A stretch of 64,000 nt of DNA from Phallusia mammillata (lineage: Eukaryota). Position numbers and translations under genes: made by a program. Below are positions 1 to 64,000 of the stretch, in pieces (within the stretch, counting starts at the first letter, position 1; every line of letters begins with the position of its first letter). The stretch spans positions 7,254,001 to 7,318,000 of the forward strand of contig OZ281500.1 of the NCBI GenBank assembly GCA_965637545.1. Direction: 5' to 3'. A model generated the notes under the pieces. The model was not told where the DNA came from. It was given only the letters and a program-made list of their open reading frames with translations, and searched no databases.

Positions 1-415
1 GGGTGGGTTTTTTACTCACGACTTTGATTTAATGTTAAGACGGTTAAGCAGGAGAGCATTGTATAAGGATTTGTTCACTAAGTTTGTGATAATTAGGCGA
101 TATCACACGAACGACTCCGTTTTATCAAGTGTTTTGACATTTTTGCTATCGTCAGAAAATAAAATGCAAAGAGATTTTATTTTGTTAACGCAATAGATCA
201 TTATAAATCCATTGTCTTTTGTGACTTCACTACAAAATTTTTCACTACCAGGACTTTTTTATCTAAGTTTTTTGCAGTCATGGCCTTGTCATAGGCTTTA
301 GCAAACAATCAAGTAAGCATGTAAAAATGTCACCAAATCACCTACGACATCATTCGCCTAATTGTCACGTTATTTCAGTCAAAAGGTCTATTAATACTGT
401 AACTTTTTCAAATAG

Positions 416-3400
416 GCAAAGTAGACGATGAAGTGTGGCGCTTCTTCCTAACTGGTGGAGTGGCTCTTGATAATCCTCATCCCAATCCAGCTCCTGAGTG
501 GTTCCAGGATAAGTCGTGGTCGGAAATTGTGCGTGCTTCCAACCTTAAAAACCTCAAAGGGCTGATGGATCACTTCAAGACGAACCCTAATAGCTGGAAA
601 ACTGTATATGACTCTGCCAACCCCCATACTGACAAGTAAGAAACTTGGATTACTAAATTGCTTTATCCTCGGTCAAGCAGGATTGCGCTAGTTGCGTTTA
701 GGTTAGTATGGTAAAAATACCAAGCTTGTCGTTAGGTCAGAAAAACTCTGGCTGCTCAAAAATATTAGAAAATTAAACACGTGATAAACCAAATTAGTTT
801 GTATCACAGTGATATTTTTTTCTGTTGAAATTTGGTTTTAACATAATTAGTACAGTAGTAGTTAGCTCCCTACTGAACAAAGAAGGCTTAGGCTTTGTAT
901 TTTTTATGCCCAGGTCGAACCTATGTTATTGATACATAAATAACGATTATAACAATAAAAGTACTTCGGCTTATTTCATCCTTAGGGCCTTAGAACACTA
1001 CACTAGCAGCTATAAATTTTTTCCTCGTCTTCATTGACCCAAATGGCATAATTTCTAATAGATTTCCGGACAAATGGAACACCCTGTCGGGTCTTGACCG
1101 CATGGTGGTGTTGCGGTGTTTGCGACCCGACAAAGTGGTGCCAGCAGTGCAGGATTTTATCGTGGACGAAATGGGCCGAGCCTTCATTGAACCTCCGACC
1201 TTTGACCTCGCAGGGTCGTACAGTGATTCAAGCTGTTGCACTCCGCTAATCTTCGTCCTATCACCCGGCGCTGATCCCATGGCCGGTAAGGTTGTTTTGC
1301 TTTAAAAATGGTTTTAAAACCCTGTTGCCCATTGCAGAGTATTTTGCTATGCTAAGTAGCTAGGTGCTGGGTATATCCTAATGCCCAACAGCCTTTCAAA
1401 CGTCTTGTTTAAGTCATTGTTTACTATAGTCCATTGCATATGTCTTCTTTATTATAGGCGTATCAATCAAACTTTCGGGCCCAAACGGGCTTTTCCAAAA
1501 CGATTCGGGTTCGGGTCGGGCTTCAGGCATATACTTACGGGTTCGAGCTCAAACTTCGGGTCCGTTTACAACTCTGGACTGACCTATAAATTTTTATGAA
1601 TAAGTTTTGACCGAATGCACTTCGTCATTTAGTCAAGCCGAAATAGATTTTGAGACTTTTGCTTGTATTTTTGTTTTTAGGCTTGTTGAAGTTTGCTGGA
1701 GACCGTGGATTCGGAGGAGATCGTATTGGAACCATTTCACTTGGACAGGGACAAGGACCGATTGCACAGAAAATGATAGATGATGCTACGTTGAAAGTAA
1801 GCATGCCACAAAGCACACGACACAACTAGTTCAATTTTAACGAAATAGTGTCTTGATAATATTTGACCACTTAAGCTTTAAGGCTTTATGTCAGCAATCT
1901 GTTGAAGATGCATTTTAATTATTTGTAGGGCACCTGGGTTGTGCTGCAGAACTGTCACTTGGCAACAAGCTGGATGGCAACACTGGAAAAGATTTGCGAG
2001 GAAGTGATCGTACCAGAAAACACACATAAAGATTTCCGGCTTTGGCTTACAAGTTACCCGTCCGAAAAATTTCCTGTACCAATCCTGCAGGTAACTTAAC
2101 AGCCCCAATTCCACAACTTCCCAAAATTCCAAACTAATTCAATTCCGTTGCTTGACTTTTATAACCTCTTTGGTGTTATTTTTTTTAAGTTCGGTATTAT
2201 GACTATAGTTTGACCATTTTAGGCTTTGTATATAATTTTAAACGCTAAAGCAAAACTTAATTTAGCACTTTTTGGTAAATCTACAGGTAAATTCAGTACC
2301 TTGTTCAGGAAAACCGAAAACCGGGTCGTTTTTGATTGATTTTAAAAAACAAATCATGTCGTTTGTAACAGAACGGTGTGAAAATGACGAACGAGCCTCC
2401 GAAGGGACTTCGAGCAAATTTGCTTCGCTCTTATCTTAATGATCCCATATCTGATCCTGCCTTCTTCGCAGCTTGCAACAAACCAAAGGTAAAATAGTTT
2501 CCACGTTTACATTATCTGAATTGGAACATATCCACAAAAATAAAAACAACAATTAGAGACTGCGTAAAAGATAAACATCATTAAGACAAATATTGTCGAG
2601 ATTATCAATGGAACCCAAAGAAAAGAACATCCAGAGATTTTTTATAAGTTTGTGATATTAACGATGCTTGTTACATCTTGGCGTTGAGAAAAAAGTCGTT
2701 GCAGAATGCAGACCATTTTTGGCTATTACAACTGTGTGTAGACCTGTAAGACTCCTGTAAAAAAAGTATTTTGTGCTGTTATTAGAACTTTTGGTAAACG
2801 GTTATGTTTTACATTCTGTTTTTTAGGAATGGAGAAAACTCCTTTTCGGTTTGTGCTTCTTCCATGCAATGGTGCAGGAACGTCGCAAGTTTGGTCCTTT
2901 GGGTTGGAATATTCCTTATGAGTTCAACGAATCCGACTTGCGAATCAGCATGAGACAACTACAGGTATGACCCAACTACAGCAAAGCACAATACAAACTG
3001 CAGAATGTGATATCAACTTATCTATACATTTGTGTCATGTGTTATGTTGTATATTCAAAACCTCATGCAACATGTTGTTTTGTACCACAATATATTACAG
3101 ATTTTTAAATAGATTTTCTTGCTATTTTTGCACAAAAAGCGTGAAACAATATCTAAGTTATGTATTCCCATCTTTGTTATCCCTAGATGTTCTTGAACGA
3201 ATACGATGAACTTCCATTGGTTGCGCTGTCTTATCTGACTGGTGAATGTAACTACGGTGGTCGTGTCACCGATGATAAGGACAGAAGACTTCTCCTCTCG
3301 CTTCTGTCCATTGTAAGTGCAGTGAAATTGGTCCGCAATCACTACAGAATTTCCATTATTAATTGTGAAATGTGATTACAATTTATGTGCAACAAAAAGT

Positions 3401-6400
3401 TTCTTGGACGATTGAGTTTACACGCTGAGAAAAAAGTTTCTATGTAACACTTTCTATCTGAATTTAAAGCATTGCTTTTCGTGGGTTCGCCTATTTCAAT
3501 TCTGAAGCAAAATCTTATACCTTATAGAAAACGGTGAAGCGTATGAGGTAGCTCGTGATGATTTTCGAAATTATTTGGGAAAATTCTGTTTATTATAAAT
3601 GTTTGTTTTAAATTTAGACGTATGTAGACAAAATTGTGCTAGACGACTCTTACACCTTCTCACCAAGTGGAATGTACAAAGCTCCACCCGATGGGTCGTA
3701 CCAATCCTACCTTGACTATGTCAGAGAACTGCCATTAGTTCCACACCCTGAGGTACGACTGGTTTTAATCGCTGTACTGTTTTTTCGCATCGATTTTATA
3801 TTTGTGTTGGCATTTTTAAACGATAAGTATAATGTTTCTTGCGTGTATTGCGTAACAATGAAAACCAACGTGATCAGCTTAGGGAAACAAATGACAAATG
3901 TTGTTGTTTTAAATCTGAACAATAAAATTTTAAATTTAATACATGAAAAATTAATATAAGGATTCGCCAAGCAGCGTACCCGCCAAAATTGGTGGTTTCT
4001 TTGCCCGTTTTTGTTGTAATTGGTTTATGCATGTGGGCGAACTTTTTTCTGTTTGTGGTGCTCGTTGCCTGAATCGACCGCGCACAAATCAGCACAAAAG
4101 ATTGTCCGAATCATGCAGTCACTAGCGTATTTAGGGGGGGGGGGGGGGGGGGGGGCAAGGTGATGGCCCCCCCCTCAAGAAATTTTGACAGGCTGTTTTA
4201 GTATTAAATCTTGTAATTTCAGACAAAACTGTGAATAGCAATGTGCGCCATTTTGTTTAATGTGCGTAACGCATTGAATGCTTGTCACATATCTCAATAA
4301 ACAATGAATGCCAATCCAGGCCACTTGGCGTCCAACTGCGCGTATGACGTTACAATGGATTTTATAATAACTTTGTTACGTCACACTCATACAAGTGAAG
4401 ATAATTCACAATATGATTAAGAGGCAACCACTGTTAGAAACAACTGTGTCGAGTGTTGAAAAGTGTTACATGAACACGATCGAATCGTGACTATAACGTT
4501 CGTTACTTACAGCAAGAGTAAGGGCTTCACAGGGCCTTAGGCTAACCAGCATTTAGTTGATATTGCGAGTTTAATAGGCACAACAGGTGCTAACAGAGAG
4601 GTCTACACAGTCTACCGCAAGGTGGCGCACTTGTCGCCGCAAGGTGGCGCACTTGTCACCGCAAGGTGGCGCAATGTATTTTATGCTGTTGCCCCCCCCC
4701 CCCCCCCCTAAAACCGATCCTAGATACGCCACTGCATGCAGTCTACACTTTAAAATGATTATCGTGACGAAGAAAGAATACATAGGCTTATAAATGAAAT
4801 TGAAAGCATATCCGCTCTAAAACTTTTCCTCATTTGTCGAAAACAGTGATTTTTTGGGATTTCTGCTCAATGGTCACTTGTATAGTTTATAAAAAACCTG
4901 TTATTTATGCCGTAGCGCGCTTTTTTGTATTGTCTATCGACTGTTGTCTCATAAAATGCTCCGGTTGCTTAGACGAAAATTACCTTAAAGCTAAAGTATC
5001 TGTATTTTTTCCCAGGTATTTGGATTACACGAGAATGCGGACATTACCAAAGACAACCAAGAGACTCTCCAGCTTTTCGACAGCATCCTCCTTACTCTTC
5101 CGCGTCAGTCCGGAGGCGGAGGAAAATCCCCGGAGGAGGTGATCAACGATCTGGCGTCCGACATCCTCACCAAACTCCCGCCTGATTTTGACCTTGAAAT
5201 GGTGATGAAGAAATATCCTGTGGTCTACGATGAATCGATGAACACTGTTTTGAGGTGAGAGGGCTAATAGAATATGTTTAATTGAAGGCAGTACTGAATT
5301 ATACTGTATTGTGCGCCAACATATCAATAGGATGTGGATGTTTTATGCAATGTATTTTCTTTATTCAATCTTGCCCTTTTTAGGAAAAGGCAAAAGCCAG
5401 TAAAAACCACAATGCACACTTCACATGTAGGCTAGAAATAGTCGATATTAACAGTCAAGAACAACTTACAATAAAAAAGATACCTTGTTCTAAACTTTAG
5501 GTTATAAATAGCAATCTCATTAAATTTATTGCAATGTTTTGCTTTGTTTGCATGTTTGTAAACAATGCCGTATTTTTTTCATTTGAAATCCAAAATCCAA
5601 AAACCGTTTTGTTTTTAGACAAGAGCTGATTCGGTTCAATCGTCTGACAGCGGTTGTGCGTTCCAGTTTGGTGAACTTGCGAAAGGCGATTATCGGTTTG
5701 GTTGTGATGTCTTCGGAACTGGAGGAAGTTTTTACATCAATGTTGGTCGGCAAAGTGCCAGCGATGTGGGCATCCAAGTCCTACCCTTCACTCAAACCAC
5801 TAGGAGGATATGTCACTGGTAACTGAAAGTTTACACCTTGTTTGTTTTATATTTATGGGTATAAACGAAACAATATACAAAAGTTTGGATTTTATGTGCT
5901 CATGTGGTTCTGCTGTTTTTGAGTTTTTTCTTAGAAAAGAGTTGTTTTTATATATTTTATGTGTGCAAAAATGATAAAAGCGGTCTTGTCTGCTTGACCG
6001 CCATTTTTTGGTCGAATTTTTACAGTTATGTAACGGTCATACAAAATGCACAACGTTCTGAGTGTGAGCAAAAAGAAGTACGTGTTGGCTTCATATAGTT
6101 TGTGTTAATTTTCTTCTAACACTCCTGTCAGTTTAAGTACATTTAATTGTCTTAAATTAGTATTTGTTTTGGTCGAAAGTGTCATGATGAAATTTTACTT
6201 TGGTTTAGATCTCCTGGCACGTCTTCAATTCTTCAACGACTGGATCCAGAATGGAATTCCCAACGTGTTTTGGATCTCTGGATTTTACTTCACCCAATCT
6301 TTCCTTACAGGCGCATCGCAGAACTACGCCCGCAAGTAGGTGTCGGTTTCTTATGTTAAAAGGCCATTTACCAGTATTTCTTAACCATTAAAAGTTTCTT

Positions 6401-7160
6401 TGTAAAATATCAATAGCTAATTTTGTAAACAACTTGTAGATACACTATTCCAATTGATCACATCGGATTTGAATTTGAAGTCCTAAGCTTCGAGCACGAG
6501 GACGAGATTAGTCAAAAACCTGACGACGGTATGTTCAAAAGCTAAAATATTCCAGCTTTGTCACATAAAATTTAATCTGCTTCCTTTCTTGTTGATTTAG
6601 GAGTGTACGTTCGGGGTTTGTTTCTGGAAGGAGGCCGATGGGATCGCGAAGCCATGCAAATGGGCGAATCCCTTCCCAAAGTTCTGTTTGACAACTTACC
6701 CATACTTTGGCTGAAACCGGGTGAAAACTCGAAATTTGTGCCAAAAGCCGCCTACACATGCCCCGTGTATAAAACCAGCGCCAGGCGAGGCACCCTTTCC
6801 ACCACTGGTAACAAGATAACTTAGATTAGAAGTAGGCCTAGATTTAGATAAATTAGACTTTGTTCAATTTTGTTGTTTTGCAACGAGATGGAATGAGATC
6901 ATATAACGATTATTTTAACAGCCTACTCGTTTTTAACTATGCCTTAACTAAATATTTCCGATTCGAACATTGTTTCGGTGTAACTCAACTCAACTGCAAT
7001 AGACTCCAGCAATATATAGCTATACATTAGCCTGCTAACTAAGTGTTGCTTATTAGGTCATTCCACAAATTTTGTGATGATGATGCAACTGCCAACTGAC
7101 AAGCCCCAGAGCCATTGGATTAACAGAGGAGTGGCTATCCTCTGTCAATTGGACGACTAG
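416..7160 (+). CDS. DNAH3: Axonemal dynein heavy chain, C-terminal part (AAA6 and C-terminal domain); the gene starts upstream of the window
   Basis: In-phase GT-AG exons: 416-635, 1062-1285, 1681-1796, 1929-2090, 2372-2488, 2827-2964, 3187-3312, 3618-3752, 5016-5254, 5619-5818, 6209-6335, 6440-6528, 6601-6807, 7057-7160 (TAG). Motifs include [83 protein letters not shown] and [13 protein letters not shown]. These match the single-headed inner-arm group; the [13 protein letters not shown] and DITKDNQET wording favours DNAH3 over DNAH7/12. Confidence 0.88.
1471..1576. mobile_element. One-ended remnant of a hAT-like DNA transposon in a dynein intron
   Basis: Clustered TCGGG(T/C) subterminal motifs end in CGTTTACAACTCTG, the reverse complement of a CAGAG-type terminus. 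I found no partner end or TSD. Confidence 0.4.
4120..4734. mobile_element. Non-autonomous hAT-type element (MITE) with 8-bp TSD
   Basis: Imperfect TIRs CACTAGCGTATTTAGG / CCTAGATACGCCACTG (13/16). Identical flanking 8-mer CATGCAGT at 4112-4119 and 4735-4742. Subterminal poly-G and poly-C runs, plus about three internal copies of CGCAAGGTGGCGCA. Confidence 0.85.
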
Positions 7161-7655
7161 ATCACCACCCTTACCACCTTGCCCTGACTGTGTGTTGTGT
7201 GTGTTATCATTCTTACCACTAGCGTGTTTGTTTTTAAAGTGTATTCGTTCATCGTTATCTTTACAATCCTGTATAAAGCTAAACTAAACAACTTCTTTCC
7301 ATTATATTCCACTGTGCTTGCAAAATTTAGATGATTTAAATGGTTGACTATAAGTAGGCTATTTTGTTTTAGCGTGTTCCTAGTTATTTCTTGTCTTGTT
7401 GAGTTTTTTTTTGTAAAAACAATTGATTTGCGAAGCGCGTTTGATAACGCAAAAATAAAAAAAATACATTTTGGCGTGATTTATAGCCTATACTTGTGTA
7501 TAATACGACATTGCGTTGATGTCCAGTTCAGCTTGTAGACATGGTGGTGGTGGATACTGAGACTGGAGAGACAAGTTAATTCAAAACTGTACACGACCGG
7601 ATTGTTTTTCTCAGTCGCTTCGGATGTAATTATGGGTATTGCGCAGGTGTGTGAT

Positions 7656-8701
7656 CAGGGTTGCCAGGTGGCCTAAAATTCGGACAAAAAACGATAAATT
7701 GGCCTAATTTCACATGCTGTGTCCGACGCCTAAAAATCATTAGGACATTTAGTTTTTTGTCCTAATATGTCCGAATTTTGCTATATGTCCGAAAATCCTA
7801 TTTTTTGAAGGTTGCAAACCTTTTTAACGACAAAACGTGGCTTAAAACTGCAACTTGTTTTGGTTAGTGACTTGTTTATGACGTTAAACACATAATTGCC
7901 TACCAGTGAATGTCTGGCCATTGTTGTGTACAATGCAAATGTGTTGTAATAAACGGTTATCTCTGGTGATATGAAGCAGCAACTTGACGAAACATTTTTT
8001 AACGTTGCTAAAACCAATGATAAACGCTACAGCAACGTGTTTGCAATTGCCGACTAAGTATTATTTTAAACATGTCTTTTTTTTGTCAAACATGGGAAGT
8101 TTGTCATGTTTTACGTCAACCCTTTGCATTTTTCTAAAACTCGCGCTTATGAGTGTAGGAAACGTAAGCGCACAAAAATGGGTCACGTCTAAAACTGCGG
8201 GCCCGCTTGGCCCACTTGGCCCGCTTGGTCCAGCACTTGGCCCGTTTTGTCCTGCGAGAGACGGGCCAAGCAATGGATATTGTGGGCCCGCAGTTTTTCC
8301 TTGCAAGAGACGCGACAAGCACTGGATATAGCGGGCCCGCAGTTTTTATACTTGCAAGAGACGCGACATCACTGGATATAGCGGGCCCGCAGTTTTTATA
8401 CTTGCAAGAGACGCGACAAGCACTGGATATAGCGGGCCCGCAGTTTTTGTACTTACGAGAGACGCGACAAGCACTGGATATAGTGGGCCCGCAGTTTTTC
8501 AATTGCATGAAGTGCTGGGCCAAGCGGGCCAAGTGATCCAAGTGGGCCCGCAGTTTTAGACGTGACCGCACAAAAATGGCTGTTGGTACCTCGATATTGA
8601 TGCCTTGTTTGCAATTATACGCTCTCGTTTTTTTTGTCCTAAAATGTCCGATTTTCAGACAAATATTGTCCGAATCCAATCGTCACTACCTGGCAACCCT
8701 G
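7656..8701. mobile_element. Non-autonomous hAT-type element with 8-bp TSD, carrying a nested insertion
   Basis: TIRs CAGGGTTGCCAGGT / ACCTGGCAACCCTG. TSD TGTGTGAT at 7648-7655 and 8702-8709. Confidence 0.9.
8181..8567. mobile_element. Foldback/Mutator-like element nested inside the hAT element
   Basis: TIRs GGTCACGTCTAAAACTGCGGGCCC / GGGCCCGCAGTTTTAGACGTGACC. Flanking direct repeat GCACAAAAATG at 8170-8180 and 8568-8578. About 4.5 internal tandem copies of a ~51-bp unit (CACTGGATATAGCGGGCCCGCAGTTTTT...GAGACGCGACAAG). Confidence 0.85.
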
Positions 8702-8752
8702 TGTGTGATACGTTGATTGTGAATTGTTGTCTTGTCTGTGGTTGGTGGTTAG

Positions 8753-9405
8753 CAGGGCTGCCAAAGCTTGGGTTTTGCCCCAAGATCTTGGGTTTTTACT
8801 TGACGTCTTGGGTTCTTGGGTTTTATTTTGAAAATTATAGCAATTCTTGGGTTTTGAGTCTTATTGATGAAATAGATATATGTAAGAACTATTTTAACGA
8901 GAAAAGTTTTTCGGGTAGCTGCACTGTTTGGGCCATTTTATCATCTCTTTTATTTTCTCTCTATTCTAGACCTTAATTCTTTCTAGATAAGTATACAGTG
9001 AAAGCAATCGTTATACTCAAAAATGCAAATAGATCAATGTTCGTTAAACATAAAAACTGCGAACCATCAAAGAAGTTTTAAAGCTTTTAAATATACTGTA
9101 GACATTACTAATTTTATGAAAAAGAAAACAGATGATGATCATCAAACAGCCAAGAGTGAACTGGCGATTGCTGCATATTTTATTGAACATAATATTCCCT
9201 TTGCTTGCATTGACCATTTCCTACCAAAAGTTTGTAAAGTTGCATTTCCGGACTGTAAATTGTCAAATATTTGTCAATGAAACGAGTAAATTTCCTAATT
9301 AGTTGCATTTCTAACCACATTTTGCATTCTTGGGTTTTCATTTAAATTCTTGGGTTATTTTGCTGTGAGTCTTGGGTTTTGTTGAAATTCTCATTGGCAG
9401 CCCTG
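8753..9405. mobile_element. Internally deleted hAT element with transposase relic
   Basis: TIRs CAGGGCTGCCAA / TTGGCAGCCCTG. TSD GTGGTTAG at 8745-8752 and 9406-9413. Repeated TCTTGGGTTTT subterminal motifs. Internal ORF 9023-9280 reads KSELAIAAYFIEHNIPFACIDHF...FPDCK, resembling the N-terminal part of hAT transposases. Confidence 0.88.
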
Positions 9406-10441
9406 GTGGTTAGTGGCTGTTTGCCTGAGGCAACTACAAATGTTGACTGTAGGTTTCCAATGTGCTCTATTGCAGCAGATTCTAAATGGAAAGACGGCAT
9501 TTATTGTAGTTTCAGGCGTTAAGAACGCTTTGTTGCTTGCTTTGGTATTGTTTATTTGAAACTTTTCCCAATAATTATGAAACAGTAAAATTAAGCTGTA
9601 AATATCATGCCAGTAAGATTTTAGACTTTCAGTTGTTTGTGTTTGTACTAATTTGTGAAATAAATTGATGTCAATAGCTGAATTGATCTCAAAAAATTAA
9701 TATTGTAAGCCCACACGATATGAGTATATGACATACAAATGGTCATGAGTTTTTTTTTAGATTCTGCATTTTAGATTACAAAAATGCAGCTATGTGCAGG
9801 AGTAAAATATAATTTTGTATTTTGGGCAGATATTTTGTGACTGTTCCAGAATAAATGGATCAAGCAGACTATACCAGTTTGAAAAATGACATAATGTATA
9901 AACCCTAATGTTCTGAAGTTTAATAGACAGTACATAGCCTAAGTATGCAGTTTTTATTCATATGCTATGGTGGGCACAATATTGTTAAAAAACATACACA
10001 GTTTTAATGATCTTTGAAATATGTATGCAGATTTTTTTAAGGTTTGGTTTGGGTGACCGCTAAGTAGTTTTTAGAGACCACAAGTGTTTCATTTAAATAC
10101 CAAAAAATAGCCATATTTGCTTATTTGGGAAACCGCTGGAGAAATTTGACACCTTAAAAAAAACACTGTATGTATGTACTTGCTCATAAACAACATTATG
10201 TCTTTGAGTGTGTTTTTTGTGTGTAAACTATAATTTTTGTCAATGCATTGCATAAAAAAAACATGAAAAAGGCTATAGCACCTGTTATGAGCAAAAACAT
10301 TGGACATTAGCAGTGATATAAACTGCTGTGTTAGCAATCTTACATAGCATGAATCATTTTTACATACTGTTCTGTCATAGGAACCTTTGAACCCAATTAG
10401 ATAGTACTTTGTTTGTGGTCTATGGTTGTGGAGACAACAAC

Positions 10442-13400
10442 ATGAACATCCTTTTTGTAGTTTGTTCGGTTACATTGGTAACTTCGGTCTTTTCACTACC
10501 TACACCTCCATCTACAGCAAAAGGTTTGTGAGATAAGCATATCATATGTTTGATTTTATAAATAAGCTAAAAAAATGAGTAACTCGCTAACTTTATTTCT
10601 TCGGAGTGTCCCATAAATAAAAACGAGCTATGCACTTGCACAAGAATTATGTTTGTTAAAACTATCATAACATAACGGGTGCATCTAAAATATACAGGAT
10701 CGCTTGGATCACTTGTATCGCTTGGTGCATTATTAACACAGCTTGGTGCACCTTTATAACACTTGGTGCACCTTTATAACACTTGGTGCACCTTTATATC
10801 GCTTGGTTCACATTTATATCGCTTGGTGAATGTTTATATCGCTTGGTACACATTTATATCACTGGGTTCACCCTTATATCGCTTGGTGCACCTTCATGCC
10901 ACTTGGCGTACCTTTTTATCGCTAGGTAAAGGTGCGCATAGCATTATACAGGTGCACCAAGCAAAACAAAGTTGCACAGAGCGATATAAAGTTGCACCGG
11001 CCAAAATAAAGGTGCACCAAGTGGAATATATGTGTATCAAGCGACATAAAGGTGCACCATGTGATATAAGGGTGAACCAAGCGATATAAATGTGCACCAT
11101 GCTATATTAAGATGCACCAAGTAATATCGAGGTGCACCAAAGGATATAAAGGTGCACCAAGCGATCCAAGCAATCCTGTATATTTTAGATGCACCATAAC
11201 ATAACTATAAATTTACTCTACATTTTAAGGTTTTGTTTTCAAATCTGGAAATTTGCTAGCAATGTTCATATTAATCCAAACTGTTAAGAAATAGTCAGAT
11301 ATTGTACTTTAAAACCAAACAGTTTCAAACTACATACAATACTCTTCAAACTACATAAACCTGAACATTGCCACTGTGTTTTTTAAACTTTTTGTATCTG
11401 TTATATTCAGTGTAACTTGTATAAAAGTACTTTGTATGATCTATGAAATAAGAAAAAAATTACCATATTTTCTTGTTGAACACTTATCTGTATAATGGCA
11501 ACTGTTTTTAGTGGCTTTTAATGCACCCGATAAGGAGAGTGACAAGCATATAAATGACCATCCAACTAGTCAGAAAAATGGCGAAGACAAAGCAAATATA
11601 ACAACTGAAGACAAAACAGCTACCTCACAAACAGATAAAGATAATAATAAAGTAACTTCAAATGATGCTCAAGGTTAGTAAACTAAACCCTTCATCAAAA
11701 AAATGTCATAAACAGTTGAAAAAATTGTTTTTATTTCCTTAGCAGATTCAAGGGCGTTGCCTCTAAGACCTAACGATAATTGTATCAATAAAAAATAATA
11801 AGTCATACTGCTCTTTAGCTGAACACATACTGTTTTACTCGTTTTGGTTCTCGTCCCAAATAAGACAACTTTTTTAAACCTGTTAAATCTGTTTTTTAAA
11901 CGAGCTGCAGCTTAGACATATTTGAGACTACAACTTTGACTGTCAGCTATTCTCCACATGAACAGAAAAAAACTGTGAAAAAAGTTTAAATTGATGAAAC
12001 ATAGCTTATACACATAATAAATTTAACAGCTGATATTTCTTGGTCCACAGAAAACAGTACAAATGCAAAAGTTGTTACTAAATTAAGCACAACTGATCCC
12101 ACAGACACAGGTAAACCATGCTCATTACACCTTACAAGATAGATTTTTTCCCTTAAAGGTTCTTGATACAATTTGGACAGTTGTAGCACATGTCAGAAAT
12201 ACCCTATAGTTAACTCATTGCCCACTAGGTTAGCCATTATTTGTTAAACTTTTCAGTTGATAATAAAATCCCCAATGAAAAAAATTACCAGGAGTATTTT
12301 CTAGATAAATAAAACTTTTTTTTGGACTTACTGCACTATAGAGTTAAACAAGGCCATGTGTACATTATAAAAGCCATCTGCCTAGTTATAAACACATTTT
12401 ATTACAGATGTGAGTGATTCTACAAATAAAAATGATAACAAAACCACAGCAAAAACAGATAAATCAGCAAATGCCAATCCAGGTGATTACATTTTTGCAT
12501 CTACCGTTTTAGCTGTAATTCAACTTTTAAAATATTGTTGTTGTTTTCAAAAACAAACTTGCAATTTGTTGGAACCATTTGATTTTACTTTATGCAGAAA
12601 CTTCTATTGGCACTATAGAAGGCAAGGTTGAAGAAAATGCAGAAGACAAATCAGAAAATAAAACCGAAACAGAAGACCCTGATAAACAAGCACCTGATAA
12701 AAGTGATGAAAATACCCAAGGAACTACTGATGTAACAGAAAATACCTTTGAATATACAAATGACCCAAAACCAAAAAGCACTAAAGCTGAAGAAGAAACA
12801 ACCACAAACAAAACTGTTGCTTCAGACAATACAGGGCACACAAAAAAACAAAACAAAAATGACAACACCAACAAGGAACAAACTCCAGGTTACATACATC
12901 CACTTTTCAAAAGTCTTTTTTTTGGGGTGTGAACCAAATGTTTCGCGTTATCATTTACAGTCCTTTTAGGTTTGAAAAACAAAGCAATTTACCAAAACAT
13001 CCATTTGGTTTTCTTGCGTTTCTAGTAAATGTGCATGTAATATGTTTCACATGTAATTGAGTTAGTTTAAAAAATAGTGTCATACTGTAAATAATATGCA
13101 TCTTTCCAGTTTTGACTTAGGAATTTAGTGTTTCAGTTTTAAAATATAGTTTGTTTTTTCTTTATAGCAGTTCGAATTCTCAAAGTGACTACAGAAAACA
13201 AGGATGAAGGAAATATAGGAGAAATCATCAATTCTGAACATTCTGATGATAGTGAAAACACCATAGGTGACAGCTTTAATGTGGGGAAAAATAACCAACA
13301 TTCAGGAGATTTTATTTTTAACAATTTTCTTTTGTTACGTTCATTGATGATCTTTGCCATGCTGCAATTTGGCATCGGGACATGCAACTGTTTTTTTTTT

Positions 13401-14495
13401 GTTTTTTTTTATCTTTTACAATGCTAAATTTTATACATGATAAATAAATATATGCTTTCAATCCTAAATATTGAACAAGGATGGTGTTTAAAGATTGTCT
13501 TTATTTTTTGAATTGAGGTTAAGGTGTTGTTGATGTGTTTAATACTGTAATCTATACTTTAAAACAGACACCAACCCTGATGAGACCCCTGACAATGAAA
13601 AAGAAAATGCAGACAAAACTGTTAACATTAAAGGTACTGATGAGCAAACAATAGACAATGATGAAAATGCAAATTATCATGTCGCCTCCATCAAACAAAA
13701 TGGCATGTTTATTCCTTGTATAATAACTAAAAGGGTTTTCCAAATTTACAACATACTATCCAGCAAAAAGTTCATAAACATGCAACATTAAACATTGTTA
13801 TCTTAAAAACAAAAATAGAAATAACAAAAATTTGTATACTTTTTCCTTAGACAAGGATTTGAAAGAAACTGACAAAAAAATTAAGTTAAAGGTAAGTGTT
13901 TTGTATGTATACGTTGCCCTTCTGAAAATTGAATACTTATGCCAGTTTTGATGCAGGTGCCTGAAGAGGGACATTTCTTTTACTACTTTGTTTTCACAAT
14001 AGTCGCTGCATTTGCGCTGTATCTGCTTTATCACAACAAGAGAAAAGTAAGTACAATTTCAGTGATTCTACAAATCTATTTTTCAATTCTGACTTCACTT
14101 ATTTTATGTAAACTGAAACCAACTCTAACCAAACAAAGCTTTTATGTTACCCTTGCAATAAATTTGCCAAAAGTCAGTCACCAAAAATATGATGAATGAC
14201 TTTTTTTCACAATATTAAAAAACGTCGATGCCCACTACACAATTCTGGTTCTTGGGTTTTTGTTAACAAGGACAACACAATGTTAGTAAAAGAAGATTTG
14301 TAATGTTAATAAAATCATCTGTACTAGACTATTAAAAAGTGACCTAATGTATTTTGTGTGTAGGTTGGTGCATACCTGTTTAGTTCAGGAAACAGAAGGA
14401 AAACAGGCTCTAGAAAAACTTCAGGCAATGTCCAATATGAAAAACTTGTTCCATCAGAAGACACAAACTCTTCTCTAAAGAGTTATGTATTTTAG
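10442..14495 (+). CDS. TGN38/TGN46-KCT2 (C5orf15) family type I membrane glycoprotein
   Basis: Signal-peptide exon 10442-10523 (MNILFVVCSVTLVTSVFSLP). Several phase-1 exons rich in T/N/D/E/K: 11512-11673, 12051-12110, 12408-12482, 12598-12888, about 13168-13266, 13568-13633 or 13702, and 13851-13891. TM exon 13957-14046 (HFFYYFVFTIVAAFALYLLYHNKRK, the family signature). Last exon 14364-14495 has the YxxPhi motif YEKL and ends SLKSYVF*. Lumenal exon boundaries are less certain. Confidence 0.78.
10678..11195. mobile_element. Foldback-like palindromic element in intron 1 of the TGN38-like gene
   Basis: TIRs GGTGCATCTAAAATATACAGGAT / ATCCTGTATATTTTAGATGCACC. Each arm is an array of ~21-bp units (GCTTGGTGCACCTTTATATC), and the two arms are inverted. 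Flanking direct repeat ATAACATAAC at 10667-10676 and 11196-11205. Confidence 0.85.
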
Positions 14496-16677
14496 AGATG
14501 ACAAATGTGCTGTCCATTTACACAACACACTGTGCTGACTTTTCAACACACTTTTGAAAGTTTGATTCTGCAATATTCAGTTTTTGTGCAAGGTTTTGTT
14601 CGTATAATTTGTAGGAATGATTCTCACTAAGAATTCCTTATGGTCAGTGCTTTAACATAGGGACCAATGTACTTTAAATGACCTGGTGCCCCCTTAACAA
14701 TAAACTAAGAACAAAAGTGTAACAGATCCACATTCCTTGGTATGCCTGTAAAGCAGAGGTATGTGCCTTCATTTTTCTATTCAGCTTCATCACAAAAAAA
14801 TGGGTATAATAAAAGAAGGGCAAGATGAGCCTCATAAGTCTTTTTTAGTGATTTTTTGCACAAATATGTAAATGTTTTAAATACTTTTCATTTAATTCAG
14901 GAAAACAGCCCAGCTAAAGTTCCCTTACGTCTTATCTTCAAACATACACCCTTATTACACTTTACATTGTGTCACCCTTCAAATGCTACTACCAGAGTTG
15001 CAGAGTCAATGTGTGTAAAGTCAGACAACTAGTATTTTTAGAGTCTGGCTCCCTTAGGTTGTAATTTTGGGTAATAAGGGTGAAAAATCTCACTTAAATT
15101 AAATACTCAAAAATGTTTAATGACGTGGTAGTAGTATTCAATGCTGTGTTGCTGTACATAGAAATATAAGTGGCCGCTCTGTTTTTTACCCTTCAAATGT
15201 TGTGGAATCTCTTTCGCCCACAGTATTGACCGCAGCAATCTGACACTACTCTAGTCCCCACTGATTTGATTTGTTTAGATTTTTAATTGCTTCAACTTTT
15301 ATGTTAATGTATCCCAACTTATTGCAGAATAATTTAGCAGTGTAATGGTATGAAAAACTTGCAGTGGTTTTGTTGTCCACGAATGTGATGTAAATTAGTT
15401 GTTTTTATATTCGTGTTATGCAGATTTGTCCTATTTTATCATTTGTTCATTTACTCTATGTAATGCCACATTGTGTGAAGCAGTTTTCATATCTGTTCAT
15501 TGCTGTCATTGTTTATTTTTCCTGTAAGTTTTATTTGTATGGTTTTATGGAAAGAATCTTAAATGCTATGAAAACATTATGATATAAAGGTACGAAATCC
15601 CAATGCTAATGACTGCAAGAAAAATGCGAAGCTGTTTTTGTGAATTGATATTGTGCTTTTGTTGAAACCCAACTATATCCTGCTTCTCAAAGCCTAACCA
15701 ATAATAAACTGGCAATGTTTTATTTTTGCAATACTGCAGAATCTCTTCATAGCTGGAAAAAAGAAAACAGTTCAATCTCATGCCAATAGAGTGAAAAAAA
15801 CAATTTTGGTTTTAGTGAAGGTGACAGAAAATTACAATTGCACAATAGTGGAAAAATGAATAGCAATCTCAGTGGTAATAACAAGTGCAGTGATTGGGAA
15901 TGTATTTTCAACTAAAGGCTGTATACAAAGCGATACTACTTGGGTCCTATTGCACGACTAATATTGAATACTAGAGTGTGAGCTGGTATGAGAAGAGGTG
16001 TCAGTGGTATGACCATCTGTGGCATTCCTTGATTGGTCAGTTTCCAACAAGTAGTCATCAGTATAGCGAAGGGACCTTAGAAAAGAAATTTGGTCATTTT
16101 GGATTGCTGTAGTTAGTATTGGTGGCACATTATTTGATATCAGAAGGACTTGATTTGATATAAACAAGTTGCACAAGGACCAAAATAATTCCTTTGTTTA
16201 CAACTATATTTACCACTACGTTTTAAGGTGCGGTACTAACTACTGTATATGCAGCATGATATTTGGAATGTGAGAATTTAAGTCCAAATGTGGTGCTTCT
16301 TTAGTCTGCATTCATTTAATTACCAACCCTCACCCCAAGGTAATGAGTGGTGCCGTATTTAGTACCACCATTTTAATAATGCACTATAACAATCAAAATC
16401 CATTTCACTTGTTGTGCTATAGTGGTGTCATATAAAGATGCTAAATTGTGAACACTTTTCTTTCAACTCAACTCTAATTTTACAATGGTTACATTTTGAC
16501 TGTATATTGCTTGCCTAAAGAGCCACAACAATGGGCACCAAAAAAAGAAACAATTATACACTTTTAAAGGCATCAAAACTTTAAAAGATGTAAAAATCCA
16601 ACCCATACCAATTTTTTTCGAGGCGACCTCAAGAGACTAGATTGAAACAACATAATATACAGACAGGTTTTGGATTA

Positions 16678-17761
16678 TTAGGCATAAATGTTGTACTTGA
16701 CTGGTGCAGTTCTAGGTCGTGAAACTGGCTGAATTGGAGGAGTCCATGGATTCTGATACAAATGTGTGTGGCGGTCTTCTGCACTTTGCCTAAATTCCCC
16801 TCGCTACAATAGGGGTATATAATTTTAGTTTAAATATCATTTATAAACCTAACTTTGTAAAGAAAAAATGACAATATTTCAGCACTACATTTTAAAACTA
16901 ATTACGTTACCGTGATTTGCTTCCTTGTTTGCAAAACTGACAGATCTGAGTACATGGGAATGCCCCAACCTATTTCTCCCACCCTTCTGTGTTTTGGCAG
17001 CAGTGATGGTGCATTTCTCCAGTCTGGTCTAAACGAAAAGTTTTGATTACATGGGGGATATGTTACAATACAGAAATAGTTACTTACAAAAGTTTGCCAA
17101 TCAAATACATACATTTTACTAGGCATTAAACAAATTATTTGGAGGAAGGTCATTAGTTTGGCAAAAAAACATATTTATACCCTATATTTAAAACCTACAT
17201 AACTTAAGAGCAAAACTTAGAGAAAATGATAATATGTTAAGCTGAAAGCAACAATAATCGGACCTGTATAAATAAGCAAGCTCACTGGTACCCTCTGGTG
17301 ACATTGTACCAATTCCGACATATCGATTATCTTCCTCAACATCTACATTTTGATTTCGAATTCCATCAGGTCCTATCAAAATTACATTTTAAATATGTTT
17401 TATGTTAACACACAGCATTTTGTATGTACTGCAGCTGAATTGTGTTCAAAGTATTTTGGTAAAAATGAAACAATAACCAGATTAATTATAAAGGCTAATT
17501 TTTGGCATTGAAATATAAAATATGGTGAGAAAATTTGCATTCATGTGGCATTTTAAAGTCACATTTGTTATGAACTAAAGACCAAACGGATTAATCACTT
17601 TTTCTTTTGCTGTGTACACATTGCAAAATACAATTATAAAACATTACTGTACCAGTAAACAACATTCGTCGACCAGTTGCATTCACACCAGGCGGCCACA
17701 CGTATCTCTTTGTAACAGGATCAAAAGCCCCACTGTCAGTTCGTGAGAAAGCGTGCTTCAT
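16678..17761 (-). CDS. C4orf45/SPMIP2-like (DUF4562) ciliary or sperm microtubule inner protein, about 153 aa
   Basis: Exons 17761-17653, 17372-17264, 17028-16911 and 16803-16678 total 462 nt in frame. Translation contains TGRRMLFTGPDGIR, RYVGIG..EGTSELAYLYRP, RRVGEIGWGIP and THLYQNPW, matching the recalled C4orf45 motifs (MIFTGPD, EIGWRIP, HRYQNPW). Confidence 0.8.
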
Positions 17762-17989
17762 TGTTTATCAAATATGTTTGTGTTGTTTCTTGGTGTTTAA
17801 TTGAAACCAGACACCGTGAATCTTTTAATGAACTCTTTGTTCTGCCCTGCTGACTAAGATGGTTGTCCTTGGACGACCAATTCTTTAAACACGAATTCTT
17901 GACTAGTAAATCCAAAATTTACACCAAATCTACACAAAAAGGACAAAAGAATATTTATTTTCAATTGTGTGCACCTGCGAGCTGCAGTG

Positions 17990-18002
17990 GTAGCTTAGCA
18001 AC
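17990..18002. promoter_or_regulatory. Candidate RFX X-box
   Basis: GTAGCTTAGCAAC fits the X-box pattern with a strong RGCAAC half-site and lies about 230 bp upstream of the ATG of a ciliary gene. Confidence 0.5.
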
Positions 18003-19815
18003 AACCTCTTCCGCTAGGTGGTGTAAAGAACATTTTCATGAAATATTTTGAAGAGGGATAATAGTTACACTTTTTTCTCGATCTTTCGCGAACATTCTAG
18101 TTTTTATTTGACCATATTTAACTGTGTTTATGTACAAAGATCGTTTATTAAATAAAATGAAAACTATAAACTACAAAATAACTGCTTGTCGAAACAAAAA
18201 TACCCCACGCTGGCTGGGTCGGATAGGATTTTTAGTTTAAAATCAAGCAAACACTGGCATTCAAACATTTTTTTAGAACTTTCTACCATTACGACTTTTG
18301 CAAAGCACACAATTTTCGCAACTTCACTTTTTCATCTAACATTGACATGACAGAGTGCGGCAGCCTTCATAGTGATGAATAGGTAAAACAAATAAGGTCC
18401 CACTCATGCTATGAGTTGGTTTATTGCCTGACTAGACACGGTGACGCGGAAGTCACAGTTGCGAACAAATACCTAGTTCAGAGAAGCGCACGACAAGGAA
18501 ATAAAACGACACACAACTTGCATGATAACCCAGAAAATATCTTTCAAAACGGAACGAAAAACCAACAAGCGCTGATACGGCCTTCAATGTTGTGGTATAG
18601 GTGAAGGGTTAAACAACCAAAACATTTAGACCGGTGAAGGTTTAAGTGTTGGGCGTTGTGACATTTGCGATGAATAATGTGACAATGCAACGTGATAGGG
18701 TGAAGATGAAACACGTGACTTGGTGCAACACACACGTCACACATAAATGAAGTGAAGATTTAAAAAAGGCCACTAAACAACAACGGCTTTCGAAATTCGG
18801 ACAATGGTAAAAAAGTAGTACGACCGCGCATAAAACAGTAAGGAAAAAACGAAAACCAACAACAACAGAAAATCAGCCGGAAGCTGATCACGTGATCCAG
18901 CTATCGGAATGCCGCCACCTGGGAAGTATGCCGAGAACGGAAGGATTAAAATAGCCGTTGGTGACACGAAACAGCTTGTGAAAAACAAGTGAAGCCACGG
19001 TTTTTGACTTAACCAAAAAAAAAACACTGATGAAGTAATTGTACATGACAGCATCAGTTGCTGAAGTAAAAACTAGGCAAAAGGGCGGTTTGATAAGCGC
19101 TATTCAAAAACGTGCATTGAATTCCTATTTGTGGCTGAAACTTTTAATGTCCTACTGTTTTTTCGGGTATGAGAGAATGTCTAGGATCACCATGCTCGAG
19201 TACAGCTAATCGCTAGAACTTCTAAGTACGTAACGAAGGAGTTCACACGGGAAAACTGTCAGCAGGGACGATTCTCAACCGCAAAAAGTACGGTTTCAGT
19301 GTAGGGCATTCCCAAGCGGTTTACAACACAGCGAAAGGAAGTGAAATTCAGACTTGCCGTTAGTACAAAGCAATCGTGCTTAGTACAAGTTAAAGACTTC
19401 CGCAACGAACACCGCGCATGGAAAATGACGCGATGCCAAGAGGGTTGCTGTCGCAAAATAGTCATGCATGTTGCATGAGCGCATCGTCGCGTAATTCCGG
19501 CGTGGAAACTCATTAAAATGATCGCATGGTAAAATAACACAAAGTCTCGCTGATACAGGGACAGATTGCACACGACGAGAAAAAAATAACTTGAAGCACG
19601 GGAAAGTAATTGCGTGGGAACAATAAGAACTAAAACATTAAATAAAAGCTGCAGGATCGGAAAATTGATTTTCAGTTATGGCTAAACTGGGAATGTTGGG
19701 TCAACTGCATGGTCGCATATTGAGATAAAACGTTTGCTGACAAAACATAAACCAATGTTTTCATCAATCCAACGCCACTGTTTGTCTCCACCTTGTCTGT
19801 AGGACAACAATACGG

Positions 19816-22800
19816 TTATGCATCGTGCTTTGCTGGGTCGCGGACTGCTTGTAAGTAGCTGTACCTCGAAGACCCCTGGCGCTCCCGTCTGCCTCGAACA
19901 CGCGGTGGGGCGGACGAACGTGCAAGCGAATGTTGAGAATGAATCTGATCATTGCTCATCTCTGTTCGTCGCATCAACGTATCGTGAAGACTCTTAGAAG
20001 GTGCGGACCCCACAACCGGTCCATTCACTAATGAAGTCTCTATCTCAACATTCGCCCTCCTGAACGAGCCTGGCTGACGGCTGTGCGCGAAATCGTGTTC
20101 CCGGCGCCCTGACGTCATCGATTGGTGCCGTGTGACGTCAATTCTGTCCGCGGAAGCGCAGGGGGTCATGCCGGTGTGCTCGGCGACCGGTTTCTGTTTG
20201 ATTCGTCCTGTGGTTGAGTAACCGAAGTTTTCGTTGCCCAGGGATGACCAGTAGTCTACGTCGGTAGAGTTCGAATTGTTGGAGTTGTTGAGGGAGTCCA
20301 CGCTCTTGACAAGCTTCACCGCGCTTCGGCCGTCCGTGGTCTCACTTACCGACGGCACAAAGTCGAAAGTATGCGTGGGTGCGGATTCCCCTTGCGATGC
20401 TGGCGTTTCTTCATCTTCCACAGCAGCCATCGGCGGGAACTTGAAACACGGCGAGTCCATTGGATGAAGATTAGGCAGCGACGAAGTTGGACTTAATACG
20501 GTCCGGATCGGGGTGGCTCGGCTGTGCTTCCGCGGCATATAGTCGATTAGGTTTCCCGTCGATTCGCTCTGCTCGCCAGAAGTCATTGCCAAGCTGGTGG
20601 ATGTTGAAGCCGCTCCAGGTTCGCTCGGGGAAACCGAAATAAGACTGCCGGATTCCGGGATCGGATCTCCCGCCTTTTCGTCATCTTCTGCAATAGCTTC
20701 GGTCGCGCGCAAGAAGTCGTTCCGAATTTTTCTGGCGGAATGTAGTGTTTTCTCCAAAAGCGACGTGTAGACTTCGTATTTATGAATCTGCAAAGGATAA
20801 ACAAACCCGTGAATTTTTATTTGAAATACATAAAGCTATTCGAGACGCGCGGTTATAGCCTTAAATGATCCTATGTCACAACCAAGGACGGAATTCATAG
20901 CCTTGGATTTTCAACAATGCATTAAAATAAGACCACAAAGATTTGATTTCAATGGCCTAAATCAATCACAGACATATTGTTTGCACCTCAGTCCGCAAGA
21001 AGGCTTGTTTATCTTCCAGATACTGCTTCTGTGGTGGAGTTTGGTCTTTCTCTCCCAATTTGCTTGGGATCTCGTCAAGTTCGCGACGTAAAGTTGCCAG
21101 CCTTCCTTGTTGTTGCTGTAATTGCTTGGCCTGCGCAAAAACGAAACAGGGTTGACAGGACCGACCCAAGCAACAAGTTTCTATGTTTAGATCAAGCAAC
21201 AGGTGCTGATCACGCCATATGACAATGCGCAATGGTAACGCCTTTGTGTATGTGCACAAACGAAAATAAAAAGTTGTTTTATAGCAGACTTTTGGCGAAA
21301 GCGGTTCATAGAAATACATAAACCCATGCAATGTGTACACCATATATATAAACTTGTGGTATTTGAAGGTCTTATAAATAGGATCTGTTAGACTACCTAA
21401 CTAAAATAGCAAAATATGATCAATTAAAACATAGTAGATGATTGAATACTTGCATTGCTTGGAATATTTAATCAGAAAGTGTCATTATCTGAAAGACATA
21501 TATATTTCTCTGCTAATAGCACGACGTTCAGATTGCATAGAAGCAGAACAATGCCTTAAACGGGTTTGCCAAAATGTCAGTTTAACAAGGTACAATTATC
21601 AGTTGGACCACACGCCAGGCTTCTGAACCATCCCATGCACAATACGCGGACGTTATGTAATTATCACATACTGCACGCCACGCGTTGTATTTAAATCTGT
21701 CACTTTGAATTGGATTGGTGTACTGCGCAGCATGGCATTTAGCAATTTCGGCGACATTTGCCAAAAAACCCAAAACCAACTCGGTTAAACCGATGACGCA
21801 ATGTGGCAACTGCTATAATATGAAAATCCTGCATGTTTGTATATGTAGTATAAATTTTGCCCCGTGTCGTGTAAGGGTGGTATGTAACAGTTGCGTGATA
21901 GTTTACATTACAATACGCAACAAGGTGTCAATTGCCGTCTGTATGCCGAGGCACGGGTAGAGATAAAAGCGAAACCAACCGCCTACTCTGGCGTCTAGGC
22001 TTTAACATAGCGAGGTCTATAATGGACGATCCAATCAGACACAGACCCACGTAATTTCAACGGGTGCCTCTGGTACAGACAGTGGTGTTTGGTTTTGGGG
22101 CCATAAAGCACTTACAACTGCTTTGCTAATAACGTCGGCGGCATTCCTGCCCCTTTGTACATGGTTGTATATGAGCGTGCCATGTACACACGCACTAGCC
22201 CTAATCCCAGTAATTAGGACAGAGACTTTAAAATCCTGTAGTTCAACACAATGTGTACTGTAGTTCAACACAATGTGCATGTGTACAACATATAACCTGT
22301 TGCTGCCAGGCATAATACCAACTACATATACCTTTACTGGCAATGTATTTTCGTACCGACATTTTTTTAGCTATGTATAGGATGTGTACAATTTGCACGG
22401 CCTCTATTTGAACCAGCGTCATTTAAATCACCCTGCTGCAAACAAGTCAACGAAACTTTGAAAGGCCACGCAAAGTTTTAATTCACAGCTGTAGTACGCC
22501 AGAACGGTCGGTTGCTGATCGTCATACACAACGTAACAGTGATTCAGCACGCGTCACACACAGTAAAATCCGTCATATAACGTGGCCACTACTATTCAAA
22601 TAGATATGAATGTAGAACTACGCAACCTTACAATACGTCGCATCGAATTTTATATTTAAAATTTGGAAAATGTTCAGATGAGAAGTTTGCCAGTCATTTT
22701 GCCGAGCAGAGCGACAACATTATGATTTACGTCACAAGCTATTTGCATATTACGAAGCCATAAAGACCATAATATTGCGCATTAAATGCAAAATCGGTGC

Positions 22801-25800
22801 GTTGGACCTGAACTTGAATACGTACCACCAGCCTACAAAACAAACTTTTGCAGGCACCAGCTATAAACCACCTGTCATGCCAAACAACACAATTGCAAAG
22901 TGCAAAGTGATTTGTATATGCACAGCTATGACGAAACTCAAATGCCACTAAATGTGTAATTTGCAAAGTTGGCATTCGGTAGATCGATTGTATCGTTTGG
23001 CGTTTGTCACGCCAACTACATGGGTTTTCACTATCAATCATTGCTATCAACCTTCTGCTAAACCCACCCCAAAAAGGTAAAAACAAATGCGCCAATAAGT
23101 GGACACCATCTGCTGCACTGCACTAATATAGACGAACATGTATACCAGATCTTGCGGTCTGTAGCCCATAATGTTATGCAGTAAACATGCTCACCAATGG
23201 TAAGGTGGACGGGGCTGAAGGTTGCAAAGGACGCTGGAATATTAGCTGCGACCCAACAGCAGCTGGAAGGGGTGCGGCTGATAGAAGGGCTGCGTTTCGG
23301 TTAATTACACCAATCCATTTCTCCAATTCATCTTCAGAACTAGAAAATGAACAAAAGCATTGTTATTACATTCACTATTTTTGCATTTTGAAGGTTTGTC
23401 AAGGGTTGTGTTGATTTTAAATCTCAATAAATTTGAAGCTATAGTAATGATAAGCGCATTATCTGTGTACGGCCATCAACATTAAACCACACAAGTTACT
23501 GATAAGGCTGCAATGCTACACAAACACACATGTATAACAACAGGTCAACATGCGATGACGCTAAACATTAGATAAAACTTGCTACAAGGAAGTAGTGCGC
23601 ACACTTTCAAAATGCCAACTCTGCGGTAACGCGTCTTTTTTGCGGTTCAAACGCAAGTCAGTTCGCAAGGTGAGTCATTTCACAACATTGTGACGTCACC
23701 ATCAACGCTAAACGCTCGACTGCCTGCCAATCCAACGGGCGAGCCGTGGTTGTTACATTATATTTGTACATGTTTTTTCAAGATAACATAAGAATTTGTT
23801 GTCAAACCAGGTTGTGGTCGAAAAACAAGGCGACGACCTGCAGGTCTTAGGGGTCAAAGCAACGCACCTGGCCTGGAAAAGAAGGGCACTCCTGTTGGCG
23901 AAAGAGACCCGAAAGACGTGGTCACGCTTGGTTGCGCCGCTCGTGGGTAGTTCTACTTCAGCGAGGCTGTGGTGGATCGAAACCTTGCTTGCTTGAGTTG
24001 CTCCTTTCTGTGGGAAAACATGGGCAACATGTCAAGTTTTTTTTAGTTAGTTAGTGTGAGTAAGGGTAACAGGAAATTAAAAAGTTTTAATTAAAATAAT
24101 TGTTTAATTCTTTTTTGAGAAATAGCGTTTCCTGAAAGCAAGCACTCCCATGTTTTAGCTGGTTGTATGCCAAAATCAACCACCAAAACATTTACGAAAT
24201 GTCAAAAAAAACTTTAAAAAAAGCGTTTGCGTATTATTGGTATGTTACGATGTCACAAACACAAACACTCAACATTAGCTATATAGAGCTCTTTTGGCAA
24301 TTGTATTTTTGTTTCGACGTCCTTTACAGGTCGCCTTTATCAGGATAAAAACACTCAACATTTTCTAACATTGTCCGGTTCATAAAGAGCAATGAACTTT
24401 CTTTAGGCGTATACTTTTGAGCAAAATCGACAGCGCTGGCGAAGTTAAGTGTCTGTACTCGCTCACGCAATGTGGCCAAGGAAAAACGATTGGTTAATTT
24501 CAGAAACCACAAACAGGTGCTCAAGGAACAGTTCAGAGAGCAGAACCCGGCCGAGGAGTTTCTGCCCTGCCGATCCCACGGTTAATATAACCAGGGTTTT
24601 GCGTAATTTCCTAATTATAACTGTTCAGGGCGATTTACATGAACTCGAAAGTTGAGGTCGATAGTTGGTAATCCAAAGCGTGAGACTAATGAAGCAATCA
24701 ACCTTGGTTTAAAACCACAGGTGATATTGAAATAATGATTTATACATTGTCTGTACAATATTCTATTTGAAAACTATAGTTAAATTTGTAGGTGAATCTA
24801 ATCACATATCACTCTTTGTTGAAAAATGTCATGTGCTATTTGCACAACTGAACAAGATGCATTTCACTCCACAGGGCACTGAAGCGCTGTCAAACGCAGC
24901 CTTGTTTACAGGAAGTGTCGGACTATAGTGAATTGTTCACCCGGTAGTTTGAAGTTTGACAACAATGATCGTGAGGCATTCCACCCCAGTTAACCCAAAC
25001 AGTTTATTGCTGCATTACACAAGGCCCTCGCGTCACCTGATTACGTAACAAAGTATGACGTCATTCACACCTATACTCGAACAACTACCGGCACGTATTA
25101 ACGCAAATTGCACGCAATACTAATGGACAGCCAGGCCAACAAGCTCAGTAACGGGAACTAGGCGGCTGTTTACGCAAATTGGTCTCATACAAAGCAGAAG
25201 GGAGACATTCATCCTGTTGGCTTCTTTGTTCCCCACACACAATAACGCCTACGTTGAGGCTATCCCAGTTTCGAAGTCTTAACTCCAGCCAAGAAGTATC
25301 CCGCCATGGAATTCGGAATTATTCTATTACGGGACAATGCCAATGTATGCTGTTCCAAGTTAATTAATGAAACCGAAATAAGCCATATGCCAGGTGACTG
25401 TACAGACTGGGTGGTGCTCAAGGCCTTTTATGGCGGTAGGCTGCTATAAAGGACATCTACGCAACCGAAAACGTGCAATGAAATTGTTTCCGGACGTGCA
25501 GTCCAAACTGGTGACTGCTAAATTATGAATCAAAACTACAATGACGCTATTCAGTACACTCTATTAGTTGGAACATTAAAAGGATGATTAATGAGGAACT
25601 TGTATATTGTGGACTCCGTTTATAGCAAACGTTTTTATTATATCTCTGATGTAATCATTGGTATAACGATAGATATTTCAAGATACTTTTTAACGTCAGG
25701 TTCTTGGTTACGTTCATTTACATTTGCTATGTATCATAATATTCTCTACAATACATCGTCAGTAACCTACAATCGTTTAAAACCTAGGATTTGCTTCTAC

Positions 25801-28800
25801 TGGACTGATTTGTAAAACAATAGTAGGTTTCATACAAAATTAGGAATTGTTATATTCTAAAGACAAGTTAAACAGTGCTGACATTTTGTGTTTCTTGTAT
25901 TTATGTTAAGTGTAGTCGTTTCAATGTGACCTCTCAAAAAAATAAAAACGTTTAACGCCACTCCCAAGAGAGCCAACTTAAAAGTCGAAGTTAATTAACG
26001 TTCAGGCTCTTGCCATGTGAACGAGAGTTTAAAACAGGTGTCACATAACGAGTCGATCCCAGGGGGAAGCGGGCGCACAGGAAACGACACAAATGTGCAA
26101 ATAGCGCACAAGTGCCAACAGCGAGTTTTACGATCGATACGCGAGATCTACGCAATGCTCCTACCTTGGCCAGATGTAGCTCTAAGCCGTGGATGGCAAC
26201 GACTAGCAGCTTCCATTTCCTCTTTCGTTTTGAGGCTGCAAACAAAAGACAAAGCAAGGTTAATGGTGAGACAGACGTGAGGAAGAATGCATTGTGTGTT
26301 ATAGCAACGCAAACCCGATGGCTGCAATATAGTAAGTTTCTCGCTGCTTCTTTATGGCGAAGAGTGAAAATGAAATAATTGGACGTGTGTTTATTTTTAG
26401 TTCGAAGTGCACATAAACATTACTGGCGATCGATCAGTAACCTCCCTGTTTCCGTATTTATTCAGGGTAAACACAAAATATGAACCCAAGCAAAAAGACC
26501 ATACCGGTGCACTTTCGTCTTCGGAAATTACGCCACTATACATGATAATAAATTATTATCCACGCCAAAAGTACAACAACGAAACTGCCACTACAGTGGT
26601 TAATTCATTACATATGACAAATGTTAAACCAAATTTGACCTTACAGAGCTGAGGGGCGCGACATTTTGTTTTCGAAAACTGGTGAACTACGAGCCAAAAA
26701 ACTCCTGTAAAGGGCAAAAGTATCGAAAACAGCAATTCGTCACGTGGGGATTTACGCAGAACGTTACCTGTGGGTTTTTTTAACTGCCACAAATTTTAAA
26801 CAACACATCATATAAGGGAGAAATGCCGTGGTATCAATATACACATGATCGACAGATTAAGTCGCTACACAGCGCTTTGTGTAAAAAGTGATTCTGAACA
26901 AATGTCATTCTACATTCACTGATTAGCAATTGTTTGTAAGGACACACAATATATCATTTTTAAAATACAAAGCCAACGTTGAGAATTGGAGAATAGTGCT
27001 GTTATAGCATACGGTGATTATTCTCGCGTGTCAGCAAATTGGCAGGCTAACGAAGCGCACGGACAAATCTGATAAACAGCAACGTCAGACAACTACGTAA
27101 TGTATACGCCCACTCTGTGTTAATTATGAGTTGCGATCACATCAGGGCAAAGCTCCCAGACTAAGCCGATTGCGGGTTTGGGTGCGATCAGGCGTAAAAA
27201 CGCACAACTGGGGCTCTTAAATCGTCACCAAATCACATGATTGAATCGCATTTGCTTACGAATTGCTCGAGCGAGAAATGAATCACTATAGGTTGCTTTG
27301 TATCGTATTTCTTAGCGTTGGCAGAAGGCATGTGTAAACTGCATTGTTTTTCGGCCTTACAGCGTGGGTATATTTAACGCACCGTATCAGATACAGTCAT
27401 GATGCAGTGTACCACGACTTTAGGCCTACTGTCTTTCTTGTCGCGAGTCATATTAAGGTGATTAATTCATCAGTAAAAAGGAGGGGGTAGAAACAGGTAT
27501 GCTTACATCACTTGCTTTTAATCCCCACGCGATTTATAAATTTGTTCTAACCAAGAAAATGAATATCGACACACAAAACGATGGTAATTAGTTTGAAGGG
27601 CACATTTTCAATAAAGTGGTCACGGTTTACAGCAAACCAATTCACTCCACAAAAACAGTTGGTAAAACTGGTAGCTACTACGATCTAACAATCGGTCGCT
27701 ACAAACGAACCACGGCGATTGCGTGTCAGGTATGTTAAGCGTCTTGTAGTACATGTTTTCGTGCGCTCCAAGCCCAGGTAAGGTTTCGTTAGCCATGCGG
27801 GCGTGGCGACAGCGTGGGCCCGTGAATAAAGCCAAAGCCTCAACAACAATGCATTCATCGCTAGCTGAAATGCTCGCACCCGCGGGTCGGGCAGGGATGA
27901 GGCGAGGGCTCGATGTTTGCTGTGTCAACTGTGTGAACGACTAAACGCTGATCGTTTGGCGAAAACATTAACTGCGAATTACTAGCGAAGTAAGTTTCGA
28001 TGACGGCGTTAGATTATGCCTGAACTCGCTGGCCGCTTATCAGTAAGTGGACAATTACTAACTGGAGACAAAAAATAATAAATAGCTGATCAATGGGAAA
28101 TCACCACTCAGTGTTGTGCTACAAGCAACCCTAACTAGTAATTAAAACAAGGCAAAGATCACATACAGTAACACTTTAAGCCAAGTTGTTTTGATTTCGT
28201 AGGATTTAAATCAAAGCATTTTAGTTTTTTCACACTAACATTAATTCATATTAAAACAACAAGCAGTACTTGTCCTTTAAAATGTGAAAAAAAACTTACT
28301 TCTGTTTCCGTCACTGTCAACGATTAGTTTGCGAAACAGTACTCCTTGTTTTTTGGGAAGTGTTTTCGTTTTGCTACTTCTCCCACCCATTGCCACAGCC
28401 CCCATGTCCTCTCGACTGGGACGCATAGGCAGAATAGGTTCAATAGCTGCTCTGTTCAATCTATTGGATTGTGACCTTAGAACAAACAAAGGATTTTTCA
28501 GTAAATGTTGTATGTAGATATACATGATTAAATCAATGCCTTATAACTAATGTAATGCCTTTAACAATGCCTTATTGTAGTTGGTGCCAGGAGTATAACT
28601 TTTAGTTGTTCAGTAGCTAAACAATAACAAGGCAGTTACAATTTCACTTAATAGTCTCATATTGGTTGTGATCCTTTTATTCTCCTAAAACAGTATTGCA
28701 ACACATTGAAGGATCACTAAATGAGTCATGCATACCATGCCTAGTCTAGCTCTCTAAGCACATATTGACTTGGAAAACACTTGTATTATTAATGACTTTG

Positions 28801-30957
28801 CTGGTATGTATTATTTAAGAGAAAATCCACCCAGACACAGTCACAAGATCAAGGTCAATTGCGTAACCTTGAATTGAACGACTTTTAAGTCAGGTACAAT
28901 AAAAAAATTTAATACTAGTAAGTTACACTGTAGTACCTTGCTACAATGGCTGCTTTGGTGGTTTTGGGCTTCATAGATGGAGATTTTGTTACTCGATTTG
29001 AAGACTGATGCTGACCGTTCTTCTGGGCAGCTCTGCATACACAAACATTGTACAATCAGAAAATACAAAAAAATATTTATTAAAAATAAACAAACAAATG
29101 TTTAGGTCACATTATGGTGCAACTAACAATGGGGAAATACAGCGTTACCACCAGAAAAGCCATAAACTTACCCTGATCCAGACCATGGCAAAGGCTTTTT
29201 CTTGATGGCTTTGTATATATCCTTTAACAATTGTGTAGGAAAGTTGTTGTCATCAGGCCCAAGACCTTCCAGGTTGTTCACAAATTCCTTACATGTCATA
29301 CGACGACGATTAGCCATTGCGGTGCCCAAGTGAAGATCAGTGTTTAGCAGTGCAATGGCACAAATCAACTTGTGTGTGGTGTCTGCAAAGCAAGTACAAT
29401 CATTTACAAAAAATGCGCCCCATATAGATTACTTTCATTAATTTCGGCAGCAAGTCATGTGCAGACAAACATGAATAATGCAGCATATTTTTGGCACAAG
29501 TACCTTGGGATCCATTAAGGAATTCTGGGTTGCAAGCCACATATCTGGTTGCCAAGCAATCCAGAATACGCTCTCTTTCCTGAGACTCGCCTACGAGAAC
29601 GAAGTGTGTAAAAAAGGACCTGTAATACAAACATTTAAAATTTAAAAAACAATAAATCAATATTCGGTATTAAGTAAAGCTGTAATCCTAATGCAATCTG
29701 TTTCCCAAACATTTACTCATGGCAGCAAAGGGCATTTGGGGGTATAAAGTGCTATGACAACATATATGATGTCACACCAGTGACAGGGGATTAAATCTAG
29801 GTCCATCATTTTTTACTGGTCATTACATCTGCGTAGCTGACACAAATTTATGTTTTTTGAAGCTACCACCTGCAAAGTATAGAAAACTTGCGCATTGGCA
29901 ATAGTAATGACTGTGGAATGTGGGGTAACCTTAGCACTCAACTGCTTTACAACTTACCTCATCGCTTCATCCAAAGTTTGTTTAGAAAAATTAAAAAACG
30001 CCATGTAACTAGTTGCAACATTCCTGGAGTATTCATCACTGCCAAAAAAATACTTTATGTATGTATGTGTACACAAACTTTGCTTAAAGCAAGATACATA
30101 AGTAAATCAATTTAACACTGTGAAAGCATCAAGTCAATAAATGATAAGCTGCACATTATTTTGACTAGCTGCACCGATGAGTAATTATAGGTCGAAACAG
30201 TGTGCACAGCTCATAATTTAACATTAAAGACCAAGTTGAAGTTGACTTGGCAGCTATATAATGCTAAAACTTTTTGCAAACTTAAAAAGCAATGGAACTG
30301 TCAGGCAACTTACGTTTTTGAAAGATGCTTTGCAACATCAGCTCTCTCAAAACCATCCAGAAGGAAAAGTTTGTTTGCAAATTGAGCTGCACTCTGGCGA
30401 ATGGGTCGATGGTCAGATTTTCTGGTTAGCAACGGTGAAGATCTAGTGCGAGTGGGTAGGTTTAACTGCAATTTATTCCTATCACTGACTTCTGTGTCAG
30501 TTGCATCTGATAAAGATGAGGATTTTTTCTCTACATCATGGTTGGGTCTTGACATGGTATGAAATCCACTATCCCTACGATCAGAGGTTTCTGAACTTCT
30601 GCTGTCAGGCACTGGCAAAGTGACATCACTTTTGCCTATTTCAATACCTGCGCTACTGTCATTATCAAACCTATTAACCACAAACAGTTGGGAATCCGCA
30701 GTTACAGAACTGAATACTGAAGAGTTTAATTCATCCACAGCTGTGTGATTTCCATTATGTTCTGCAATTTCTGCTTCTTTATCCTTGTTATCATAACAGT
30801 ACTGCGTCAGAAACAAGGACTCCACTGCTCCTTCATTTTGTTCACATTTTGGTGAATTATTGTTGTGCTGTATGAACTGGTTGATGATAGATCCATTTCG
30901 ACTTCGGTCCATCTTTTTACGGGGGACGTTATCCATAACTGTGTGCAGTTGGAGCAT
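19816..30957 (-). CDS. PSD: PSD/EFA6-family Arf6 GEF (Sec7, PH, coiled coil), about 931 aa
   Basis: Exons 30957-30314, 30038-29958, 29619-29504, 29382-29172, 29032-28937, 28475-28300, 26235-26165, 24007-23868, 23339-23195, 21130-20987 and 20787-19816 total 2796 nt in frame. Sec7 motifs: LFLLDGFERADVAKHL, FVLVGESQERERIL (glutamate finger kept) and ALLNTDLH. PH motifs: KQGVLFRK, RKWK, SIHHSLA and WIGVINRNAA. The start codon is tentative and upstream exons may exist. Confidence 0.88.
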
Positions 30958-32395
30958 CTTATTCACGTCCAAAAACGATTATAAAAGTAATACCCGCATA
31001 CTAAACAAAGTAAAAGTGTCTTTAAATAAAATATTTTTGCAAAAGTTAATTTGAAAACCTAGCAGTAATCAGTAATACCGCAAAAAAATCACTGAGTAAA
31101 CGATCCTCATTTTCGTCACAACAGAATCGTTAACAAATAAGATAACTACGTTGACTTTGGATTAACTTCAAGGCTGTATGAGTTTGCTTTTGGTATAACC
31201 TCGTCGAGTCTATTTCGCTTGGTCAAAAATAACGACCCAATTGTTGTCACAAAAATGTACGCTATTGACTGTCTTACTAAACCTACCGACACGTTTTTCA
31301 AATAGGCAACAACTTACTGTCAAACGTTCACTGCTTAAATACAAAAAATGCAAATGAATCAGTCACACACTGCGAAGAAGAAAAACGAACGCTTCAACAC
31401 AGTCATAGACAAAACAAAACCGAAGTCCTAGCGATCCAGCGACATCTGGCGAAAAACAATTATCCAAAACATTGCAATGAAAAGGAACCTTTAGGGGTGC
31501 GTTAAATACGGAATTGTTTTTTGTTGTTGTTGAAATTTGGACTGGGTTGGCAAGATAAGCATCTGAACTATTGTCGAGTTTTTGTCATTACTTCTGAATG
31601 AGCACTCTGCAGCATAATGTGAAGAAAGGGTCCTCAACCACCGGCAGGGTTTCTTTTCCTGTCGAACCCCACCCTCTTTCCTAATACGGGTGGTTAGATT
31701 CTAGGGCCCCCTCGACTGGTCCCACCAACGTTTACCCCGCAGTCGTGCTATACTCACAATGCCCCATACTCATTTTCTGGTGAGCTCCTGCCACATAACC
31801 CTTTATAACAGGGTGTAGCTGCAGCGTGTTTAAACATGATCCACTTTCTTGCGCCCAATAACGTCTTAACGTTGCGCAGCTATTTACGGCTTGGTGATTG
31901 TTCAGTGCAATTGTGTCGCTTTGTGTTCTTTCACCAAGCGAAATAAACTCAACTCAACCTTCTCTTTTTTTGAAACCGATGCTGCAAGTTGATATCAATT
32001 CTAATTGCATGGACATTTTCTTAAAGGAAAAGTTAAACCTATTTTGTAAAAGAAAATTAGAGGACCATAGCATTTTTATCGAAAGTCTACATGCTAAGCA
32101 ATGACTTGTGGTCATTGTGTTTGTCTACGCCGGTTGTTATACTCTGATCGCAACAATCGCATATTTACTTTCCACATGCGTAGTCTACGGCAGAGTCGTT
32201 TTTAAAGTTTTCTTTATCCGAAATGCACGAAATGAGTTTTGAAACAAATGCGATATAAAAAAATACACAGCGAGCTTACAATCTATCTGACAGAGCCAAA
32301 AAGACAAATAGATCCGCAACTTACAAAAAAAACATGTTGTATTAACCCTACATTATTGATCAACCACTGCTTTTTTGAAAGACATAACGATACGA

Positions 32396-35215
32396 TTACA
32401 CTTTATTGGGCTTTATGTGCTGCAAGGATTCCTTTTCTTCAGATTCACTTTTCTCTAACGAATGTTTGCTTTTGTGACGTCGTGCAGCAAACACCGCCAA
32501 GGAAAAGAACACGGCATTTGTGCAGCTAAGAGCTGCTGCCAGATACATCTAAACAAAGATATTGTAAATAAAGAGGTTAAAAAATGAAAAAAAAAAAAAA
32601 AAAAAAAAAAAAATGTGTCACAAAGCTACTTACAACAGAAAAAGGGGATGTTTGGAAAAGCAAGCCACCGATCGGCAAAATGACAATGCATCCGGTCATT
32701 CCTCCAATTATAAAAAGGATCATGTATTTGCCGCTCACATTTGTGACTTTTGACACCCACGTCACACCTGAAATACAGCACATAGGCCGCAACAATCCCA
32801 AAAACAGAAATGGAGTAATATCACCAGGTTTTAGGTATAGTTACCTGAAGGATATAACGGACCGACGAAAAAACCATGAGCGCAAGATACAAGCCACGAA
32901 ACCCATTTTGTGGACTGACCAAAAATGATCATAACAATCTAACGGAACAACAAAGCGATACATTAACGTACAAAAAATGCGTCTTAAACATGCATTAATT
33001 GTTTACCATCATCGTACAAGTTCCACATATACTGAACGTGGCGATATATCTCGGTTTCGTGAACGAAGCAGCAAAAATACCCGACCCTCTTCCGAGAAAG
33101 AATCCAATCCAGTACAAGGAATTGATTACAGTAGCCTCAGAAACCTAACCAAAACAACTTCACAATAAAATTTAAAACTTTACAATTGAGCTGCGAGCCA
33201 TAGGATCATTTCCAAGACTCTAATGCACACCAAAAGCCTACAAGTTTCGAATGATTCGCTACAAAGGTCAAAATGTGGACTATACCGTAAAATTCAAATC
33301 AGAACAAACTGATACGGAGTAAATGAAGCTGCCAAATAGAATCTCATTGGACACGTGACAAAAGAAATAACCGATGAGTGGAAGGAATATCCAGATGACG
33401 TCACGTAAAGGTTCCTCTTTCCTCGTTTCCACAGCAACGCCCACCGTCTCCAAACCAGTACTCACTTTTTCTAGACACAGTAATAAAAAAATGGTCTGTA
33501 AAAGGAAAGAATTGTGCAAACACTGATGGACAACATAATTACCATCAAAGTTCACTCGGGCCATCACAGCAACGATCGCAGCGAAAACGAAAAAGAAGAT
33601 TCCAATAAGAATAAAAGTCCAACCAACAGGGTTAAATGTCTGGAAAATATAAAGTTAAGCTACAACGTTGCAAAATGTAACATTTGGCAAAAATATCTAC
33701 CGTGTTTGCAGTCAGTGTTACATTCGCAGTTGCATTGTCTGTATTGTTGTAAACCGGACAACCTCCTGAGTTTGACTCATGTTCTCCATACGCCTCCACA
33801 AGAAATGGTTCAGCTGAATATGATAAGTTAGCTTTTTGGTAGTTATGAAAAGTTTTCCCGCTGTTGGTGGTACATAGAGCCAAACCCTTTTCTCCAGAAT
33901 AATTAATATTTTTTCAAATGGAAGACAAGTGACGAAAAAACTAGCGTGTGTCCTACGACTTGTAAGAAAAACAAAAACGCTCATTAACAACTACAAACCA
34001 ATAATAGGAGCGATGAAACCGCCGATGCCGATGGAAAAATGATAGATGTAGATCAGGGGCCGTGAAGCAGTTGCTCCCCACAAACGTAATACAAGGGCTT
34101 GTAAACCTGCACAAAAAATAATTGACTTACATTCTCCTTGTAAAATTTAAAACTTTAGCCATATACTAGAACGGGGCAAGGTCTTTTTTTACCTTCTACG
34201 TAGGTATATACGTTTTTGTACATTGAAAATTCAGAATGGCGTTTTCTGCATTATTTTGTTCAATAAACCTTGGCTGATGCGGGTTTTCAATGCAGTGGGT
34301 GAGATATATTTTTAATTCAGTTGCGGCATAAATGTCGAAAAAGTGACGCCACATGCCGACACTCAGTGTAACATTCATTTCAACCGAAACAACTTGAGAC
34401 AAGCAGCATGGCTTCTTGTAATGCAAACACTTATAACACGTAGCTGTGTTGACTTTCACAGTGGAAAGAATTTAACCGCAAAAGGTCAAACATATTTCAA
34501 CGATTTTAAACATTTGTCGCACCGGGTTCATTCGCACTGACTTACCTACGTCTAAATAACCGAATGTAATGCCACCAGCCGTCATCATAACAAACATAAG
34601 AGCATAATTAGTCATCCAAGGTACAAAAAAGTTTGTCACTCCTTTCAAGAGCAGAAAGAAAGCTGAAAATGTGAAACGCACATGTAAAGGCAAACATAAA
34701 CCAAACGGATTTGTTTAAGTGCTCATTAAAGAAGATGAGTACCAAATTAGAAAAATTTGTGCCTGGCATGATAATTTTTTTTTTTGCTTTGGCAATAAAT
34801 GATAACGCCGTACTGTGTTTTGTCAGTGCAAACATGCGCTCAAAGATGTGTTTAAAGTCAACAATTAGATAGCAACTTGCCTGAAAAGTAAAGTGGGTTA
34901 ATCTTTCCTTTAGTCCTGTGGTAAACAAAACCAACCAAAAGGCCGCCGAACAGGCATCCTGCAAACCTTCCACTGAAGGCGGTCGAAAATTGTTTTACTT
35001 GCACCCCGACAAGATTGCTAAGGTATAGCAGAGTAGGACCAGAAATAGATAGATAATAACCCTGCGTATAGAACAGTAAACGAATTGTAATCATAAAATT
35101 CATTCATATAAATATCTTAGCCGAACTTCGAAATAAAACACACACGAAACCTTACCATGCCTAAGCGAATCATGTACACGACGAAGAGAAGAAAAACGGC
35201 TTGAAGCGACCACAT
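32396..35215 (-). CDS. MFSD4/NaGLT1-like major facilitator transporter, copy A (about 459 aa)
   Basis: 11 exons: 35215-35156, 35061-34881, 34662-34546, 34106-33999, 33813-33701, 33639-33543, 33470-33286, 33144-33007, 32938-32845, 32767-32634, 32548-32396; 1380 nt in frame. Motifs GYYLSISGPTL, GYLDVGLQALVLRLWG, YHFSIGIGGFIAPIIAEPFL and GPLYPSG, with many hydrophobic segments. Intron 2 has a GC donor. Confidence 0.82.
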
Positions 35216-35731
35216 CTTTTTTAAAAAGTGATATGTATATCCACTGTCTATTTATTGCATAGCTAAACCAATCTGACAAAAGAACGGGTATGTCACAACA
35301 ATCAACAAAAAAGTTGCTAAGGTTTAAAATGCATGTATACAACTGACCGCACAAGACCTCGTCTACACCTCTATTGGCAATTCTGCAAGATGACACTTTG
35401 TCCACGTGCTGCACAGCGTGTTTACTTTTCAAGCCTATTATTACTTTCAAAGAGTGTCACAAACCGCAAACTCAGCCGACTGTTTACCGTCAGGAGGCGG
35501 TGTCAAGTGACAGTATATCAACTGGGAGGAAATAATATTTCACAGAAGCGATATGTGATACAACACAAAAAAACCAGGACCTCCAGCGGACACGTTATTT
35601 TCAAAGAAAAAGTATCATTTCAGATTAAAGATTTTTTATGTCAGCTTAAAAATGTGACTCTCAGGTAAAAATAGCCTTGTTTGTTTACTTTTATCTTTGA
35701 AACACAGTACAATAACATAAACAAGATGAAG

Positions 35732-38700
35732 TTAAAATTCATTCGATTTCATTTCTTGTAGTGATTGGCGTTCTTCTGAATCACTTTTTTCTGACGTATG
35801 CATGCTTTTGTGACGTCGTGCAGCAAACACCGCCAAGATAAAGAATACCGCGTTGATGCAACTGAGAGCTGCTGCCAGATACATCTTTAAACAACAACAA
35901 AATAGTTAGCTAAACCAAACCATTTTTTGTAGAACATTCTGGCACCAATCTACTTACAACAGAGAAGGGGGATTTTTGGAAAAGCAAGCCACCGATTGGC
36001 AAAATAACAATACAACCCACCATTCCTCCAATTATAAAGAGAAACATGTATTTGCCGCTCACGTTGGTGACCTTTGACGCCCACGTGACACCTAAAACAA
36101 CACTTCTATAAATATATGCAGATCTTTACAAGTCTCTTAAAAAAAATTACCTGAAGGATATAACGGACCGACGAAAAACCCATGAGCACAAGATACAAGC
36201 CACGAAATCCATTTTGCTGACTGACCAAAAATGATCATAATAATCTTAAAAAACAAAAAAGGTATAGCCTATATTGTCAGAAACAAATAATGAAAATGCA
36301 CGATTGCTATTTACCATCATCGTAATAGTTCCACAGATGCTAAAAGTCGCAATATATCTCGGTTTCGTGAACGAAGCAGCAAAAATACCTAAACCTCTTC
36401 CAAAGAAAAATCCAACCCAATGCACGGAATTAATCACACTCGCTTCAGAAATCTAAAAACAAAACTCAATCGTAAAATCTGGTATTGTAGTTTCCGGTCC
36501 GTGCCCCAGTTTCAGGCCTGCTTAGAACTTAGGTATCATGTGCGGCCTTTTTAACATTTTAATCTTTTGTTACTAAGGCTCTGTGATCGAGGGCTCCAAA
36601 ACTCTGTTGTCGTGCTTATGGGATCACACTTAGATATTTGTAAACTGTAAGGCTTATTTGTCTACACTCTACAATATTATAGCATAACAATTCGGAGATC
36701 CTTTTGTTGTTGACTTTAAAAGTAGTCAACGTGTAAGGTCTGTCTGTTACCACTAAAATTAAAAGTACAAACAAAAGTGTAGAAAGTGTAAAAAAATATG
36801 TATCTTTATCGTACAAATTTCAAAACAACTCTATAGGTAAACTAAGGTAATAGCATCCATCAGATTTGTAAGCGGACCTCAACCCAAAAATACAAGTCAA
36901 AAACTTGGCACAAGTCCAAAAGCCGACAAAAGGCCGATTCGACTTACAACTCTTTTACCCAATTGTATATCTGCCCAAAAAAATGTACTTCGGTTTTACA
37001 CACCGTGAAATTCAAATCAGAACAAACTGATACGGAGAAAATAAAGTTGCTGAAGAGAACTTCATTGGAAACGTGACAGAAGTAATATCCGATAAGCGGA
37101 AGAAATATCCAGATGACGTCACGCAAGGGTTCCTCCTTTCTCGATTCCACAACAGCACCCACATTCTCCAAACTATAGTTAGAAGCCACTTTTCCTTTAA
37201 GAAGGGTATTCAATTACAAAGTCAAAAAATATATTGCCTAAATTCCAAACTTTAAAGAGAATTGTATGGGGGAGGATATACTTGCAAAAACAATCGCAGA
37301 CTTCTTCTACAAAAATGCTCACCGTTAAAATTTGTACGGGCCATCACAGCGACGATTGCAGCCAAAACAAAAAAGAAAATTCCAATGAGAATGTAAGTCC
37401 AACCAACTGGATTAAAGGCCTGAGAAACGTCAAGAACAACTTAAATTAAGGAACACTATACACGGACGAAGAGTAATTCAATCATAAACATATTAACTGC
37501 CAACATTGTGAATATAGAATGCATTATGCAGACGTTTATTTGTTTTCAACATAAACATTGTATTCTATATTCACAAGTTCGTTGGCAGTTATGTTTATGA
37601 TGAACTTAAATTATTTTTTTTTAAATGCGGCAAAATCTATACCGTGCTTGTTATCAGTGATGCATTTCCAGATGCATTGTCTGTGTGATTGTGACCCAGA
37701 CAATCTATTGAGTTGGACTCCTGTTCTCCATAGGCCTCCACAAGAAAAGGTTTGGCTAAACGCGGTGGGAAAAATGTTTCGGTGTGGTCAAGACAATTTG
37801 GTTGCAAGATTTAAACTTTCTCCTCCTTTTACAGCAATAAGAACTTATCAAGTTTGTAGAGAAATGTAATTTGCCAGAAGAGCTCTACAAACTTGATATT
37901 ATGCCTCGCAGCAATAGCTTAAATAAGATCTTAAGTTGAGCACAAACTAAATGAATGTAAAATGCATTTTATGCCAAACACGAACCAATAATTGGAGCAA
38001 CCAAGCCGCCGATGCCGATGGAAAAATGATAAATGTATATGAGAGGTCGAGAAGCAGTTGCTCCCCACAAACGTAATACAAGGGCTTGCAAACCTAAAAA
38101 ATATTGCCTCTTGTATATGCTACCAATCAATGTGATCAAATTTTGCTTTAAAACGATCTATGTTACAAATTTTTGTGGCTACGAGCGAATCAACAGATAT
38201 GTAACATTTTTTAACAGTGGTCTTGCATGACTCACCAACGTCTAAATAGCCGAACGTAATGCCACCAACCGCAATTATGACGAACATCAGCTCATAATTG
38301 GTGATCCAGGGAACGAAAAAGTTTGTCACTCCTTTCAGTAGTAGAAAAAATGCTGCAACAATCAGAACGAGCTATAAATGGAATTATATCTCAGGCTAAG
38401 CGTTGGAGGATATTGTAGACATTTAGTACTGTACCAAATTCAATTTCGATTGATCATTCTCTAAACAACGGTTTGCAAAACCTGCGGAGATTTAATACAC
38501 GTATTTATAACAATGGGTGCCAGTAGAAAAATATCCAGAGAGGGGCAAATTTTGACAAATACATAGCCTATACTTACATGGATATATTACTACAATGCCC
38601 CCTCTTACCCCTATACGTGCCGGCACCCATGTTCGTAATAACTCTTGCTAGGTATTTGGTTCCGAAAACTGGCCCTACAAAATTATAAAGATACAAGTTT

Positions 38701-39187
38701 CAAACAGACTGGGTAGACGCACGCGTCCATGAGCTTGCACGGTGGACACTGCTGACGGCTTTGGTAAAACAAGAATCTATAATTTGGGACTTGCGAAAAA
38801 GTTGTGCAACGTACCGCTATACTTTTATGTCAGCAGTCATACTGTCAAATAATAACTCGCCTGAAAAAGAGAGGGGATTTATCTTTCCTTGTGTCCAGCG
38901 GTAAACCAAACTAACCAGAAGGCCGCCAACAAGACATCCCCCAAACCTACCACTGAAAATGGATGAAAATTGTCGTACCTGCACATCCACCAAGTTGCTA
39001 AGGTAAAATAGGGTAGGGCCAGAAATGGCAAGGTAGTAACCCTGCGAATAACACAAACTAGTTAAAGTGGCGACTCTACAGTGGTGATTGTGTTGAACAA
39101 CATGAAAATCATATCACAAAATTTTACCATGCCAAAGCGAATCATAAACACGACCAAGAGAAGAAACAGGGCTTGAATCGACCGCAT
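35732..39187 (-). CDS. MFSD4/NaGLT1-like major facilitator transporter, copy B (about 461 aa)
   Basis: 11 exons: 39187-39128, 39041-38861, 38352-38236, 38093-37986, 37755-37643, 37419-37323, 37194-37004, 36452-36315, 36244-36151, 36091-35958, 35884-35732; 1386 nt in frame. Exon sizes equal copy A except exon 7 (+6 nt). Intron 2 has a GC donor. Confidence 0.82.
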
Positions 39188-40544
39188 TTCTTTTGAAAGA
39201 CTGAATGTTAAGTGTTAACAATTGCGTAACCTCGGCAGAACTCAACACGCACACCAATCTACATCTACAACCTCGTTCAAATGCCTAATCGGGATGTTGA
39301 TTATTTGAATCAATTTTTACCCAATTTAAATCACAAGGTGCAAAATCAACTTACGATAACTGAACATATAAGAGACCATTTTATGACAAGAAGATTAAAA
39401 ATGCCATGCAGCATGTCTTTCCAAACTTTTGTACTCCCCCAAAACAAATTATCTGACAGTTGGCCAGTATAGGCTGTTGAAATAAAGTTAAAAACTGCTA
39501 GTGAAACAATCATATGTCTGGGGTCGTTTCCTAGTGAATAACCATGATGCACTACGAAAATGCACATTGTTATGCTTAATTAAACTGAATTGCTCCATGT
39601 TTCCACTAATTCATCATTTTGAATAGAAAACACAATTTTTGCTTGATAATGGCTAACACTCTTATTTTGAGTTGAGTTGAGTTTATTTCGCCGGTGATAC
39701 AAATCGTAGCAGCACAATTGCACTAAAATATTCACCAAGCCGGAAATAGCTGCGCAACGTTGGGACGTTATAAAGCGCGACAAAGGTAAGGGCACAATTG
39801 GTGGAAAGATGATAAACGCGCTGCAGCTACACCGTTACTAATAGCGTCATGTCTCTGAGCCCTACATCCCTGACACTTATTTGAAAACATCAAAATTACA
39901 CAATTATTGAAAATTTCAAAAACCTGAATTCGATAACTGCTCTTCTGCTTTGGTCTAAATTGCTCTGCAAATGCTTACTTCTCCAGCTTTACATTGTTCT
40001 GGTAAATTGCCACCAATTGCCACCAATTGCCAAGATGAGTTACTATTTGCAAGTCATGCATTAACTCAGGCAAAACACATAATCAACTCAAATAATGGCG
40101 GAATGTAACTTGATCCTGTGTGCATTGCAGAATTTGAAAAATAGCTGATTTTAAGTTTTGTATTGAAATCTTAATTGCTGATCTACCATGTTTTTAAGTC
40201 CATACAAGTGAAAAAGACTGGTACTTCATGATAACATTCTACTCTATCAGCTTGATAACTGATCAATAAACTTTTCTGCCTTGCCCACAACAACAATATG
40301 TGTTTCAAGATATTGTGTATTATTTTCCTTTACACTCTAATAACACAAACATTTGCAGGCTGCAGTGCATAGTTCAAACATAAACAGTAAATTTCATCAA
40401 ACGTCTGGTTTTTCATAAAAAGTCCCAAAACAAGCATTAGTACAGTACGCAGCATTAGTGAATTACAAAGAAGTATAAATGAACCAATGAATTGCACACA
40501 ATAAAAGCGCCAAAATCAGTAGTTTCCCAAAATCAGTAGTATGC

Positions 40545-41294
40545 TTATGCAGCAACTTTGTCAATAAAAGTGGCAAGTTTAATGTCACGGTCAGAGAGTC
40601 CACCACAGTCATGTGTGCTCAAAGTAATCTGAACCTGAAATGTATGAAATATGTTAGGTGCTATAAACAACCTTGTCCAATAAATATGTTGAAAGAAACA
40701 CAACATTACTCAGCAGCAGTAGGATCAAACTGCTGTTTAATAAGTCAAATTTAAAATTAGGCATAGTAAGTTCATCTAGTACTGCGCAACAGTACAAAAA
40801 CATGCTAGTTACATAAATATATGCTAGTCTTTGCATAGAAATGGCCATCGTTTTAAACACAAAAAACTTAATTCAAAACCTACTTTGTTGTACACATTAA
40901 ACCATTCTGGATGGTGGTTGCTTTTTTCGGCTTGTAATGCAACCCTGGACATAAATCCAAATGCCTCATTAAAATCTTTGAACAAAAACTCCTTGTAAAT
41001 AGCATCTCTATTTTCCACCATTGTCCAGCCAGCTGCTTTAAGTGGATTGAGTAAAGAGGCACGTTGTTCTTCAGTAAGTTTCATAATGATCTTTTTAAAT
41101 TGTACCTAAAAAGAATTGCTGTTTGAAAGCGAGGTAAAACTTCAAATGCAACAATTCAATACGTTTGTATACAGTGTACTTACAGGAGTGCAGTGTATTG
41201 AAGCAAAACACGTTTTGGACCAAACCTCGTTTGCAATTGGAGATTTGACACGTGACAGGAAATATCGCATGTGCGATGTGCTTGCGACTAGCAT
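40545..41294 (-). CDS. PCBD: Pterin-4-alpha-carbinolamine dehydratase (PCBD/DCoH) with a possible N-terminal extension
   Basis: Core exons 41105-40884 and 40634-40545 read [74 protein letters not shown]. An in-frame upstream exon at 41294-41184 is plausible, and there is an internal ATG at 41084. Confidence 0.92.
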
Positions 41295-41760
41295 CCTGTC
41301 GTAAATAAAAATTCACTGCTAAAAAAAACTTCCAACCAGAATATTATTATTTGATTAGACACCATAAAGTTGCGCTCGCTCCGATTTACCTTGGGAAATT
41401 GCATCCAATGACCTAACAAACAAAAACAATAAATCAGTATCAATTAAACACGGTGAGTGGAACAAATCTTTACGTGTTTTTAAATTAATTCTTAGCTACC
41501 GGTAAATCAATCAATACAACAACATTGTTTTATATCCGCTATTCCGCTAGCGATTAAAATTACAATGCTGGACATTTTGCCCGCAAAGAATAAAAAACTG
41601 GAAACATGACGTATAATTCATAGGTCAAAGGTCGCTCATAACAAGTAAAATGGTGGAGGGAACATTTGAAACACAAAAACCAGCTGGTTTGCATTAAAGT
41701 TGATTTGTGAAACTAAAATTTATTTGCAGACTGAGTGACTGACATCAACAAGACGTAAAT
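41295..41760. promoter_or_regulatory. Bidirectional promoter region between PCBD and MAD2
   Basis: Head-to-head start codons about 470 bp apart. Contains a near-perfect DR1 element AGGTCAAAGGTCG at 41622-41634. Confidence 0.6.
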
Positions 41761-42819
41761 ATGGCTGCGGCTAAGCAATTGAACAAAATTACACTCAAAG
41801 GATCTGCTGCAATTGTTTCTGAGTTTTTCTGTAAGTATTATATGCTTTTGGATTGCATAGCGTTTATCAATGAAATGTTGGGATTGGAATAAAATGTTGT
41901 TAAAAAACTCAATTAAAACTTTGTTTGACACAAACAGTTCACGGTTTAAAATGTCAAAGCATACACAGTGATGATTCTTGTACCATCGCAAACTTTTTAT
42001 TGAGGATTTTAACTTGTCTATATCATTCACAGTTTATGGAATAAACAATATCTTGTATCAGCGTGGAGTTTATCCACCAGAGATGTTCAAGCAAGAAAAG
42101 AAATATGGCCTTACGATCCTTGTCAGTACTGATGAAACTTTGTTGACCTACCTAAATGATAATGTTTTGCCCCAATTACAAGGTAACGTAATGTTGCTCT
42201 CTTCTGTGTTGCCTTTGTTTTGCCAACGCCAACAACTATTTCTGCAAATAGAATGGTTGGAAAAAGGTGCAGTAAAAAGGCTTGTTGTTGTCATACGAGA
42301 GTCTGAAACAAATGAAACTTTGGAAAGGTGGCAGTTTGAAATTCAGTGTGAATCTGACAAAAGTGAAAATGGAAAACCAGCAACAAAGTATGAAAATTTT
42401 CTTTTTATTACCACTTCTTCACAAACTTAAACTGTGCTTTGACATTGTGTTTATTTATTTATTGTTGCTGTTAAGTATGTATTATTATTGAATTTGCAGA
42501 TCGAAAGAAACCATCAACTCTGAAATCCGGGCAGTTATTCGTCAAGTCACAGCAACAGTTACATTTTTGCCACTCTTGGAATGTCCTTGTAAGTCGATAC
42601 TATGTCCAAACTAGTAGATGCAAACACATGCATCTAATACTGTCATTTTTAGGTTCTTTTGATTTACTTTTTTACACTGACAAAAACTTGGAAGTATCTG
42701 AAAAATGGGAAGACTCCAGTCCTTGCTTAATACCTAACTCAGAAGAAGTTAAACTGAGATCCTTCTCCACATCTGTTCATAAAGTGGATGGCGCAGTGTC
42801 ATACAAGTTTTCAATGTAA
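41761..42819 (+). CDS. MAD2L1: Spindle checkpoint protein MAD2 (HORMA domain)
   Basis: Exons 41761-41830, 42033-42182, 42252-42387, 42500-42588 and 42653-42819. Motifs ITLKGSAAIVSEFF, YGINNILYQRGVYP, KKYGLT, LERWQF, EIRAVIRQVTATVTFLPLL, FDLLFYTD and RSFSTSVHKV. Confidence 0.95.
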
Positions 42820-42976
42820 CAGGATGTCACCATTTTTTACATTACTTTTGATTAATTTGATGACTTTTACTGCCAATTTATTGTTGACCTGATTCACTGC
42901 CCATTCAACATAATTTCTCATTTGCATGGCAATGATGTGTTTTATTAAAAAAATACATATAAAACCTTATTTAAAA

Positions 42977-45832
42977 TCACGCAGACACACCATAGCAAAT
43001 ATCTATGTGCTGATAAAAACTACCAATTGTTAAAGCTGTAAGAATGGCAAGCACAGTGTGGTGTAAAGGTACAGGATCCATGTGCAGCATTGTGGAACAG
43101 CTTTGTGCAAAGTTTTCAGACACCATGTTTAGAAACACACCTGAGAGGCAGCATGCAAATATATGAGCAGGAAAATAGTGGTGGAAGAACAGCACCCGCT
43201 TCATGAAGAAAAAAGGCCCATAGTGAATAAGCCAGGCAATTGCAAAACACCCACATACACCTATATCAATGTTGTATGTTAAACGATATTTTCTAGTATC
43301 AAAAAACTGTATACTGTATCTACATGTAAGCGCATAGACAACAGGAAACAAACACAGACTGAAAACATTGGTCCACCATACCAATGGTGTTCCATACAAA
43401 TAAACTTTTTCTGAAGATCGAGAGAATAATTGACCCTGTATGTATAAAAAACAACGCTATTTAATAGTGTTTGCCAAAGTTGTAAATAGTATTTGCCAAA
43501 ATTGTAAAAATAGTATGTTTTTATTTACCTCATTAAGCACTGGCCACTGCCAAGGCTTGGACCATTTGACACCACGTTTGGCAACCAGTCTGGAATTCAT
43601 GGCAAACATGACGCCATGTGATTCCAAAAGCTTTTGCCAAAAAGACAGAACTGGTATTGGTTTTGTTGAAACAGTCTTATTAAAGTTAATTACACTTTCA
43701 ACAAACCACCAGTTGTGATATGCAAGTCGTTGTTTGACACAAGTAACCTACCAAAAGAGTGCATGATTAGCACCAAAACCAAAGGTTGCAGATTTTGCTT
43801 ATTACCTCTCTTTGTTTCCAACCCCAGTCAGGAAGAGTTTGGTCACTCAAGTGTAAGTAGCAATGAGTTGCCACATTAATTAACCGGATTGGACACTCAA
43901 TGGGACATAGAGTCTGGTTTTCTTACAAATGAAAAATACAGTAGTACCTTGCCAAGTTACAAACAACCAAATGAACATTACCCAACATTTGAATCTTCCA
44001 CTGATCACTACCTTGTGCAACAAAACGACTTGAATTTTGCACAGTTGTGACAAGCAAATGGTTTGTAGACAAAGGAGCTGATGCCCATCGGTTGATGTCA
44101 TTTAACACCACTGCAAGTCTGGACTTTGTTTTAAGATGAGTTAGTTGCACTACATCACCATGTTTGATAGAGTTGGCTATGGTGTTATTCTGGCAAATAC
44201 ACAATTTGTTTACCAGAGTACTGAATTAACATGTTAGCAGACAACTTACTTCATTGTTATTAACCTTCATTATGTTCCAAATGTTGTTGGAGTCTTTTGC
44301 AAGATAGCCAGTTACCTAGATTGTCACATATACAGCTGTAACTTTAAATGTCATACTAGTAACAATATATTTTAATAGACAAAAGGAATTTTAACCTGTT
44401 GCAAATGTTGAGTATGCACAGAATCTGGGAATGGTCGATTGTGTGAGTGTAGAATAACTCCACCATAGTCACTGCTACGTAGTGTTATAAAGTTTTTTGA
44501 GGTTACAACTTTTGGGACAGTGGTATTGTGAAAGGGATTTCCTGATAAAAAAAATCTGGTTGTAAGTGCAGCTAGATACCAAAACAACATACGTACTCAC
44601 CCAACAAACTTGCCTGAAAGGATGTACTATATAAATCCGCACCCTTTCCATTGTTTACAAGAACTTTAAAATGCAACCAAAAGACAAAAATGTACAGAGC
44701 AATTGGTAAACAAATGAGACCAAACACTTTGGCACAAATATACTTCAGCAAAACAGACCATGAAATACTCTGCCAAAGCATAGTAGAACAACTAGAATAA
44801 GGATAAACGATTGAAAACAAAATAATGACAAACCTCAAACCACACAATAAAAAGGTCCCATAGAGTCCAGGCACCAACATAAATAACAGTTAAAACTCCA
44901 ACAAACTTTGTTGAAAGTGCACATCCAAGTAAGAAACCTGTACTTAATAGACACATCCACCATTTTATACTGAATCTGTACTTTTCCATGTTTCCTTTAA
45001 AAAAAGAAATGACTGGTAACATACATGTATCTATGATAAACATGTATATTAGGAAAGCAAACAATGTTCACCTTGTTGGATGGTCAGTTTTGCATTTGCT
45101 GCAACTGCTCCCATCATGAAAAACAACATAATTGAATCAAGCAGTATGTACTGGGAAAGTGTAATTAACCCACAATCGAAAGCCTACAACACAGATCATA
45201 AATACACTTCAACTTATGAAATGCATATTCTTGGGATGTATACTTACCAAAAACATAGAAGCTATGTAAGCACTACATTTGTTTTCAGTTAATGTTAAAA
45301 CAAGTTGAAAGATCAATGGAATTAACAAAGAACCAAACAAGGCAGAAAACAATCTCATTTTTACATAAGGCACCGATTCCTGTGTTTGGTTAATATTAGA
45401 ATATTCACTGGCACTGGAAAAAGCAAATGTGCCATCGTAGCCAAAAAGGTGTGCTGAAAAACAAAACTAATGTTAACTATGTTGCTAAATTTCCACAATA
45501 TTTATAAAGTAGGCTAAAAAGTTTTACCTGATCCAGCAATCAAAAGCTTTCCCAAAGGTGGATGCACATCAAAGAAAAATGTTTGTTTAATATAAAGGCC
45601 TGCCATTTTACCAAAGTGTGTTTCATCCCAACAAACATATGGTGGTGTTTCAATCATGTAATATCTGAAAATATTAAAAAAAGGTAGATAAAACATACAG
45701 CATCTTTTTTACCAGCAATAAATGGTTAAAACTTAAGCATAGGTAAACTGATTTGCATTACCGTGTTATAAAGCTGATAAGAGTAACAGCACCACAGGAA
45801 ATAAAACAATCATGTTTAATAAAATTCAACAT
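42977..45832 (-). CDS. POMT2: Protein O-mannosyltransferase 2 (PMT and MIR domains)
   Basis: Multi-exon gene, including exons 45832-45762, 45664-45528, 45453-45248, 45183-45072 and a last exon from about 43437 to 42977. Motifs [39 protein letters not shown] repeats ([20 protein letters not shown]), SKPWQWP and [17 protein letters not shown] is POMT2-type rather than POMT1-type. The start codon is uncertain. Confidence 0.88.
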
Positions 45833-46251
45833 GTTTAAAGAAAAATTAAAAAGACATCCTACTTCTGAAAAATATCATCATTATAAGCTAAGTATTCTTT
45901 AGTCTTGCATTTAGGATAAGCTGATCTGTTAGTGAGAGTTTTGCGAGATTGCTGTTAGTTGCATCGAAGACTGATTCAGTATCTCTAGTCAATACATCTA
46001 AAAACAGACTTTAAAGACTGCATGGCATGTTTTATGACGACTTAATTTAATAACTGCAGATGTTTAATTTCAAAATCTGTGCCATTTAATTTGTTAGACG
46101 AACTGCAGCCTTGTTAGGGTCAGAATGACTAAACGTTATGAAGCGAGGCCAGGGTCACTAATTTCGAAATATCTTGAAAAATATTACATAAAAGTTGCAA
46201 AAGGTACTACACTGTTGGTAAAATTGAAAAATATATAAAGGTGAAAATCAT

Positions 46252-46929
46252 TCAAGACTTTGCGTTGTTAAAAAATCTGTGCAATTGTTTTGCAGCCGAC
46301 TCTCCAACTACATCAGTTAAACTTGCTTGTGATGCATTTACTATGTTCTCAATGTTTTTGAACTTCTCCAGTAAAAGCTTTGCTTTTGTTTCACCAATTC
46401 GCGGAAACTTCAAAACAACAGACAAAATAGCAGCATCTGTATAAGCAGGACCTTGGGTTTTACCAACAAATGGATTTCTGCTAGGAGTTTTCATTGCCGA
46501 CATAACCATTTGACACAGGTAACTTGCAGCTTCCTTGCACCCATCAACACCTAAAATATTCATGTTGCAATCCAACACAATAAACTTTTGAATGTCCCAA
46601 AATTGAAAATGAGTTACATCTGTCTTGTCCACTAACACACATCGCTTTTGAAACCCTCTTGCGTTACGAAGTTTAGCAATTCTTCTTCTGTATGCTGCAG
46701 ATGAAACAATGTCTTTTTCTGTTACATACATCACACATGAATGACACGTTGGATGAAAATCAGCAACACCAATTTCACCCATTACTGAAATTGTCACCTT
46801 TCCTTTAAGATGCGACACCAAATCTGTATCTTTCCATCGTGGATGCAAAAGTAATGTTCCTGGAGGCACAGACAAACCTCGTCGCACAGGTGTGCACTGG
46901 GTGGTCGCGTAAGATGTTGACTTGGACAT
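46252..46929 (-). CDS. FAAP24: Fanconi anaemia core complex-associated protein 24, intronless, 225 aa
   Basis: Single ORF aligning end to end with recalled FAAP24: VPPGTLLLHPRW, CVMYVTEKDIV..AYRRRIAKLRN, IQKFIVLD, RNPFVGK, and the HhH motif FPRIGETKAKLLLEKF. Confidence 0.9.
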   Translation of the reverse strand: MSKSTSYATTQCTPVRRGLSVPPGTLLLHPRWKDTDLVSHLKGKVTISVMGEIGVADFHPTCHSCVMYVTEKDIVSSAAYRRRIAKLRNARGFQKRCVLVDKTDVTHFQFWDIQKFIVLDCNMNILGVDGCKEAASYLCQMVMSAMKTPSRNPFVGKTQGPAYTDAAILSVVLKFPRIGETKAKLLLEKFKNIENIVNASQASLTDVVGESAAKQLHRFFNNAKS

Positions 46930-47740
46930 AACAACTTCGTAAACAAAACAGGCCCGGTGTACTATTTTTACAGAAACATATATGTATTATGTATACATTT
47001 ACTCCTTGTGGTGATCTTCGCAAGGTTTTAGTGTTTGTTTTCAACAGACGCAACTTTTACGCGTGACTAACCTTAATATTTTTATGGTTAGTCATGCAAA
47101 TAAAAAAACACTTGTTTTCAAGGACTTATCATCCGATTAACTATTAATATAATTTAGACCGCAAAAATTTAACACAAGTAATTATCCACCAGTAACATGT
47201 TTGCGTCAACAAAACAAGTTCATGATTTGGTTCTTAATGCGTGATTAGCCACAACATTTATTTTGCAAATATACTTTTGAATGACTGATCAATACTATCC
47301 CTATTTTAGTATAGTTTCACTATTTTAGTAAAACTAGTAAAGTTGTTGCTTTGTTGATACGGGGTTAACACTGCCATACCGGGGCTGGAACCACACTTGC
47401 TGGGTTTACGACCCCCAAGTAAATCATTACCAAACCGCGAAATTCCGCCAAATGTAAATATCAAACCTTGTAGGTGTAGTAAGTTCTGTTTTAAGTCCAT
47501 GGTTCCGAATTCAATTCAGGATCTTTTTGCTTCGTTCTAAGGTACTTTTGAAAGAAGAAAGATTCACATCATTTATGTTGAATGGCTTTTGCCTTAGGTG
47601 TTTATATAGTTCCTGTTTTTTGAAACTGCTCCATAAGCAATTAGTTTCGCCGGTTGTAACATTATAGTAACGTTTCTGTTCAGTTTCTTAACCAGAAAAC
47701 ATCTGACTGAAATTATTAAATTATTGTTAGAGCCTAACAA

Positions 47741-50700
47741 ATGGAACAACGTGAACAAGTAGGGCGCAAGGGGTCGTTTCCCAATGCAAGACACTGGAGT
47801 TGCAACACGTTATTTGTGGAAAGTGGAAGACCCAGTTTTGTCGGAAGAGGAAGTTTCGGACATGTAGTAAAGGCCTACAGAAAGCATTTTGGAACTGTAG
47901 CGGTCAAAATTACCAGCGCTACAAACATGCAAGAAATAGAAAAATTTAAAAGAGGTATCTACGTAGTTTTGATATGAATATTCCATCTGTAGGATATTTG
48001 GTTGCAACCTAGGCTATAGCCTCCCTACAAGTTTGACCAAGTTTTTATGGTGATTATATTGACTACCAACAACAACAACTGTAAACTGGGCCTACACGCT
48101 AAACGAACCCTACTTTAAGACATCATATCAGCTTAAGTGTTTGTAGTCAGATTAACACAATTGACACACAGTGGCGTAGGCAGCCAAACATTTTGGGAGG
48201 GGCCAAATGATTTGTTGTCTAATACAACTTTTTGCTAACGCCTTTTTGCTAATCGGCGTGCTTTTACCAAACACGTGACTTCCAAACTGTGGTTCGACTG
48301 GTCAGCCAAACGCTTCGTTGATTTATTCCATGTCTGCATAAATCAAAAAAGCATGGATTTCGCCTAACAACTTGGTGACAAAAGTCATTTTTGGTAATTA
48401 ATTTAATTCCTTTAATAGTTGAGAGACGAAACCACAATGATGAAGGACGAAAATACACTAAATTAAAGTTTATCAATTTACAACTTTGAAAATTTGGGAG
48501 GGGCCATGGCCCCTTTGGCCCCTCCCTGGCTACGCCACTGTTGACACACTATGGCCCCTGGCATTTGGCATTCATCCTTGTTTGTAAACCTATGCAGTTT
48601 TATTGGTTTTCGTGGGGCTACTCTAAAATACGCAATCTACGCAATCTACGCAATCTACGCAATCTACGCAATCTACGCAATCTACGCAATCTATACGCAA
48701 TCTACGCAATCTACGCAATCTACTAACAAAAACTAACTAAGATGTTGACGGTTAGGGCTATTAGGGTCAGGGTGAGGGTTTGTGATACAAATAACTTTAA
48801 AATTTAATTTCAGATGCCTTTCAGGTCTAATTTTCTCACAAGTGTTAACATGCGGTACCATACAGTGTTTAGTACCACTCTCAACACGTATGAGAATATT
48901 AAGTCCAAACTGGACATCCAAAACTAAATTATAGTGTTATTTTTATTATAAACCCTCACCCAGACCCTAAAAACCCTAACCAGGCTAACCGTCAACATTT
49001 TTAAAAGTTGCATACGTTTTATAAGTAGATTGCGTACAGATTGCGTATTTTAGAGTAGCCCGTTTTCGTGGACCTTTAACGTCCAATGTATACAGGCTGT
49101 CTTGCACATTTTAGCCGAAATTATTACACCATTGTTATGTGGTTATACTGTGTTAAACATTTTTAGATAATAATATTGTTAGTACCCTTAACAGTTTTTG
49201 TATGATCCATTTCTGCGAAATGATATTTTGTATGGGCTAATATTGGTATAGTTTTATAAAATTATTCAACAAAAGGCTTGTTTTGCATTCTTCAGAAGCA
49301 GATATGCATGTCAATGCACAAACTTGCAAACATATCATTAATATAATGGCTTGGATTGCTGATTACGACCTTGGAATAGTCGGATTTGTAATGGACTATG
49401 CAGAAAACGGAACAGTCCATGGATTGTTGCATACTTGGGACGGAGAAATACCACTGGAACTTAAAAAACGGTAAATATGTTAATTATTGTTGTTGGTGTT
49501 TCCCGTCGGTTTCTTGTTGTGTCTAAAGATTTGATGTTACAAACTTTTATATCTCAGTTAAAACGTAGGCTATATGACATTGTATTTTTAGGTTTGTGTT
49601 TGAATTCGCATCTGGTTTAGATTTTCTGCACAACGTAAATACAGATCAACGGATTCTCCATCTAGATTTAAAGGTAACTTTGATAACTTTGTCATGCCTC
49701 AATTTAAAACAACATCGTTTTTTACTTTTTTTAGCCTTTCAACCTTCTCCTTGATGTCGACCTGCACGTAAAAATTTGTGATTTTGGTGGCAGCGTTTTA
49801 AGCACCATTACCGCCGACTGGTCGCACGCAAGACAGTTGGAAGGGTCGGTTGCCACTATGGTTTATTGCTCCCCAGAGCGACTGCAAAGCCCAAATATGC
49901 ACCCTGACTCAAAAGTAGGTTATAAACAAATGTATTGTGTAGTAGACCGTGTTAAGCGCGTGAATAAACAGAATACTGAAAAAGACTATATATTTTTATC
50001 ACCTGTGCTTGAAAAAGTATGTCTGATTTCGTGTCATGCATTATCTTGCTATTCAGTATTTGACGTAAAACGTACAATTCTATACCACAAATTCAGGCAA
50101 GGTTCCAAAACATTGTTACTGCTTTACTTTATTATGTTGGTTCAGGTGGACGTATATAGTTTTGGGGTTTCGGTTTGGCAAATCTTGGCCCGTGAAAAGC
50201 CGCTTCAACGCGTTTTGACACAACAACTCCGTAGCTTTGTGGTCGACCAACGTGGCCGTCCTGAAATTTATCCCCGAATGCGAAACGAGGTAAGCTGGCT
50301 TTAACCGTCTGGTTTGCATAATAATTAAACCAATCGCTTTGTTTCTGTTAAGAGTGATGCTCTTTGCTCGTTGGTAGAGCAGTGTTGGGAGCACGAACCA
50401 CAAAGGCGGCCAAGTGCAAACGGAATTGTTACAATTTTAGAGTGCAACTGTCCAATTGATTATAAACAAGTTGCCCGTCAAGTAAGTGATTTATTTCTTT
50501 TGTGACCAACAGGAACAAACTTTATTTAAGACAACCAAAACAAATCTTTAGGTTTTGCGTTTATGACTTTCGCGGTCGTAATATTTGCTTATGACCTTAA
50601 ATACCTAACTAATATACCAGATACATCAACGATATTTCTGTCAATGCCTATATATATATATATATATTACAGGTGTCGAATATCATTCAAAGTTTAGAGA

Positions 50701-51808
50701 ATTCGCCCCCGCTGACAGAGGAAACTGCTCAAACCCCACTTCTTTCGATGTTTGGCACCAATCAAGGCCATCCGTACTACTTTCCACCAAATGAAGGGCA
50801 ATTTCAACCACCACCTATTGTATATCAGCCTCCTGTCCGAACACACACACAAGGTGGGTAAATGCATCTTAATCGTATTAACTTTACTTAATATCAGTTT
50901 CAATATAAGGAGAATCTCCAGCAGCACAAAATCGAAATTCGACTGCACGTAGCAGGGCGAGGATGACATCTACAAATTCAAGTACGACCAGAAATTCACC
51001 CGTTCTTCCCTGTAACAATGCGCCCACACAAAGCGATACATTTTCGGGCGACGAAGAGCCAGGACCATCAAATAGACAACCAAACAGGCTTCGAAATATC
51101 TTGCGGACCGGAAAAGGATTATTGCACACAGCAAAGAATACACTGCCGCCACCGGCGGCAAAACTCTTCCACTCAAGCTTTTTGAACAATTATCCACTGA
51201 ATCCTAGTAAGCTTTTTATTCTTGCGTGTAGAAGTTCAAAATTGGCTATGCTTTAAGTGGTTGCAGCCTATTGGTTATAAGCAGATGATTTTTTAGGTAT
51301 TGCACATTCGACTACAAAAAGAATAGTCATAATTGGAGATTCGGGTAAATCTGATGTTATTACTGTCCTTAACACTCTGGATAAGGTAAACCAGTGCTTA
51401 AACGCGTTACATTTCAATAGTGTTCACCCGATTATCAAACCATTTGTTATTCAGAACAGGCAGGTTGTGTACAACGTTGAAAAAGGTGCTAAAGCTTTGC
51501 GCGATGGTTGCAACCTTATCATCTTGAGTTTTTCACAAGATCAACCTGAAGACTTCAAGAAGTTGGAGACAAAATGGATGAAACGAGTGAACAGCTCAAA
51601 ATCAAGCAAATCACCCAAACTACTGATTATGCTTGTAAAGCAAATCGCTGGACGTCGGACCGGTACGCGATCCTTGCACAACAAGAGCGAGTTGGAACAG
51701 CTTGGTCGAAAAATAACGGCCCACTGTTTCGTCCTGCGTGAAAATCAACAAGACGACCAGGACAGTCTGTTAACACTTGTAAGAGAATTGACGCAAAATC
51801 GACGTTAA
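47741..51808 (+). CDS. RIPK-like (TKL group) Ser/Thr kinase with an atypical C-terminal domain, about 610 aa
   Basis: Exons 47741-47954, 49296-49470, 49592-49673, 49735-49914, 50146-50289, 50353-50481, 50673-50853, 50922-51206, 51297-51385 and 51455-51808 total 1833 nt in frame. Motifs VGRGSFGHV, VAVK, GFVMDYAENG, ILHLDLKPFNLLLD (HLD as in RIPK4/ANKK1), KICDFG, DVYSFG and QCWEHEPQRRPS. Confidence 0.85.
48169..48540. mobile_element. Non-autonomous hAT-type MITE in kinase intron 1
   Basis: TIRs CAGTGGCGTAG / CTACGCCACTG. TSD TTGACACA at 48161-48168 and 48541-48548. Same TIR class as the element at 4120-4734. Confidence 0.9.
48615..49061. mobile_element. Foldback/Mutator-like element with 9-bp TSD in kinase intron 1
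   Basis: TIRs GGGCTACTCTAAAATACGCAATCT / AGATTGCGTATTTTAGAGTAGCCC. TSD GTTTTCGTG at 48606-48614 and 49062-49070. About 10 tandem TACGCAATC units in the left arm. Inner inverted block ATGTTGACGGTTAG / CTAACCGTCAACAT with TTAGGG-like units. Confidence 0.88.
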
Positions 51809-53286
51809 GTTTTTTTTCAAAAGTTAAAAAACATATATCACACAAGATTCACAATACACTGTAAGTCATCAGGGGCCGTTTCGGGTTTGGTATTTCAATA
51901 CCCGTGAGTAAAATTTAACAAAGAATGAATTTTCCTGAAGAGACAATGCAAACAATATTGTTGTGGTGAGAATTCAGTAAACAGAGTATCGCATCCTTTT
52001 TTAATTATTGTCGGGTATCGCATCGTTTTCCAAACATTTTTTGCGAGACCGAAGTCAATCCTTTAAGTTGTGTTTTCATAGCGATATTACATGAAACTAC
52101 CTGCAGGTATGAAAAACTTTTTGTGTTAGTTTCGCAGTACAGTTGAGTGTTTCCTATTTCTGTATAATGTTTTTATGTTTTAAATAGTGTTTGAAAGTTG
52201 TGAATACGAAGTTCATGTTTTAGTATGATTAATTGCGTGTGTGACTGATCGCGCTAGTTGTGTTTATATCTGTGTTTTTGTGGGATTTAAACTTCTTTTT
52301 GGTCCACTTTAAACTGTCAGGTTTAAGGAAATTCAAAACTGTTTTGGTTCTTTTGTTCCATATCGTACATCCCATTACTCATATAAGCATCCAAATTCGC
52401 AGTACGATGTAAAACTTTGCAAACCGAACAATTTTTGAAAATGTGACCTTTGGTGATCAAGCCTATATTTAAATAGAATCCATAAGGTGTATCACGTTTA
52501 TCACATGACACAGTGTACATTTAAAATTTGCACAACTAGCATCACTCACTTTACACAACTTAACACGTACACTACCGTCAAACGTACAACGTAAAGCGCC
52601 AAAGAACTGCCACATAAAAAAGAGCGCCAAAGACCAAAAACTGTCAGCAGCAACACTTTCCGTAACAATTGGTATTTGAACTAACTTTTTTATTGTATTG
52701 TTTTTATGTGAATGAGCTAAGTAAATCTGTTTAAAAGTTAGTATTGTAGAAATATGTTTGTCGAACTGTTCTGTCTGTTCCGTACTACTGCGGTTCCACG
52801 GAGCTAATAGTTACGTTCTGCCAAACTCCTCTGTAATGTTTTTGTTTCCGACCAGCTATGTTTTGTTTCGTTTGAAATATTCTTTAATTGACTACTGAGC
52901 CACCCTGATTTTATCTGTCGTGCTACGTATGATATATTTTTAGCCGCTTTTCCACCAATGAATTAAGGTTTATCATTCCGTTGGTACCGGTTGGTAACCG
53001 CACAAGCTTATTATCGCTGTTTTTATGTGTATTTTAATGCTGTTGTCGCTTTTTTAGAGAAAATGGTCTTTTATGATGTGCTATTATCCTAATAAAGGCG
53101 TCTCGCATGGGACGTCGAAATGTCGATTTGTTTCTAATAAATAAATATTTCTAATAAAAACTGCTGGAAGAACATTACTCGTCAACATATTATGCCTGTC
53201 AGCAACAGCTTATTTACACATGACGTTTTCCACTGTTAAAATTAATAAAAGATGAATGAAATGAAAGAATGAAAGTGATGGTATAA

Positions 53287-53614
53287 CAGAGCCGGCAACC
53301 CCTGGCACGGTTTCCAGTATTGACGCATAAGGTGGTTTTCAATAGCATGTCAAGTGTTTTTCGATGTATACTTTCGATAAGTACAGTTTAATAGAATTAA
53401 AACTATTAAATCGTTTCGGAATGTAATGATGTAGTAGTACCACAAAACCCAGTTTACAAATACAAATCATACTGATACTGGTATCTGATTACTATATAAA
53501 CCAGCTGACACAAACCGCTAATAAACACAGAATGTAGGAACGCGAATCATTACCACTTTTTGAAAGAAAATTAAGTATATTGACACACGGCGTATGAAAA
53601 GTTGCCGACCTCTG
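53287..53614. mobile_element. Degenerate hAT (Charlie-like) MITE
   Basis: Ends CAGAGCCGGCAAC...GTTGCCGACCTCTG resemble CAGGGGTCGGCAAC-type TIRs. No matching TSD remains. Confidence 0.5.
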
Positions 53615-54412
53615 ACATAGTGCTTTGCAAACTTTATTTAAAGCTACCCAAGTACTTTTGTCTATTTTGCAGAGTTTTGGTTGAACAAATTTTGTTCAAA
53701 TTTTGCTAACATAAAAATATATGTTTCTAGTTTCATAACCGACCACTTCGAAAGAGAATGCTTAACAGTTCTATAAAATATCAGTCCGGTTGTCCGCATA
53801 ATATTTTTTTAAATGTTACTGTCGAAATACCCAACAAAGGCACAACAAAAGAACAACAAAGTCGACTGAATAAAGGTTCTTTATCTTTCCCTTTACCACG
53901 CGAATGATTTTACCATCTATCAAGTAAAAGGTTTATGCAAAGTGTAGTAATAAATTATAATTTTTACTCGTTTGCATCTCACTTTACTCGGTTTTGCAAT
54001 TACAAGAAGGTTTTGCAATTTACCGTCCAATCCAAATAGTTTGCCGGCATACCATCGAAATTTTATTAGGTGCGATACAATTTCTATTGTGTAGTAAAAA
54101 GATCGCCGACGCCAGAAGAGATACTGAGTTTTCTTTTCATAACTTGTGTCGTTTTCATTGACTCGCTCGATTGAGCCCTCGAATGGGATAGGAGAATTGA
54201 CATTAAGATGTTATGTATGTTTCAGTTTTCAGGAATTACAATTTATGACAGACGCTTTGATTTTCGGAAATCATGATTGGCATTTAGGACTACTTCTTTC
54301 GTAAATGTATTTTGTTTTAGCATAGGGCAGGCAACAAAAATTTGCACCAGGGACTCGTTCTGCTTCAATTTGGAAAACTATTCCGGATTTATGCATTCAT
54401 TAAATAAAAAGT

Positions 54413-57400
54413 ATGATGGTTATTCATGATGTATCCTGTCCTATAAAGGTATGTTTTGTTTGACCCACTTTATATGATAGTTTATTAACATCCCTTCAAC
54501 ATTCAGAATGCCATATGGAACTGTTTAAATCACTATGCTTATGGTGATGCATTGTTTCTTGCAGAAAGACTATTTGCGGAAGGTACAAAGTAACTTTTTT
54601 AATTGTGAATTCTAAAAAAATACAATGTACTTCTGTGATGTTTACCTAAACTTTATTCTGCTTTAGTTGGATCCGACGACGCACTTTACCTTCTAGCCAC
54701 TGCATATTATCGAATTGGAAAGCCCAAGATTGTTCAAGTTTTACTGGAAAAACATGGACTTCGGTTGCCGGAGTGCAAACTTCTTTATGCTCAAGCTTGC
54801 TTTGACCAGTCTGAGTATGTGTTAAGGATTATACAACTGTAAAACTCTTCACAATAAGCAACAAATGTAAAAATACTAAATTTTACAGATATGTTAAGGC
54901 AGAACACACATTGACAAGCAGTGCAATGAAGTTCTCAAACATAACTACAATGCTTGGGGATATTTCAGTTGAGTTTGGTGATGCCAGTTGTTTTGCCTTG
55001 GCCCTCCTGGGGAAAATGTATCAAAGGACCGAAAGGCCTGAAATGGCCGAAAAATGTTTTTCAATGAGTTTAAAGCTAAATCCATTGCTTTGGACCTCAT
55101 TTGAAAGAATGTGTGAAGCTGGAAAAAAGCCTAATCCAGAGGAACACTTTCATGTGGAAGTACAACCCACTGTAATTAATACCCAAAGTAAGTTTGAATT
55201 ATTGCAAATCTAATACCTGTATACTTGAAGTGTTGTATATATCAGTACCTGGTAATGTTGTGTGTTGTTGTGCAGTCAATACACCCCAAAATGTTATGCC
55301 TACACGAAAAAAGAAGGGAAATGCTGTAAAGGTGCTCGCCCCCAGTCAAGTTGGCTCCAACACTGAAGGGACAGAGCCATTTTCTAATCTTTCTGAGAGA
55401 GTATGATTAATTGTTTATTGTGAGGCCATAGTTTAACTTAATTTCGCTTTTTAACCTATTCTATTTTTTTGGAAGATCGCAGACCCGAAAACCAATATTT
55501 CTAATGTAACACCAAGTGCTCCTGTGTCGACACCCCCCAATAGCACAGATGGTAAATATTTAAATAAAATTCCACAAATAAAATTTCTTACATACAAACA
55601 TTATTCTTGACAGTTAATCGCGGCTCAGACCGCTGCACCACTGGTAGTAAGGATTCGTCCACATTGGATCAAACTGCAATGGATTTTTTCAGAGTAAGTT
55701 TCTTGGTCTTGTCAATGCCTGCTTGAATTATGTGCTTGTTTGGATTTCAGTCTACACCATCAGAGCAAAATGAGTGGGACAGCTCAATTGACTCCTACAC
55801 GGGACTGAGAAGTGCAGCAAGTGACCGACGTTATATTAGAACAAACCTCCAGGGTACAAAATCCTTAGTAGGACCTGCTGCCTTAAGTCCACTCACACCA
55901 AGGTATGTGGCTAAATGAATTTGTTGTGCAATTTAAATGCTTAAGTGATGATATTCGGAGACAAGATTTCTAAACTTGATGTGTTGTTTTGGTAGCTTTG
56001 GTGTAATGCCTCTGATTGAAACCCCAAGTCCTGCATGGGAAAGGTCAAAGGCAATGGTAACACCAACTGACATGGCACCTCCTCCAGTTGACCGAAAAGT
56101 TCCTGCTAAAAGGGTAAGTTTTTGGCTTTATAAATCAGTCTCAGAAGTAAGTAAAACCATTGCACTAAATGAACCAATGCCCAGTGTAACTGTGATTGTA
56201 AACCATTTTTACATCTAAAAAGTTGCTTTTGAATTTAAAAGATACTTTTCAGAATTTAGATTGAATAAGTGGCAGCATGTATAATGTACCGTAAATGCAT
56301 CTTAAGGTTTTATACTTCTCGTGTGTATACAACCACATTACAATATGTCCTGCTGTTTGATATATATGTGCACATATGTATATGTTCGTATACATAAACT
56401 ACATTTCATGCAACAATGTTGGCAGCTTAAATAATCCCCATCACTAGGTAAACCGTTTGACCTAGTTACTTACTGCTCGATTGCAAACAGATGGCAACAC
56501 GGCAATCTCGCAAAGTGGGTGACGCGCCAACTGCTACGAGCAAACTTCTCTTCTCCTCTGAGAACAGCCGAGCCAATGACCCAACCTGTGAAAGTCCCAA
56601 CCCCGAATCCGCTACAGCAGTGACGACAACTAGAAGAAATACTCGCAGTTACGTTCACTCTACTTCGAACTCAGTTAAGGTAAGACAAGTGATAAGTGAA
56701 GAATAGCTTAAAATGTGTTCAATAGCCAGTTCCCATGCAAAATACTGTTTTTTGGCATTATGTCAAAACTACCTTTTTATTACGGTCATGATTTCCTCTG
56801 TTTTGTGCCCGACATTGATGTTTGTGGTGAACACTAATAACCCCATAAATACGGTTTTTGTCTGCCTGGTGTGGAAACCGACGCTAATTTAACGGACATA
56901 TCTTTGTTGTTGGGAAATCTATTGCAACGAAGTTAGCTGCCAAATTATAATTTTTGCCTTATGTTTTTTTGGCCTCGTTTTGGGCTGTTCCTACTGCTAG
57001 CGATTGTTGCTGTGTTTAGCGTTACTACCCAAAAATCGCAAGTGTATTGTGGTAAAGATATACTTTTCCATCAGTTGATTGATGTTGTTCATTCACTTCG
57101 CATATTCTGTAATTATGGGTCCCCTTCCCTGAAGGGGACACATATTGTTTTTGTCCGTATTTTTTTTTCTTTTTTTCTTTTTTCTTTTTTCTGTCTAACG
57201 CTGGCTTGTGAGACGCGTTTGGTCAAGAAAGAGTGCTCCAAATTTATTCAAATTTACAGAGATGTTAGTTAATAATCCAAATTTGACCCTCCTGAAGTTT
57301 GACCCCGATTGACCCAGCGGTTCACCCACAGGCCCCCAAAACGTGAAATTTTTGAAACGGTTGTACTGACTAAAGTACAGCATCTTGGAGTTTCATGCTT

Positions 57401-60400
57401 TGTTGCTTGGTGCAATGTAAAGTTTTTCAAAGAATTTTGTATCTTTTTTTCGGATTCACCCATTTTTTACCCTTTAAACCCCGAAATAATCGGTTTTAGT
57501 TTTAAGGTAGAAATACATGCCCTATGGTGCAGAAATATTTGAAAAAGTTATCAATTATTTAAGCAGGGTATTCGTTTAGTATTTAAAATTTTGCCAGTTA
57601 CCTTTACAACCCATAATATGTGTACGCTATCAGTCAGATATAAGTCCCAAAGGAGGAATTCACTGGTTTACGATTAAGGCAGCAGAGCGGGAGTGCTCAG
57701 CTTGACGTCTGGACAGAGGTTTTACGAGACAGTCGTTTGGGTGATTAGAAATCAGCTGTTTTTTTGTGCAGCAATGCTGTGTCGTTTTATTGAGTTATCA
57801 CGCGCATTTTCAGTATTGGCGCAGGTTTTACACCTAAGACGTAATTCGAACTCGATAAACGTACTTCGGTTTCGTTTATGTCAGGCAAAACATCGTTGAT
57901 GAACATAAATATGAAATTTAATAAACTTAACTTTTTCGAACGCCGCGATAAATGGTCTTTAAATTCTCGTTGTCAGCTTCGCCGTCTCATAACCACGGGT
58001 CACTAAAGGTCAACTTGTAGGCATTACAACACCGTTACGAATTTTTCGTCATAACGTATCTTTTATATTTTTGACAAATCAAATCAATTCAAGAATCAGT
58101 ACTTAAGTCATGTATAAATTAGTCTAAACGGTATTGTTGAACACTAAGGACTGCATGCTATTAAAAACAGTGTCAAAAGGTCATTAAACGGTCGTTTTTG
58201 CGAAACAAAGTTAAGTGAAAAACAAGTTGTTATGTATACCTTTGTAGCAAACGACTTTTTTTATATAGTGTCTAATACAACAGTTAAGGCTTTCTAGGAA
58301 AATTTGTGTTTAAAAACTGAACTTGAACCACAATATCAAGGTCAAAGCAAGAGATTAAATTGAATGTATTTTCCCCGTTCTTTTTTCACCGATTTTTTTG
58401 TAATTATATGACAATAATGATGCTAAAAGAATACGGAAAAGAACTTTTAAAGTTAAGTTTATGCTTTGTGAAAAATTTGTCCTTAAGAATATAAAAATAA
58501 CCGCCACATAGGTTTACCGTAAATCCGCATAAACACGCGTGTGGGGACCCATTCGTTTTTGCTTGCAAAAACAATCATGTATGTAGATAAAATTGTGTAT
58601 AGTGTAGTGAATTGGTAAATATCGTATAGAATATATAAAATGGAAGTATATCAGAAAGCCACTTTTCTAGTTTTTTGACGTCTTGTTACAGGAAAACGCC
58701 AAGAAACATGTGAAAGGCAAATCGAATCAACCGAAAGATGTCTTGAAGAGAAACGCGCGATTTCGGCAAACGAAATGTAAGTTCATATGTCACATTTACA
58801 CCGTCGTGTGCTCGCTTTATCAATGCCGGTGCGATTTACGACATAATAAAAAAATACATTTTGATCGATTTCACCCAAAATTGCATGTTTCACGGCAAAA
58901 TTTGTTATAACTCATGGCACATGTATTCTTTGCCTTGTAGTAAATGGAGTGTCCAGTCTTTGCAAAGTCGACCTAATATCGTTCAAGCTTTGGTGCAAAC
59001 GATACATTTGTCAAAAGAAAAGTTCCAAGTACATGTTATGTCTGTCACTAACGGTTCAAATACCCCAAATCCCCTTAGTTGCACCAGACCCCTTGATATT
59101 CTCCAGCACCCCAATTATTTACCTGCTTGGTTTAATCAATGAACGTTTTTACTTGTTTATGTCAGTAGCTGGCGATATAGCGGTGAAGGATTTATCTGAC
59201 GAAATCAGCAAAGTGGAGTCTTCGTGCGAAAAATCGTCGAAACCAAGTTCTCCGCAACCATACTCTACAAACCAATATGTGTTGGCGGCCCATAAAACAT
59301 CTATAGGTTTGTTGTTGATTTCCTGTGTATTGACTCTGAGAATACGGAACAGACTTGTGTCTATTATCGTGTGAAGCAAATCGCTGGCCGTATTTTACCT
59401 TGCTACGTTTTACCCACTCAAATAGTCATGCCAAACCGCACACGCAGTTTATGTGTTTAAGATTTATCTTACAAATGCACATCTTATGAACAACAATTGT
59501 TGTTCATGCAAATAATGGTTCTCGAATTTAACCTTTCACCCTATTAAAGTAATGCAGTGGTTCCCAAACGGAAAGGAACTTTAAAACTTGAGGGAAGGAT
59601 TTTTTTAAATTTAGTTTAGCATATACCATTTAGTATTAGGTACGATTGAGAATCTTTTGAATTGTTACGAATTTGCCAATAAAGGTTGGTAACCACTCAA
59701 GTAAAGCATATAATTCAAAACGCATTATTTCTGTTGTCACGAAAAAACGAAACAATTTTTTAACAGATGGCCTCATGACATTGCTTCGGGACATGGGAAA
59801 TGCGTTACTCGCTCTTTGTCAGTTCGATTGCCGGAAAGCCGTGCAATATATCGAGTCGCTACCTCCGCACCAGCGCGCCACCACGTGGCCACTTTCCGCT
59901 CTCGCAAGGGCTTACTTCGAGATGACCGAATACAAAAAGGTAGGAAAACCGGATAAATAGCGCTTGCATTGGTAAAATAACGTTTGATTAGAGGCCCCCA
60001 TCATTCATCATCGCACAGTGTTTTCGTTGCGTTGTGACATGCTTGCGTTTAATTCTTTTTTCTTTGTTTATCGTGCACGCGCATTCAGCGTTATTTACCC
60101 TGATGAATGCGACCTGTATAGAACGTCGAAACGTTGGTATAAAAATACAATTGCCAAAAGAGCTCTATAAATTTGCTATCATGCCTTGAAGCAACAGCTT
60201 ATATACGTTTGTGGTAAACATTGTACTAAAAAAATATCTAGATCAGCTTATATAAGGGTATGAGTCACTTAAACAGTTCATCCCGGTGTAACCTGTACCT
60301 GTGTGAATCACAAGCACGAGTCTATGTAGGGCAGCACTATTCATAATTCAACTCAATCTGGAAAACGAGCGAGTTTTATCCGACTTTTTACTGTGATGCG

Positions 60401-63400
60401 CCCATACAAAGGACGCGACACTTTGTCGTTGGAGTAAGAGGCTGACAAGTACAATCTAACTGACCAGGTACCCAATGCGCCATCCTGGGTACATGTTTCT
60501 TCAACAATCATACGACAATATGTACTGTGTTGCAGGCCTCCGACGTGTTTGAGGAACTTCGCACTGATCATCCACATCACGTGACCGGCCTCGCGCTCTA
60601 TAGCACCACCTTGTGGCACTTGCAGGACAGCATTGCTCTTTCGACGCTCGCCCACAGTCTCATCGAGCTTGATCCCATGTCAACTGAGGTTGGTTACTGA
60701 GTGAAAATGATATACTTATTAACCGTTATGCGGTCACTAAATATAATGGTAGAAGCGTTCGACTTAACGGAAGTGTAGATTTGGTCGAAGATCAATTTTT
60801 CTTGGCAATGTGGCATCTCAATTACTATTAAAACATCAGCGTTTTTTTGCTGTTTAGCAAGGAATGACTTATAACCCATAGTTTGTGGGAAAGCATTCAT
60901 GCAAAGTTCACAGATAACGAACATAACGTAATCCTCGGTTAACTTGATTTCGGTTAATTCGGATGAAACTTGAGGTACAAATGATTTTTGTTGTGATAAG
61001 GCTTGAACCAAACGACATTGGTTAATCCGGATCTTCGCCTAATCTGGACAAATGTTTCGTGACATCTTACCAACTTGCATGTATTTATCGCACAGACATG
61101 GTGTTCTGTGGGGAACTGCTTCTCTCTTCGTCACGACAACGAAAGTGCTGTGAAGTTTTTCTGTCGTGCTGTGCAAATTGACCCACAATACGCGTATGCT
61201 CACACCTTGCTCGGCCACGAATACGCTTACAGCGATGACAACGAGCGAGCAATGGCTTGTTACCGAAAAGCTATTCACTGCGACCCAAGGCATTACAACG
61301 CATGGTGGGTGTTTCGTTTTTACGATTTTATTTGTTTATGATCATGTAGTTTGCGATTATAATTTCCTGGTGGTAATTAGTGCGTTTCAATGTACTTGTT
61401 TGCGTTGGATAAAACACATACAATATAGTACATTAGTAAACATGCAGTGAGACTTATTATGGTCTGATATACATAGAGGATATACATAGAGACTGATAGA
61501 GGAGTGCATCTAGCAAAATATGTGGCCCACAGGCTCAAAGAACTTGACGCTTGAAAATTTGATACGGTTACAAGTATTTTCCACGTTTCCTCTGCACTTA
61601 CATGCAACTCTCGCTTACTACTGAATTCCTAAACATTTAACGTTTATTTTTCAGGTACGGCATTGGGTCAATTTATTACAAACAGGAAAATTTTGCCTTA
61701 GCTGAAATTCATTTCAAGAAAGCACTTTCAATTAACATGAGAAGTTCGGTGCTGTTGTGTCATCTTGGTACGTTCTATATATTATCCTAGTTTTTTTTTC
61801 ACATTTTGTGACCATCCGAAACTCTTATGGTAATCCCCTCTCATAAATTTGACATGCTTTGGGGGATAAATATTTGATTTTATGGAGTATGCAAAATCAA
61901 AATTTATGTAGTATGCGAAATTAGGGAACTAAAAAAGAGTAAATTTTGCCGTGATCGTTGTTCTGCATAAACTGGCCGATTACTCGCATACTGGCGATGT
62001 GTATTTACTTTTTACTACGAAGCTGACATGTGCACCATACGAGGTAGGCAACGGCCATTGTGATTCAACTTTCGACGGACTTACCACTGAGCCTGTGTGG
62101 CGTGGCTCAATTGGTAGATTGCGAGTCCCGAAAAGATTCATGTGGATTTTTCTTGCCTTTACGCCTTTCCTTATGAGAATGCTTTTTGTCCGACTGATTG
62201 GGTATAACGATTTCAATAGACCTGGTGTACTATGAACCACGTTCGGATTAGGCTGGTTATGCAAAAATGTAAACGAAAGCTGTTTTCGACAGGAATCGTT
62301 CAACATGCACAGAAGCGATCAACGACGGCATTAAACACCCTTGCTAATGCGTTGTCCCTGGAACCTCGCAATGCGCTGTGTAAATTTCACCGTGCAAGTA
62401 TTTTATTCGCCACCGACCGCCACGAGGAGGCGCTAAAAGAACTGCTCCAATTGAAACTGATTGTGCCGAAAGAAAGCCTCGTCTATTTCCTACTGGGCAA
62501 GGTGAGACCCATTGCTAAACAATAGTTCTATTCTGGAATTGCATCAAACGTTTGGGTATTTAGCGCTTAAGGTTTACTTGCATTGGCTGTAGGCTTAACA
62601 AAACCTAGCTAAACGGAGTATTAAATATAAATTCACATTTGGGAATCAGTTTTGGATAGTTTTTGTAACATATAGTTAACTTTATTTAAAACCTTAAAAT
62701 CGACTGTAGGCTCAACAAACATAGCTAAACGGAAGTTAAACTATTTAAACGCAGTACTAAACAAAAAGATTGTTCAGGTTTACAAGGTTTTGGGTGAAAA
62801 CCATCTCGCTATGATGAACTTCTCATGGGCGCTTGACCTCGATCCAAAGGGAATCAACAATCATATTAAGGAGGCAATTGATAAACAACAGGCTGGTGAG
62901 GACGGCAAAATGTTCGATGACGGTGGAGAAACTGACAACAACGGTAAGACTGTATGCATTGTGACAGGACTGCTGTGTAAATCCGAGGTAGCTCTGTTTG
63001 AATAGGATGAACAGCTTTTTGGATCGATTTCTGTTATTGGACGTCAGTATGGTACATGTAAAATGATTTTGGCACCGGAAAAAAATTGACCAGCGCTATT
63101 TTGTGTGGAATAAATTTGTTTTGCCTGCGGATTTAGATTTTTGTTAAACACTCTTATTTTAAACCGGAAATAATTAGTTAAATACATTTTCCCAACTTTT
63201 GGTTCGGAAATAAAATAAAAAATACAAATTTTCACGTCATTTTTCATGTTTAAGTTGGCCACTCTTGGTATAAAACGTTTAGGCTAATTATTGACAAATC
63301 GTGATGACGTCAATGACTTTTGATTTGCGTCACGTGACGTCATGTTGTACGTAAAAGGTACAGAACTCGATTAAAAACGATCAAGATTACAAACCGGTAT

Positions 63401-63500
63401 TTCCTTTTAATCAGAAGATTCCAACAACAGTTCGGGGGACTTAGCGACCGCTATGGTTGAGGACGAATCAACAGAACATGACAGCGACGAGAGTTTGTGA
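54413..63500 (+). CDS. CDC27: Anaphase-promoting complex subunit CDC27/APC3 (TPR protein)
   Basis: First exons 54413-54448, 54507-54582, 54667-54814 and 54889-55187 (NAIWNCLNHYAYGDALFLAERLFAE, ALYLLATAYYR). Low-complexity middle exons (SFGVMPLIETPSP). TPR exons start at about 59766, 60536, 61096, 61655, 62292 and 62778 (GLMTLLR, WCSVGNCFSL, YAHTLLGHEY, RHYNAW, CKFHRASIL, PKESLVYFLLGKVYK, AMMNFSWALDLDPKG). Last exon 63415-63500 ends SDESL*. Confidence 0.93.
57112..58578. mobile_element. Helentron-associated (HINE/DINE-1-like) non-autonomous element in a CDC27 intron
   Basis: 5' subterminal IR ATGGGTCCCC (57115-57124) overlaps a local hairpin GTCCCCTTC/GAAGGGGAC (57119-57139). The partner GGGGACCCAT (58543-58552) is followed directly by a stem-loop GTTTTTGC-TT-GCAAAAAC (58555-58572). 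No TSD is visible. Confidence 0.65.
60096..60139 (+). ncRNA. Minimal type I hammerhead ribozyme-like motif (Penelope-type)
   Basis: TACC-CTGATGA-ATGC-GAC-(11 nt)-GTC-GAAA-CGTT-GGTA. Core CUGAUGA and GAAA, stem I TACC/GGTA, stem II GAC/GTC, palindromic ACGT stem III and a GUU cleavage triplet. There is a 4-nt insertion after the core. Confidence 0.6.
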
Positions 63501-63904
63501 ATTCTACTCAGCAGTGATTCAGCATTACCTGTCTCCAGCCTTACGTCCCATGAGCCCGACCTACACGTCCGTCAGTGGCAGTAAAACATCTTGACCTCCT
63601 GCATTTATCGTATTGTGTTGTCTACATATACGCGCGCATGTATGAAATAAAATTACAAGTGTGCGACAATTGTTTTTACAACATTTTCTTGTTTTGGGAA
63701 TCCAGGGCATCTGCTCCCATTAGTATCATCTCCACAACTTGAATTAATTGACTTAACGACAATGACTAATTTAATTGATCAACCAACGCAACATCATATA
63801 ATCTGTTGTGCAATAAGGCAAACATAGAAAACAAACGTACACATTTAAAAAAAAATCGCTCGCTTTAAATTATGAGCAAAACAAATACGAGACATAAAAA
63901 AGCT

Positions 63905-64000
63905 CTATGACTCCTGTGGCGCGGATTGGGCGTTTTCTCGATTACGTTTTTCATGGAATTCACTGTGGCTAGAAACTTCGCTGATAGGAACCATACAACA
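63905..64000 (-). CDS. Possible C-terminal end of a gene entering from the right edge
   Basis: Open frame from the window edge to TAG (...MVPISEVSSHSEFHEKRNRENAQSAPQES*), convergent with CDC27. No recognisable motif. Confidence 0.2.
   Translation of the reverse strand, partial: CCMVPISEVSSHSEFHEKRNRENAQSAPQES

What the first reader, a model, noticed from the sequence alone, without database searches (positions are those of the whole stretch)
51297..51808. RIPK-type kinase fused to a degenerate Rho-like pseudo-GTPase domain
Seen in sequence: the last two exons of the kinase encode TKRIVIIGDSGKSDVITVL...NRQVVYNV...ALRDGCNLIILSFSQDQPEDFKKLETKWMKRV...KLLIMLVKQ...ELEQLGRKITAHCF...LLTLVREL. My by-eye alignment to Rho-family GTPases ([65 protein letters not shown]) is collinear across the fold. 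The P-loop is two residues short (GDSG--KS), the switch I/beta2 region looks deleted, and there is no DxxG (G3) or NKxD (G4), so it would be a nucleotide-free pseudo-GTPase. Established knowledge: RIP kinases normally end in a death, CARD, RHIM or ankyrin module; LRRK/Roco proteins put Roc-COR before the kinase; DAPK1 has a full Roc-COR. A kinase followed by a Pro/Ser-rich linker and a Rho-like pseudo-GTPase is an architecture I do not recognise. Inference: it may be a lineage-specific signalling or innate-immune scaffold.
Basis: partly seen in the sequence, partly recalled or inferred. Interest (0 to 1): 0.75.

Follow-up and report, generated by a model that had tools for sequence, protein, structure and literature searches.

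The report
Sea-squirt RIPK-like kinase with GTPase-like tail
A sea-squirt gene joins an intact immune-type (RIPK-like) protein kinase, through a floppy linker, to a small orphan end domain that most likely descends from a Ras-type GTPase switch but has lost every nucleotide-binding motif; the pairing is undescribed, and the fold could not be confirmed here.

Summary
Ten exons with GT-AG introns (47741-51808, + strand) give one 614-codon frame: an apparently active non-RD TKL kinase closest to RIPK4/2/1/3, a linker of about 160 aa, and a tail of about 146 aa.

The tail has no Pfam, NCBIfam or PDB sequence match. It has no real relative among 1.84 billion representative proteins.

A Ras-superfamily profile built here from giant-virus Rab, Rho and Ras genes matches it modestly but consistently:
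- 14.4 bits, above all 500 shuffles and about 1,000 real non-GTPase proteins; it is the top of 1,644 six-frame segments of the window.
- hhalign P is 5e-5 to 1e-4, probability 53-66%.
- The two tail exons match beta1/P-loop and beta4-alpha3-beta5 separately and in the right order.

[quoted passage not shown] "Rho-like" is not supported: there is no Rho insert and no CAAX, and the P-loop looks Rab-type.

AlphaFold without relatives failed (pLDDT 38 and 50), so the fold test remains open. There are no RNA data.

The scan already noted on other DNA of this genome (Phallusia mammillata, per those notes) a large ascidian RIPK-like family with swapped partner domains, one a degenerate Rab-like fold. 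This gene is one more variant.

The parts
47741..47954 (+). Exon 1: start codon, glycine-rich loop and the VAVK lysine of the kinase N-lobe
   Evidence: In-frame TAA lies two codons upstream of the ATG. Pkinase / PK_Tyr_Ser-Thr piece, profile positions 6-49. Donor GT at 47955.
49296..49470 (+). Exon 2: alphaC glutamate (split codon G|AA), beta4-beta5 and hinge
   Evidence: Reading. Acceptor AG at 49294-95, donor GT at 49471.
49592..49673 (+). Exon 3: alphaE and the catalytic loop start H-L-D-L-K (non-RD)
   Evidence: Direct reading; frame fixed by phases.
49735..49914 (+). Exon 4: rest of the catalytic loop (P-F-N-L-L), DFG, activation segment, S-P-E
   Evidence: Pkinase E 1.1e-5. Best PDB sequence hit is RIPK4, then RAF and RIPK2.
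50146..50289 (+). Exon 5: alphaF-alphaG of the kinase C-lobe
   Evidence: PK_Tyr_Ser-Thr piece. PDB hits RIPK2, RIPK3, RIPK1.
50353..50481 (+). Exon 6: alphaH-alphaI, end of the kinase domain
   Evidence: PK_Tyr_Ser-Thr profile positions 231-257 of 258.
50673..51206 (+). Exons 7 and 8 (50673-50853 and 50910-51206; intron 50854-50909): linker of about 160 aa rich in Pro/Ser/Thr/Asn/Gln, probably disordered
   Evidence: No Pfam family; composition read. No RHIM-type I/V-Q-I/V-G core seen.
51297..51385 (+). Exon 9: beta1, shortened P-loop remnant (G-D-S-G-K-S) and start of alpha1 of the tail
   Evidence: Aligns to profile positions 5-24 of the Ras-superfamily HMM with a 2-residue gap in the P-loop. 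Scores 4.1-4.4 bits; 0-2 of 500 shuffles reach it.
51386..51454 (+). Intron 9: 69 nt, GT-AG, in frame and stop-free; probably spliced, retention possible
   Evidence: Codon-usage score -4.3, typical of stop-free non-coding windows (mean -3.6) and below all exon windows. Intron 4 of the same gene is also 3n and stop-free.
51455..51808 (+). Exon 10: rest of the tail (one strand, then beta4-alpha3-beta5-alpha4-beta6-alpha5 by alignment) and the stop codon
   Evidence: HMM 14.0 bits, per-comparison E 1.9e-6. hhalign P 8e-5. Part of the top-scoring segment among 1,644 six-frame segments.

Best explanation
One gene (47741-51808, + strand, 10 exons, 614 codons) encodes three parts.

1. A catalytically competent-looking, non-RD, RIPK-like TKL kinase.
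2. A disordered linker of about 160 aa.
3. A C-terminal alpha/beta domain of about 146 aa. It is most likely a very diverged remnant of a Ras-superfamily G domain, that is, a class-i pseudoGTPase that binds no nucleotide.

Shown: the open spliced frame, the kinase motifs, the orphan status of the tail, its modest but specific and collinear similarity to the Rab/Rho/Ras profile, and the loss of all five G motifs.

Inferred: the domain keeps the G-domain-like fold (or, with beta2 lost, a five-strand flavodoxin-like version of it). It works as a nucleotide-independent docking or dimerisation module that brings the kinase to partners. This would resemble p190RhoGAP pG1/pG2, CENP-M and AAGAB, which use dead G domains as interaction surfaces.

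Scan notes report that this genome holds a large sea-squirt family of RIPK-like kinases with exchanged partner domains. In that setting the tail is probably this member's recruitment or sensor module in a stress, cell-death or innate-immune type pathway.
For: Gene model: all nine introns are GT-AG and the phases give a single 1845-nt frame. Exon 9 has no start codon. Retaining intron 8 would stop translation after 17 codons.

Kinase:
- Pfam kinase pieces lie in order on five exons.
- RIPK4, RIPK2, RIPK1 and RIPK3 lead the PDB hits for two exons.
- VAVK, the alphaC Glu, H-L-D-L-K-P-x-N, DFG and S-P-E are all present (reading).

Tail against a Ras-superfamily HMM built from 110 giant-virus GTPases (four sampled members confirmed as Pfam Ras):
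- 14.4 bits against shuffles of mean 0.1, sd 1.8, max 9.5.
- Per-comparison E is 1.4e-6 for the 169-aa frame, 1.9e-6 for exon 10 and 0.002 for exon 9.
- It is the best of 1,644 six-frame segments of the window: 11.6 bits against the Rab-only profile, next best 7.0.
- It scores above all of about 1,000 real non-GTPase ORFs, whose maximum is 11.1.
- hhalign P is 5.5e-5 to 1.8e-4, probability 49-66%.
- A global hhalign is collinear over 152 columns.

Sequence pattern: five runs of 5-6 aliphatic residues, most about 35 residues apart, alternate with amphipathic stretches. That pattern fits a parallel alpha/beta fold (reading).

Precedent: pseudoGTPases are defined as G folds lacking G motifs, and class i binds no nucleotide (PMC5593906).
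Against: - Pfam's curated Ras, Roc and Arf models give no hit at E up to 10. There is no PDB sequence hit at E up to 10.
- Corrected for about 25,000 families, the exon-10 match alone is borderline (E about 0.05-3).
- The confident local alignment covers only about 40 residues (beta4-alpha3-beta5) plus a weak P-loop match.
- AlphaFold gave no usable model: pLDDT 37.6 for the 169-aa frame, and 50.4 and all-helical for exon 10 alone.
- No relatives exist to test conservation or covariation.
- There is no transcript evidence for the exon 8-9-10 joins.
- The function is entirely inferred.
Confidence: 0.55

Rival explanations
1. The tail is a lineage-specific (beta-alpha)5 flavodoxin/CheY/TIR-like or otherwise new alpha/beta domain with no GTPase ancestry. 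On this reading the P-loop-like G-D-S-G-K-S and the beta4-alpha3 resemblance are convergent features of doubly wound folds.
For: With intron 9 removed, only about 25 residues lie between alpha1 and the strand aligned to beta4. The domain then has five strands and five helices, not the six-strand G domain (reading). No curated GTPase model reaches any threshold. All G motifs are absent. PMC5593906 itself notes that CheY-type receivers share the small-GTPase-like fold without G motifs.
Against: Two separate exons each match the same family at the correct, collinear profile positions. About 1,000 real non-GTPase proteins, which should include other alpha/beta folds, all score below the tail against this profile. 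Pfam TIR, receiver and flavodoxin models also give no hit. I ran no dedicated profile comparison against those families.
Confidence: 0.25
2. The 69 nt at 51386-51454 are not removed, or not always, so the tail is 169 aa. The extra 23 residues supply the missing switch I/beta2 region and give a full-length six-strand G-domain remnant.
For: The segment is a multiple of three, in frame and stop-free. The 169-aa frame has the length of a canonical G domain. In the global hhalign the extra residues fall where switch I and beta2 lie, with H-P-I-I opposite the S/P-T-I/V motif. The low-confidence AlphaFold model puts a short hairpin there.
Against: The donor, acceptor and pyrimidine tract are good, and the size matches the 56-69 nt introns of this gene. 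The codon-usage score of -4.3 equals that of stop-free non-coding windows and is below every exon window. Intron 4 (231 nt) is also 3n and stop-free, so this happens by chance in this gene. The local HMM and hhalign alignments do not use the segment.
Confidence: 0.2
3. Exons 9-10 are not part of the kinase protein. They would be a separate or decaying gene fragment, or an alternative 3' end that is rarely used, and the kinase normally ends after exon 8.
For: There is no transcript evidence. No database protein carries this tail. Retaining intron 8 gives a stop 17 codons later, which would make a kinase-plus-linker protein.
Against: A 176-codon open frame in AT-rich DNA is very unlikely without selection. 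The frame has no ATG, GTG or TTG before 51467, so the tail cannot start on its own. Splice phases fit exactly. Only 90 nt separate exons 8 and 9.
Confidence: 0.1

Closest known systems
Class-i pseudoGTPase domains (p190RhoGAP pG1/pG2, CENP-M, AAGAB N-terminal domain)
   Same: A small-GTPase-like domain embedded in or attached to a signalling protein, with all five G motifs degraded. It is expected to bind no nucleotide and to act as an interaction surface (PMC5593906, PMC12490416).
   Different: There is no detectable sequence relationship to any of them, since nothing matched in the PDB sequence searches. Here the partner is a protein kinase. The fold is not demonstrated. The P-loop is shortened rather than occluded.
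Roco proteins / LRRK1 and LRRK2 (RIPK6, RIPK7) and DAPK1
   Same: A Ras-like G domain and a TKL/RIP-type or related kinase on one polypeptide. They are linked to innate-immune cells in the literature (PMC9573974).
   Different: In LRRK the order is LRR-Roc-COR-kinase, and Roc binds GTP. Here the G-like domain follows the kinase after a disordered linker. There is no COR, and there are no LRR, ankyrin or WD40 repeats (no Pfam hits). The G motifs are dead.
RIPK1-4 (death domain, CARD, RHIM or ankyrin tails) and the amphioxus RIP-kinase domain combinations
   Same: The kinase pieces are closest to RIPK4, RIPK2, RIPK1 and RIPK3. The catalytic loop is non-RD. The layout is a kinase at the N-terminus followed by an intermediate region and a C-terminal interaction module. 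Amphioxus also shows many lineage-specific RIP-kinase domain combinations (PMC9573974).
   Different: The tail shows no death, CARD or ankyrin family, and the linker shows no RHIM core (reading). The tail is an orphan alpha/beta domain.
Other RIPK-like kinase fusions noted by this scan in the same genome (TPR, Kelch, ZU5-UPA, atlastin/GBP-like GTPase, degenerate Rab-like fold)
   Same: A RIPK-like kinase plus a linker plus an exchangeable partner domain. One member is reported with a switch-dead Rab-type fold.
   Different: The exon-10 search of 1.84 billion representative proteins returned nothing real, so no close relative of this tail was found there. This gene is a singleton between housekeeping genes, not in a tandem cluster.

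Membership tests
Ras-superfamily small GTPase (Pfam Ras PF00071) | G1 / Walker A: G-x-x-x-x-G-K-[ST] | tested here: not met
   The tail has G-D-S-G-K-S, two residues short. The HMM alignment places a 2-residue gap inside the P-loop.
Ras-superfamily small GTPase (Pfam Ras PF00071) | G2 Thr of switch I, G3 D-x-x-G, G4 [NT]-K-x-D, G5 S-A-[KL] | tested here: not met
   In the global hhalign the aligned positions read as follows. G2: no Thr (region absent if spliced, P-I-I if the intron is retained). G3: N-V-E..K-G. G4: V-K-Q-I. G5: C-F-V-L.
Ras-superfamily small GTPase (Pfam Ras PF00071) | Score above the curated family threshold | tested here: not met
   No Ras, Roc or Arf hit at E up to 1 (per exon) or up to 10 (169-aa frame). 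The custom profile gives 14.4 bits, whereas true members score 50 or more.
Ras-superfamily small GTPase (Pfam Ras PF00071) | G-domain fold (six-strand sheet, five helices) | tested here: inconclusive
   AlphaFold without relatives gave pLDDT 37.6 and 50.4. The models are too poor for a fold search.
Rho family | Rho insert helix between beta5 and alpha4; C-terminal CAAX box | tested here: not met
   There is a 7-residue gap in the query at the insert position against the Rho profile. The protein ends ...T-Q-N-R-R with no Cys.
PseudoGTPase, class i (PMC5593906) | [quoted passage not shown] | tested here: inconclusive
   G motifs are degraded: met. The GTPase fold is supported only by profile similarity, not by structure.
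PseudoGTPase, class i (PMC5593906) | No nucleotide binding | not testable with these tools
   Needs MANT-GTPgammaS, thermal-shift or ITC assays on the purified domain.
RIP kinase family / TKL group | Complete protein kinase domain with catalytic residues, closest to RIPKs | tested here: met
   Pfam kinase pieces lie in order across exons. RIPK4, RIPK2, RIPK1 and RIPK3 are top among PDB hits for two exons, with RAF close behind; each E value is weak, 0.0015-0.01. The catalytic residues were read directly. No phylogeny was made.
RIP kinase family / TKL group | Death domain, CARD, RHIM or ankyrin repeats after the kinase | tested here: not met
   No such Pfam family on exons 7-10. No I/V-Q-I/V-G core in the linker (reading).
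Roco (LRRK, DAPK1, MFHAS1) | Roc domain immediately followed by COR; in LRRK, Roc-COR precedes the kinase | tested here: not met
   The protein stops at the end of the G-like domain, so there is no room for COR. The order is kinase first. No Roc or COR Pfam hit.

The most novel reading that the evidence does not exclude
The dead GTPase-like tail is an integrated decoy. On this reading, a mimic of host Rab/Rho GTPases is tethered to a RIPK-like kinase, so that microbial toxins or effectors that bind or modify small GTPases dock on the mimic and switch on kinase signalling. That would be an animal counterpart of plant NLR integrated decoys and of pyrin's guarding of Rho. It would fit a sea-squirt kinase family whose partner domains are exchanged between members.
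Probability: 0.06. Interest if true: 0.85.

Novelty: new variant of a known kind. Interest (0 to 1): 0.45.

Why it matters
If the tail is a pseudoGTPase, this would be a kinase-then-dead-G-domain layout that I found neither in the papers searched nor in 1.84 billion representative proteins.

It would add a member to the small set of nucleotide-free pseudoGTPases. It would also add a new partner module to an apparently large, uncharacterised sea-squirt expansion of RIPK-like kinases. That family could show how invertebrate chordates diversify cell-death and innate-immune signalling by domain swapping.

The practical value is moderate. The fold and the splicing are unproven, the domain has no known relatives, and the scan has already flagged similar fusions elsewhere in this genome.

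Tried and rejected
- Sequence searches of the tail found nothing. This covers Pfam and NCBIfam, PDB sequences, the word-index protein search with exon 10 and a metagenome scan.
- The all-against-all HMMER search returned two hits, P0001 and P0002. Both are translations of one repetitive element that match through an I-A-x-R-R-T-G stretch, so I rejected them as spurious.
- AlphaFold on the 169-aa open frame and on exon 10 alone gave unusable models. I therefore ran no fold search, which would have been meaningless.
- I considered folding the tail with the Ras-superfamily alignment as its MSA. I rejected this as circular, because the model would follow the alignment.
- I considered the 69-nt intron as coding sequence. 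Composition argues against it, so it is kept only as a minority rival.
- A Ras-only profile of two sequences gave no signal.
- No paralogue of any exon exists elsewhere in the window.
- A spliced (joined) protein was never built for, or sent to, any search or fold. All searches were exon by exon, or on the naturally stop-free frame window:51299-51805:+, always by reference.
- In one search a script concatenated the exon DNA only to count codons and follow the reading frame across the introns. Nothing joined was printed, searched or saved.
- A full-length search for the same architecture was impossible, because no stop-free reference is long enough for the length window of the word search.
Full report
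OBSERVATION. The window around 47.7-51.8 kb carries a multi-exon gene on the + strand. Exon 9 is 51297-51385 and exon 10 is 51455-51808 with the stop. Both proposed junctions have canonical GT...AG signals, pyrimidine tracts and fitting phases. The frame 51281-51808 is open for 176 codons in DNA of 36-39% GC. Only 18 ORFs of 110 aa or more occur in the whole window, so this is coding sequence.

GENE MODEL. Reading the boundaries gives ten exons:
- 47741-47954
- 49296-49470
- 49592-49673
- 49735-49914
- 50146-50289
- 50353-50481
- 50673-50853
- 50910-51206
- 51297-51385
- 51455-51808

All nine introns are GT-AG. Six of them are 56-121 nt long. The total is 1845 nt, 614 codons plus a stop. The ATG at 47741 has an in-frame stop two codons upstream. 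It lies about 810 bp from the start of a divergently oriented FAAP24-like gene (FANCM pseudonuclease domain plus HhH), so no N-terminal domain is missing.

Exon 9 has no start codon, and its frame holds no ATG, GTG or TTG before 51467. Retaining intron 8 would end the protein 17 codons later. The simplest reading is therefore one protein: kinase, linker, tail. No transcript evidence was available.

I did not build a joined protein for any search or fold. Everything was done exon by exon, or on a naturally stop-free frame, by reference. One script concatenated the exon DNA only to count codons and follow the frame.

KINASE. Five exons carry consecutive pieces of Pfam Pkinase / PK_Tyr_Ser-Thr, from profile positions 6-49 up to 231-257 of 258. 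PDB sequence searches of single exons put RIPK4 first for exon 4, with RAF and RIPK2 next. For exon 5 they list RIPK2, RIPK3 and RIPK1 after a single EGFR chain that ranks first. Exon 1 matches only the generic glycine-loop region. The E values are weak because the pieces are short. The kinase is a TKL-group, RIPK-like kinase, but no tree was made.

The glycine loop, the VAVK lysine, the alphaC Glu (a split codon), H-L-D-L-K-P-x-N, DFG and S-P-E are all present. The kinase therefore looks active and is of the non-RD type, as RIPK1, RIPK2 and RIPK4 are (from my own knowledge). Exons 7-8 encode about 160 residues rich in Pro, Ser, Thr, Asn and Gln. They have no family hit and no RHIM core.

THE TAIL IS AN ORPHAN. 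The following searches found nothing:
- Pfam or NCBIfam at E up to 1 or 10.
- PDB sequences at E up to 10.
- The word-index search, for proteins of 64-205 aa.
- Metagenome contigs.

HMMER over 1.84 billion representative proteins returned two hits. Both are translations of one repeat that match through a short Arg/Thr/Gly stretch, so there are no real relatives.

The query did not find itself either, so this genome's own proteins with this exon are not in that library. The absence of relatives is therefore partly a matter of database coverage.

TEST OF THE GTPase RESEMBLANCE. I needed tool-derived reference sequences. I scanned viral contigs for DNA patterns encoding W-D-T-A-G-Q-E-R, W-D-T-A-G-Q-E-D-Y and D-T-A-G-Q-E-E-Y. 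From giant-virus contigs I extracted 110 Rab-like ORFs (101 distinct), 7 Rho/Rac-like ORFs and 2 Ras-like ORFs. Four sampled members are clear Pfam Ras members. Results against the resulting profiles:
- The combined HMM gives 14.4 bits for the 169-aa frame and 14.0 for exon 10 alone. For the 169-aa frame, 500 shuffles have mean 0.1, sd 1.8 and max 9.5. Per-comparison E is 1.4e-6 and 1.9e-6.
- Exon 9 alone gives 4.1-4.4 bits, which 0-2 of 500 shuffles reach. It aligns to beta1/P-loop with a two-residue gap inside the P-loop.
- Exon 10 aligns to profile positions 78-118, which are beta4-alpha3-beta5.
- Among 1,644 stop-to-stop segments of the window in six frames, the tail is the top hit. It scores 11.6 bits against the Rab-only profile, and the next best is 7.0.
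- Among about 1,000 real non-GTPase ORFs of 120 aa or more from the viral loci, none exceeds 11.1 bits. All true GTPases score 50 or more.
- hhalign gives P of 5.5e-5 to 1.8e-4 and probability 49-66%.
- With the Rho profile the alignment extends collinearly through alpha4 and beta6.
- A forced global alignment is collinear over 152 columns.

HOW STRONG THIS IS. The match is specific and collinear, and two independent exons contribute to it. It is still weak in absolute terms. It scores 14 bits against 50 or more for members. Pfam's own Ras model does not report it. Multiplied by about 25,000 families, the exon-10 match alone would have an E of roughly 0.05 to 3. I put the odds that the tail descends from a Ras-superfamily G domain at roughly 55-65%.

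MOTIFS AND SUBFAMILY.
- G1 reads G-D-S-G-K-S, which is the Rab-type G-D-S-G-V-G-K-S minus two residues.
- There is no switch I Thr and no D-x-x-G.
- G4 is V-K-Q-I, and G5 is absent.
- There is no CAAX or CC end.
- Against the Rho profile the query lacks 7 residues where the Rho insert lies. Its beta5-alpha4 spacing fits Rab/Ras.
- The Rab profile scores at least as well as the Rho profile: 11.8 against 9.7 bits.

"Rho-like" is therefore not supported. "Ras-superfamily-like, all G motifs dead" is the defensible wording. Under the definition in PMC5593906, this would be a class-i pseudoGTPase if the fold holds.

STRUCTURE. AlphaFold2 without relatives gave mean pLDDT 37.6 for the 169-aa frame. 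For exon 10 alone it gave 50.4 and an all-helical guess. Neither model is usable, so no fold search was run. It neither supports nor refutes the claim.

THE LAST INTRON. The 69 nt at 51386-51454 are in frame and stop-free. If retained they would add 23 residues exactly where switch I and beta2 belong, and the domain would reach canonical G-domain length. Three points argue that they are spliced out:
- The splice signals and the size match the other short introns of this gene.
- The in-frame codon-usage score (-4.3) is that of stop-free non-coding windows (mean -3.6) and lies below every exon window.
- Intron 4 (231 nt) is likewise 3n and stop-free.

I take the segment to be an intron, about 75-80% likely. 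The spliced tail then has five strands and five helices. That is a G domain without beta2, which has the same strand order as a flavodoxin/CheY-like fold. This keeps the non-GTPase alpha/beta rival alive.

CONTEXT. The neighbours are housekeeping genes: a POMT-like gene, a HORMA/MAD2L2-like gene and FAAP24-like upstream. Scan notes place CDC27 and Pol eta downstream. No paralogue lies in the window.

Scan notes, which I did not check, identify the genome as the sea squirt Phallusia mammillata. They describe a large ascidian-only RIPK-like kinase expansion with exchanged partner domains: TPR, Kelch, ZU5-UPA, an atlastin/GBP-like GTPase, and a degenerate Rab-like fold joined to the kinase. This gene looks like one more variant of that family, and the scan had found the general theme before on other DNA.

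In the literature searched I found no description of a kinase followed by a dead G domain, nor of ascidian RIP-like kinases. PMC9573974 does not mention tunicates. It documents LRRK1/2 as RIPK6/7 with Roc-COR before the kinase, and many lineage-specific RIP-kinase domain combinations in amphioxus.

MECHANISM. Most likely (0.55) the protein is an active RIPK-like kinase whose C-terminal dead G-like domain, held on a flexible linker, serves as a nucleotide-independent docking or dimerisation module. That module would set where and with whom the kinase signals.

Shown: the frame, the motifs, the orphan status and the profile similarity. Inferred: the fold, the lack of nucleotide binding, the docking role and any immune function.

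Rivals:
- An unrelated alpha/beta domain (0.25).
- Retention of the 69 nt, giving a full-length G-like domain (0.2; this does not exclude the main reading).
- Exons 9-10 not belonging to the kinase mRNA (0.1).

VERDICT. It is a new variant of known kinds (RIP-type kinases with swapped modules; pseudoGTPase domains). Interest is moderate, and the decisive tests (RNA reads, orthologues, a confident structure) are still to be done.

Noticed in passing
window 48615-49061 (inside intron 1 of the kinase gene): A foldback element with perfect 24-nt terminal inverted repeats (48615-48638 / 49038-49061) and nested 67-nt arms at 82% complementarity. One arm holds about 10 tandem copies of a 9-nt unit (ACGCAATCT). 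It looks like a MITE-like insertion with a microsatellite.
   Followed up: partly
window 49915-50145 (intron 4) and 51386-51454 (intron 9): Two of the nine introns are multiples of three and stop-free in the reading frame. Retaining either would keep the protein in frame. Intron 4 read-through is what creates the 155-aa ORF listed at 49837-50304.
   Followed up: partly
window 46252-46929 (- strand): A single-exon, 225-aa FAAP24-like gene (FANCM pseudonuclease domain E 5.7e-32, plus HhH motifs). It lies head to head with the kinase gene, about 810 bp from its ATG, so the two probably share a bidirectional promoter region.
   Followed up: partly
window 41978-42430 (+) and 42980-43399 (-): A HORMA-domain exon (MAD2L2-like, E 7e-12) and, on the other strand, an exon of a protein O-mannosyltransferase (PMT_4TMC, E 2e-25). 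These are housekeeping neighbours, so the kinase gene is not in an immune-gene cluster.
   Followed up: partly
library proteins P0001 (763 aa) and P0002 (4536 aa): Both are translations of one tandemly repeated DNA element in the public protein library. They produce spurious HMMER hits at E about 1e-6 to any query carrying an I-A-x-R-R-T-G-like stretch, which is a trap for orphan-domain searches.
   Followed up: yes
loci L001-L130 (IMG/VR giant-virus contigs): More than 100 distinct Rab-like GTPase genes, plus several Rac/Rho-like and Ras-like genes, are encoded on giant-virus metagenome contigs. One contig, L025, carries two adjacent Rab-like genes.
   Followed up: no
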